Part shown: positions 1-64,000 of the stretch, piece by piece | How the letters are laid out: each line of letters opens with the position of its first letter | Numbering within the stretch: the first letter of the stretch is position 1 | DNA from: Klebsormidium nitens | Lineage: Eukaryota > Plantae > Klebsormidiophyceae | Assembly (NCBI GenBank): GCA_000708835.1 | Contig: DF237317.1 | Location: 1-64,000, forward strand | Length of the DNA stretch: 64,000 nt | Reading direction: 5' to 3' | Translations under genes and position numbers: made by a program | Notes under the pieces: generated by a model | Database searches by the model: none | What the model saw: the letters and a program-made list of their open reading frames with translations, nothing else | Told to the model about the DNA's origin: nothing

Positions 1-841
1 ACCTTCGCTAGCCAGCATGTGCGGTGAGCTGCGCTATTACCAAAGTCAACAACTAGAAGGGGAAAATGTGGTGTGTCGGACGTTGTACGTCAGCTTGTGC
101 GAGAATACCTTATATCAGCATCGAATGGCTGAAAAGCTGTAGAAGTTGTGTCCTTGCTTGTACTAAGTAGTAGGTAGTGAGCCTTTTCACACTGGACCAC
201 TTTCCTCGTCAGCAAAAAGAATGAATGCAGCAGCTAGAGATCAGGGCGAATGCAGCCTAGCGAATGCGTGGGCAGCAGGCTTGATTGGCGCTGGCAGCAC
301 TTGGATCTTTCTCTGAGAAGAGTGCGGCAAGGCATGGGGTGGCGACGAGAGCTCTGCTTGTAGGCACGTTAAACATAAAGGAGCATGCCTGGAGCATGCC
401 GGTTCGTCTGGTCAGTAGTGACCAGAGTGATCCCAGAGTTGATCCAAGAGCTGGATCCACAGAATCAGTAATGTTGCGGCTTGATTGCGTCACATAGTGC
501 TGGGTCCTATCGTTTAGATCAGTACCCTTGCTTCAGCCAATAGATTGTGATCGGAGTGCACTCCTGAACAAAGCCAAAATGCTTGTGTTGCTTGAGTGGC
601 AAGTTGGGAAAGCAAAGTTAAACTTAAAAGAAGAAAAAAGCAATCTGCCACTTGAGTTGCACTTGTCTTGAGACAGATCTTCCAGACAAAGTCTTTGGAT
701 CTGTTCATCAGCTGTTGATGTCAGGTGGGGATGCTGGAGATGAAGAGCTGCTTTAGGGTGTTGGCTAGTAGTCCAGGGGAACAGACCTACTGATTTGTAC
801 CCCTCATTGGAACAGCCTGACAGGCCTCCTTAGGTTGCAGC

Positions 842-3817
842 ATGGCTTTCTTGAGCAGCGACATCAGCAAGGGTCTGGGCAAGCTGGATACTGTGCTGGC
901 CGCCCCCCTGAGCGACTTCAAGCACACCACCCTGATCAGCATCGTGGCGGTCATCATTTGGTTGGGTGGCATCCATGTGTCGCTGCTGTGCTTCCTCTTT
1001 GCCCTCTTCACGCTCCCCTCCATGGCAGCATACACGTGAGACATGCTACCATTCAAGACTCCTTCCAGATAAACGTCTTCTGAGGCGGTGGATGGTTGAG
1101 ACTTTGTTCCTGAATGTTGCAGTTTTGACTACATGATCACCTCGTCCTCTATCAGACCTGATGGTGGTCCCCCAAGCATTAGTGCGACAGTACTAAACTT
1201 GCTTTCTTATCAGATTTTATTGCATGCTTTTGGGAGCGTCTATCCTTTTCAGGGTCATCTTGTCATTCATTTTCAGGGTCATTTTGTCCCTTGCAAGTGA
1301 CTGACTCCAAACACTGCCTGTTTCTGCAGAATTCTGGCCATTCAGTTGAGCTTGGTCTGCCTGCCTGTTGGAGAAAAGCCTTACTTTGGAGAGATGGTGG
1401 CCAAGTTTGTGTCTGACCATGCGCCCAAGTTCTTCCCCCTGGAATTCAAGGTAAGCTCCTTCTATTAAGACGATGGCAAGAAGTATTGTAGAACAGAGCA
1501 AGTAAATGATCCGTGGAGTTTGTTCCAGCAGTTTTCAGGATGTATGATGTACAACGTTTCTTCAAGACCATGTCACTGACCTGCCAATTCCGATCGTGCT
1601 GCGATAGATGGAGAACAGGGAGGCGTTTGACACTGAGAAGACATATGTTATTGGTAAGCCGCGCAGCACCTGTTCCTATTTCAGACCACTTCTGATGTCT
1701 CTGCGAAACATACTTTGAGTTGCGTTTCATGTCGCTTGCCTTCAAGTTGAAGCTTCCAGCAACAAAGAGCTGCCAGAATGGTCCATTGATTGTGGGTTAC
1801 CTTTGCGTCGATTTTCCACCAGCAAAGAGCGTTGGCGCGCTTCTTCTAAGCTTTCAATACCTTTTGCCGCCCAGCCTTGGAGCCTCACTCAATATTCCCC
1901 ATCGGAGTGGTGGCCATGACGCGCCAGGCGGGCCGCATGCCCCTTCAAAAGATGAAGTGCCTGGCATCCAGCGCGGTGAGCCGTACAAGTGTTTTCACTG
2001 CGCCAGCCAGTAGGGGAGGCACTTTGGGTGCTTTCAAGACTGGCCGCAGCCAGTGTTTCTGGTGCAATAGCCAATAGTTGAGACACTTCAGATGTTTTGC
2101 AAGAGCGGCACCGGAGCCAGGGCCCCCTCTGACGGGCGTGTTGGGTGCGTGGCAGATCTGGTGCATCCCGTGGGTGCGCCACCTGTGGTCGTGGCTGGGC
2201 CTGACCCCCGCCAGCCGCCAAAATTTCCGGAAGCTTCTCTCTGAAGGCTACTCCACCGTGCTCATTCCCGGGGGAGTGCAGGAGTGTCTCCACCTCCGAC
2301 CCGGCGCCGAGGTGAGGCCACAACAGAGCCTTTTCACCAGGGGGCTTTAGGTCTCAAGGAATGCCCATAAAGGTGCCAGTTGAGATTGTAGGATGCTTGA
2401 GCCCAACAGAACGGCTGAGATTAGGAAGCGGGATTGCCTGCTCCGACTTGGAACAGGTCTTCGAAGCAAGCTGAAATTTTGTCAAAAGGTTGTCGGAGAG
2501 TCTACTAACAGATTTACTGTTGACTCCCTCCTTGCTCAATGTTCCGGTGGATTTCTAAGTTCTGTCGAATCTTTTCAACCTGTCCTTACGCACTAATACA
2601 GATTGTGTGCCCGAATCCACCTGGCAGGTGGTATTTCTAAAGCAGCGCACTGGTTTCATCCGCATGGCCATGGAAGCGGGGGCACCGCTCGTGCCCGCCT
2701 TCTGCTTCGGCCAGACCAACACCTACCGGTAAGTCCCTCACCTGCTCCGGATCACGCCCTCACATTGACATAACGCCGATAGCGATGTGTCTCAGCAGTG
2801 CGGCCTTGAGAGTATGCTTAGCGTGTGTTCAGCCGTCTGCTTCTGCGTTTTGTGTCTGTCCTTTTCAAAGGTAGCTACGTGGCTACGTTTTGTCAAAGGT
2901 GCACCCTTGCTGAATTTTCTGCAGAACTTCTTCTTAGCAATGGCTCACAATGTCGCTTGCCAATCACGGCTGCAATCTGTCTGCGCCCTCCCCTCATCTG
3001 CTCCGCTCCCTGTTCATTTCCTGGGCGCAGGTATTGGAAGCCGAAAGGGGAGTGGTTTGCCCGCCTGTCCCGCTCCCTGGGCTTCACGCCCCTTTTCTTC
3101 TGGGGGTGGTGCGGGTAAGCAGGCTTGCAAGCTCCTTCTGCCTCTGCATCACCTTCTCAGTGGGCACTCTCGTCCGCCCGTGAAGGCAACTCCACCAAAT
3201 TTGACGTACGAAGCTTCCTGTCTTGATTAGTAGGTTTTCGGTCGCCGTCTACAGTTAGACACAGGCTTCTCCAGTCATCTCGAAGATTGCTGTTTCAGTA
3301 CCACCTGGGACTGTTCGTGATACAAAAACCAGTATTCGTCTCGAGATGCCGCTCTGTATTTGTGAATGTCCTTGGGCCAAGATTCTGTGGCTGACTCTGC
3401 GGTTCACCAACGCAGGACCCCGCTCCCGTTCCCCGAGCCGATGCTCCTGGTGGTGGGCAGCCCCATCGACGTCCCAAAGAACCCCGAGCCCACCCGGGAA
3501 GAGGTACGTCTCGTACGCTGCCTCGCATGCTTGAAATAAGCCCTTGAATGTCTCCGTATTGAGCAGCTTCTGAGCTGGAGCTGTGTGGCCTTTCCTTTGC
3601 AATGATCGGTATAAAAGTCAGCAGATGTATCTAAGGTAGACTGGGATTGGCAGTCAAGCGAACGTTGGACACCTGCTGCGGGCATGCCTCCTGATCTGCG
3701 CATGCCCGTCTGCAGATTTTGGGGACGCAGGAGAAGTTCCTGGCCGCCATGACGGCTCTCTTCGAGAAGTACAAGGAGGAAGCCGGGTACCCCGACCTGA
3801 CCCTTGAGATCCGATGA
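842..3817 (+). CDS. DGAT2: Diacylglycerol O-acyltransferase 2 (plant-type DGAT2), 9 exons, ~330 aa
   Basis: Exons 842-1035, 1330-1450, 1608-1653, 1875-1975, 2156-2311, 2628-2728, 3031-3114, 3416-3503, 3716-3817; all GT-AG and phase-consistent. Motifs IWLGGIH, LEPHSIFPIG, LIPGGVQE, GFIRMAMEAGAPLVPAFCFGQ, FTPLFFWG match plant DGAT2. The ATG sits 1 nt after an acceptor (TTGCAG|C ATG), so an upstream exon probably exists. Confidence 0.95.
1246..1288. repeat. Short tandem duplication (24-nt unit, ~1.8 copies) in DGAT2 intron 1
   Basis: TTTTCAGGGTCATCTTGTCATTCA followed by TTTTCAGGGTCATTTTGTC. Confidence 0.8.
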
Positions 3818-6030
3818 TAAGCTTGGTCCGATGTACAGCCCACCCATCTTCTCGTCCGCATTTTTCCACAGCGTTTCTCCAGCTGGAGGAACCACGGTAG
3901 ATGAACGTTCCTGAACTTCAATACTGCCTGCGCATGCATAGAGAGTGTACTACACAGTAGGAGGACATTCCTCCTTACAGACAAACACAGGTTGTTGATA
4001 CAACATACAATATACTGTAAGGTCGTTGAGAGTTGTCCCTGAAAGAACTCGATCCTGTTAAGCCAGAAGCCTCGAACGTCAAACGTTGCTTATCGAGAAT
4101 CAGTTCTGTAGCCGAAAGTATATACCAACCGTCTATAGATGAACCTACATTATCCCGACAATTGTCGAATCGACAGGGGTTGACAGTCAAGCTTGCAGCC
4201 AAGAAGCTGCAATCAATCCGTGCCCAAGGAGAAAAGTTACAAGGGCTTTCTCCAAGAGAGCATGGTCTTCGCATCGAGTGCAAATGAAAATGTGTAACTG
4301 TGGCTCGGAATATTCCGACCTAATCGCATCTGGTGTTTGCAATCGCATCCGGTATGGTCAGGCATCATCTGTACGTGTAGCCATGGCCGGCATGTGAATC
4401 CGTGGCATACCAGACTGCATGATTGCAGCCAATTTGCGCAGCTAGAGCGTAATTCGTTGCGCTCAGTGGAACCAAAGCTTCAAGTTCAGGCCGGATTGAA
4501 GCCCGAGCAGAGCGAAGACGTTGTTTCTGGCAGTGACTTGTCACTTGGTCGCTCAATTTAAGTGGACCAGGACGTTGACAGATACTCGGTTACCCCGCAT
4601 GTATAGCTAAATTCCGCCTGACGCTGACGAAGTGGACCGCGCATGCTTTCACCTCAGTGCGCATGCACATCGGCTTTGTCTGTAACCTTATCTTGTAAAG
4701 CTCAAGCCTATTGTTTCTTCTATACAGGACGTTGATGCTTACAAGGAGTCAAGGTGCACCAAAGTCTGCGCGGCGCAAGTGACTGCATCATTGTCACACT
4801 TCTAGTGCGCAGACAGAGCTATCGAGCAGTGGCAAAAGTTTGCCAGTGCAGGCAACTCTGCGCTGCTTAGGGGCATTGAAAAGTGCGAAAGAAGCCCCTG
4901 CAGCACGGCATTGTGTAGCGACCGTTGTAATCAAGCGTGCACGTGGTGGCTGGCGGCTGGCGCGCATTCCCGGAGTCAGCTGATTGCAAACCTTGGCACG
5001 GCTTTTTGGGCTTTCTCGACACGCGCGCATTGGGAGCTACAAAGGCGCAGCAGCAGCGGTGAGCCTGCGCACGTACATTCATCTTCACGAAGCATTAAGC
5101 AGGACCTGTCTGTATCACCTGGAGGAGCTTGCTGCGTATCCAGATTGTGCACTATTAACGGCTTTGATTGGAAATCTAAGTGAGTTTTGGTACGTGGGCA
5201 CTTCGTATCTTTCATTGATGCAATCAGCAGAGTGTGTATGTACTCAGCGAGTGCATGCGTCTTGGATAAACCCAGTCGTCATCTTTGCCTGCTTCCTGGT
5301 CCGAATATAAAACTGAAACTAGTCGCCTTTCCTCCCCGGCAATGCTTCTGCTGTTGGCAGAGTGCATCAAACTCCATGCTGGTCAACCCGGTAATATGAT
5401 ACGCATTGGTTCTGATTTGGAAGCCATTTGGAAGTCAGCATCTTCGATTTTAGAGGAGCGTGTGTTACAATTGTGGCGGCTAATCAGAGGGTTGTCGTCT
5501 TTAGTATCTCTTTGAAACAGCCCATCGAAGTGTCTCAGAGTTTCTTTTCGCGCTTTCATTAAGAGCCCTCCAGGTACCTTGTGTTGCTGAAGCTTCAAAC
5601 TCCTTTCTTGAAAGTCAACTAAACTGAGCCGAAGCCTCTCAAAGGAGAACATCGACTGTTAGGAGCCAGCATTCTGCCTTGCACACCTGCCGCTTTGTGG
5701 TAGGTTCAAAGATATCTGCATCAGATGTCCTCAGGCGAAGGTCGACCATACGCGTTAAACAAAAGGAGCCGCTCGCGAGCAACGGCTCCATCACGGTCAA
5801 AATTGTAAAAAGCGCCAATTCTAACGCAAACATTTCTATGTTGGATCAGGCACCATATATCGTGGATCTTCTAGTCCTCTTCGAGGGCTTCAATTGTGTC
5901 GTCAGGGACACTTAAGAAGTGGTCATAGAAAAGAAAGATAGACAATTTGCGCACCCTTTCAATAGTCCTCATGAAATTCCTGTGGATGCTGCTTCTGAAG
6001 CCTCCCTTCTAGTTGCTGACAGCTGTAACC

Positions 6031-8478
6031 ATGGCGAGGAAGTCCAAAGCGAGGGGAGGTCCGCATGTGACGGTCAGCTGGAGGCGTCCCGGCTCCAACA
6101 AGTGGCAGAAATTTGAGGATCGTGTGGGGCGCGCCATCCTTGCGGCCAGCATGTCGGGACAGGCGACTTTCCAGCTGGACGAGTACGTGCGAAGGTCGCC
6201 GCGACTCATATCAAAGCAGAGGGACGTCACAGCGGACCGCGTGCGCGCCTCCCGCAGGTACATCTGGCAATCTTAAATTCTGCCCCAAAAGCTGCCAGAT
6301 GAGGGCCGACGACGCGGCTTTTACGGCAGTGATTTTAAAAAGATGAGATCCAGAACATATTTCTCTGAAAATTGTTTTCCATTTGGCCTCTTAGAGTCTG
6401 GATCAGAAGAAGCAGCGGAAGGGATGAGGTACAGAAACGGCATCGTGTTGACCACATAGAAAAGCAAAGCAGGAGTACTGGCCTTTACGTTTTTAAGCCT
6501 CTCTTCCAAGTTTGCGTGTGTAGGAAACGATCGTACTTACAGCACTTGAAAACTTGGTTTGCGTTTTCAAGAAGAGCCAAAGGCGTCTGATAGGTTGAGC
6601 CTCCAAGCTTCTGAAGTTTCATCGATTTCTGTAAAGCGCATTTGCAGCCAGGGACCCCTTAGTATTACATCCAAGCGCATTGCGCATGATGCCAGCAAGT
6701 CATCTAAAAGCGTCTCTTTCTTTGGACAGGTCCAGAAAGAAGGCTAAACACGAGAACCTTGTGCTGACGCTCAGGACATCCCAGGACGGGTCCGATCCGG
6801 CGTCGAACGTCTCGGGACGCGCCGTCCGCTGGGGCTTCTCTTCGACGTGCACCTTCGACCGGCTGCCCAACACTGCGCGCGCGCTCGCGGAGATGATCGC
6901 GAAGTGCGAGGCGGCGAAGAAGCGACAGGTAATGATACGCATACACATCGATGCGGAGCCAGCATTCCAGCTGGTTGATGGAGAACCAAGCGATACACAG
7001 GTGTCCGTTTCGAGTTTCGTGAAGTCTGTTACTTGAATTCACAGCGAGTGCTCGGACGGCTTTCAAGTGTTGCGTCCACTTGTCTAAGGCGCGTCGAAAG
7101 CCGTATTGGTAGAGAACGCAATTGCACACATGATTAGAAACCGCTTCCTTTGCATATTATGCACAGTCACCATTTGGCCAAAGTGCTCACAACTGCGTTT
7201 GGAAAGCCTGTACTCGCGCTTTTCTGCGTAGCCAAAGGTGATGGTCAATATTCGAGATGCGCTCGACATAAGATGCATCAGGAAACACCTAAATCTGCTG
7301 TTAATCGGATACCTTCTTCGTAAAACTTTGACTCGTCCAGCGTTTGATTCTTCTCTGTTCCACCGTCTTTTCTTCCAGATCTCAGGCCCAGAGTAGTCAG
7401 ATCAACCCGTTAAAGCTATCAATGTCCTTTCTCATTAGAAGCGATTGGAAGTGCTCGGTGCCGTTCCTGCAGGTTCTTTCGGAGCTGCTGAACAATGCTA
7501 CGTCTGAGGATCGCATCAGCAGATTCCTCTCTGAAACAGATTTCAGCCAGCCCGTCCAGTGGTACTCACAGTCGGAACCTGTAACGAGAACGGGCACCCT
7601 CCGGGTGTCGCAAGTCGCTGTAAACGAGCGTGCGCGGCCGGGCGGCGGGCTGTACGAGCGGTTCCTGGACGCAATGGCGGGGCACGTGTCGAAACTGGGA
7701 GGCAGGTCCCCCTGGATCCCTCCTGGATTTGACAAGAAAGAACAATGTTCCACCGTGATTGAGCAAGGAGGTGAAGTAAGGATCACAACCAAGAGTCACG
7801 TGCTGACCATAGAGTCAATTTCTCTTGCAAGTTCAGCGGGGTGAATATAAGCTGACTGTGCATGAATAAGGCGTTCACAGGACGTGCATAACAGCGGGTT
7901 CAAGTGCGAGCAGTAGACTTTTGAAACTCGAGCGGAGACCACTGACAAACTGTTGGCAGCGAGGTAAACATTTACTAACGCCTCCGCGGTGGAAGGAACT
8001 ACGGGAACAGTGTCTCGGCAAAGGGTCCCCTCAAAAGTCAATGATGTCCGCTCCTGCCGATGCTTCTGCTCATGTTTGCTCGCTGACGTCGCGTGACGAT
8101 TCATTTCTCCAGGTGCGCTCCGATCGCTGATGGGCTGCGACCGCCACATCATGGCGCCGCTCACCTTCGCCTTCCACGGCACTCCTCCCCCCAACGTTCC
8201 GTCCAATCTTGGAACACGGAATGCTGCCGGAAAAGAGGGTAGCCGCCGGAGACTGGTTTGGGACGTTGCCATCCATTAGCTTCGGCTACAGCCAAAAATG
8301 GTCGGTGATCGCGGGTGGCCCCCGGGGGCCTCCATTTCGGCTGATCCTGTTTCTGCTCCTTGCGGTTCCCCCAGTGGTCGACAAACGGGGTTTCCCATGG
8401 GCCATAGCTCTCTCCGATCCGCGCTACGAGCTTCCGCTCTGCACGGTAGAGCTAGAGTGCGTCGAGAAGACGGGATAA
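6031..8478 (+). pseudogene. WWE-like + PARP-like ADP-ribosyltransferase; disrupted as written by a +1 frameshift at ~8205 (pseudogene or sequencing error); ~337 aa if repaired
   Basis: Exons 6031-6182, 6730-6928, 7473-7770, 8113-8478 are phase-consistent. Last exon reads LTFAFHGTPPPNVPS in one frame and ILEHGMLPEKRVAAGDWFGTLPSISFGYSQ...LILFLLL...SDPRYELPLC in the +1 frame. Together these give the ART/PARP pattern HGTxxxN(V/I)xSILxxG...G-x-aromatic-F...S-x-x-Y. The unshifted frame stops at TAG 8277-8279. The 5' exon link is less certain. Confidence 0.7.
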
Positions 8479-9198
8479 ACTCAACGCTTGCCGGCATACA
8501 GGAGGAGAGTCTTCTAGGACACCTGAATTACTGGTGCCGTGCATGTAATCATGGAACCATGGGGCTAATTTACCCAGCATGGGGACGTTGCCCGTCCACG
8601 TACATTGATTAGTCAAAATTAAAGATTGTTCTTGAACTTCAGTCTTCAACTGAAGGGCCGCAAAAATAACTTAGAAACTCACTTGGGGCTGAAGACGGAT
8701 TGGAAATTCATGCAGAGAGTAACTTTTATATAACCGCAAAGATGATAATTATGTGCAAATACAATGCTGACGTACGCGTGCGTATTGCTGTACGGTGCAT
8801 GCAGCCCGAGAGTCTAAGGGGCTGCAGAATCTTCCGTGACAACTGGTTCACGTACGCGCTTTGACAAACCTTGAAGCTGTGCGATCTGGTCGTTGAGCGT
8901 TCCTTTATCGGAGTACACAGGAATCGATCTTTCAAGCACAAGCGTAAGTAGCCAAAAAGATAGCATGCATGCGTGTTATGGAGGGGGTGCGGGCGACACA
9001 TATAGTCAATATATATGCATAAACCTGCGCGCATGACAGTAAGCATGTATCCTACCAACCACCTTATCTCCCTAAACCCGTCAATGGGCCAGATTGCCGA
9101 AGCATGTAGAGTCGCATACAAGGCCGAGCGTTTACCAACTTGAATACTTGTGTAGAAGCATCCCGAACAGCTTCCTTGTATAGTGGATCCATCAAGTA

Positions 9199-12100
9199 TC
9201 ACAACTCCGTTAACCCAGCTAGCGCTGCATATCGCTCTCTCGTTTCTGTCAGAATCTGCTTTCTCGACATTCGTAGCCGGAGCGCCATGCGCAACCTCCC
9301 AATATCCCGACCCTTGCCATCGAAAGTCCCCGCGTCTAGTTCTTCCGAGAGCCGTCGGTCCTCGTCGAGCGTCGTCGCATGCTGCCCTAGCAGGGCTTCG
9401 CACCGCTGCACGACCTGCCGGGCGGCCGCTGCACGCGTCGGCCGACTGATGGCGGCACCACTCAGGCTCGCGCTGCGGTGCCACTCCGCCTCCAAGGACG
9501 ACAGCTCTGCGGCATCGCGCGCATGGAGGACGTACAGTGACTCGAGCAGCCGGGGGGCGGCGCCGTCTGCACATGAGCGCCAAAAGCTCGGATTCGGTAG
9601 TATAGGGGCTTTGCTGGCCCTCAAAAGACAAGGTTTGGAGAGAAGGCGAGGGTTCAGTAACGAATTTAAGCTGTACTAAGGGCAGCAAGCCACAACTACA
9701 GGACCCAGACAAGGCCTCGTCCTTTCGGGGCCTTCTGCGCAGTGCAGTGTGTATCTCAAGATCGGGCCGAGAACTCTTCAGGGCGACCGCGGGAGACATC
9801 CGACTCTCGGTCCTGACTTGATGTCACTCCACAAGCGGTTCCTCGTTCACAGGTCCTTCGCCGGATATATTCGCTCATAAGTTGGAGATCGCAAGAGCGG
9901 TGCGCACCTGCGTCTGCAGCGAGGTTGCGGCTACCGCCCATCAACGTGGTCAGGAGCTCCTCTTTCTGGCGGGCCAATCTGACCGGGGCGTCCACGTCGT
10001 CAAGCAGAGCCTGCAACATGCACCAGCCGGCTCGTAACGACAGCTCACGTGTGCTTTTGCAGGGCTGACCACTGACCAGTACGTACAAGATCAAAAGGAT
10101 GCGCTAAATCGTACTGAACGAGAGGTTGATGGAGCAGTAGATAATAGAGTATTCGTCTTGAGAAGTACAGAAGGCGATGGTCCCCCCTTACTTTCACATG
10201 GGAGCGCAGAAGTTTGGAAGTTTCAAAGATAGCCTGCAGCAAGATGAGGGTGAGGGTTACCTTGAGGCAGTCATAGAGCGGCACTTTGTCCGCTGGGTTT
10301 ATGTTGGGCACAAAGCCATAGGAGACGAGAAACTCTAAGTTGGTGTGGGGGCCATAAGAGATGGTGGCCTCCTGGCCGGCCGAGAGGGGGGTAGATGCGA
10401 AGACCTGGAAGCAGGCTTCAGCCGGGGGGGCACCCTGCACCAAGGGTATAGGGGCTGTCACACAGACTGTAGGCAGAGAAAGGCCCAGTGAGTGGCTGAG
10501 GCAAAGTACTTGACGAGAATTTTCCAGCACTGGGGTAATTGGCATTCAGGTCAGGCATCTCGAATCACAGCAACAGGACGTATATCAATAGTTTAAGCAA
10601 TGGGAGAGCAAAGCGGCGTTTCAGCATTCGACTCCGTTTTCAATTGTGCATTCGAGGACAGGTGAAAGTATACAGATTGCCGCCCTGCGACTGTTTCATT
10701 TTGGCCAAACTTAGGCAGCCCTCTCGAAGGGTGGAAGAAGTCACTCGATCAAGCCTCTACACAACGCTGACAGAAACGGAGCCGCACCTGAGGGCTGTGG
10801 ATCCTCCACTGGGCAAAGCCCAGGTCCGGCGAAGAGTGCGACCGCGGCCGAACAGGTGACGGGTTGGCCTGGAACGGCCTTGCAGTATGTCGAGCTCGCA
10901 GTGGGAGCGCTAAGGTGGGCGGGGCATGGTTGAGCATGTCCGCCACAGGGACCAAGCACTGCACCGGAACCCCCTCTAGAGTCGTGGAGAAGCTGCGAGT
11001 CAAGACGGTGCGGAGGGCCCACAGGGCGGTGGCGTGGCTGAAAGGGGGTCGCCACAACGGGGGGGTGGGAGGAGGTTCCGATGAGATAGCTGATACGAGG
11101 GATAGCGAGACGCTTGGACCATCGGAAGGGGGTTCGTAATTGTCAACCTCGACATCCGTTTGCAGGCTCTCTCTCTTTGGCGACTCGCTTGGTGAGGAGG
11201 TTGTGAGAGGCGAAGCTCGAGAGAAGGAGGGTGGAAGGGTAGAAGGTCCCTTCACTGGGGTTGGAATCGAGGGGTTGGTGTCCAGACGGGAGTTGGCGGC
11301 CAATTGGATGCGTGTGGCCTGGTCTTGCCACTCATCATCAGCCGCAAGAGCTGCCCCCACTGCTGCCTTGCTCTGGAGCTCTGACAGCTCTTGAGGGGTC
11401 CAATCAGCAACCGACTGCTGGGAAGGAGGTAGCGGGATCAGATTAGGCTTGAAAACATGTATGTCACAGACCGCCAGCAAAGTCAAGTAGCTGTTGAGCA
11501 ATGAATGAGCCCCAACTGTGGATCATGAAGAAGATGCAATTATGTCAGTTTGTTCCTCAGAACTCTCATGTCCGCACAACTGCGCAACACCTTGTGTGCA
11601 CCTCGTAATGGGCTGGCAGCAGGCGCGCATAGTGCTGCCACACGGAGTCTGGCCGCTGCAGCTCCGCCAGCAGCTTGACGGCCAGCCGACAGACCGCCTC
11701 ATGCAAACCACCCCTCGATCCCACCGCTTCTCCGCCCCCTTGTTGCCCCCCTTTTGTCTCCTTTGGTACCATCAGTACTGCAGCTATGGGTACCGACAAG
11801 AGCAGTTGGCCCGCTTGCACGGCGGCCCCGCTGGGCACCGCCAGGCCTCGCACACCCGTCGGGCTGACAGTTAGCTGCAATAAGGGGGGCTGTGGCCCAA
11901 CCTGCGCTGCCTGCCAGAGCTCAGACAGAAGTGTGGCTTCCTGGTCTGCCTGGGTGACTTTTGAGATGGGTTTTAGGGTGGCCGCCAGCTGGGCCTGGAC
12001 CAATGTGGCAGCAGAAACAGGAGCAGAGAGGACATTGGCAGGGGGGACGAGTGACTGTCCATTTTGAAAGCAAGCTGGGAGCTGGAAGAGGCTGCTTGAG

Positions 12101-12231
12101 CGTGCAGTGGCGCCAAAGCACGGCAATGCCACAAAGTGGATAATCCTGCACTGGCTGCCTCCGTTGACTGCCCGCGAATGCAGGCACCGTGCAAACAATG
12201 CTGATGGGTGTGCAAGGTTGCAGCACTCCAT
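9199..12231 (-). CDS. SET-domain protein lysine methyltransferase, Rubisco-LSMT/SETD3-like, probable plastid transit peptide, 5 exons, ~633 aa
   Basis: Exons 12231-11602, 11414-10788 (tandem CAGCAG acceptor), 10434-10261, 10010-9908, 9566-9199. Motifs GVRGL, WQHYARLLP, VLTRSF, LVPVADMLNH, TISYGPHTNLEFLVSYGF and a C-terminal TTLDEDRRL...RLRMALRLR substrate-binding-type helix. Confidence 0.88.
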
Positions 12232-12704
12232 GCCGCTGTGATCAATCCTTCCCAGCTGCGCTCTGCGTCAAATCTGCCGATGAGGCAGCTGAAACTTGAA
12301 GCAAGCTATTCTACCTGGCCAGCAGAGGGCTAGGTCCTACATGCAGCAGCTCCATGCGATCATCTCCTCTAACCCCACTGGTGTAAACAAGATTCTTCCA
12401 GTACCCGTTGCTACCGTTTTTATGCGCTTCACAAATTTTGACACAAATATTGCAAGCACGGGTTGCCGCGCGATGAGCCGTTTCTGAGCGTTCGTAAAGC
12501 ATTACCGTATGACGGTGCCAATTCACACAGCCGGTGTTCGTCGCTGCGCCCAGGCTCGGGCTGCATGTTCTCTGATTCTAATCTCTCCCCCTTCTTCTCC
12601 GAAACGGCGAAAGGTTCTGTCACCTGTGTCAGCCAGACATCTGAAACAGTGAAGTTTCCACCATCTGGAGCGCTGAGGAGCAGTCCTGTGTTTTGCGGGC
12701 AGCC

Positions 12705-13001
12705 ATGTCCTCTTCCCGCGAGGTGCTCTCGCTGTACCGGGACTTCCTGCGTGTGGGCCGCAAGTTCAGCAACTACAACGTTCGCGAGTTTGTCAAGCGG
12801 CGTGCGAGGGAGGGTTTCCGCGAGGGCCAGGCGTTGACAGACCCTGCCACCATCTCGGCAGCAGTGAAGCAGGCCAAGGACCAACTCGCGGTGGCCAAGC
12901 GGCAGTCTGTCGTGTACTCCCTGTTTGCGCAGCCTGTAAAGTCTATCATGGAGTTGAAGACGGCGGTGGGGGATCAAAGCGTCACTGTCGCCAAGGCTTA
13001 A
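12705..13001 (+). CDS. ISD11: LYR-motif protein ISD11/LYRM4 (partner of mitochondrial cysteine desulfurase NFS1), intronless, 98 aa
   Basis: MSSSREVLSLYRDFLRVGRKFSNYNVREFVKRRAREGFRE...AKDQLAVAKRQSVVYSLF. Contains LYR plus the F(S)NYN(V)REF..RR..(E)GFR and RQ..V..LF hallmarks of LYRM4. Confidence 0.95.
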   Translation: MSSSREVLSLYRDFLRVGRKFSNYNVREFVKRRAREGFREGQALTDPATISAAVKQAKDQLAVAKRQSVVYSLFAQPVKSIMELKTAVGDQSVTVAKA

Positions 13002-13014
13002 TAGCATATCATTG

Positions 13015-15980
13015 ATGCAATGCTGGCGATGCTGGGCGAGCAAGGGGATGGGAAGCAGACTGGAGGCGATTGCGAGGGGCGCCTGCAGGCAGCAAGCCTC
13101 AAGATTTGCGCTTAGCTTTGCGACGGAAGATCAGATTGCGTTCTTAGGTAGTGGTACAAGCACTTCGTTTTTTTGTGGGAGGCAGCCTTGCAAAGGTGTC
13201 AGCCTTGGCTCACTGGTTGATCCACCACCTTTCTCGGCAAGCAAGCGTCCAAAACCTTTTCATAATCATCCCACATCCGTGCACCACCTCTTCCATCAGA
13301 AAAGCAGCATTGGACACACCATGACGTTCCACACAGCAGCCCTTCCAGCAGCAACCCTCTCGGGGCAGGGCACTCGGTTAGATGTACAGCCTGATCTAGT
13401 TGCAGCAGAAGGTTTTCCAGAGGCAGCCGCATCAGATATCGGCGAAGCGGAGGTTGACATGCATGGTGTGAAGACCAGAGGGGAGGGATCAGAAGGCGCG
13501 TCAACATCCAGGGGTTTTGGGGACAAGGGGGGCAAGTCGAATCCTGGTGCCCTGCGTTTCCGGGAGCGGATCATGATTGATCGGGTCTTTGAAGAGCTGG
13601 GCCTGGACAAGCTTTCCGCACAGGTGAATACACTCTCAGCCTCACAGACAAGAGGTTTCTCGAGTATGAAAGACTAAAGTTGGTCTTGGCAATGGGCGCT
13701 TTCACGGTTGCCGAAATGCTGTGGCCATATGGAACTTCAAGTAAGAGTACTTTGGTTCTTATTAGTACTGGTGGTGTGCACCGCAGGTGGGTGGCATCGG
13801 GAAGAAGGTGCGCCATCATGTGAACCCCCTGCGGGCGGAGTTCCAGGTGAGACACTTCGTCGAAGCAGTTGACACTAAGCTATCTTTGCCTGAATGCTGC
13901 TGGAAGCGGAGACGGTTTGTAAGTTAAGGTCGGCGAAGTGATCTATATTATAATCTGGTGAACCCAAATCTTTTTGTTGAGCATGAAGTCCAACCAACTT
14001 TCTGTTGTGGTCAAGTGGGTCCCGAACATTACAGAGGGCACTGTGGGATTGCGTTTTCTGGATCTGACGGCTTCTCTTGCATAGCGTAGGTGAAGACCCC
14101 GCCGCCAGTATGGGCTGACGTCTTTGCGGACCCGTCGCTGCCGTTGCATGTGGACATTGGGTGTGCGCAGGGGCGCTTCGTGCTGACGCTGGCCAAGAGG
14201 AGCGAGGGGGCAACCAATTTCCTGGGGCTTGAGATCCGCTCGCAGGTAGAGCCCCTCATTCATCGCATACTCCTTAAGTTCAAAGTAGCTACTAATGGCT
14301 TGGAAACGGAGTATGTCCAAAAGATTCATGTCGCTGGGACTGCCTTTTTTCATGGCTTTGTTCTTATTGACCTGCAAATATCCAAGTAAGTTGTCAGCTT
14401 CAGAAGTTTCGTTCTTAGATTGTGCTAGTCCTGATAACCCTCTGCCACTGTGCTGTTACTAAAGATGCTGGCGGCAGCGACATAAAGGTGTTCACGATTC
14501 TCTCACTCGTTACACTGTGCTCCATCTCCAAATCTCTTGCTGTTTATTTGTGCAGCTGGTGGAGCGGGCAAATAGGTGGAGTGCCGGGTTGGAACTGCGG
14601 AATGCGTAAGTGCCCTGTCTCCTGTGAGACTTAAAGAGTTTCTCTCGTTTTTCCCCAAGTTCAAAGGGTCAATTCAGCACTGTGACCCATGGGAAGTATC
14701 ATTGCGAGTTGAGAATAGCAGCTTGGCACGACCTTCTCTGTTTGCTGTCGCTATCTTTGGAGATCGGCTTGCACTCGGGGCTCGTTTCCTACGTGCTTTG
14801 ATCACACAGGTTTTGAGAGACAAGCCCCTTAGGTCAGCAACCACTTTCACCACCTTGGTCCTTCTAGCGAAGTGAAAGGGGCTCTCGCAGAAGACTGTGT
14901 ACATGATAATGTCTGGAGTCCTGTTCAGTTGGCTCGACTGGTCATGCCGATCTCGTGCACAGTTGTTTTTGGGTATCTTCTCACCGTCTGCTGACCCCCA
15001 TTTCCTCCACTTGGGGTGCAGCCACTTTCTGGTGGCCAACGCGACCATCTCCTTGGACTCCATCCTGGCCACGTACCCGGGTCCGCTCACCTATGTCACC
15101 ATTCTGGTAAGGGCCACCTACATTCCCTCCCCCTCATGAGTTGTCCGTCTGAGGTTTCGGTTTTGTGCCGTCGCTTCTCTTCTTCCTCCTTTGCCGTCTC
15201 CTCCTATCTCTGTCTTGCACAACTTGATCTCCTCGAGGATTGTTTTGTACTTTACGTGTGCTTTGCTCTGGCCGCTGCGTCTGCTCGCGGCTTAACGTGC
15301 CCAACACTTACGCTTCCTGCCCCGTATTGCAGTGTCCGGACCCTCACTTCAAGAACCGCGTTAAGAACCGGCGGGTCGTGCAGCCGTCGCTGGTGGAGGC
15401 CATCTGCCAGAAGCTCGTGCCGGGTGGAAAGGTGAGGGGAAGCAAGCCCATATCCCGGATATCGTTGTTGTCGACTGTAAGAAGGAATTGCTCCAGTGGT
15501 TCCACCCGTGGGAGCAAAGGACACATGCATGCACAGAGGCAGATGCTAGGGTATAGATTCCGGAGTTCCCGATGGTGCTTCTGATAAGGTACTTGTATGG
15601 AAACAACGGCGCCTGCACGTGCGCGTTTCCTCTTCAACCTGCTACAGCACAGCTGGCGCTCAGTGGGATTCGGCGTCCGTGGTTCGCAGGTGTTCGTGCA
15701 GTCGGACGTCCTGGAGGTGGCCGACGATATGAAGTATCAGATCCAGGCAGCGGGGGGCACGTGGCTTAGCTTAGCGGGCGAGCACGCACGCACCGACCAG
15801 TGCACGCCACAGGGGTGGCTCCTCGAGAGCCCGCTCGGAGTGCCCACGGAGCGGGAGACGTTCGCGGTGGCTAATGGGGAGTCGATCTACAGGGCGCTTT
15901 TTGTTCGTAACGAAAGGGAGTTCCGATGCATAGGGGATCTCGAAAAAGATGCGGAGGGTCAGAAGTCACAGGTGGTGTAA
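13015..15980 (+). CDS. trmB: tRNA (guanine-N7)-methyltransferase, bacterial-type TrmB, organelle-targeted, 7 exons, ~449 aa
   Basis: Exons 13015-13623, 13787-13846, 14090-14245, 14556-14605, 15022-15106, 15333-15431, 15690-15980. Motifs VRHHVNPL, HVDIGCAQGRF, NFLGLEIR, CPDPHFK, FVQSDVLEVA, NP-like SPLGVPTERE. The start could be a later in-frame ATG (13048 or 13321). Confidence 0.92.
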
Positions 15981-17283
15981 TGCATAATACAAGCGGGCGT
16001 TCTGCCAAGGTGCTATGCGAATCAGTCGTCTTACCCAGTATGGAGTGCAGGCCCGATGGCCTCAACCCTGAAAGGTGACGACTGTCTGATCAGGTGGGCA
16101 AATACGTCAAGTGTCAGGGGGGTCTAACAGCTTATATCTGCGGAATTAGCTTTATCACAGCACAAAGACTTGATTGGTGGTCGTTCCGCAGGAACTAAGC
16201 AGTTTAGCGCGCACATTATGCGTATGTTAACCACCGTAAGCTGGATTGTACCAAGCTTGGTCACATGCATGACCTGCATCTGGCATAGGACCCAGTAGTT
16301 CGATATTCAACAAGTATAGTCAGTGTTTATGCGCCTAGTGCGGTGAACAATGGTGCAGTGAACAAGACATGTGATCTGAAATGCATTGTGAGAGTAATAA
16401 CATGCGAATGTTGCATGGTTACCATGAAACGCATGTCTAAAAGTATAGTGTCAAGCATGGATGTCCTCAAGCTTGCCGTGCACACATCCATTTAGCCACA
16501 CAATTCAAACGTGCATGTATGTCGACTTTTAGAATCACACTGAGAAACAACGATGCATCCTAATTCCAGCATGCAGGTGTCGTCGAGAATGATATTTGAC
16601 GTGCTGAGATACTACGTTCTCGCATGTCAGGAAAGCTATCTTGCTTGAAAACATATAGTGAGGGTGTCTGTTTGTCCCCCCGTCACTAGCCGTTGGCCTT
16701 ATAGGCTTCTGATGGTAACATGTGAACGTTGATCTTTTGTCAGTGTGAAACGTCAAGAAGGTTATATGCGCAATCAAATTGTCCTGCCTAAGTTTCCCCG
16801 TGTATTGCCAGTACACGCGATTTGGCGTTATGCACGGATGTATGTAAGTTCACAGTTGAATGAATGAAAGAATGCTTTCGACTTTTCCCTCATTCGATTA
16901 AATTAAGAGAATCGATGATTTCAAAACAGGTCAATTGCTAACCTCGGATAAGGCAAGCGCGCCCAATCACGCTGGCCAATCTTCGCTACACAATTGTCCA
17001 AGTTTCACTGACAACCCCGTATGTTTATTGCTAATGCTAAACTTGCTAACGCGTGTCCATCACAATAGCACCTTTTCCCCCTCGACAAAAGTAGTCAGCA
17101 GACAAGAAACTCACTATGGCATTAGGACCTCTGCAATAACAGCTCCAAAATGCAAGATTTGAACCTGGAAAAAAACCACGTCTTCTTCCGCTTTCGACCC
17201 TTGCTTTCCTATCATTCCTGCGCGCAGACTAATAACCGAGTCCGTCCAGAAAAACTCATTTTACTGTACACAGTAGCAAGTGG

Positions 17284-17321
17284 TATCGCGTGCTCAAATC
17301 TATCGCGTGCTCAAACCTATC
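17284..17321. repeat. Short tandem duplication (17-nt unit x2) downstream of the SRPBCC gene
   Basis: TATCGCGTGCTCAAATC TATCGCGTGCTCAAACC TATC. Confidence 0.8.
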
Positions 17322-17422
17322 CGATTCTGTACATCTTGTGCGGCACCCGGCCAAAATTCGCGTGCGAGCCTAGACTTACAACTATACGAACGCCCTAAGC
17401 TGGGCTCCTGGCCGGCAACTTG

Positions 17423-19635
17423 TCAGCAGACTTTATGCCCAGCTTCCCGTGTTCGGGCTGCTTCCGCGCGCAGATCTGATACCATGTCCTCCGTCACCTG
17501 CGCAACAAAAGGCAAATGCTGAGCATCTTCGCACAAAACCGCTCGATCGGGCTGCGCGAAGGACGCCCAACAACAGGTAGTCCACGGAGGAGGGCAAAAT
17601 GATTTATAACACATCTCCCAATAACAAAACTGGCCATCAGACAGGGGCAATTGTCTTCTACAGGGTGAGAGCATGTGTGGACACTGCTAGGATGGCTATA
17701 TCGTCCGCTCAGATTCAATGAACCACTCCAAGTTGAGGCGGAACAAGTGAGGCGTCTGATTAGTCCGCATCAAGGAACAAGGGCGGCCGCTGACCTTCTT
17801 AGTGAATTGCCGGATGAAGAAGGCCTTGTTAGGCACGATGCCGGGGATGCTCGGCTTGAGTGTCTGGTAAAGAGCCACCTGCACAGAGCACCAGTCAATC
17901 AAAAAGGGCCCTCGAGATAGTGCTTTATCTTTCGCCTCGGTCCCCTTGAGACAGTGGCTTCTGACTCGATACATGAGCACAGCCGCAATCAGGAAGACGA
18001 GCTCCGAGCTTACTGACGGCTTTCTCAGTTCGGCCACTCAAGATCGCGGCTAGGAGCGGCTGGAAAACTGTCTGCGGCTCCGTATCGTGCTTAAGCCGCT
18101 GGGAAAATTCATGCCAACGGATTCAGTCAAGGATATTCAAGTAACGAAGATCAAAAATGTCGCTCTCAATGTCAAGCGGACCGGAAACGGCTGATTAAAC
18201 AGCGTGGTGAATTCAAGCAGACCGATTCGATCCTACGAAAGGAGCCGCTGGCCAACAAACGTGCACCTCGTACAATTTCCAGTGGTGACACGGCTGCCCC
18301 ACCTGCGATAGCGGTACACCAGTGGGCGTCTCTACTTGGTGGATCTGCCAGGAGCCCTCGAAAACCTTCATGAAGCCAGGCCGGCCCATCCGAAAGTCGA
18401 TGAGGCCCTCCGAGCGATCCTCTTCGAGGTACAGGTGCGTGGACACCGACCCACGCCATACCTTCATGTCAAACCACTGCTCGCGCACCATCTCCAGACT
18501 GCGCCGACCTGCACGCAAGGTTTCAATGTCACGATCCCTTCTCCTTCCAAGATGCTTTGTGCTGACCGTGATTCAATTGGCCGGGAGCTTGCAGAAGAAG
18601 AGGATCTAGCAGCATGGTAAACCTTACTTATTTGATCAAAGATCGTTTCCTTGAAGTAGAGTATCTTCAAACATCAGCCCATATAAAGCTCCTCTCCAGA
18701 TGTCCTTTGAGACAACCTCCTCACCTTGAACTACAAGCACATTCAAGGTAGAGAGGGAAGATTCGTTGTAGTGTAGGACTGTTTGTATCCGTAATGGTTT
18801 TGAAGGCTTTCAAAATATCATCAGCTGCAGGCTTTAGGTTTCGTTACACGTCTATTTGCCAAAAAACAGGACCCAGCTGACAGAATGCGCGCCCGAAATT
18901 GAGCACATACACAATGCAATGGCTCTCTGGAGCTCAACGCTTAAAGCGCCACACAAATACCCAGACATTCTTCCATATTGACCGGCTACAATCAGAAAGG
19001 GCATCTAGGACATGAGGCAGCAAGGAGACGCCTGCTTTCCTTAGCGCTTTGAAAATGTGCCAATTCTAATGCACAGCCCTCGCTTCTTTCAGCAGTACAG
19101 CTCACTAGGCTGGAGCAGCTTCAAATGTTTACACTCTGCCGCATGCTTTCCGCTGCTTTAACGTCCTCTCTTCCAACTCAAGTGCCCTTCCGCACATGCA
19201 TTTGGGTGGAGCGCCTCCTGCATTGGACATAAATATCAGGAGCAAGGCGCCCCTGATTTTAGAGGCACCCAACAAGAACTTGGGGCTTGGACGGTACTTG
19301 AAATAAGACCTTGACCACTCTAGAAAGGAAAGAGTTGGAAAGCAAACATGGTCAGATTCTCGGGGCTGACCTGCGCCGTCGTCCTCATGCACTTCGAGGT
19401 CGTCGTACCCTTTGAACGTCCGGCTGAACACGCGCGTAAACTCGTCAGGGTCGGTCACCACAGTCCACAAGTGGTCAAAGTCCATGGGCACCTCAAACCT
19501 CGCGCGCATGTTTACAGCGCCACGTGGGTCATCGCTAAAATCGATCTGAGGGGCGGGCAGCTCGTCTACTAGCTCTGAATCAACAATCTCAAACTGCTCC
19601 GTGGCCATATGGGGGGCGTCAGCGTACTCCTCCAT
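17423..19635 (-). CDS. SRPBCC/START-like polyketide cyclase-dehydrase family protein, 4 exons, ~209 aa
   Basis: Exons 19635-19371, 18508-18303, 17878-17795, 17497-17423 are phase-consistent. LWTVVTDPDEFTRVF, IDFRMGRPGFMKVFEGSWQI, VALYQTLKP and C-terminal helix VTEDMVSDLRAEA fit the cyclase/START fold. Confidence 0.82.
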
Positions 19636-20888
19636 TGGTGGGCTTCTCCGGCTTAGTAAGGACTGTCTAATCCTGTCTGAGCTAGTAATGTCCCAGTAGC
19701 TGGGAACAAGAGCTGACACACGCTGGTTTATGCTGCTTGCCTAATCTGGTTGGGGTCCACGAGAAGCAGAAGCCTATCAGTGCTAGCCCAGCTCAATTTT
19801 GCAAAAACAGATGACTTTGCAAGAAGCACTTCAATCGAGAACCTTTCTCCCAAAAGGGCACTGCCAGCAACAATACCAACTTCCAGATCAACCACTCCTT
19901 CAAGTGCCCTTCTTCGAACGTGCTTGCGGGGGCCAGTAGGGCGCCACTAGTAATCACAAGCAGCTGCCACACACTCTATTCTTTGTACAACCAAATGCTA
20001 AAACGCTTGAAAATGTTTCAGTGAACTGGTTTTGCAGACAGCTGGTGACAGTGATGTGCTGAGATGGGCGCGATGCTGAAATGAGCGGCAGCCTAAGCGG
20101 AAGCTTGAGTCTCAGCTTCTCCAGTATTGGTTTGGACCCCTTCCTTCGTCTTCTCCAGCAGGCGGGCACCTTCCGCGTTGCCTGGGCTGACGAAGGCGGA
20201 GCACAGCCACACTGAAAAGTAGGAGTGGAGCCACTGCTGCGCAGAAGCGCACTGGACAGGTGTCAGGCTTGCATCACGAAAGCGTCGGCACACGGTCTGT
20301 CCAGGTGGCAACATTATGCATGCGCAGGCGGGCCACTTCGACTTCGAAGACCTGCACATATATTGTCGAACTAATTAACCGCAATGCATTCGATGCGGAA
20401 TTCGATGTAATGGTTGTTGATTTCGAACTCCGACAGGGGCCGCGGCTGGCCACGCCGCCGTCATCTGCATCATGCATGCAAGCGGAACAGCTCATGGGGG
20501 ACTCGGGATCCGAATTGGGGACACAGAATTCGATCATAGGGTATGCGTATACCTATGCTTCTGTGGCGGCACTGCGCACCGTGGCAGACCTTCGTTGTTG
20601 ACGTGCCGGTGGCAAGCTGCTTATAGGAGCATCTGGTTCTTTGAGATCCTGTATGGAGACATTATGTTTAGTGGAGGAGACTGCCGCTTCATGACCATGG
20701 ACCCAAGAAACAGGCTGAGTTGTGCTTCCGAGAAGCAGCATTGCTCCTCTCTGGCGTGCAGCCAGCTTGTGATGTGTATCAAATCTGGGTGCAAGGCGGT
20801 CTGCTGCCACTGCCGCTATTTGCTGTTTCAACCATGGGCGCAGCTTGCCTTGCAGTGACTGGGTGGTGGATCATGCTCGGTGCGTGAC

Positions 20889-23800
20889 ATGAGCTGGCAG
20901 CGCCTTGCTTTTCGTTCTTCCGCCGCACTGCTGGTGACGCCCTCGGCACTCCTCGCCAGCTGCTACCTGCCAATGGGCACCTTCGACTCAGATTGTATCC
21001 AAGTTCCCGTTGAACCATCAGCTCCAATTGGCCAAGAAGTAGCAAGCTCTGACAGCCCCGTCTCCAAAGAAGTACACACAGGGCCCCACCACTTGACACC
21101 CGTTGAGTGGAGGGGCGTGCCTAAATATTTGACGCATAAAGGTTCTGACGCAAACCGAGGTCCCTCCAGTACTTCAGCTGGGCCAGCTGTGCACAACAGT
21201 GGTGCGAGGAGTTGGCCCGCAGAGCATCATTCCAGTGGCGACGAGTCCTCAAGCTCTGCGATTGGGTGGCTGAAAAAGTGGCTAGGAGCAGCAAAGGAGG
21301 AGGGGCATCTAACAGCGCCTCTGCTGAACTCAGAGGAAGAACGCCCCGCCTCTGACCGTGGCAGACTGCAGAACGGTCCGTCTCTGATGACCGCTTCTCA
21401 GAGAAAAGCTGACAATTGTAGGAATGTAGCTGGGGAGGAAAACGGAGGAATAGTTGGGGATCCTGATGCAAAGTTGCGAGGCCTGCAAGCGCAGGCAACC
21501 AGCGATGTGGGCACCGGAAAGAGCAGCGATCTTGCTGGGTTTGAAGAGTCTGCGTTGGCGTCCGGCTTGAAGTTGAACATTTTGCTGTTGGTGATTGGCA
21601 CACGCGGCGACGTGCAGCCAATGGCGGCCCTGGGGCGCGTGCTCCAGGAGAAGTATGGGCACCGCGTGCGAGTGGCCACGCACGCTCCGTTCAAAGACGC
21701 TGTGGAGGCGCAGGGATTGGAGTTCTTCCCCATGCCTGGCAATCCCAACTTTCTCATTGACAGTGAGTGGCCGGCATGGTTCAACAACCATTCTTGTGAT
21801 GCGCAAAATTAAGTTCGTTAGGTTGTGAGTCACTAGGCAGCGTCTCATGTTTCAATGCAATCCTTCTGGTTGCAGCAGTAGTGAATTGGGGGCGATGGGC
21901 TGCCTAACGGGGTGAAGGTGACCTTTCGCAGCTAGCTTTGTTATAATTAAGCACATTCAAATCTTCGCTCCTTGTTGAACTCTTGTGGCCCATTTGGGCA
22001 CATCAGTGGACCGAATGATTGCATCCCCGTCCTTCAAGCCAACTTGTAGTTCAAAGTCGGATCTTCATTTCCACTTTGACGGTGACACCAAAGTCGCATT
22101 TCGTCCTTCTTTTGGAAGTTGGGTACTAATCTTTGCGGTGTTCATTCATTGCAGAGATGGTCAGCAGCAGCACGTCTGCGCAGTGGTCCCTGCCCTCGTC
22201 CCCCTCCGCCATTCTAGCCGTGCGCCGCTGGTTCAAGGGGATCATCTTCTCGCACTGGCCCGCGTGCACCGCGCCCGTTCCTTCCCCCGGCCACCAGCCC
22301 ATATCCGTCCAACCCGCACGGCAATCGGAGGCGCCTCACTGGTCGCTCAATGTGGCCGCCAATGACGCTTCCACGGGCTCTGAGTCGGGGGCCTCGTTGC
22401 CGTCAAGCTTTCGCAAAGTTGAAGCTGAGGGGCGTCCCAGCGATGCTGACGGAACCCCTTCTGAATTGGAAAGCCGAATGACGAGCGGTCAGTCGGCGGT
22501 GCCGCCACAACCGGCGTCTTCGGCAACCCTGCAGCCAGCCGGGTCATTTTCAGACCTGCGTGTTGCAGCCTTGAACGGGGGCAGTGAAGCGGAATCGCTT
22601 CCAGCCAGCTCGCGAGCGGATCTGAAGCCGTCAGTATCCGCAGAGTTCACTCCAGATCTGATTGTGGCGACTCCGACTACCCAGGTGGCGCTGTCGTGCG
22701 CGCAGGCGCTAGGTGTGCCGCTGCACGTGTTCTACCTGATGCCTTACACACGCACGCGCCATTTGCCGCACCCGCTCTCGGGGGGCACCCTCCCAGGACC
22801 GAACGGCAGTAAAGCCACCAGGTGAGGGGTAGGCGTTTGCTGTGCTTGTTGAATGAGAAAGCCGAATGGCACAGTCCAACCTCTGGACTGTTTTCGGATT
22901 GAGCGGAGGGGATCTGAAACTCCCAAAAAATGGGATGGCAGGGGAGCGACCTTGTATTTGAGCCCTTGCGGGAAGGAAGGGTTGGACGAAACGCAGGAGG
23001 ATTGACGGGAGGCCGAAAACCCGTGCTAAAAGCTGTTACATTGACTTAGCTGCCCCTCTCTCTTGGAGGAGAACAACTGACGCGCCATTGTTGGGGCAGC
23101 CGTGGTTGGGCGAGTTGGTCGCTTGATCCGACATGGTGTAAAATGCTGTGCGGATTTGCTCGTGTCCAAGGACCCAACGCGGAAGGAGCTGCACTTTGTG
23201 CAGCTCAAAGCTATGCCTTTACGGGATCGATATGTCTGCCCCTCATTGCTGTCTTTCCACCGCGCTTTCCCAGGTTCTCGTGGTCGCTTATCGAGAGCGT
23301 CTCTGCCCTCGGCGTTTGGAATTACGTGAACCGCTTCCGCCGCCAGGTGCTGCGTCTGCAGCTGCTGCCGCGGGGCGCCCTCAGCGAGTTCTTCCTCCTC
23401 GAAGCCCTCGCCGTCCCCACCACTTACGCCTTCAGCCCCGACCTCGTGCCTCGCCCAAGGCAAGTGCCGTGCTGCTCGTTTTGCATCGTAGCTGTGGCAC
23501 TGCCGTGGTTTGTCTCGTGGCATCCCGGTACAGCAAGTATCATGCATCTCTCACGCTGAAAAGTACCATAACGCTGGGTCCCATTCCCTTGAGCTTTGAC
23601 GCTACTGGAATAAGCATGAAAAAAGTGAATGGAGAGAATGGTCCACACCGTGGATTTCCCAAAAGTTGCAGCTCGCGGTGGTGCTTGCACTCTGTCACGC
23701 CGACTGTGCCTGCAGCTAAGCTTGTATCTCGTCGAGCTGCTTGCGCTTTACCTACGCTCCCAGCGACTACAGAGGGGTAATTGACACTCCCAACTGTTGC

Positions 23801-26800
23801 CACACATGTGCCAACGCAATCTTCGTCTTGTTTGCAGGGATTGGGGCGACCACATCCGCGTCGTGAACTACGTGTATGACGACAGCCTGACGTCCCGCTA
23901 CCAGCCGTCCCCTCTGCTGCAGCGCTTCCTGGACGCGGGTCCGCCTCCTGTGTACATCGGCTTTGGCAGCATGAAGCTCGACCACACGGATGACGTCATG
24001 GATACTCTTATCACGGCAGTCCGCGCCGCAGGTGGGGCCCGGCGCGAGCAAGAGTCGCTCCAAAGCTTCTGAGCTTGCGTCCTCTGTTTGTCCGATCTAG
24101 TTCGGTGTGCTGCGGCCCAACTCGAGAGCGCCGCAGCACTTGCTGGAGTGTAGGGTGCGGTACAAAGTAGCATCTGCGATGTCGAAGCGGCCTTGAAAAT
24201 GCACAGTAACGGGGGTCTTGACGTTTCTCTTCACATTGAATCGACAAGAGAGACATAGTCAGAGTACACGCCACCCGCGTTATCTGCCTCGTGTGGCTCG
24301 TCCGCTGCTACGTTTGCCAGTTCGACTCAGCAGGAGCAGTCTTAACCTTTACGTGGTGTGTGTTATGTGCGGGGAATGATGAAAAGAAGTATGTCAAAAC
24401 ACCGTTACAAGGATTAGCGCAAAGACGAACCCTTTCTGGGTGCGCAGGCGTGCGCGCGGTGATTCACAAGCGCGGCTGGGCGGACGACGTGGACGCGCTG
24501 CAGAAGCGGTTGGCCGCCTTCGGGACGCACCGGCGGGGGCCGCGGAGGGGCATGGATGCGCGCAAGGACAGGTGCGCAGGACCGCTGCCGGGTCCGACTA
24601 TTCAGTTGGCTGTCTGTGTGGGAAAAGGGTGAATCAATCACAGATGGCATCGTCGGTGTGACGTAACGGCTAACATAGGTCAAAGGTCTGGGAATGTGGC
24701 GTCATTAAGTTGCTCCTCGAAATCTGCTCCTCGAAGCAATCAATCTGGTGCAAAGTCCAGTTGTCGGGGTCGCCCTTACCAGAAGGAAAGAACCCGGTAT
24801 TCAAACCGAGTTTGAAACAGTAGCTTGTTTTAGCGTCAACGCACGCTCGTCAATTTGGTCAAGGATACGAAGTTGCAAGGTTCTGAGTGTTCACAGTTCA
24901 GTGAAGACTCGTGCAATAAGTCGAGGCGGCAGCAATTGAACAAATATGGTAGGGTGTGAAATGCGAATCTTTTCCAGAGACAGCACCAACGAGCCCTGGC
25001 ACACATGAGTTGCCCGGACGAGTCCATTGCCGGGCGAGTTGACGTCTTATCTCACATGCACAGAAAGATCCTCGTCAGATCGCGAAGCTTCCGCTGCCAC
25101 CACTCTACTCACTCACTTCGCTGCATTTCAACATCTTGCTTGAAACACGCCACCCTTCCGCTTGCCTTCTTTCATTCCGGCTCTCCGCAGTGGTTTGTCC
25201 TGACCTCCGCCCGCTTATTTCAGATCCGCGTCGATGGACTCGGCCGATGGCGGCCTCCGCGGGCGGCGCGCGAGCGGTTCGTTTGTGAGCGACGACATTC
25301 TGGTGTACGAGGAGGAGGTCCCGCACGGCTGGTTGTTTCCCCGCTGCCAGGCGGTCGTCACGCACGGCGGCGCCGGCACAGTCGGGGCGGCCCTGCGCGC
25401 GGGCAAGCCCGTCATGGTCGTGCCCTTCTGGGGCGACCAGTTCCTGTGGTAAGGGCCGGGGCAGGTCGCCAGACAGATAATCCTGCCAGGCCCGAATCGT
25501 GCATCTAGATCGAGCGGTTTTCCTTGTTTATTGCTAGTTCAGTCGTCAAGTTGCTGCTTCAAGAAGAGCGATCTGGACGTCGAGCCAGACTTCCTCTAAT
25601 GCTGGATACGACGTTATCATCTGACAAAAGTATTTCGGCGCCTCTTCGTGTTACGCATCAGCACTTTCTCTGCCGTCTGTCCAGTCGCTTAGCCGCTTGT
25701 TTCTCGGTCACGCGAAGCGGGCGTTGCCTTCTTGCCTTGATCTTTTGTCATTTTTGTCCAACCCTTCATCTCGATTCGCTGCTTGGAGCTTTCTGACCGT
25801 TCATCTTCGATCTTTCAGGGGCCAGCTCGTGGCGGCTGCGGGCGTGGGGCCTTCTGCGGTCCCTGTGAGCAAATTGACGGAAGGTAAGCATGCCACTCGC
25901 TTGCCAGTACAGCCCCTGTTTCTGCTGGTGGCGCGAGGTGCAGCGGACCATTTTGAGCACAAGACTTCCTCACGCAGACTGCGACAGCATAGAAGAATTT
26001 GTTCAAGCAGTATTCTGCAGGGAGCATGCTTATTACTTTCTGGTCCTCCATTTTGCGTCTTTTGGGTCGACCTGTCGTCCGGTCGCTACTTTTAGTCTCT
26101 CAACCGGGACACTTGATGCGGAGCAATTGACACGTTATCCTTCTCGAGTGTCTCCAGATGCGCTTGCGAACGGTCTCGAGGCGATGTCCCGCGACGACGT
26201 GGTGCGGGCCGCAGCGCGGTTGGGGGAGCGGATCAATAGGTGGGTCGACTTTGGAGCGCTGCGTTTTAGGCAGAGAATATCTTGCTGGCGGATGAAGCGG
26301 CGCAAGCATCAGCCTTGCTTGTCGCAGCCAGAAAGTTTACTGCGAAGTTCTGTCCATTATTCCGCAACTGTGTCGATGCGTACCCTCTGCCAAATGCCTT
26401 CTCCCGTGTGAATGTAACTCCCTCCGTTCGCAAATGATGGGGCCATCGGAAAGCCTCGCTTACTCATTTTGATTCCCTGGGTTCTGTCAGCCCTTCAAAG
26501 GTCTTCTTATCGACTGTCCGCACAAGCGATAATGCGGGTCAGTTCTTGCATATGTCACATCATCAGTTTAATGACGGCGCTTCTCCTTCAATGTCATCGC
26601 AAGCGCCATACCAAGATGGTCCCGGCCTGCTCGCATCCCACGTCAGCTAACAGAGCCCGCTCTCCGCATACAGTCGCGAGAACGGGGTGCTGGCGGCCGC
26701 GGAGCACATCCAGTCGTCGCTGCCCCTGGAGGCGCTGCGCTGCGACGCATGCGGGGAGCGCTCCGCGCGCGCGTGGGCCTGCCACAAGCTGCAGAAACTG

Positions 26801-27952
26801 TGCCCCACCTGCCTGCAGGCACGTTTCGTGCACCGCACCACTTTGTTTCGACTAGTCCTCCTAGATCTGCCAGTCGTCTTCCGTTGCCATTTCGTGCTCG
26901 CTCTCGCAGTGACTTATCTCTAACTGCCGCGCGCAGTGAAATAAAGATGAGGTTGTGGGAAAGATTGTTTTGCGCCGGGCCCAGAGGCACGTGCCCCAAT
27001 GACTATCATCAGCACAAAGCGCAGTTTTCTGACTGTTAGTGTCTACGAATGCTATCTGAGTGCGTACGAGAGCCGACTCGATCGCTGATGTCCCCCAGAT
27101 CATTACCGTACATTCGTCAGCTCGTGAAGCTCCTCGGTCCCGCCTTTTGGATTGCGGTTGCTTGTTCTGAGTCTGCTTGCGGCGGCATTCTGCCGCTCCC
27201 CCTACAACTCCCCGTCACGTACACGAGTTGACGTGTCACTCTCCGTTATCAGGACCTGGCGCGCGGTGCCTTGAAGCCCCCCGAGGTGCTGCCGTACGTC
27301 CCCCTGGAGTGGCGCCTCAGCCGTCCCCGGGGGGACTGCTGCGGCATGTGCCCCGAGAAAGTGTTCACACCAGAGCAAATGCGCGAGGCGGGCTGGCGGT
27401 CCAGCACGGCAGGTCAGTGGCGGTGTGAATGCGGGCAGCGGGTCACGGTCGCAGTGGGAAGCAGTTTGAAATCTCCCAGATTGTTTGATTAAGGTTGCCT
27501 TTTAAGGACAAGATTAGGACGGTCCCTTGCTTGTCGATTGTGAGTGTCCTGCGAGGTCGAATGTGAGTGTCATGCGAGGACAAAACCGGTCCCAAAGATG
27601 AGAGCGAGTCCAAGTCCGAGTTCCGACTGTTTGGCGGTTGGGGGACCAGAGTCCATGCTTGGCTATGATTCTTTGTTCCAGACAAAGATCCAGCTTTACA
27701 GGCCTCAGTTGTTACGCATTTGCGGTTTGTGTAGGCTGGTCAAGCGAAAGGCGTGGTTGATGCTGAGGGAGCTCTTTCTCTCTGATCATGCCATTGGGGT
27801 CGTGGTTCGCTCTGTATCATGCTGTCTCTCTGGTTATCGCCGTTTTGACGCCATGTTTGGTTGCTGCAGTTCGACGGGTGGTGGGCGCATTCCGCTTTCC
27901 GCAGGGGGACGAGAGTGCAGCGAGGAGAGAGAGCCCAGCTGGCGGCAGCTAA
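20889..27952 (+). CDS. UGT80: Sterol 3-beta-glucosyltransferase-like (UGT80/GT1), 11 exons, ~934 aa, Cys-rich C-terminal tail
   Basis: Exons 20889-21762, 22155-22821, 23274-23459, 23838-24031, 24448-24571, 25224-25448, 25819-25883, 26158-26239, 26674-26818, 27253-27412, 27870-27952. Motifs [69 protein letters not shown]. Start codon and last exon are less certain. Confidence 0.88.
23460..23837 (+). other. GC-AG intron (UGT80 intron 3)
   Basis: CCAAG|GCAAGT donor and TTTGCAG acceptor. Only this junction produces the conserved PRPRDWG (family PKPKDWG). Confidence 0.9.
26819..27252 (+). other. Probable GC-AG intron (UGT80 intron 9)
   Basis: CTGCAG|GCACGT donor in phase 0 with the TTATCAG acceptor. 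The only nearby in-phase GT alternative (TTC|GTGCAC) is weak. Confidence 0.65.
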
Positions 27953-29654
27953 CAGCTGCTGTGTCGCGGACCATGCACGCGTATAGAACCGAAATGTTGA
28001 TAAATGTTGTCACGCAACTCACAACACTTTTGCGCGTGAACAGATCCACCGATTCAACAAATAGTACGGGTTGAAAGTAGTATTTGGAGAGCGGAGGCCT
28101 GCCTTGTGCAGAATCAGTTGCATAATAGCAACTGGCCGGCTCGCAGCCAATCTACTATGAGCTCTTAAGAGCGTGATATGGATGATACAGGTGGCAAATG
28201 CTAAGATCCGAATATATGAAACGGGTGCTTCTACAATGTTTCGATTGACGTGCTATTCGCACATGGTGCACTTTCCTGTTCGCTACTTTTAAGAAGTCAT
28301 CGCTCAGTTATATCAATGATCAATGTCAACAACGTGGTTCGGTGACGTCAACGAAGGCATACGAGGCCCCAGGGGGTAATTTTTTGCACATTTGTTCTAC
28401 AGCTTGCCAGCTCCTTGAAGACAATGTCGCATTGCGGAAACATTAGAGGTGGGAGCATGTACGTAGCTCGATGCATGTTTCCTTGAGCCTGCTCATGATA
28501 TGTGCACATCCTCCACAATGGCGGACTCTGTCCGAATTGCAGATTGCGTTGATTATGGATATGATCCATTGCAAGGCCGGAGATAGGCTGACTGATGGAC
28601 CAGCTTTAAGTTAACTGCAGATCAGGATTTATTATGTACGATCTAAACTGAGCTCCTGTTAGTACGCATATATTTCCAATCACTCTATTACATTGACCCA
28701 TGCACACATTGTTTTGTGGTAGACATAGATATGCCGCATGCATTCCTTGGAGAGCGATGCACTGATCAACAGCTCCTGATTCGCTCTCAAACCTTGCACC
28801 ATGCACCATACCATGTGCGGCCCATGCATGGTTCCGAAGTAGCATACAAATTGGGACAAACCAATTAGCCCTTCGGGGATGAGTCAGATCCACCAGTGAG
28901 CAACACAATATTTGTACCTTAAACAACTTGTTTAAGATGATGCTTGGCAGGCATTATCACCCCCCGCTTCACGAACTTCTAGGCAAAGTTCGGAAACAAT
29001 CTGTGAAGTGGCGTAACCCTTGCATGCGACTAAAAACCTTGATTCAGTGTAAACTAGAGTTGACTCTTTGCCTGTTCATCAGCAGAGTTCTATCGTCGAC
29101 CAATCTAGCTCGGGGGTATCGCCCGACGACTGCAACATGGTAGAAATGGAGAAGTCCTTGTGATGTTGCACCTTGCCGGAAAAGAGCTGACCGTTGGGTT
29201 GTAGATGAACAATCTCTGAAAGCGCCTGCGCCGCAGCAGCTCTTCGACAATTGTCGAAAGCTGTCCTGTAGATGCATGTTTGACCAGAACGAGACTAAAT
29301 GAAGGTAGTAGGATTCAAACGTACGTTCTGGCGGACGAGTTCTGGTCAAATGTGCTCTCTGCCCTCTCTGGGACGCCATGCTTGTTCCCTGCAAAACGTG
29401 ACGATGTGTCAACAAAGTATATACGTTCCCTCTAACCGATCACCCCGAAGAGCCAAACCGAATTCCCAGTACTACTCGTTGGCCAGTCTCATGCAACCAT
29501 CTGGATTTTTGTGTCCAAGAAAGCCGGAACAGTCATCACGGTATTGGACGTGACATTTACCTGAGAAGTAGAAGCTTGTCCTCGTGCAAGACCTCCTTCA
29601 ACAGTAACTGGCGCCACAACTGCCCAAGCTCCACCGTAGAATGCTTCGAGCCGC

Positions 29655-32252
29655 TCATGTGGTCCACACTTTGGCAGTCCCATCCACAGAACATGTCAGC
29701 AGACAGGGCTGGGCCGTGTGAAATGCGAGGCCGGTCACCTGCAGACAGGGGGACAGATTGACTCGTCAATCAAGAGCCAGAACCATGTTTTGACAGTGCA
29801 TTCGCAAGCGAGCAAGCGCCGGAGTGGGCACCCCAACTGACGTACTCGAAAAGGTGACAATAACCGCACAGATCGCCGAAGTAACACTTTAGAGCAGATT
29901 TTTGTCCGGAAAGCAGCCTGGGCTCGGTGTGACCATACCGTGCCAGCGTGTGCCTGGAAGGCGGTCCTGGTGGCCTCCTCGACGAGGTCCCAGCAGAAGA
30001 CTTGGCCGTCTTCGGAGCCGCTCAGCACGACCGCGTCATCGTTGCTGAAGCAGCTGCCCAGCTTGTACGACTGCACAGCAGAAAACAACCTGAAGTTGAA
30101 GCCCTAACACAGCCCAAGCGCCAAATATTTATTCAGTGACGTGGATACAAGGAGCAAGGAATGACCGGATCGGAAGCCTGCAGTGTGGATATTCAGCAGA
30201 TGGAGCTACTAGCCTGTTGCCCAAGTGCGGATCAGTCTGGGTTTGTCCACATGAGCTCGTGCTGATGCAGGAGCGTAGGATGACAATAAAAAGGCATCAT
30301 GTCCGCATGAGCTCAGGTTCGTAGGCAAAAACAGGTCAATCTCATTCTGACAGACGGTGGACAAGAGACTTGTTGACCAAGATCAGCAGCCACGACAAAG
30401 ATGACGAAGTAAAAACATGACAAACCCTCAGCTTGGCAATCCTAAGACCTTCTAGCTTCAACAACTACGCAGCGGGCAGAATCGAAGTGCTGACCTTGTT
30501 TGTGTGCCCGCGGTACTCGTTGAGAACATCCCCCAAGGCCCTGCACGCATGACGAGGCAATGAAATGAGAACCAAGGAGAAAATCAGCCTCTCATAGTGT
30601 TTTTGTTGGAAACACCACCGCAGAACCCAGCGGTGGGGCAGCCACCAGGACTTGCGGTGATTGTCTTACCTGTCAATCAAGCGGAGGGTGCTGTCCAGGC
30701 AGCCTGCCAGGATGCAGTTGCCATCGTTAGAAAGGCTGATGCAAGTCACGGGCTGGCCCAGGTGGTCGCTCGTCACCCTGCACAGCCCACGCGCACTGTC
30801 AGCACAGGGGCGTTTGGAAGGGCATCAATGGCAAAGACTTCCCTGCAACAAACAACGACCAAGCAAAACGCCAAGACAATGCAACTTTCAGCAAACGTGT
30901 TGATTAGCGAGCGACTTGGCAAGAAGAGTCTGATGAAGCTGCATGTTGACACACGCAATAGCTGGCGCACGAAGCTACTTAGTATGCATCAAGAAATGTT
31001 GACAATCAGTAAAAGAGAGGGGCCACATGGAACTCCGTCGACATGCTTGACCTTTGCTAGCGCAGTGGGTAAGGAACCAGGAAGATGGGGCAGATGACCA
31101 CCAGCTGGACCAGATAATGGCTTACCTGCCATGCCGGATATCAAAGGTGCGCACCGTTCCATCGACGCTGCCACCCACGATCTCGGATTTGGTCAAAGCA
31201 ATGGAGGTCACGCTGTCGCTGAAGTGCTCCAAGGACTGTGAAGAAAGACAAAACGGCTAGGGGTAATCATTTCCTCTCAAGTTCTTCCATTTGTTGCACT
31301 TCCTGACTGTTTGCAACTCTCTCAAGCAAGGAGATAAAGCAGCAGTAAGCAAGAAATATGCAGCAAGCACAGACTCACGTCCAATGCTGACCTGTATGGC
31401 ATTAGCGCTCTGCGACCTGCAATCCCAAACTCGAATACTGCGGTCGTAGCCCGCCGACACGACCACCGACGATTCATCATTGAAACAGACGGCATTCACC
31501 TGCACAGCAGCGGGAAAGCCAGAACAGAAGAAACAATTAGCACCACTTTCCTCACGACCTGCTCTTGTTCTTTAAATTCAGCAATTAGAAGGAGCATCTA
31601 CTTGGTCCCCACTGGTTGACATTCATGAAAGGTGCCGAGCAGGAGGCGCACCTCGCTGTCATGGCCCCTGAATCGCCGGATGATCCTCCCCGTGGAAACA
31701 TCCCACAGGAAGACTTGCTTATCGCCTCCGCAGGACGCCAACCTCCCATTGTCACTGCAAGTAGAGATGGTGTGACTTTCTAAACTGCAACAAGCAGGCA
31801 GCATAACTCTCAAACTTTCCCTCAATGAAGGCCCAACAGATGCGTACTCACCACATATTTGCAGCGGGAACCGATGACTTATGGACCAGCAAGGCAAAGA
31901 GCTGGGAGACACGCATAGCTTGCTCAAATGTTGTTCTTCCAAGTCATTGTGTTCTGCAGTTCATGCCCATTGTCAATATAAGTTATAGCCCAAAAGCAAG
32001 GCAGAAAAGCGTGGCGTACCTTGCTGCTGCCACGTCTCGCACCTCGTGTCCATGGCCAAGGTATGACTTTATTGCTAACCCTTTGTGAGGGTTCCAAAGC
32101 CTAATCGATCGATCCTTGCCGGTGGTAAGGCAATACTTCCCATCATAGTTGAAGCGCACCGACAAGACAGCCCCCTCATGCCCCTTGAGAGTTGCCGCTT
32201 CCTTTGTCGGAATGTTTGTAAAGCTAGCGGCGGTCATGGCCGCATCTCCCAT
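29655..32252 (-). CDS. WDR83: WD40 protein WDR83/MORG1, 8 exons, ~307 aa
   Basis: Exons 32252-32020, 31754-31652, 31499-31392, 31235-31126, 30777-30670, 30540-30495, 30070-29939, 29738-29655. LKGHEGAVLSVRFN, RSIRLWNPHKG, GGDKQVFLWDVSTG, GSVDGTVRTFDIRHG, SGSEDGQVFCWDLVE are diagnostic. Confidence 0.94.
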
Positions 32253-32474
32253 CCTTCATGCCGTTCAGATGTGGATCATATCAAGAGCGATTGGCAATCT
32301 CTGAAAAGTTTCTCAGACTCAAAGGCAAAGCAATGCATTCAAGTTGACTTGCAGTGCAAGCACCTGGAGCGGGTCGAAAGAGGTACCGGAGCTACGGGTA
32401 TGGTACCAGGCTCTTATAGGTAATAGGTCTTCTGGTACCCACCTGGATAGACACGTGACCCATAGAAGCCTTTT

Positions 32475-32534
32475 GATTGGCTTTGAGCTCCGGCCCATGA
32501 TCCTGTGGCGCTTGTATGTAATGGATTAGGGTTT
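32475..32534. promoter_or_regulatory. CCAAT box, site II (TGGGCC) and telo-box (AAACCCTAA) in the WDR83/TMEM8 divergent spacer
   Basis: GATTGG 32475-32480, GGCCCA 32492-32497 and TTAGGGTTT 32526-32534, all reading on the minus (WDR83) strand. Confidence 0.45.
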
Positions 32535-32605
32535 GAGGCTGCACAGTCTGATGAGCAGGACCTGTATATGTATTAACGTTTGGGAAGGCGAACTCTGCAG
32601 GAGCC

Positions 32606-35600
32606 ATGCTCAATTCCACCAAGTTCTCCGCTGCAATGGCGTCAGGTTGTACGACCTATCTGGCAGCAGCTTTTCTGGTGGTGGTGTCTAGGGTAGTTGC
32701 CGCCTCGCTTGGTCCCTCTCCTGCTGGAGCTATGGCAGCCAGCTCGTTGCAAGCACATGGAGCGGAGCAGGCTTTGCCTGAGCAAGCAATAGCTGAGAGT
32801 CTGGATGCCACTTGGCCCCAGGTGGAGGCCCAGAGCTGGCCCGATTGCGTTGTGGGGCCTGACAACTACAAGTACATCTTCCTAGGTATGAAAGCCGATG
32901 CTAATCTTACTGGCAGTAGGAGCTGGCTTTGGGCGCACATAGAGATCACGAAAGTTTCCGTGCAATGTGTGGTACAAGTATGATTCAGGGACGTTTTAGT
33001 GTCGGCTAGTTGGGCTGCATATTGAAGTGGGTATTGCATTCTCCGACGTCACGAAGTGTGCGCTGTACTCTTGCAGGGGCTGTGCCTGGGGGCACCAAGG
33101 AACTGCACATTGACCTGAGGAAGCAGTGGGATGGGGTAAGCAGGCCTAGTCTGCCACCTGGCAGTATTCTAATGAGGCACTGGCACCCCTGGGCAATCAC
33201 CTGGAGTGCAATGCCAGAGTGGTGGAGTGTGACACCACTTATTAAAGACTCCGTCTAGAGTCGATTGACAACCCCCCATTAGCCCCGCCGCTCCCTGCAT
33301 CACCTGACAAAGTCCAAAACCTCGAATCAGCTTGAATAATCACTGGTGCAGGCTCATTGGAATGTGGCGCCAGCAGCGTCAGCATCAACCTGCACAGATC
33401 AAAGATGACTATTGTCTGCATCTTGCAGGAGTCAGGGCCCATGCTTTGCCTACGCCGAGGAGGCCCCCCTCTCCCATCGAATACAACATGTGAGCCATTG
33501 CATGATGCTGTCAAGACATCGTTTGCAGTGAGGCCTTCACACTCTGCTGCGACGTTATGATGGGCACACGGTGTGGTTCATGTAAAGCTCCAACTGGGCG
33601 ATTTTATTGACATCTCTCGACAAGAAGTCAGCTCTTGTTTGTTCGTCTGATGAGGACGTTGAGTTTTCTCATGGTATGAAAGATGAAGAAACCTTTGTGG
33701 ATCAGATCGTACCCTCAGATAGCCAGTACGTCGTCAAAAGTCTGGGCTTGACAGTGAGCTACTTCGTGGCCAGATTGGCCAACATCTGTCCTTACACGCT
33801 CTGGTTGGGAAGGACAGCCCCATCATCGCCTCTTTCCAAACAGCTCCCCATCCAATGCAGGGCTGTCTCTCTCGGGAGCGGCTACTGCGGCTGGCTGGGC
33901 GGTCAACAGCAGCTTTGTAGGCGCGTGCGGCCCCTTCGTTGCAGACATGCACCTTGCCCTGTCTGAGGCGCACGTCCTAGAAGGGCCCTGGTGGCTGGCC
34001 CTCTTCACGGACCCATCCGAGACGCGCTTCCAGTCCAAGATGGTGAGGACCTGGATGGCGAACTTTTCTGCATCCCCATAAGTCACGAAGCCCTCCCGTA
34101 TCTTGTCTAGAATTGTTAGCGACAATCTCATCTCACAGGTTTCCAGGACAACACACCAGTAGTATGCTTGTCAATGAGCCCCAATTGCGATGCTCTGAAA
34201 AGTCGCTACTTACCTCTTTGATCCCTTCGCTATTATAGATCCAGCGGGGGCCCGTGTATCCCTTCTCCCTCAATGTCACCATCGCTGGGTGCGGCAGCGG
34301 GGAGCAATGTCAGCAGAACAAATTGGGTTCTCTTCAGGCTGGCGGGGGCCTTGACTCAGATGCCACAGCTTCCCAGGCACCACTTCGGCTGGCGAGCAGT
34401 CCCCCCTCCTTCGTTGAGGCCATGTTGCAAAACGGGCAGACGCTCTTGTCCACTCTGGAGTCCACTCTCCCCTGGTCAAATCCGGCGCCTTCGGCGAGAA
34501 GCGATCCCACCGCCGCTGCCCCAGCAGCCACCTCAGCCGAGTGTTACTCTGCAAACCAGTCGTTCCCCTTGTATGTCCCTTCCCCCGCCACTCTCAACCT
34601 CTCTCTCCGCCTGCTGCAAAGCCCGGACGGAAGCCCGTTACCCAACTTCAGCGCTCAGCTAAGGTGGGGTGCCACTCCCGTTGTCCCCAGCATGGGGGCC
34701 CCAGTTCCGGACGGGCAGATCAGCATCCCGTCTGCGGGCCTCCTGGAAGCGCAGGTGCCGAACGCGCGGGCCGGGTGGTGGTACCTGCGGATCGTTTCTG
34801 AGAACGCCACTGGTGATGGGCGGTTCTGTGTGGAGTCGTGGCAATGGGAAGCAATCGGCTGTGAAGAAGGGCGGGCCGGGGAGCGGTGCGCGTGGCCAGT
34901 GACCAGGCTCGGGGTAAGGCCAGCCGGACCTCCTAATGCTTCCTGGTAAGAAGGGGACCCAGTCGACGAAGGTGGATCTTTGCTGTGAGTTGCTCCTTGC
35001 CAGGCTTTCCAATCTTCCAGAGCATCGGGGTTATGCTCGTGGCTCCTTGCTATCCACCTGTCTGCGGAGACTCGAAGGCCCCCCCAATACAGAAGGTGGG
35101 GTATCATTTGATTGTGGCCAAGTTCGCACCGTTTGGCGGTGCAAATAGAAAGACTTGTGTTCTGGCTCACATCTTCGACGGTCGGCCCGACTCTGTGCTT
35201 TTCCGTGTGTCCGTGCAGCGGGTCCTCACCAGCCCCAGCTTCAGTGCGCTGTATCGTCCCACCAGCTGGGCAGACACAGCGGGAGGCTGGTTCACCGTTC
35301 ACATGTCCCCGCCGCTAGCCGCCATCAGCCAACGTGCAGTGCAGATTCGTCTGATCAACGCCGAGTCACCGAGTAGCAGCCTAGTAGCGAGTGGGCGGTG
35401 GGCGTATCTGTCATTTCCGATCTCGGACGTTTCGGCAGGTCAAACCCTCGCCGTAGAGGCACGCTGGTCTAAAGACTCGAGCCCCTCGGGACGAGTGCAC
35501 TTGTTCTCGAAACTAGGCGCCGCTCCGACGGCGGACGACTTCGACTTCGCAACCTCGTTCAACGGGTCCACGAAAGCCTCGAAGAAAGTTGGGGTGGGGC

Positions 35601-38600
35601 AAGATTGGCCAGCAGACGGTGCCGCGCGCCTGTCCAGGGGTAAGACGGACAGCCTCAGCGTATCGGTGCAGTATCCTGCTGCGGGTGCTTGGTACGTGGG
35701 CCTGTTCTTTGCCCCCATTTTGGAAGACACGTGGCCAGCTGCTTCCGACCCCCCTGGGGAGGTGCTACCTGTGGAGTTGCGGGTGCGGGTGGGGGGCTGC
35801 CCGAGGGACTGCTCGGGACACGGCAACTGTGCGTCCTACTTCGACGAGGGCAGGGCGCGGGTCTGGAGGTGAGACGGGAATGCTGTCCCCCGGCCTCGAT
35901 CCTTCAGTCCTGCTAGAGCGGGGACAAGGAGAATCGGTACCGGACGGAAGCTAAGGCTGGGGCCTGTTGGATTTGCGGGNNNNNNNNNNNNNNNNNNNNN
36001 NNNNNNNNNNNNNNNNNNNNNNNNNNNNNNNNNNNNNNNNNNNNNNNNNNNNNNNNNNNNNNNNNNNNNNNNNNNNNNNNNNNNNNNNNNNNNNNNNNNN
36101 NNNNNNNNNNNNNNNNNNNNNNNNNNNNNNNNNNNNNNNNNNNNNNNNNNNNNNNNNNNNNNNNNNNNNNNNNNNNNNNNNNNNNNNNNNNNNNNNNNNN
36201 NNNNNNNNNNNNNNNNNNNNNNNNNNNNNNNNNNNNNNNNNNNNNNNNNNNNNNNNNNNNNNNNNNNNNNNNNNNNNNNNNNNNNNNNNNNNNNNNNNNN
36301 NNNNNNNNNNNNNNNNNNNNNNNNNNNNNNNNNNNNNNNNNNNNNNNNNNNNNNNNNNNNNNNNNNNNNNNNNNNNNNNNNNNNNNNNNNNNNNNNNNNN
36401 NNNNNNNNNNNNNNNNNNNNNNNNNNNNNNNNNNNNNNNNNNNNNNNNNNNNNNNNNNNNNNNNNNNNNNNNNNNNNNNNNNNNNNNNNNNNNNNNNNNN
36501 NNNNNNNNNNNNNNNNNNNNNNNNNNNNNNNNNNNNNNNNNNNNNNNNNNNNNNNNNNNNNNNNNNNNNNNNNNNNNNNNNNNNNNNNNNNNNNNNNNNN
36601 NNNNNNNNNNNNNNNNNNNNNNNNNNNNNNNNNNNNNNNNNNNNNNNNNNNNNNNNNNNNNNNNNNNNNNNNNNNNNNNGGAAGCTAAGGCTGGGGCCTG
36701 TTGGATTTGCGGGCATGTCAACCCAAAGCTGGACCTCTCTGGCTCTTGAGCGTCAGATCCTGTGGGAGTGGTTATCCGACGGCTGTGATCTGCGCATCCC
36801 GGGTTAGGGTTTCAAACGCACCTCATACCGTCGGATGCTGTGTTGCTGACATTTGAACGGCCGATAGCAGACAAGAAGAGATAGCAACCTAAGGCTGACG
36901 TCACTGTTGAGGGTTCCAACAGCCCCTAGCCTTAGCTTCCGTCCGGTACCGATTCTCCTTGTCTCCGCTCTGCTAGTAGTTAGAGGAGAAAGCCTTGTCA
37001 AAGTGACGTACACGATAGGCGGCTAGGATGATGCAAGTAGGTTGGCACATCACAACCGTTTTCGATTGTTATCAATTTCCTGGAAGCCGGAAGAGACATG
37101 CTTTGTCACTCGTCAACATCCCTCCCGCTGGTTCTCGTGCAGCACGTGCGAGTGCGACCGGACGCACGGCGGCGTGGACTGCTCGGTGGAGGTGCTGTTC
37201 CCCGACCAGGAGTCGCGGCACGTGCTGGCCCTCACGTTGTCCAACGCGGCCGCCATCCCTGCGGCAGGCTGGGCCTTCACGCACCAGGTCAGGACAGCCG
37301 CATAACTACTACGTGCAGAGAGACGGAAATATAGTCAGCTGTTGGAGAGGAAGAGAAGTTTCACAGCCAAGCAAGGACTCGGGCAAGCTGACGAACGAAA
37401 ACCTCTTCGTTACTTGACACGTGTGTTCCTACAGACGTCAGTCCGAGTCTAGACTCCTGTGTTGCAAACGTCCATCTGCCCGTATCGCGTGTCGTGCAGG
37501 CGTACCCCGAGTGGATCGTGTTCACGTGCGGCGGCCTGGCCAGTGCGGTGTACCACATGTGCGATGCCGGCAGCACCTGCCTCGCGCAGTACGGCACTCT
37601 CCAGGTAACCGCGGCCCCGCCCACCTCTTTTGCGCCTGCCGTCGAGTGTGCTCTGTACAACTCTCATAGGAGGTGCACGCTTCCTGAGGGATCCGCTTGG
37701 GCATCTAATGTTTGTTCGCCATCACGCTTACCATGTCTGCTCCTTACTTTGCCAATCTGCATTTCTTGACCTCAGCCAGGGATCACAGTCTCCGTTCTTG
37801 CACCCGCCTCGCTGCCCTGTTCCCACGCCTCACCTCCTCCATTCGCCACCCCCCTGCAGTTCGCCGACTTTTTGCTGTCCTTCCTGGCGGTGGTCCTGAC
37901 GTGCCTGCACCTGGCCCCGCTGCCGCCCCGCGCCACCGCGCCCGCGCAGCTGAGCGCCACGCTGCTGCTTGCGCTGGTCGCCAAGGACAACGCCACCAGG
38001 TGATGCCTCCCATTTAACCGCCTCAGAACAACGCTCATTCCTTGCAAAGTAGACTCCGACGTCTAATTCGTGTGAACATCGTAATATTCAGCGAGGACCT
38101 TCTCAAAGCTGGTCCGGTTGATTCAGATATACGATGCAGTTGAGAAGCCGATTGCGCCAAACGACAAGCCCGTTCTTTGGGAGGGTCAACAGTAACGCTG
38201 CTGTGGTTGCGCAGCGGGTGGAGTCTGGTCATTGTTGCCGCTTTGGGTGCGCTAGCGCTCGCGCTGGGTTGGGGGCTTGAGGCGGGGATGCACAGAAAGC
38301 GACAGCCGGACGGGCCACACCAGTCTTGGGGCGCCCACATGCGCCACGTGTTGGAAGCCAAGTGGTTGCGGTAAGTACGGCCCCTGATCTCTGAAAACCT
38401 AGACCGGCCGCAGAAGCGATCTGCTTTCTCCTTTCAGCGGAGACTCTGGCATCTGGCGTTTGAACCTTGAGTGCTTGGTGTGAGAATTACGTGTGTGGAG
38501 CCCAGCTTAAAGCCAACACCTCATTCATGCAACGTCCACCTTTCACGGGGAATCAAGCGTGCTAGAATGTTAGGAACTCCTCTTTTCTCCCCGTGTCAAA

Positions 38601-39361
38601 GCTGTTTCCATCGGTGCAGCTGCGTGGCGCTCCCAACCACAGCGCCCGCTTTGGTGCGGTGGTTTGGGCGGCGCTACCGGTGGCCGTACCTGGTGGGCGG
38701 GCTAGCCATGCTGGGCCTCGCGGCCGCGGCGTGGGCCTTCGAGTCTGGGCCAACCTACTGGTTCTGGCACAGGTGATGTCGCTCAATACGCACGGGTATC
38801 TCACCTTTGCCCTTACCGCCTTCTCTTCTTGGCTGAGGGATTGCACATGCTAACTCATCGCCTGAACCCAGACTGGTTCGAGCGAAATTGATCGGTTCAA
38901 GCTGGGAGCACGAAGACTACAATTGAGTTGGTAGGTGTCTAAACATGCGTTCGCGTGGATTGGATACGAACTGCGGTCGCGTTTTGAAAGCTCGTGTTAG
39001 ATCCTTGAAGGTGCAGTGGTAAACAAGGATAGCGACACTCCCGACGTCAGTTGGTTGGATGTGGCAGCTCAAAAATGACGGCAACCGGCTTTGGGGCTCC
39101 GTTCCCAGGTGGCTCATTGCTGACCCGTGCGCCCTTTTTGTATGCAGCCTGTGGCACGTGGCCATCTTCATGTGCCCCTTTTTCCTGCTTAGCGCCACGA
39201 CGGCCCCGCAGGACGCACGGGGAAGCGCGGCCGCGCAGGGTTATGCGGCGGTGCTGGACGAGGAGACGGACCAGTGTGCAGACGTGGAAGAGCGGGAACT
39301 GAGAGTGGTGGTGGAGCCTCCGCGTTCCTCATTACCGGCAGGGGAAGGGCTCAGCTCCTGA
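32606..39361 (+). CDS. TMEM8: TMEM8/PGAP6 (myomaker/CREST superfamily) membrane protein: signal peptide, long ectodomain, EGF-like domain, 7 TM; 12 exons, ~939 aa
   Basis: Exons 32606-32885, 33077-33135, 33429-33489, 33861-34042, 34239-34913, 35219-35868, 37143-37287, 37500-37604, 37860-37999, 38215-38370, 38620-38772, 39148-39361. EGF-like CPRDCSGHGNC...CECDRTHGGVDCS, then LALTLSNAA, SAVYHMCD, LQFADF, YWFWHSLWH. The three small 5' internal exons are less certain. Confidence 0.87.
35917..36969. mobile_element. Non-autonomous TIR DNA transposon (MITE-like) in TMEM8 intron 6
   Basis: 55-bp terminal inverted repeats at 35917-35971 and 36915-36969 (52/55 identical, start AGCGG(G/A)GACAAGGAG). 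Flanked by an exact 7-bp direct repeat CTGCTAG (35910-35916 and 36970-36976). No coding capacity visible; the interior contains the N gap. Confidence 0.8.
35980..36679. other. Assembly gap (700 N)
   Basis: Run of N. The 34 nt before it (35946-35979) are identical to the 34 nt after it (36680-36713). Confidence 1.
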
Positions 39362-40498
39362 ATGTAACTTACAGTCAAAAGTTCGTGCGAGGCGGCCAGG
39401 TATGAAAAGCCCATATTGCGAGATCAAAAAATGCTGATCCTTGAAGGCATCCTTGAAGGAGCGTCACACGAGCAAGAGCGCTGGTGGCGAAATGTTCACT
39501 AACTGCTGTACAGTATTGCAAGCTTAAGTTACTGGATCCAAGGATCCCGCCCGCATTAGTAAGCCAACTCCTTCGAGCAACGTGAACGAAAGAGCTATAC
39601 GTCAAAGTATACACGATTGCAGTTTAGCTCAGGCCTGTGCAGTGCGGCAATCAGCATACAAGAGAGCTGTTCTGAAAGTGGTTCTTTTCTTTTGGTGGAC
39701 ACTGCATGGTGAGCCGGTAGGATTTCCTACGAGCCTCGTATGCTGGCATGCTCCGAACATTTGTCAACGCGTCATATCAGCTGAATGGGCTTGGTCCATT
39801 GCTTCCGACCAAACGGCTTTTCGTCTTTCGTCTCGCTGTTTGTATGTGCTCTTGCCTACCCAGTTGTTTTTCGAGCGACTATGGCCGTCTGCCAGACTAT
39901 AAAGGCGAGTGGCTGGGCTACCCATACTTTCCGGCCCGCACCTCGTGGGGGCTCTGCCTGATCTTTCGCAGAGCGGGTCTTACTAAAGCATTAGATGAAT
40001 GCATGCATTCAGTTATCGCAGCCTGACGCGCAGCGCGGCATGTCTGCATCTGGCACCAACGAGCGCGTGCGGGCACGCACATGTGATCCGATCAATCATC
40101 ATTGCGCGGGCCATACTGCAAGTGGCATCCGGCACGTGCTGAAAACATACTTAAGCTAGAAAGTTACGCACCTTCGCATGCGTCATCACGAATGAAAGTA
40201 TACATGCCAGGAAGTACTTTCATGACCTGTGAGTAAGGCATGGAAGGAGGTACGCGGCGTCGCCGGTCCCAAATCGTGAATTGTGCGTATACTGAACTTA
40301 GTATCTCATGGATGTTCAGCATTCATACACGACAACTTGCCAGTTTGGACCGGGCCTGCCCTCACCTCGCAAACAGACACTCATATCACAGCATGCTGAT
40401 ACAAAGCTGATGTTGCGGACCATACAACACCGTCTGTGTTGGGAAGATTGTGCGTGCCAAGCTCAGGCTGAAAAAGCCCTTGTCACGGACATGGCACG

Positions 40499-43400
40499 CT
40501 AAAGTTTCGCAGTGGGCGCGTTTTTGGCGGCCGCCTCTGCGAGCATCTTTTCGAGCTCAAACTCGAGCTCCTCGCCCTCCGGCAGCGGAGATGCGTACCA
40601 CGCGACTTCGCCGGCCTTCACCTCCGTCAAAGCTTTGGGTTGCCACTGCACGTACAAAGACGACGGTCACCTTCTTTGATCACGTGGTCTCAAAAGATCA
40701 ATGCGAGAAGCACACGACAAGCCCTCCTGCATCCCGACAAGCACGTCTTGCAGCATTCATACAGCCACGCCCTCTTGCAACCGCCAGCGGCTACTCCTGG
40801 CCACAATGGGCCACGCGCGTGCACCCCGGCGTACCTTCGGTTTCATGTCCTTGTCCACCAGCATCGCGCGCACACCCTGCATCAAAGCGCAGCAGCGCTA
40901 CTGTTAGGACAAGTCACAAAGATGGCACACTCACACGAAGCCACGGGTTCGCGACTAAGGTGATCACCCGGCTCTGGCAGGCAAAGAACGCGCCGGTAAC
41001 ACAAGAGACAAAAACCAAGCGCAGCCAAACAACGGCAGGGGCTGCAAATGTTGGTCTGAAGACAGTAGGGGCCGTCACCTCGTAGAAGTCGGGCTTCTCC
41101 AGGCAGCGGTAGGTCAGCCGGAACTCGGTTTTCAGCGCCTTGCTTAATGTCAACGACCTGCCCCGCTCGATCTGCACACGGAACAAGAGGGTCACATCTC
41201 TAAAGGGTCCACCTTCGAAGCCCAAAAAATCAACGAGCAGCTCCCGCCTAGCCAAGCTGTCGGCCTTTCGAAGGCTTATGCCACTTTTGAGATGTATTCG
41301 TAGCCCTCCTCCGAGCGTCGACGTCACCTTTCAAGTTGGAATTGACCGGCACAGACACAAGTCATGAGTGTGCGAACCGGAGGCTTGGTCCGGGAGCAAA
41401 TGCGCTTACCGATCGATGCGTGATTTTGAGGCTGGTGGGCGAGGCTTTTTGCATGGAGGCCAGAATGTCCTCGACCCACTTGTTGCCCGGCTCCCGTGCG
41501 GCCTTCCTCTGACGGGGGGCAACGGCAAACGGTCAGACAAGTCCGCAAACACAGAGATGTACGCTGTCCAAAAATGAGAATCTTAAGCGCAAAAGATGGT
41601 TAAATCGAATAGGACAACGGCTGCAGGGCGGTCCGAGTCTGGCCCAAGAACTTCCAGCCAAAATCCTTTGCTAGAAAAGAGCACCAGGTTGCCCAGCAAT
41701 TCGAAGACGCTCAAGACGACGAAGCAGCCTCACGCAGACTGTCACCGCAGCCCACTGGAGTAAACGCCACCGGAGGGGAAAGACCAACCGCACTTGCAAG
41801 ATGAAGCAGATAAAGAGACGACGACATCTCTGCAACGAGAAAGGACACAAGCACAGTGGAGGCGGTGCGCTTGGCCTCACCAGCGCGCCGATGATGTGCT
41901 CCACGCTGTAGTTGGCGAAGCACTCGTCGATTACTTTTCGCCTGCATCATCACCGGGGCCACCGTCAGCGTCAAGACATGCGCCCCCAGATACTGGCACG
42001 TCCTAGCTTTGCAGCCCAGCTGGCCGGCCGTCACCCCCCCTGAGGTCGCGGCCGAACAAAACCAGACAGGACAGCCCTGCTCAAAGCTGGGCGCCTGCCA
42101 CGATGCGACCTGGGCGTTTGCGCTAACGTCAACGTCTAGACTGAGGGTGGCGTCACCTTGCGAGGATGCTGACGTTGGGGTCGGCCTGGTCAACCGTGGG
42201 CCGCTCCGTGATCTCGTACAGCACGCTCTCGATGCCGTCCCGGCTGAAGTCGCGCAGCGCGCCAAGCCGCTCGATCAGCAACGGCAGCCGCTGCAACACC
42301 GCACTCAAAAGCTCAACACACGATAGCAGGAAGCGCCGTCTATTCTTACCATAGACAAGAACAGGCTCGTCCCCGGCCATCCTCTGATACTCCCACCGTC
42401 CTCGGGCTTAGATTTCATCGCCGCATCCTCAATCTACCCAACATGCCCGGAATGCTAGCAAGGTGATGAGAATGCGCTTGGTTTCGAGCAGTTCGACTTT
42501 GTGGTGCGTACTTCTGAGGGCATCCAGTGCGTGGCCAGGCCGAGCGCCACCATGTTGGCGCCGTCCAGGCGGGCGCCCGTCAACGCCAGGTACATGCCTG
42601 CACCAGAGGACGCCAGCCGGGGTCAACGAGGGGCAAGCAACGATAAAGGGGGGCCATAACTGGGTAAAAGAGTGTTACCAACAATCAGCCCAGCGTTTCT
42701 AGTCGATGACAAACTTGCTGATGGATGTAGATCGCAAAACGAGTAGTTTCTCAAGAGAACACAATGCGTACAGCAGCTATGGCTCGGAAACTACCAGGAA
42801 TGACGTATGTAACGCTCTTGCAAACGTGCGAACGCCAGTCGGGCGCACAAAGGCCAAAGCCTCCGGTTCTCGGACTCCTGGATAGACAAAGATTTGTCGC
42901 CTCACCAATGGAGCTATCTCGGAGGAGTGGACTTCGGTGGTTGAGGAACCACGAGGCGCCAACGTCGGGGTGCAGACCAATCGCACACTCCGGCATGGCG
43001 CAGACCTGCGGGTAGGGTCACGACGAGATTGAGAGGACTGAGCAGAGTCGGACCAAGGCAGCAAGAGCCTAGGACGGGCGGGCTGACTGCACATGTGCAT
43101 CACCGCGACACCCAAATGGCAGATACAAGCGATGGAACATGCAACCTGGATGGCCTCAGAGCGCGCGGCGGGTGCATTGCCTTACCGTGTTCTCCGTGGC
43201 GATCCGGATGGGCCCGTTGATCGACACGCCGCACCCGCCCCCCATGGTCACGCCGTCCATCCAGGCAATCTGAAACACAGGGCAAACAGATCGTTGGTGA
43301 CCTCAGGCTCAATGATATACAACCTGAAGAAGGAAACGAATTCGTCAGAGAAAGATCGAAACAAGGACTACGTTTGAGGTGTCTTTGACGTGCCGGCTTG

Positions 43401-44932
43401 GGTAGCTGCAGTCACTACAAGCCACTCACACTGGCAAAACAGATCTTTGGCGACCTCTGGCTTGATGATATGAAACCTGAAGAACGAACGAGTTCGTCAG
43501 AGAAGCCCGAAACCAGGACAATATTCAAGGTGTCACTGGCATGCCGGCTAGGGTGGCTGCAATCAGTCCAACCCACTCACCACCGGCTTCTGCATCTCCG
43601 CCAGGAAGTTGTTGACGTTGTACTCCCACCGGAAGAACTGCTTGCACTCTTCGTGCCGCCCTGCAATGGCAAGATGACTGTTACCCTCCGGTTGTAATCT
43701 GAGAGGGGCAGCAAATCGCATGCGACTACTAGCAGCTTCCGTCCAGCGCTAGAACCGGAACCACGAAGTCCTGTCAATGATATCACCACGAGAGCAACGC
43801 ACTTGACAAAGGCCTTCAGAATACTCGCTGGAAACCAGGGGAGAATGAGTTTACAAGAGGCAGGGTTAAGTTAAGTAACACCACTCACCAGCCTTTCCCA
43901 TCTCGTACACTGCGCGCACATCTCCCCCCGCACAGTAGGCCCGCCCAGGGGGACCGGCTCCCTGTGCAGGAGACAAGTGTTTCGAGCGGGGCCCCTCTAA
44001 AGCTAAAAGGCCGCGCATCATATTGAAGATGTTGAGGATCTGTCACTTCCTGAAAGCAAGCGCTGTTAAATGCATGCCGCTGGGATCAACAGGTTATAAG
44101 AGCTGGTTTTGAATCCAAGAGTGTACTATCCGCCTACATGAGTGGTGTCCTCACCTTCAGGATGATGACACGAGCGTGAGGCCGGGCTTCCCAATTTCGC
44201 AAGGTCCTGGCCAACTGTTTCATCTGCATGGTAAGAAGCAAATTTCGAAACAATCCATGGGAAAACTGAGAACCCCCAGCTTGGTCTCACAATGTGCGAT
44301 TATAAACCTCTGGCTGTCAGCAATATCGATGTGGGCCTAGTGGCTCCGGCTTCTTACCATGGGGGTATTGAGAGCGTTGAGAGCCTTCGGTCGGTTCAGA
44401 GTTACTACTCGCACAGGTCCAAACGCCTCTTCCAGTACCTGGCACAGCAAGCGGAGGAAGAAGCTGTCTTTTCTTTTCTAGTCAATCTGGTTGAAAACCA
44501 CCTAAGCTCCCAGAATTCACCACCTAGCTTGCTTCCTTGAAATTGTTTTCTAATGTTGAGTCTGAATCACCGGAAGATCAGCAGAGAGCCCGCTGCCCAA
44601 AATGCAACAATCTGAACAACTTGAGTATCTGCATGCCACCCAAGTTTTCTCAGTTTTGGAGGCGCATAGAAGCACAGAGCCACCTTCAGAATCCTCACCT
44701 CAGGCTCTGCCGCGGACGCCATGGGTGCTCTTTGATTTGGCAGGTCTGGTTTCACTTCAACCCCTGCGGGGGCGTGCGCAATTGTGCGACACCCGTCTAA
44801 CAGACCCCAGTTGCTGCTTGGCCAACCTTCTTTCAAAAGTTCACCTGACGGTAGAATTGACCTACTTGAAAAAGTGAACGTTGTTCTCAGCTGTGACACC
44901 AGGGAGCGAGGAGCCACCTGATGCCAATGCAT
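40499..44932 (-). CDS. CHY1: 3-hydroxyisobutyryl-CoA hydrolase (CHY1/HIBCH family), 14 exons, ~460 aa, C-terminal AKL
   Basis: Exons 44932-44699, 44438-44358, 44223-44155, 43961-43889, 43660-43581, 43269-43186, 43005-42906, 42597-42512, 42290-42157, 41941-41881, 41508-41410, 41171-41079, 40876-40835, 40645-40499. Motifs [73 protein letters not shown]. Confidence 0.95.
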
Positions 44933-45990
44933 CACTGCAAACGACAACCTACGTCTGCCGGCAGCTAAAAGCCAGCCGTGCAGGAATCAGTGTGGGGTCA
45001 GCACACCGTCAAATGCAGCTGCACCACCGCAGATACCACGACTGATGCACAGAACCTTTCACAGCCACTCTTGTGTAACACCGTGCACGACCTCAAACAC
45101 CACCACCACCAACTTGATCATCAGAGGCTGGGCAAAACTCAAATGCTTAAAGGGGACTCGAATTTGAGAAGCTCCCTGCCTCATCCCTTGACATTGCCTA
45201 CGCTTTCTATGTATGTACAGCTAGAGAGCGACACCTAGAAATTCAGCATGGCACTTTCAACCAGGCTGAGGTAGCACATGGTGGCATGAAGTGCTGCAGC
45301 TTCCGAAGTGCACTCAACTAGAAACTCTACCGGAAAACTCGGACCGATTGGCAGCAGTCCAGTAACAGGATATCTATTGGCTGGCTACAGTAGCAGCGCA
45401 CACCAACATTGTCGACTCTACTGAAAAGGTAGTCACCTCGTTCCTCAGGCTCTATCTCGTGACTTTTGAAGGGCGTCATGCGCGTTGAGTTTGGCAGAGG
45501 CGTCGGCGGCTTAAGCTTAAGCCTAAGGCGCTTGCTTCGGAAAACAAGCAAGAGTGATTGTTACTGTGAACAAAGACGTTGAGTTTGGCTGTTAGATTTG
45601 GCGCGCCAGGCCCGTGCTCTTGCAGAAAGGATGGTACGGCGATTGGGCGAGTCTTGAAACGGAATGCTCCTTGAGCCAGGGCTGGTGAGGCATTGCCCTG
45701 ATGTTCTGAAGACTCTGAATAGTACCAATTGATAGGTCAGGGATTTGAGCAGGAGCTATCCAGTTATCTTCTCTAATATATCATTTGAGGGCAAGTGATC
45801 CAGCTGATCCAAGCAGTGTAAAAACAGTGACGAAAGGAGTCAGCACCACCGTTGATCTTTGTGCATCACTGAGAAGGTGGGTGTTTATTAAAGTCGTCCA
45901 ATGCAGCAAATTATGAGGCTGCCCTTGGACGACCGTGCTCATTGAGATTGAGAAGGGAAGGGAAATCTGTCGGCGGAGGCGTGAGTGGCT

Positions 45991-48900
45991 ATGAGTGCCC
46001 CAGGGAGACCTCGCAAAGAGCGCAGGGTCAGCTATGTCATTGGCCAAGCGCACGAGAATCAGGTGATGCTCGCGGCTTTTTGCTAAGCATCGCAAGCGGG
46101 GGGAAGGAGCTCTGTGGGTCTAGAAAGTGCTTTTGTTTATGAGGTGGTGAGGATGACTTGTTGAAAAGTTTTGCTTCGGAATTCATCATCTAAAAGTGCT
46201 TCCGATGTCAGCTGTGGCAAAATGAGTGCAACAGTAGACCACCGATCAGGAGGACACACTATCCACTCTTTGCCCCTAGGAATTGTCAGCGGCTAGGGGT
46301 TGATTGCAAAATGCATGGGAGAGCATGATGCCGTTCTCAACACAGATTGTCACCGTGCCCTCCTAGAGTCGCTTATGCCTGGGGTTTGTTTGCCTAAAGT
46401 GACTCGCAGTTGATGTGAGAAATATGTGTAAGACCTTTCGATCTGCGCCAAGGTATCTGTTCATTAATCCTTGGTTCGAAGCTCGGCAGATGCAAGACGA
46501 GGTAAACTCTGTGGCGTCAGTGCAAGGTACGTGGACATGAAAATCATCCCAACGGAGGGAAGTCCTCTCTTTCAGACCCTCATCCTGTTAAGTATTTGCC
46601 TTCCTTCTCCTCCCCTGAATTGTCGCTCATTCTCTTGCAGCACTGCTCGGGTGTCACCGCGTTGCTCGATAAAGTTCCCGCGGCTGGGGGCGGACACACC
46701 CTGTTCAGCGCCGGAAGAGATGGGACAGTTCGCCGGTGGCAGGACGCAGATGGTGCCAATCCGACTTGGAGCGCAACGTTCGAAGCGCACACCGACTGGG
46801 TAAGCCCCTTGCAACTGACCTTTTCATCCCAGCTTGGAGAGAACATTCAGCATATAACCTTGATGAGGGGCCGCCGACTCGCTCTTGTTCTTCTGGGTGC
46901 TTTCTAGCAAACGCGTGCGCTTGAAGGGCGTGAGTCGACCGCGTGTGGCCTGCCTGCAGGTGAATGACATTGCGCTGGTGGGCGAGGACCGTCTGGTGTC
47001 GGCGTCCTCTGACACCACCATCAAGGTGAGCGGCCCGCGCCAGGCAGCACTCGTATGCATCTATCGTAGCTAGTGCACGAGTGGGCACTCTCAAGCATGA
47101 TTCCCCGAGTGATGGCCTTTGCTCACTGCCCCTTTGGCCTGCAGGTTTGGAACGCATCCTCCTCGGGGGAATGCTTGCAGACCTTTCGCGAGCATTCCGA
47201 CTACGTGACATCCTTGGCTGCGGCGAAGCAGGTGAGGGCTCAGCCCCACTCTCAAGGAATGCCCAAAAGAGTCACGCCCACGCCCAGTGCAGCGCCCATC
47301 GCTATCAATTCAGTCAACCAACTATCGCCTCCTCTTTAACCACGCCATCTGCAGGGAGCCTTGGTCTCTGCGGATCAGATTTTCCCCACGCTTGTTGTGA
47401 GATCCTTTCAATTTTCTTGCCTACCAGGTTCCTGTAGTTGCCTCGGCTGGGCTTGGGTGTGAGGTATTTGTTTGGGACCTCGAAGCGGCCCTTCGCCCGG
47501 TTGTGCGGGCTGCCCCGGACCCTGCCCCTTCGCCCCTCCCTGCGGTCCCTGCCCCTGGGCTGGCGTCCTCCACTCGCACCGCCCCCCCTTTGGCGCGCAC
47601 CAGCAGTGCCCCTACCCCAGGCCCTCTCGCTGGCTCCCTGCATGGTTCCGGTGAGCCAGGCGCACGCAGGGCGACCCTGGCCTCCAAGATCCTGCATGTT
47701 CTGCATGGGGGGTCTACTCCCCTTCTATGACACGCTAGACTGCTTCTGACTTCAGCTTTCGTCAAAATGAAAAGGGGGTGGACAGTCTGCAATTTGTGCT
47801 TCGAGGTAGTGTTTCTTAGCTTTTCTGAGTGTTCTCTTCTAAGCCTGGTCTGGTGCATACTCAGGTGCTGTCCCGGCTCTGGAGGGGCCGCGCCTGAGCA
47901 GCAGTGGGAGCGCGGCAGGGGCCAGCGGCAGCGGCGAGGGGTACCGGCCCGTGGCGTGCAAGGGGCACAAGCAGTCGGTGTATGCGCTGGCCATCAACGA
48001 GGCAGGCACCCTGCTGGTCTCGGGCTCCACCGAAAACGTGAGCGTGGAACCCGCTTCTCTGCGAAACCCACTTTCTCGTCTCCAACCTGCTTCTCGTACG
48101 GATGTGTCTCGATAAAAGTGGTGGAAAGGGCGAGCGAGAGGTGCTGTCCTGCGGGCAAAGAGTTGCGCATAGCACCCATTGTCTGGGCAGCCTGAAGACG
48201 ACCCGTTTTCAGGGGGGGCTGATAATGGGACATGTGCGCAGGCGATCCGTGTGTGGGACCCCCGCAGTGGCCAGAAGCAGTTCAAGCTGCGGGGCCACAC
48301 CGACAACGTGCGTGCGCTCGTGCTGGATCCTTCCGGCAAGTTCTGCCTCTCAGGCTCCTCAGACGCCATCATCAGGTGAGGCGGCCGCAGCGCAGGATCG
48401 AAAAAGCGTGGACATCTCATTGGACTCTGCTTTTGGCTATCACCTGGGTAGTTCTATGATTGAACGACGATACCTTCACTGCCAGATTGAAGGCTGCAGA
48501 GCGTTGGGAATGTTAGCTTGCGCAAGAATATGACAGAACTTGGGATTCCTTGCTTAGGCTTTGATATGCTGGTGTGTCGAAGATAAGTATGCAAGAGTCT
48601 CCCGATTGGGCTGCCAAATCAAGGCAGCTGTTCTGCGTATATGAAAGTCACGGCTGATGCAGCTTGCCTGTCAACCACCACCAGCATGGGTTTGACGCTT
48701 TGTGCTCAACAGATGTTACCTCGCCGTTGTGCGCGCAGGTTGTGGGACTTGGGCCAGCAGCGGTGCATCCACTCGTACGCGGTGCACACCGACTCGGTGT
48801 GGGCGCTGGCCGCCAACTCCGCCTTTGACCACGTCTTCAGTGGGGGCCGGGACGGTTGTGTGAGCCCGCCACTCCGTGTCGCTGACCTGCGCTCTCAGGG

Positions 48901-51900
48901 TCTTCGAAAGAGCTTGTCGGATCGACGTGTCTTGTCTTCTGCGCCCGCATGTCTTGATCTGTAGGCAGTCCCTTGTTCCCTTCTGCCCGTGGCCGTTTCC
49001 ATGGCCGTGCCGTCTGCTGCAGCTCTCGGCCTCGCTGATCCACCCCCACCAGCAATTCCCCCGCACAGCGGTGCTTGTCCCAAGGCCGCTCGCTGATCCC
49101 CATGTTGTGCGCAGATATATTCGACGGACTTGTCGTCCCGCGAGAGCGTGCTGCTGGCGGTCGAGCCGCAGCCCGTTCTGGCCATTGCGCTGGCGGAGCG
49201 CGCCCCGTCCCCGCCATCTCTCTGGGCCTCCACCCCCGCCAGCGACCTCCACCGCTGGCCCGCCGCCAGCCCCGCGGGGGCCCCCTCGGCGGTGCGCCGT
49301 GCCTCCTCCTTCGTGGCGGGCAGCCTCGCCATCACCCGCGCGAGGGCCTCCGTTGACGGGTCGGCAGCCCCAGTACGTACCACCAGCTACGAGCTCCCCC
49401 GAGGAGGGCTTGACTTGATATCTGCTTTTTCGGAGATGTCTGTCTCAGTGGGGTGGCAGAGGATCGTTCCTAGAGAACAGATACAATTGATTCTGCAGAC
49501 ACCTCAGTAGGTTTTATTATTCAATTCGGAAGCAAAACTTGCAGCCCGGCCCTCCCCCCCATTCATTGGCTTGCCCCGTCGACAAATCCAGCTTGCTCAG
49601 TATGCGGAGCCCAGCCCTGCCGTGCCGCTGACAGCTGTTTGCCGTCTTTCGCAGGTGCCGGTGGCGAGTCGTCCCCTGGCCACCATCGCGGGCAGCCCCG
49701 CCATCGTGCAGCACGCGGTGCTCAACGACCGCCGCCACGTCCTCACCAAGGTACCGCCCCTCCTCGCGCTCCAGAGAGCTCGCTCGAAACTGGGATCAGA
49801 AACGCCGTGTCAGTCAGAGTCTGCTTAAGCAAGGCTGGCAGCCAAGAAGAGTGCTGCCGGTTTCCGATTTGCATCTTCAGGGGACCCGGTCTTTGCCTTA
49901 AGGGGGTGAACGGGTGAACGGGTGACACGGGTGTCGCTGAGGGCTGACTGCGTGGCTGTGCGGGGTGATGCAGGACAGTGCGGGCGAGGTGCAGCTGTGG
50001 GAGTTGACGCGCGGCCAGGTGGAGCAAAGCTACGGCCAGGTGGGCGCCGATCCACACGCGGTGCAGCCGCTCTCGAGTGATCCCCCGTTTTGTAACTGTG
50101 TGGGTTGTTATGATATGCCAACGCGTTGAACGACAGATGCTGACCAGCTGCGCTCCCTCGTTGGTTGCAGGTTGACTTTGAGCAGAAGGAGAAGGAGCTC
50201 TTTGAGATGGTGAGCAACGGCCCCACCACTGCTCCGCTCTGGATGTGCCATCTTCAGATGCAGCTCTCATATCAACACTCTCGCAAACCTCCTTTGTGAC
50301 ATTGTTTGCCCCCTCTAGTTGCTGCCGTGCCGCCTCCTGGTCTAATGGGGTGTGTCGTGGCGGCGGTGCAGGTGTCGGTGGCGTCGTGGTTCACGATGGA
50401 CACGCGGCTGGGCAGCATCAGCGTGCACCTGGAGACGCCGCAGTGCTTCGCGGCCGAGATGTACGCAACCGACCTCGCAATGCCCAACGTGTCCGACGAT
50501 CTGAAGGTGAAGCACGGGCGCTCATACCAGCCACTCTGGTACCGCGTGTGATTTTTGGGGGCATAAAGAAAGCACACGTCGAAACATGAGCGGCTTCAGG
50601 ATGGCATCGCATCGTGTATCTGCGGGGTTGGGCAAGCCTTTGGCCAAAACGTTGCTTTATACTGGACAGAAAGTCATGTTACCTGGGTGGCAAAGGCTTA
50701 CTTGCCTAAGGTCCTGGCCACAATCCTGGCCACAATTCCCCCTTGGTACTTTTGCAGAACATGAAATGACTCCGCTCAAAGCGGACTACAGTTGAGGTTG
50801 GACTTCGATTGTCCCTCCTCTAAAAGTAGCACCACTTGCTGTCAACGGAAGGGTGCAGTCCCTGCCCTGCCCTCCTTGCACCAGAAGGCTCCGTTTCCTG
50901 ACGTCCTCCTGTTTGCGCGTTGCAGCTCAACCTGGGCGAGTACACCCTGCGCGGTCTCTTCTCCCATTGGCTGGCCGGCCGGCGCGAGCGCGAGAAGCGG
51001 CAGCCGCCCCCCGACCCTGCCCCCCAGGACAGCCCGTCCGCGCCTGGGGACTCCCCCGGTCCCCCCACCCCCGACCCCCAGGACCGCCGCCAGTCGGATA
51101 GCCAGCCCGAGGCGGGCCCGGCGAGCCTGCCCCCAGCCTTCCAGTTCTCGAGTGCCGCGCCGCCGTCCATCATGACGGAGGGCGCGGAGGGGGGCCCCTG
51201 GCGGCGGCGCGCCACAGAGCTGACGGGGGACGAGGGCGACGAGAGCATACCAGGCTGGGCTAGGGAGGCGCTTCATGGGAAACTGCCGCAGCGGGACCAG
51301 GCCAAGTGAGCAAAGCCAAGCGACCGGAGCCGCCAGGATCATGGCACGTGCAAGCTGCAATGCATAGTCTGTGTTTGGATCGGCACTGGCTACGTGCAGG
51401 GCTGTGGCAGAAATAAGAAGAGTGTTGTAGCTTTTCCTGGTTGCTGCGAGAGCGGGCTGAGTAGGCATGCCTTTCCGGTGCCTGTTGTGTACTGAAGCGT
51501 TCTCTGGTGTGCCCCGCTGCCAGGTGCAGCTTCCACCTGGTGCCCGTGGAGGGGTCCGGCCTCAAAGCCTTGACGCAGGGCAAGCTCAGCGCGCCGCGAA
51601 TACTCCGGGTACACAAGGTCAGCCACTGGCACTGCCGCCTGGCCTGCCGCCCTGAGCCGGCTCTCGCACGATTTGGAGCATGCCGCCACTTGTGCACCTC
51701 CATGCGTAAGTACCAGTCTGCCGAAATGCATCTTTCTCGTTCTTGATACGGTCGTTGCTGATTACAGCTTTCTCTGTCGCAGGTAACGAACTACGTGATT
51801 GAGCGGTTGCAGCTAGACGTGCCGTCGGCATTGTCAGATTCAGGGCCGCCGGACGCGCATCCCGGCGGAGCCTCCAGCAATGGAAGCGTCGACACGGGGC

Positions 51901-52219
51901 AGCCGGAGAGAGCGCCCACAAAGTCGACGCGGGTGGAGATACTATGTAACGATCAGGTGAGGGATGCATACGCGGGGCTGCCTGTGGCACACCACCGAAC
52001 GGTCCTCGGCAGGAAGCCGTGGAGCGGAAGGTCCGCGTGTTCGTGATTTGCGAGGAACATTGTGAGACGATCGAAGGAACGCCAATCAAGTGCCTGAATG
52101 ATCGGTACGTTCCGCAGGTACTTAAGCCGGAGTGGAGCCTCGCAACAGTGAAGGCCTATGTCTGGAAGAAGCCTGAAGATCTCCTTCTTCAGTATCGCAC
52201 GGTTGTTGTTGCAGCCTAG
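45991..52219 (+). CDS. WDR48: WD repeat-containing protein 48 (UAF1/LRS1, deubiquitinase cofactor), 17 exons, ~792 aa
   Basis: Exons 45991-46062, 46641-46799, 46960-47025, 47145-47231, 47428-47650, 47865-48037, 48242-48375, 48739-48859, 49115-49372, 49655-49750, 49974-50039, 50171-50209, 50372-50506, 50926-51305, 51524-51617, 51783-51956, 52118-52219. Motifs [76 protein letters not shown]. Confidence 0.95.
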
Positions 52220-53701
52220 AGATACGGCTATGGAACAGGGCGGGTCATCACCAAGTGACCCTCCGCCAATGTAAATGTTGGGCAGTTGTACTTATGTTTA
52301 TAGAGTCCATCCGGAACGTCAAGCTGCAGCACCTGCTGCATTGCTTCCGGTTGAATGCAACTTCATGTTTGGAAGTTTGCGGGCACCTGCCGCGGCAGTC
52401 CCGCATTCCCGCCGTGCACAATTGAAGGCGGCACTGTGAGATTTGTGACGCCTCGGTGACCAATCCGGCCGGTTGTGAAAGGTGATACCATGTGAACAGA
52501 TTTGCGACATAACATGCTGGAAGGGGTCAGGCGCAGGGTAACGTGGTAAGAGGCCACTATGATATGGTGTAAGATCTCGTGACATCTGTGTAACTGAGCT
52601 GCCGCACGGTTGCACTCTTTATCATGGATCCTTATGTAAGGATTCGACCATATTCTACCGCCAACCATTGCGCAGGCTATGTCTTGGTCGCACGGCCAGC
52701 TCCTTGCAAGCTGTCTCTTGCAGCCGCATATGATTGTAAGGTCCCATGTGCCTTAACATTAATAATAGTTATATAGCTGATCTGCGGCATACAGCCGGAC
52801 AAGGCACAGGCTGCAGCACATCTATTTGCAACCGCGCGAAGTTCTGGCTCGCAGATCCGTTGTGCGCTTGACATCTATATATGTACGGTTAACGTTATCT
52901 TTTCATATCCCTTCAAGCATACGCGTCATATTGCAAAGTATTTTGACCATATTGCACATGCATGCAACACAACGCACATTGAGTCTCTGCATATGTGCAG
53001 ATTAAGTAATCCGGGCATCTTAATTGCACATGCATGCGACGTACGTTTCTCACTTGCGTGGCGTGCATGCGATCAAATTCTGGCAAGCCTTGCAGTGGCT
53101 GATTCTTGCTCACAGGAGCATACATAGAGTCATAACTTATAAGCATGCACTTCGACCGGCGGCTTCGATACACATTGCACGTGTGCAATTTTGTTTGAAG
53201 CTTGTTGACGGCAAGATTGTGTATCGATGATTACCATTGTAAAGCAGCGCTGAAAGCTCTGCATGCAGCGCATGACATACAAACATGATCGACGTGCCCG
53301 TGCCAACGAAGGGTAAAGACAAAACATTGCTGCAACACAAAAGCTTTCCGATCTTGACTTTGTGGGGCCTGCAGTGTCCATGTCTGCATTGGGCTTCCCG
53401 ATTCCACAGAGACCTTCCAACGCCCCCTGAAGTTAGTGCAGAGAGCGCACAAGGCCGAAAGATACAATAGACAACTACAGTCCTCGTACCCTGTTTCTCC
53501 ACCTCCCTATCAACCTTGGTAGAGCTGCCAATAAGGTGTCTCAAATATGATCTCGAGACGCCTCCGCGTAACCATTGCCGTACAAAGAATGATGTTTCTC
53601 AATGAACAAGTAAGACTCATCGGATAAGCCGCAGCACGCAAGAAACTCGCTATTCGCTAGGTAAGCTAGCATACCTCTGTCATAGCCGTGCACGCATACG
53701 G

Positions 53702-56700
53702 CTAGAACTCAAGCCTCAGGGTCGAGGATCCGGGTCGATTCGGAACGGTCACCGCAAGCTTGTAAATAGACTTGTCATATGAGAACGGCAGGCCTTCTCC
53801 ATCGAGAGTGCACACACGCGGCTCTGCTGAGCTGTACGCACCGAAGGAGCCTCCCCCAATCAGCGTTAGGTCCACAGAGGAGGTGCCACTGGGAGCCACC
53901 TTTTGAATCGCACCTCCAGAGTTGAACATGTCGGTCAACCCGATCGCCGCAAAGTCGGTTCCATTCAATCGCTGAACAGGGGCGATGGTAAAGACCTCGA
54001 ACTCCTTGGCGGGCAGAACAAAGGACTGGCTGTGGGTCGCATCAACACGAGCCAAGGAGCCTGCAATGAGAAACCGTCCGTACTTTCTCAGTCATGGTCT
54101 ACGCAGAAGGTCGCATACAAAGCCGCAGACGGGATGCTTTGGTCCAAAACTGCACGAGGTGAGCTGCAACTTACGTATCCGGCTTTCCTCACACCATGGC
54201 ACAATTGTGACGGGCAAGCCTGGCACGACCAGTGGCGCGCTCATCCGGCGGCGTGCCTCACCTGCTGTGTGGCTGAAGATGACGACGTCCCCGGTCCAGT
54301 GCTCCCCCGCCAGCTGCTCCAGCCCGGGGATGTCTGCCCCCGCCACGCCGCCCGCAACCGGCCCGGGTGCCGCGTCGTGCACCAACTGCACCTTGGCCGT
54401 CTCGCTCCACCCCGCGCCCTACACGGACACACGCGCAGTCAGCGAACGCGAGCCTCAAGCCGGGAGCACTGCAGGGTTCAACCACATCGAGCATCACAGT
54501 GCATGCTGCACGACATCCGGGACCAAGCAAACAACCCGCAGCCGCTCCCCCTTCGCTTTTAAGGGCTGTTGATCATCGACTCCGCACGACTCGCTCCCTG
54601 TGTCAGCACTGACCTGGCAGTTGAAGGCGCCCACGACGGCGGTCGTCGCGTTGACGTTCCAGATCTTGAGCGGCGTCTTCTGGTCGCGGCAGGGGTCCGC
54701 GAAGAGGCAGTCCAGCGTGGGCCGCCCGGGAAGCAGCGCGCGCAGCACGCGGCCGTCGGGGAGCACCAGCTTGCGCAGCACCGCGGGGTCGTGCTCGCCT
54801 GCACCAGCGGGGTACATTGGTCACAGCCGCACAGGGGGGCGGGGGCACAGGGATCAGCCGGAGGGAGCAGGAAAAGAGGAGGGTGCGACATCCGATAAGG
54901 CCGAAGCAGCACCTGAGCTTCAACGCAGCGCCAGCTGGAAATGGAGAGGGCACGCGTACCAGGGTGATCTGACACGTAGACGGCGCAGCCGCCGACGGCG
55001 CGCGCTGCGGCATGATAGAAGGCCATGGGGTGGCGCGACTGGAACATGTCCCAGTCGACCACGAAGAGCTCGCCCATGAACAGGCTGTTGTATGCGCATG
55101 AGGCCACGTGGATGGTGTGGCTCGCGGGGTCCTGCAGCATCACAGCGCCCAGTGTGAACAAGGCCGCAACTTGGACATGCTCCTGGTCATCAACGCAGCA
55201 GGACCACGCAAAAAAGCTTGGCCAGAAGTGTCGGTGGTCAGAGGTGGCTTCAATCCAGTCGGATACTCTCGGCTTGAGGACGTCAGTAACTTGTTCTTCA
55301 AACAGTGAGCTCTTGTGACGGTGACTCACGCGAGGCCAGAAGTCGTCAGATGCGCGGACCGAGTTGATGGTGCGCGTGTGGAACATGGCGTCGTTGCCGT
55401 GGCTCATGCACGAGATGGCGTCGTTGTCCGGGAAGTGCGCCGCCACCGAGTCGCTGAAGCCCTTCTGGTACGCGACCTGGATGGCCACCCGCCCGCCGAA
55501 GGCCTGCCCCACCGTCTCCACCGCGCTCTGCACGTCCACCTTGACGCCGTCCGCGCCCGCAGCCGCCAGGTACGCGTGCTGGTCCGAAAAGTACTGGCCC
55601 ACCTGGGCGGGGTCCATCACGCCCACCGCATACGCTTTCATGTCCTGGCCAGAAAAGAGGCAGTCGCAGGCTTAATTCTCGAAATCGTTGGCAGAAACAC
55701 CTTGCAATCCCAAAACCGAGGAAACAGGGAATCTGGAACGACCAGAATCGAGAAATGAGGAGCTGGGCAGTACTTCCAATGCTGATTCTGATGGTGAGCA
55801 ACGTCGCCAATCATATGGAGATGCCAAACTGTTTTTCGCCGTCTTTACCTCGAGTGCTGCGTCCGGCTGGTTGCAGCGGACGCCCGCGGTCACCACTGGT
55901 GCCTGCAGGGTCGATCCGTACAGGCCTGGCCGCACGCCACCCCCTGCACACAGACACGCGCGCAGCGTCTCGAGGCAGCGGTCGTATGGAGGGCTTGAGG
56001 AACGGAGATACGTTAAAAATTGGGGCACGTCGCTCAATGGTGTAAAGGTTTGCGTCGTTACTGTACTGGAGAGCACTTGTCCTGACGACGTCAGTATCTT
56101 TTCCAGCGCTCAAAGAGTCCAGACGAAAGGCAAACAACTGTTGCTTGCGCAAGCACGACCAGAACCAGGTTCGTTGAAGCGCGGCTCACAGTAGCCCCCC
56201 AGCGCGTGCCACATGAGGACCTTCTTGACCCCGAGCTCCGCTTTCAGCTTGTGGATGAACGCCTTGAGGCTCTCCGGCCTGGCAGGATCCCCCGCAGCAT
56301 CGCCGGCCTCCCTCTGGAACTTGCCGTTCTCCTGGATGCGAACCAGCCGCGTGCTTGATCTGCGCACCACAGACAGGCCCACCAGGTACCAGTCAGGCGG
56401 GTCTCCCGGGTTTTGCATTCACAGTCTGAACTCCCGAGGACACAAAGTCCTGTTTCAATGAGCCACCAGCCTTCCCTCAAAGCAAATCAGACACTACCGG
56501 AGCAGGCCCTCGCTCTCACATCCAACTAGGTCGAAAGACATAGGTTTTCGACGACGACAATCTTCGATCAAGAGAAACAATACAGAAAGTGCAACAGCTT
56601 CATGTGCAAGGTATGAGCAAAGTCTCAGGCAGAGCGGTGCCCCTCTGATATCCCGTGTCCTTTGTTACGACCTTGAGAGTTGGGTGGGGTCGGCCTCACT

Positions 56701-59632
56701 GTGTGCCGAGCTTGGGGTCCAGCTGCAGGGTGTCTTCCCCATCGGCGGCCACCGACTGCCACCCATCGTCAATGATGAGGAAGCCGGGAGGGGCGCCAGC
56801 CTCATGCAAACTGCACGCGCAGGAGCAAACATGAGGAACGCATGTAGCAAGCGGGGGAGCCGGAGTGCTGTGGCCCTGTGAAGATTGCATCAAGAGCAGT
56901 GATATCGACTTCGTACTCTGGCAATAAGTAAGGTACAGTCGCAGGATGTGGCCGGGTCAGCGACCAGTCCTTCCATCTGCAAAAGATGACATGGTTGGAG
57001 AGTGCAATTAAAGAAAAGGAGACACAGCATCGCCTGAGTTGCTCCACCCGTTTGTCAACAGGCCTCACCTCTTGAGGCCCTGCTCAATGCCTGCAGCATT
57101 GACCTGGGTGTAGAAAGCGTCTGCACCACAACCAGCAAAGTCAGCCAAGGCCGGCACAGGCACTGCAATTGGCCAAATTGGATCATATGCTACCAACCGT
57201 GGACTTCTGACCTTGAACCACAACAACACGACAAAAGCTCGCAATCCTTTTCGACTTATTGCTGGATGATTGCGCGATTTCCGACGAACGTACTTCAGAA
57301 GCAACACATTGCGCTACTTATTTTGTTGTTGCCGCAGGAACTTCGCCCGCCAGCTCCCAAGCCAGGCGAAGGTCATGACAGCCCTGGCAACCATGTGTCT
57401 GCCTAAGCTCGCTTACCCCATGTGCACCACCCAAAGTGAGACAGCATCCCCGGAATCTGCAAAGAAAGCCAAGAGATGAAAGTGAGGGGAGGACTGCTCA
57501 CGGGCAGAAATGATGTCAAGATAACCTGCAGATTCAACAAACTGCTGAGTATCGATTGGCAAGATGAGTTTGCCCTTACCGCATGCGGCCATCAAAGGTT
57601 CCTACTTCAACTTTAACACTTGAAAACCTGCTCTGTTGACCACTACTTAGAGCAATTGGTGAGGCCTTCACATGGCTCGAGCTTCACAGCCAAGTCTCCA
57701 CAAGGGTCAGTGGCAGATCAAATCACCTTCTTCTGCGTCCTGGTCTGGAATGTCTGCAGGTGCTCTCTAACCGCCTCCACGCTCTTCTCAATGGCAACAT
57801 ATGGGTCTGAGTCAGAGCCGGCATATGCAATAGCCTTGAAAGTGGACTTGGTCACCACCGTGCTCCCTGCAGGAGATACAAAATGAGTTTGGGTGCCAAA
57901 ACGCTGGACAAGAATGATTGCCACCCGTTCTTGTTGGCTCAGCACAACAGAGCCACGCAGACACGTCAGCAGCTTTTGCTGCCTTTTTACTTCTTTACTC
58001 TTCCTCAAACTGCCGCTAAAGCTCTCAGGCACTTGAAAGGAGTTGGAGCCTACATTTGCAGCTCGAAATGAAGCTCACCAGACTCGACGACCAGCTGCAG
58101 CCTGTTGTTGCCACCACCCTGGAGACATGCTCGGAATGGACCCTCCACAATTGGCAGGATTACAGCATAAGATGGCTTCTTATTCAAGCTCCCATTGCTG
58201 TCATCTGCCTTCAACTCTAGAAGAAGAAACTGCGTCTCGGCAGCCACATGATCACCACTGTCTGCAATCCTTTGGCACTGCATGACACACCAAATGAGTA
58301 AGACCGCAGGAGGCGTGAAGGTGGAAGTGTCATCGAAACAGAGATTGCAAGATGTCCATGTAAGAAGTCGTACTCCAAACCCAAAGCGCCTGAGGATGAG
58401 AAACTGCATTTCCGAGGTGCATAGCACCTTAAGAAGTTTCTCGCATCTTCATCATTGATTGGGGAACCAGCCTAACAAAATCTACAAAAGTGAGACATTG
58501 ACAGTAGAATTTGCAAAGATCATGCTATTTCAAAGCAGCTCTTGCTATTGAGTTCAAAAATTACAACCAGCACGCTCATGCCATCTCTTAGTTGATTCTG
58601 CCAATGACGCCTATAAGGCTTTTATAACACGCGCAATGAGGCGCCGCCAGCCTTTTATCTCGCACGCAATGAAGCTTCTAATCTGGACTTGCTTGTTGTT
58701 GTATTGTTATCCATTTCATTCTGCCCGTATGCTTGACGCCATCTTGCATCAGTACCACCATTTAAGATAAACAAGCAGGTGTCAAGGATTTCTGCAGTGT
58801 GATCTTCGCCCGCATAGACAAGTCATCCTAGCACAGAGGAGAGGTGGCATACCTGCCACCACAGCTTGAATCGAAACGAGGAAACAAATCGTGTGGCCCT
58901 GCAGCATAAGGCCAGATAAAGTATGAATGTGCTCCAAGCAGAGAACAAGCATGTTGAAACTTGCTCTCCACAAGTCTTCACATTTACATTGGGGGTTGAT
59001 ATCTTGAGACCAGCAAGAATTTGTCAGAATCTCAGAACCTTTGCTGGAAACCTCTCCTCGAGGAATGTGTAATTGACAACGCTTGAAATGCATCACAGGC
59101 TCCATTTGAGATGATGGTCAATATAGGCAGTTCCGCAATTCGTATCAACCAGCTGGCTCAGCTTGAGAAATTGCTCTCCACAACTGAAGGAGTCAAAAAC
59201 TCAAAATCCTTACGTCAAGGTACCGAGGTCAAATGTATGAGCTGAATCCGCCTGGCTGGCAGAGGCTCCAATGAAGGCTCCTGAGGTGGTGGTTGCCGGA
59301 GAGATAGTCACGTTAGGTGCAATCTCTGATAACAAGGTCCTTCCGCCAACAAGAAGAGAGCGGTCGCTCAATTCCACGCTGTTCTCCATTTTCTGTCCAA
59401 CTTGCTTGATCGGAGATGACACCGCTGCCTGGCAGTCGACCTTGCAGGGTCTATTGAGGCGCGGGTTTGAGCGTAGTCTGCGGATATCCGAGCTGGCCGC
59501 CAAAGCAAGGGGCGTTTGCTGATGCAGCAGGGGACAAGGTAACAAAAAGGTGGAAGAAAGCTGAAGAGAGCGACCAAAAGACTTGGTGGTCAAAAGCAGA
59601 CCTTGGCAATTGCGAATCACGATTTGTGACAT
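53702..59632 (-). CDS. SIP: Seed-imbibition-protein type alkaline alpha-galactosidase / raffinose-synthase family (GH36), 14 exons, ~819 aa with putative plastid transit peptide
   Basis: Exons 59632-59214, 58898-58853, 58277-58079, 57866-57727, 57456-57417, 57120-57069, 56810-56700, 56359-56190, 55943-55849, 55644-55330, 55131-54960, 54798-54614, 54418-54262, 54060-53702. Motifs [85 protein letters not shown] is SIP/AGA-like rather than RafS-like. Confidence 0.94.
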
Positions 59633-60287
59633 GACGAGGGAGGTGGTAGCTTCCCACAATCAACAAACTGAACAAGGTGACAAGCGCAGCGCGGCTTGCA
59701 CAGAACAGGCTAGGGAGGCCAGGTATAAACAACCTTCAGGTTTCATTGTCAATGGGAATCAAAAACAACCTCTTCAACGATTATGGTGCTCAATGCTCAT
59801 GCCAACGGGTGGTAGGTACCTATCGACACCCGTACCATGATTACGTATCATTATGGGACACAACTCGCCTTCGTTGGATCAATGCAGTGCTGCTGGCAAA
59901 CACACGCCGTTGATGAGCCCTGCTGGTGTTTCCTGACGGTTGCGATCACCGGAGAGTGGCATTTATTCTGATTTTAACGTCGACGTGCATGCATTCAAAT
60001 CTTGCCCAATCCGTCCTCAGTGCTCACCTTCAACAATTGGCTGCAGACCGTGTGCCTCGCTCTAGTTCTTGCAGAGTGAAGTCAGAAGGAGCCAGAGTCT
60101 AGGATTTAGAATCTTCTGGAGAACCGCAAGTCGCTTGCCTTTGCAGCAGTTTTTGCCACTTCCTCGCACCATTTTTCCTGAATGTCACATTGTCATTCTT
60201 CTTACTGTAGACAGTCAAATCCACGGTGTCTTTTAGCGTGACTTGATATCTTGTGAGAGATTCTTTGCGCCGCAGAAGAGTTGCACA

Positions 60288-62384
60288 ATGTCGTCCATGA
60301 CCATGTCGCGATCAGTAGCGCTCAGTGGACCAAGCGCCTGTGCGGCAGCAGACCTGAGGGCCTCTAGCTTGAGCAGTAAGTCCTACAATGCCAGCGCTCA
60401 AGTACCAGTGCTCAAGTCCTTTGAAGGTCAACAGATGCAAAGAGGACGATATGGGGATTGCCACATTGCAAGGGACTTGCAGTGTTTTCGCCGTTCGGGA
60501 TGATATACCAACAAAAATGTTTCTTTGATGTGTAGGTAATTTGGCAACCACTCCGAGCCCTGTTGGCCAGAGGTTGCCTATGTTGGGGTTCTCGGGTAGC
60601 AAGCAGAATTGTTCAAGGAGAGCCTGTCGAGTGGTGTCTGTTCGGGCGCTCACCAACAATGAGGTTGATATCGAGAAGGTGAGTGGTACAGACAGCGCCA
60701 GAGTGTTTCACTTGGTAATGGTGCATGGTAGATATCGTCCGTGCACAACCTGGGCGCTGCAGTCAAGATGGCTAGACTGCCATCTGCTCTTGATGCACGT
60801 GGTGGTAGACTCACCAAGGTCGTGGATATCACATCCTTGATGCATTGTGAATCCTGGCTAGCCTTTCCTACTTTGTTCTACACTGATGCCCTGGCCAATC
60901 GAAGGATTGGGAAACAAACGGGCAGCAGTCTAGAATCTGCAGCCCTTTCAAGTTTCCACGGTTTTTTGGGATTTTCAGTAGTTTGTTGTATTCTGTCTGC
61001 CGTTCTTTTACGAGTGAAAAACTTTGTTGTGCTGCAGGTTCAGCCAATGGGTGATCGATTGTTTGTCCGTGTTGATGACGCACCACAGGTGAGTCTGCAC
61101 TCGTCTGTCAACGGGAGGAAGCTTCGATGGACGCATTAGGAGCACCATAATTGAGTTACCTCATCTATGCACGCATGCCGTTCATAAAGTTTCGATTTGT
61201 ATGCCTTAAGTCCAAGACCTGTATATCTAGCGTACTGAAGATTTGACTGGAGACAATTATTAACATGGGATTCGAGCTACTTCTACAACTCATCTGAATC
61301 GGCCAAGGCTAAACACGTGATGGTGGGGGTAATTCTGGGGGCTTAGAGTCTACCTTCTTCTACCGCAAGTTCGTCAGATGCAGTGCACGTCAAGATGTAG
61401 AGATGTGAGTCTTGGATGGAAACAAGCGGACCGCCAGGGTCTTCCGATGTGTCTTTTTGTGGGCCGACACCCAAGCCTGGATGATCTGACAATTAGGGAT
61501 AAGCAACATCGTTGTCAACATTGCGGTGCAATGTTCTTCCAGGCCACAGCAGGAGGCATTCTGCTTCCAAAGTCATCAACGTCAAGCGAAAAGTTTCTTC
61601 TGGGGGAGGTGAGGTTACACGCACTTGAGAGCTTAGAACAGGATGGAGAGAAGCGGGTATTTAGTTTCCCAGCCATAGTCATGGCTGAGTTTGTACCGAG
61701 TTATATTGTGAAATTTGGTCGCTTACAATTTTGTTGCATGAGTGGTCACGGTCATAATATTTGGCATCAGGTGCCTTGATTCTGATCGCATGCCCTTTTT
61801 GACTGGCCGCTGGATCATACGTTCGCTGTCAGCATTGAGCACTCCATGCGGAGGGCGTCGCAGCGCACGAATTCTTGGCCTGTACAAGTTTCGAGGATAT
61901 CTCAGTTCCTCAACTTTGGGAAGCACGGTGGGTTCTGATGCACCCAGTTTGGTCAGTAGTAACCCGCTCATGTTTCGATCTGTGTCTTTACTTTCTTTAT
62001 ATGTACATCGTGTAGGTGTTGGCAGTGGGCAAGGAAGCTAGCGGGGCATATAGCAAGGGGCAACGAGTGCTCTTCACGGATCTGCATACACAAGAGGTTG
62101 GTTGCCCCCATGGCCTTGCCTTCGACCGCTAATCTTCTGCCAACTGCACCGCCCAGTACTTTACCTTGTAAACGAGCTAGTTTCAAGCCGCGACTAATTT
62201 CATATGTTGCAATGAAGATTCGAGCAACTGTTGCAGACCTGACCTGAACCTTGGGGGCGTGTGATGTTCTTCAAATCGGGCAGTCAATATCAATTTTTGT
62301 CTTCTCTCGCAGGTTAACCTGGGCTCGCGGAAGGATAAGCTTGCCTTTGTCAAAGCTAAGGACCTCTTGGGAGTCGTCGAATAG
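60288..62384 (+). CDS. CPN10: Plastid co-chaperonin CPN10 (single GroES domain) with transit peptide, 6 exons, ~166 aa
   Basis: Exons 60288-60375, 60536-60678, 61038-61088, 61543-61608, 62016-62096, 62313-62384. S/A/R-rich N-terminus, then VQPMGDRLFV, TAGGILLP, GEVLAVG, GQRVLFTD, AFVKAKDLLGVVE. Confidence 0.9.
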
Positions 62385-63869
62385 GTGCAGTCGTTTTATA
62401 TGTAGGGACACTTTTTGGTTGTTTGAATATCGGACTTGCAAACAAAGAAACTTAAAATTTCTTGCGGCTCCCAGCTGGCCCATCATTTCTCGGCCGCTCA
62501 GGGTAAAAACATCTATATGGAAACCAGGTGTCGACCTGCTCCGCTTCTTGTTTGAAGAAATGGATCCATTCTGAACATAGGTACACTTACCAAGAGACCA
62601 GGAGCATTGAGAATCTTGGGACAGTTAACCACGACACGAGATCGAAGCATTGCCAAATATTTGAGTCAGAATCAGTTGATCGAAACCCGCAATTGTACCC
62701 ACGGTCTGTTTGTTTACAGATCAAAATCTCAAACAACCAAAGGATGGCCGAAACTCAAGATGTACATCTGCAGAAGTATCTCAAGCTATCAATCATAAAT
62801 CGAAAGAAGCGATGCTTACAAGCGATCTGGTCGATAACCAATTGAGGTGCACCAGAACCCGAAGCTGGTGAATGTCGATTTCATGATGCTTCTAAGTTTT
62901 CCATCAGCACGTTCTGCATGGCAGAGCGTCATTAGTATACAGTTGACGTTTCAGATCTAAGCGTCACTTGCATGGTTCCTGTCTATGTCGTGGACTATAT
63001 TTGAACAGCCTTATAGACCTGCAACTGGATCCCCGGCGCATTTAGTTACTAGTGATGCATATAATGTTGAGCAGAGCCAGTGTGAGATATCGAGTGACTG
63101 GGCGCGGCCGACATTGCTTTGCGCCAGCCTACATAGATGATTAAATGCCAAACCAGCGCGCTTAGAGCTCAGCTGGTCAATTGTAGTGCACATACCATCA
63201 TTGATGCAGAGCTGTAATGCATCGGATAGTGCTTCTATGACTCGATATCGAGGCCACTTCTATGACTTGGTTTCGAGGCCAGGATCGAAACACAATTGTT
63301 TTTCGAAATATACAATGATGAAAAGCTATGCTTGGCAAAACCTGCTCACCGTCACTGCTGCGCACCTAAATGGAAGCTACATGTGAGCATGAGGCTTTCC
63401 GCAAGTCTCCCCTGCAAACTCTTTTGCATTAACAACTACTACTATGATACAGAGCCGGAATCTGCCCATGCCGACCTTGACTCTAAAACGACCCCCTAAT
63501 CTAGGCAAACAACTGCAAGTCGCCCGTTTCAGCCAACTGTACACTGCACTGTCTTTGTCGTGACCACTGCTTGAACGACTCAATACAACAAGGAACCAGG
63601 TCAAAATCAACTCTTCAGCTCACCTTCAATACAGACTTGGATTGCGCCTGGACATCAATCGACGACTAAAGTGAGCTACTCTTAGTGCGGTGCATCTTGA
63701 TCAGGGTGCATTTCACCAAAGACTAAGCTGAACTACTTCGACCATGAATGTTCAACCTTGCTTCCGGCATGATGGATTCGTACTAATGTTCAATCCATCT
63801 GCAATGTGGTGGCCCCCCCAGGGCCCAACGTGCGCCGCCCCCAGTACGGCCAACTTGTACCCCATCTGC

Positions 63870-63998
63870 CTATTCCCTGCCCTCTCTCTCCTCCCTGGAG
63901 ACCACCCGGCAGACCTGCACCAACTCGCTGTCCCCATCGGAAAGGTCGTCGCATCTCTCCTCAATCCAGCACTGCACATGCTCCAGGAAGGTCTTGTT
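63870..63998 (-). CDS. Probable last-exon fragment of a gene continuing beyond the window, possibly an alpha/beta-hydrolase
   Basis: Open frame from the window edge: NKTFLEHVQCWIEERCDDLSDGDSELVQVCRVVSREEREGRE*. Exon-like GC content, and FLEHVQCWIEER resembles a hydrolase C-terminal helix. Family assignment is weak. Confidence 0.35.
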   Translation of the reverse strand, partial: NKTFLEHVQCWIEERCDDLSDGDSELVQVCRVVSREEREGRE

Positions 63999-64000
63999 CC

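Follow-up and report, generated by a model that had tools for sequence, protein, structure and literature searches.

Contig DF237317.1 of Klebsormidium nitens (GenBank) was analysed over a window of 64,000 nucleotides. On the plus strand, it carries an ORF for a predicted ISD11 (LYRM4) protein, a small mitochondrial iron-sulfur helper, at 12705-13001, and this is followed by a gene of seven exons for a predicted tRNA methyltransferase, TrmB (Table 1). The sequence at the junction is as the original prediction of a bicistronic locus had described it: beyond the TAA of the first ORF, the sequence reads TAG CAT ATC ATT G up to the ATG at 13015. The two ORFs thus lie on the same strand without overlapping, each has its own start and stop codon, and the spacer between them is short, which is the arrangement of a bicistron. 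The upstream neighbour is annotated in GenBank on the minus strand and carries a Rubis-subs-bind domain.

Table 1 Features of the ISD11-TrmB locus on DF237317.1. P0007 is the annotated K. nitens TrmB protein
Feature	Position	Strand	Basis
RNA-free gap, presumed shared promoter region	12373..12598	.	RNA contigs on the upstream side stop at 12227-12372; those with ISD11 begin no earlier than 12599
5' leader, no ATG	12599..12704	+	RNA contigs start at 12599, 12604 and 12629 (three runs)
ORF1, predicted ISD11/LYRM4, 98 aa, intronless	12705..13001	+	Tandem stops TAA (12999-13001) and TAG
Inter-ORF spacer, 13 nt	13002..13014	+	Read from sequence
TrmB exon 1, N-terminal region	13015..13623	+	Open for 203 codons; RNA splice 13623/13787
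TrmB exon 2	13787..13846	+	RNA joints; identity to P0007
TrmB exon 3 (SAM-binding motif)	14090..14245	+	On its own: PF02390, 27.4 bits, and TIGR00091; RNA joints
TrmB exon 4	14556..14605	+	RNA joints; identity to P0007
TrmB exon 5	15022..15106	+	RNA joints; identity to P0007
TrmB exon 6	15333..15431	+	On its own: PF02390, 32.8 bits; RNA joints
TrmB exon 7, including stop codon	15690..15980	+	RNA joint; identity to P0007
3' UTR, approximate end	15981..16406	+	RNA contigs stop at 16267, 16314, 16364 and 16406

The product of the upstream ORF matches PF05347 (4e-20) and contains both the LYR motif (L10-Y11-R12) and the conserved F21. Among solved structures, its best match is human LYRM4 (4.5e-13); the top structures are all LYRM4, and the next-ranked LYR protein scores 3e-3. 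Judged from its sequence, the product would therefore be ISD11/LYRM4 rather than a member of another LYR subfamily. The ORF is under purifying selection (dN/dS of 0.05-0.09 against the relatives described below), which identifies it as a real gene. An exact look-up of the 98-aa product gave no record. The GenBank model of the LYR gene is 115 aa long and has an additional 5' exon, which is unsupported. The context of the ISD11 start codon is GCAGCCATGT. Reading the sequence confirmed that the ORF holds a single internal ATG, which lies in frame at 12948, and none out of frame. This internal ATG stands in a strong context (A at -3, G at +4), opens an ORF of 17 codons, and is kept in five of five taxa.

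Read from 13015, the seven exons of the downstream gene encode a product of 449 aa, whose residues 103-449 reproduce the annotated K. nitens TrmB (P0007) exactly. The annotated protein matches PF02390 (5.4e-29) from position 3 to position 172 of a profile of 173, TIGR00091 is matched colinearly by exons 3 and 6, the best solved-structure matches are bacterial TrmB, and orthologues across streptophytes carry the name TrmB. Consistent with this, ORF2 is predicted to encode a bacterial-type TrmB, i.e., a tRNA (guanine46-N7)-methyltransferase, with a full-length Methyltransf_4 domain. The stop-free frame of 203 codons that opens at 13015 does splice into TrmB, as had been proposed, through a GT donor at 13624.

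Transcription of the locus was followed in the short-read RNA contigs of four studies, one run from each. In each run, a single contig extended from 12599, 12604, 12629 or 12812, respectively, to 13620 and continued for 67 nt past the joint of intron 1. ISD11 is therefore present on spliced RNA together with TrmB exons 1 and 2. All six introns were represented by GT..AG joints in the contigs of the four runs, and no splice joint was found inside 12599-13620 in any of them. The depths of the ISD11-bearing contig and of the contig with exons 3-7 were 270 and 262, 533 and 490, 78 and 88, and 206 and 219, so that the ISD11 part and the TrmB 3' part agreed within ~10% while expression ranged over 7-fold among the four studies. 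This suggests that both ORFs are carried on a single mRNA molecule, with the reservation, given as a warning by the tool itself, that a short-read contig across two genes is not proof of a single transcript.

RNA depth was zero at 12401-12567 in all four runs and again after 16409. There is no ATG in 12568-12704, and neither AATAAA nor TGTAA occurs between the ISD11 stop and 13918. The RNA-free gap in front of the leader presumably contains a promoter shared by the two ORFs. Accordingly placed just upstream of ~12599, one promoter would drive a mature mRNA of ~2.15 kb, whose first exon would hold the complete 98-codon ISD11/LYRM4 ORF as well as the start of the TrmB ORF 13 nt past the tandem stop, with the second ORF running on across the six introns.

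The pair is conserved in four relatives of K. nitens (L001, L032, L002 and L006), in which ISD11 is 84-95% identical. In each of them, the ISD11 stop is followed after 9-29 nt (9 nt in L001, 13 nt in L032, 29 nt in both L002 and L006) by an ATG opening an ORF that begins 'MQ(C)W' and extends to the end of exon 1, and on contigs of sufficient length the remaining TrmB exons come next. The frame of ORF2 relative to ORF1 is +1 in K. nitens and L032, 0 in L001, and +2 in L002 and L006. In the latter two, an ATG also overlaps the stop (TGATG), and the spacer contains tiny ORFs. Three further sequences (L003-L005, 62% identity) are too short for judging the pair. Beyond these relatives, the synteny search that had been suggested as a check gave no further case: in 24 ISD11 loci from metagenomes (45-58% identity, and one short match of 65%), neither a TrmB within 5 kb downstream nor any tight downstream ORF was found, and ISD11 was absent within 8 kb upstream of the Chara braunii TrmB and within 6 kb upstream of the Marchantia TrmB. 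On these sequence comparisons, the ISD11-TrmB pair is specific to the Klebsormidium clade. The coupling of an Fe-S/sulfur system to tRNA m7G46 methylation, which had been put forward as a consequence of the pair, is unsupported, given that neither Chara nor Marchantia nor any of the 24 other ISD11 loci has the pair.

Three in-frame ATGs could open TrmB (13015, 13048 and 13321), and GenBank chooses the last of these in a model separate from ISD11. The 13-nt gap of the original prediction holds for ATG 13015 and varies with the start that is chosen; a start at 13321 would mean a spacer of 319 nt, still inside the published range for green-lineage bicistrons. The 102 codons before 13321 are free of stops in three diverged lineages (shuffle P of 0.07, 0.017 and 0.0018), for which the joint chance is ~2e-6 if the lineages are independent. 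The encoded extension is basic in all lineages (K+R 12-16, D+E 2-4) and gives way to an acidic stretch. Conservation is highest in the first 25 residues of the extension, and the 'MQ(C)W' start is common to the five taxa. Considering that these 102 codons stay open and basic in three lineages, TrmB most likely starts at 13015, or at the ATG at 13048, which stands in a strong context, and the GenBank start is probably internal to the ORF. The extension itself is, by its composition, most likely a basic, fast-evolving organelle-targeting presequence, in line with the transit-peptide-like N-terminus noted originally. Substitutions in 13015-13320 fall almost evenly on the three codon positions (26/30/34), with an omega of 0.42, and of 0.84 for L002 against L006. 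As these substitutions are almost neutral, the evidence for coding rests on openness and composition and not on conservation of residues. The N-terminal regions of TrmB from Chara, Spirogloea and land plants did not align to the K. nitens extension and are thus uninformative on the start codon.

Taken together, ISD11 and TrmB, 13 nt apart, probably form a nuclear bicistronic gene of K. nitens that is expressed as one spliced mRNA. The RNA contigs of the four studies and the four relatives support the central proposal of a single nuclear transcript in which an intronless ISD11 ORF precedes TrmB. A rather improbable alternative is that two monocistronic genes are packed so closely that they overlap, the 3' UTR of ISD11 entering TrmB exon 1 and a TrmB promoter lying within or just after ISD11, with translation from 13321 and the assembler merging the two transcripts. 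The separate GenBank models, the near-neutral codon-position counts of the extension and the inability of short-read contigs to prove a single transcript would all agree with this. So would the ATG at 13321, whose context is good (ACC ATG A) and which is kept in three of the five taxa (K. nitens, L001 and L032), and the lack of any ATG in 13051-13320 (P 0.03), which would also fit a scanned leader. However, two independent genes would have to maintain matching depths in all four studies over the whole range of expression, no motif resembling a poly(A) signal follows ISD11, and in L002 and L006 the position equivalent to 13321 lacks an ATG. Moreover, a protein begun at 13321 would open with the acidic stretch, unlike a targeting peptide, and the frame in front of it would be open and presequence-like in three lineages by coincidence.

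If the locus is bicistronic, ribosomes would most likely reach ORF2 by leaky scanning past the ISD11 AUG, by analogy with the bicistrons of chlorophytes, with a possible contribution of reinitiation once the full ISD11 ORF, or the 17-codon ORF from AUG 12948, has been translated. With respect to the suitability for leaky scanning that had been read from the sequence, ISD11 has the single internal ATG, and the depletion of AUGs before ORF2 is not significant (12599-13014 holds 2 ATGs where 4.0 are expected, P 0.16). The ISD11 AUG itself stands in the context GCC AUG U, and with a purine at -3 and no G at +4 it is not clearly weak, as judged from these two positions. Out-of-frame AUGs follow at 13020 and 13029, just after the first TrmB ATG. 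The purine at -3, the strong AUG at 12948, these two AUGs and the P value of 0.16 were the points counted against leaky scanning.

A bicistron that relies chiefly on reinitiation for the translation of TrmB, with ribosomes passing from the stop of the full ISD11 ORF or of the 17-codon ORF to 13015, 13048 or 13321, is unlikely, even though the very short spacer in all five taxa, the retention of the strong AUG at 12948 and the TGATG overlap with tiny spacer ORFs in L002 and L006 would suit it. In eukaryotes, reinitiation after an ORF of 98 codons is usually inefficient. In the algae that have been tested, a stronger context of the ORF1 AUG lowered the output of ORF2, contrary to the prediction from reinitiation, while some reinitiation is compatible with the same work (PMC11892635). 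A stretch before the stop that resembles by eye the UGGGA motif of caliciviruses shows no change among K. nitens, L001 and L002 and is altered in L032; it therefore gives no sign of a calicivirus-type reinitiation element and was dropped. Production of an ISD11-TrmB fusion protein through stop readthrough, frameshifting or an alternative splice is extremely improbable. Only in L001 do the ORFs share a frame, with one TAA and 9 nt between them, whereas K. nitens has tandem stops and an ORF2 in the +1 frame, and the other three relatives are likewise out of frame. As the relative frames differ among the taxa, the product is not a fusion protein, and together with the tandem stops and the missing splice joint between the leader and the end of exon 1 in the four runs, this effectively refutes such a reading.

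A more far-reaching version of the bicistronic arrangement can be offered as a speculation of low probability. In the Klebsormidium lineage, the mRNA of an organellar TrmB would have captured ISD11 as its 5' cistron, giving a fixed and tunable ratio of the two products, and the alternative ORF2 starts (13015 or 13048 against 13321) could yield isoforms with different targeting. In such a case, the 9-29-nt spacing and the strong AUG at 12948 would reflect termination-coupled reinitiation, unlike the leaky scanning of chlorophytes.

The green-lineage precedents that had been invoked for the locus are borne out by the literature. Exclusively polycistronic nuclear loci in which LYR-motif proteins are over-represented are described for chlorophytes by Gallaher et al. 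2021 (PMC7896298), and leaky scanning has been shown experimentally for chlorophyte bicistrons (PMC11892635). In the chlorophyte LYR bicistrons presented there (TOM22-like/SDHAF3-like, LYR/COA4-like and LYRM9/TPT), the upstream ORF encodes a mitochondrial LYR-family protein of ~100 codons, as in K. nitens. Further features shared with the K. nitens locus are a short spacer, a longer and spliced ORF2, separate starts and stops, an arbitrary relative frame and an order that is kept in relatives. In contrast to these loci, the host here is a streptophyte (Klebsormidiophyceae), ISD11/LYRM4 is the LYR protein and is paired with TrmB, and the ORF1 AUG does not show the clearly weak context that is the leaky-scanning signature of the chlorophyte type. 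The ISD11-TrmB pair is absent from the curated tables of C. reinhardtii and A. protothecoides.

CDC26-TTM3 of plants and green algae, cited in PMC11892635, is likewise a bicistron with a small upstream ORF and a downstream enzyme. In both CDC26-TTM3 and ISD11-TrmB, the stop of ORF1 lies upstream of exon junctions, six of them in the latter. The ISD11 stop would thus be taken for a premature one by nonsense-mediated decay if ORF2 were not translated. CDC26-TTM3 is deeply conserved in plants and algae, whereas ISD11-TrmB is confined to the Klebsormidium clade. Human altMIEF1 was also among the solved-structure matches to the K. nitens ISD11 (E 0.003). This LYR-family microprotein shares an mRNA with MIEF1, its ORF lying upstream. 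As with ISD11, the 5'-proximal ORF of an mRNA annotated for another protein specifies a mitochondrial LYR-family protein; altMIEF1 represents another LYR subfamily, with another partner, in an animal, and is not homologous as a locus. A literature search found no paper that pairs ISD11/LYRM4 with TrmB or that reports nuclear polycistrons in Klebsormidium, in line with the original statement that the pair is not known to have been described.

Given that bicistronic mRNAs for LYR proteins have already been published for chlorophytes, ISD11-TrmB is a new case of a known kind, this type of mRNA encoding two proteins being already known from green algae. The locus by itself does not reveal a new mechanism, nor does it tie Fe-S biogenesis functionally to tRNA methylation, and a functional connection of ISD11 with TrmB is unsupported. 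It has consequences for two GenBank models, of which that of the LYR gene contains the unsupported 5' exon and that of TrmB is probably short of 102 N-terminal, targeting-like codons. The five taxa, among which the spacer measures 9, 13 or 29 nt and all three relative frames occur, form a natural series for testing how downstream ORFs are accessed. The locus also repeats a pattern in which mitochondrial microproteins of the LYR family serve as upstream cistrons, and it adds a well-documented case indicating that nuclear mRNAs for two proteins reach from chlorophytes into the streptophyte algae, which are more closely related to land plants.

A profile search matched the 98-residue upstream ORF to Pfam Complex1_LYR (4e-20), and its top solved-structure matches were all human LYRM4/ISD11 (4.5e-13), with other LYR proteins far behind. 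The L-Y-R motif occupies residues 10-12, the conserved Phe21 is present, and dN/dS values of 0.05-0.09 versus relatives indicate strong purifying selection. The original prediction described the junction correctly in every detail: the ISD11 TAA forms a tandem stop with TAG, followed by CAT ATC ATT G and an ATG at 13015, which opens a 203-codon frame that ends at a GT donor at 13624 and splices into the tRNA methyltransferase TrmB (ORF2). The seven exons from 13015 encode 449 residues. Exons 3 and 6 both score above the PF02390 threshold of Pfam when searched singly, they match TIGR00091 (TrmB) colinearly, and the best solved-structure matches of exon 3 are bacterial TrmB. A word search returned the annotated 347-residue K. 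nitens 'tRNA methyltransferase', which shows 100% identity across the latter half of exon 1; from Met103 the spliced model is exactly this protein, which matches PF02390 at 5e-29. GenBank (GCA_000708835.1, DF237317.1), whose record agrees with the window in both sequence and numbering, lists LYR and TrmB as two separate genes. TrmB has six introns in K. nitens, is one uninterrupted 311-codon ORF in Marchantia polymorpha (AP019868.1, 6001-6936) and spans ~11.9 kb in Chara.

Features of the ISD11-TrmB locus
Feature	Position	Strand	Remark
Upstream gene	11566-12372	minus, as annotated	633 aa, Rubis-subs-bind domain, SET/LSMT-like
GenBank LYR protein	12565-12613 + 12703-13001		115 residues; extra 5' exon, 89-nt intron 12614-12702
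ISD11/LYRM4 ORF	ATG 12705 to TAA 12999-13001	+	98 residues, read from sequence
TrmB exon 1	13015-13623	+	
TrmB exon 2	13787-13846	+	
TrmB exon 3	14090-14245	+	
TrmB exon 4	14556-14605	+	
TrmB exon 5	15022-15106	+	
TrmB exon 6	15333-15431	+	
TrmB exon 7	15690-15980	+	
Candidate TrmB start	13015	+	in frame, weak context
Candidate TrmB start	13048	+	in frame, GGG ATG G, strong context
Candidate TrmB start	13321	+	in frame, GenBank start

We screened 20 public RNA runs from seven studies, in which 36-73% of the sampled 12400-16300 words were present; in 19 of them the figure was 49-73%, as expected if only exons were represented. Contigs from four runs, one from each of four studies, were placed on 11900-16900. 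All six TrmB introns appeared as GT..AG joints, and cover in these runs was zero at 12401-12567 and beyond 16409, showing that the sequences are transcripts and not DNA. One contig per run started at 12599, 12604, 12629 or 12812 and extended, with no splice joint within 12599-13620, to 13620 and then 67 nt past the intron-1 joint. One spliced RNA piece thus contains the ISD11 ORF in full, the spacer and exon 1 of TrmB. Moreover, the depths of the ISD11-bearing contig and the exons 3-7 contig agreed across a 7-fold expression range (270 vs 262, 533 vs 490, 78 vs 88, 206 vs 219), which is unexpected for two independently expressed genes, and neither AATAAA nor TGTAA occurs between the ISD11 stop and 13918. 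Single molecules, cap site and poly(A) site lie beyond the reach of such short-read contigs; these contigs, together with the retention of the pair in four relatives, make it probable that ISD11 and TrmB form one transcription unit, as the predicted bicistronic mRNA entails.

The extra 5' LYR exon of GenBank and its intron joint were absent from the RNA contigs of the four runs. Contigs of three runs crossed 12614-12702 unspliced at full depth, starting at 12599 at the earliest. The intronless 98-residue ORF is the better LYR model and fits LYRM4 more closely than the 115-residue one. RNA contigs of the upstream minus-strand gene end at 12227-12372, and the ~230 nt without RNA cover between it and the ISD11 5' end (12373-12598) suggest a putative bidirectional promoter of compact size; L002, one of the relatives, has the same gene upstream of ISD11. 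All four runs contained a 297-nt contig over unspliced intron 2 (13821-14117), with a depth about 11-17% that of the spliced contigs, compared with 1-4% for other introns; splicing of this intron may therefore be slow, or the intron may be retained in part. The sole TGTAA near the 3' end, at 15976-15980, overlaps the TrmB stop codon (GGTGTAATG). As RNA contigs extend about 290-430 nt past it and 12600-16500 holds no AATAAA-like motif, the K. nitens poly(A) signal is not obvious here.

The four relatives compared (ISD11 identity 84-95%) have stop-to-ATG spacers of 9 nt (L001, SRR23617307), 13 nt (L032, SRR23617210) and 29 nt in both L002 and L006 (JGI metagenomes 3300060284 and 3300060285). In all four, ORF2 opens with 'MQ(C)W...' after the ISD11 stop and its exon 1 reaches the conserved end '...ERI.IDRV..EL.L.K.SAQ|GT'; TrmB exons follow in all three loci of sufficient length. 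The ORF2 frame relative to ISD11 differs among the five taxa (0, +1, +1, +2, +2), which rules out an ISD11-TrmB fusion protein as a conserved product.

Where TrmB begins determines the spacing. The 102 codons 5' of 13321 change fast and nearly evenly across codon positions (26/30/34 substitutions and omega 0.42, K. nitens vs L001; omega 0.84, L002 vs L006), so residue conservation is no proof that they code. However, their frame lacks stops in three diverged lineages (dinucleotide-shuffle P 0.07, 0.017 and 0.0018), while the other two frames hold 1-7. The extension is basic and hydroxylated everywhere (K+R 12-16, D+E 2-4), the next 100 residues being acidic, and its first 25 residues are best conserved (56% and 40% identity; the following 77 reach 29% and 10%). 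In addition, L002 and L006 lack an ATG at the 13321-equivalent position. These features point to translation of the 102 codons. Judged by sequence, a segment that must be open while free in its residues looks like a targeting presequence, consistent with the transit-peptide-like N-terminus originally proposed; a protein begun at 13321 would start with an acidic stretch. We therefore consider 13015 or 13048 the probable start and the 13-nt (or 46-nt) spacing probably real. A 13321 start would give 319 nt, above the 183-nt median of Chlamydomonas bicistrons and far under the 3,415-nt median of monocistronic neighbours (PMC11892635).

Published work on green-algal bicistrons invokes leaky scanning, in which some 40S subunits skip the ORF1 AUG and initiate at ORF2; a weaker ORF1 context increases ORF2 output, and extra upstream AUGs reduce it (PMC7896298, PMC11892635). 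Here, 40S subunits would partly bypass the ISD11 AUG to initiate at TrmB. The predicted suitability of the AUG layout held in part: a short leader carries no AUG, ORF1 is ~100 codons with no out-of-frame AUG, and its start codon has no G at +4. Against this, a purine occupies -3 of the ISD11 AUG, two out-of-frame AUGs lie downstream of 13015, and AUG depletion before ORF2 is not significant (2 vs 4.0 expected, P 0.16). The single internal AUG, in frame at 12948, has an optimal context and opens a 17-codon ORF to the ISD11 stop that would trap leaky ribosomes. Given these imperfections, reinitiation, especially after the 17-codon ORF, stays a live alternative contributor, and we give leaky scanning an even chance of being the main route. 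In L002 (6295-6330) and L006 (6340-6375), TGATG overlaps the ISD11 stop and opens a 4-codon ORF, and a 2-codon ORF precedes the TrmB ATG; these minimal ORFs might be relevant to reinitiation. Six exon junctions lie downstream of the ISD11 stop. A stop so placed would be expected to look premature to NMD unless translation of ORF2 removes the junction complexes. Such an interplay is described for CDC26-TTM3 (PMC11892635).

TrmB orthologues occur throughout streptophytes, and the ISD11-TrmB pair is lineage-restricted. The pair is present in the four relatives. The 8 kb upstream of TrmB in Chara braunii and the 6 kb upstream of it in Marchantia contain no ISD11; in Marchantia the gene annotated upstream is a thioredoxin. 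Of 24 metagenome ISD11 loci (45-58% identity, with one short match at 65%), none had TrmB within 5 kb downstream or a tight downstream ORF of any kind. Beyond adjacency in this one clade, nothing supports the proposed link between the NFS1-ISD11 sulfur system and m7G46 of tRNA. Among chlorophyte bicistrons, functional links were found for some pairs only, and most transcripts encode one or more proteins whose function is unknown (PMC7896298). The LYR motif is common among polycistronic proteins there, with five LYR subfamilies on bicistronic transcripts (Gallaher et al., PMC7896298); the K. nitens pair likewise includes a LYR protein, in this case LYRM4 with TrmB. The curated 2025 bicistron tables contain LYR/COA4-like and LYRM9/TPT pairs and no entry for LYRM4 or TrmB. 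No paper pairing ISD11/LYRM4 with TrmB, or reporting Klebsormidium nuclear polycistrons, was found among the papers searched. The proposed ISD11-TrmB bicistron is well supported but introduces no new principle; it is useful for annotation and for studies of mechanism.
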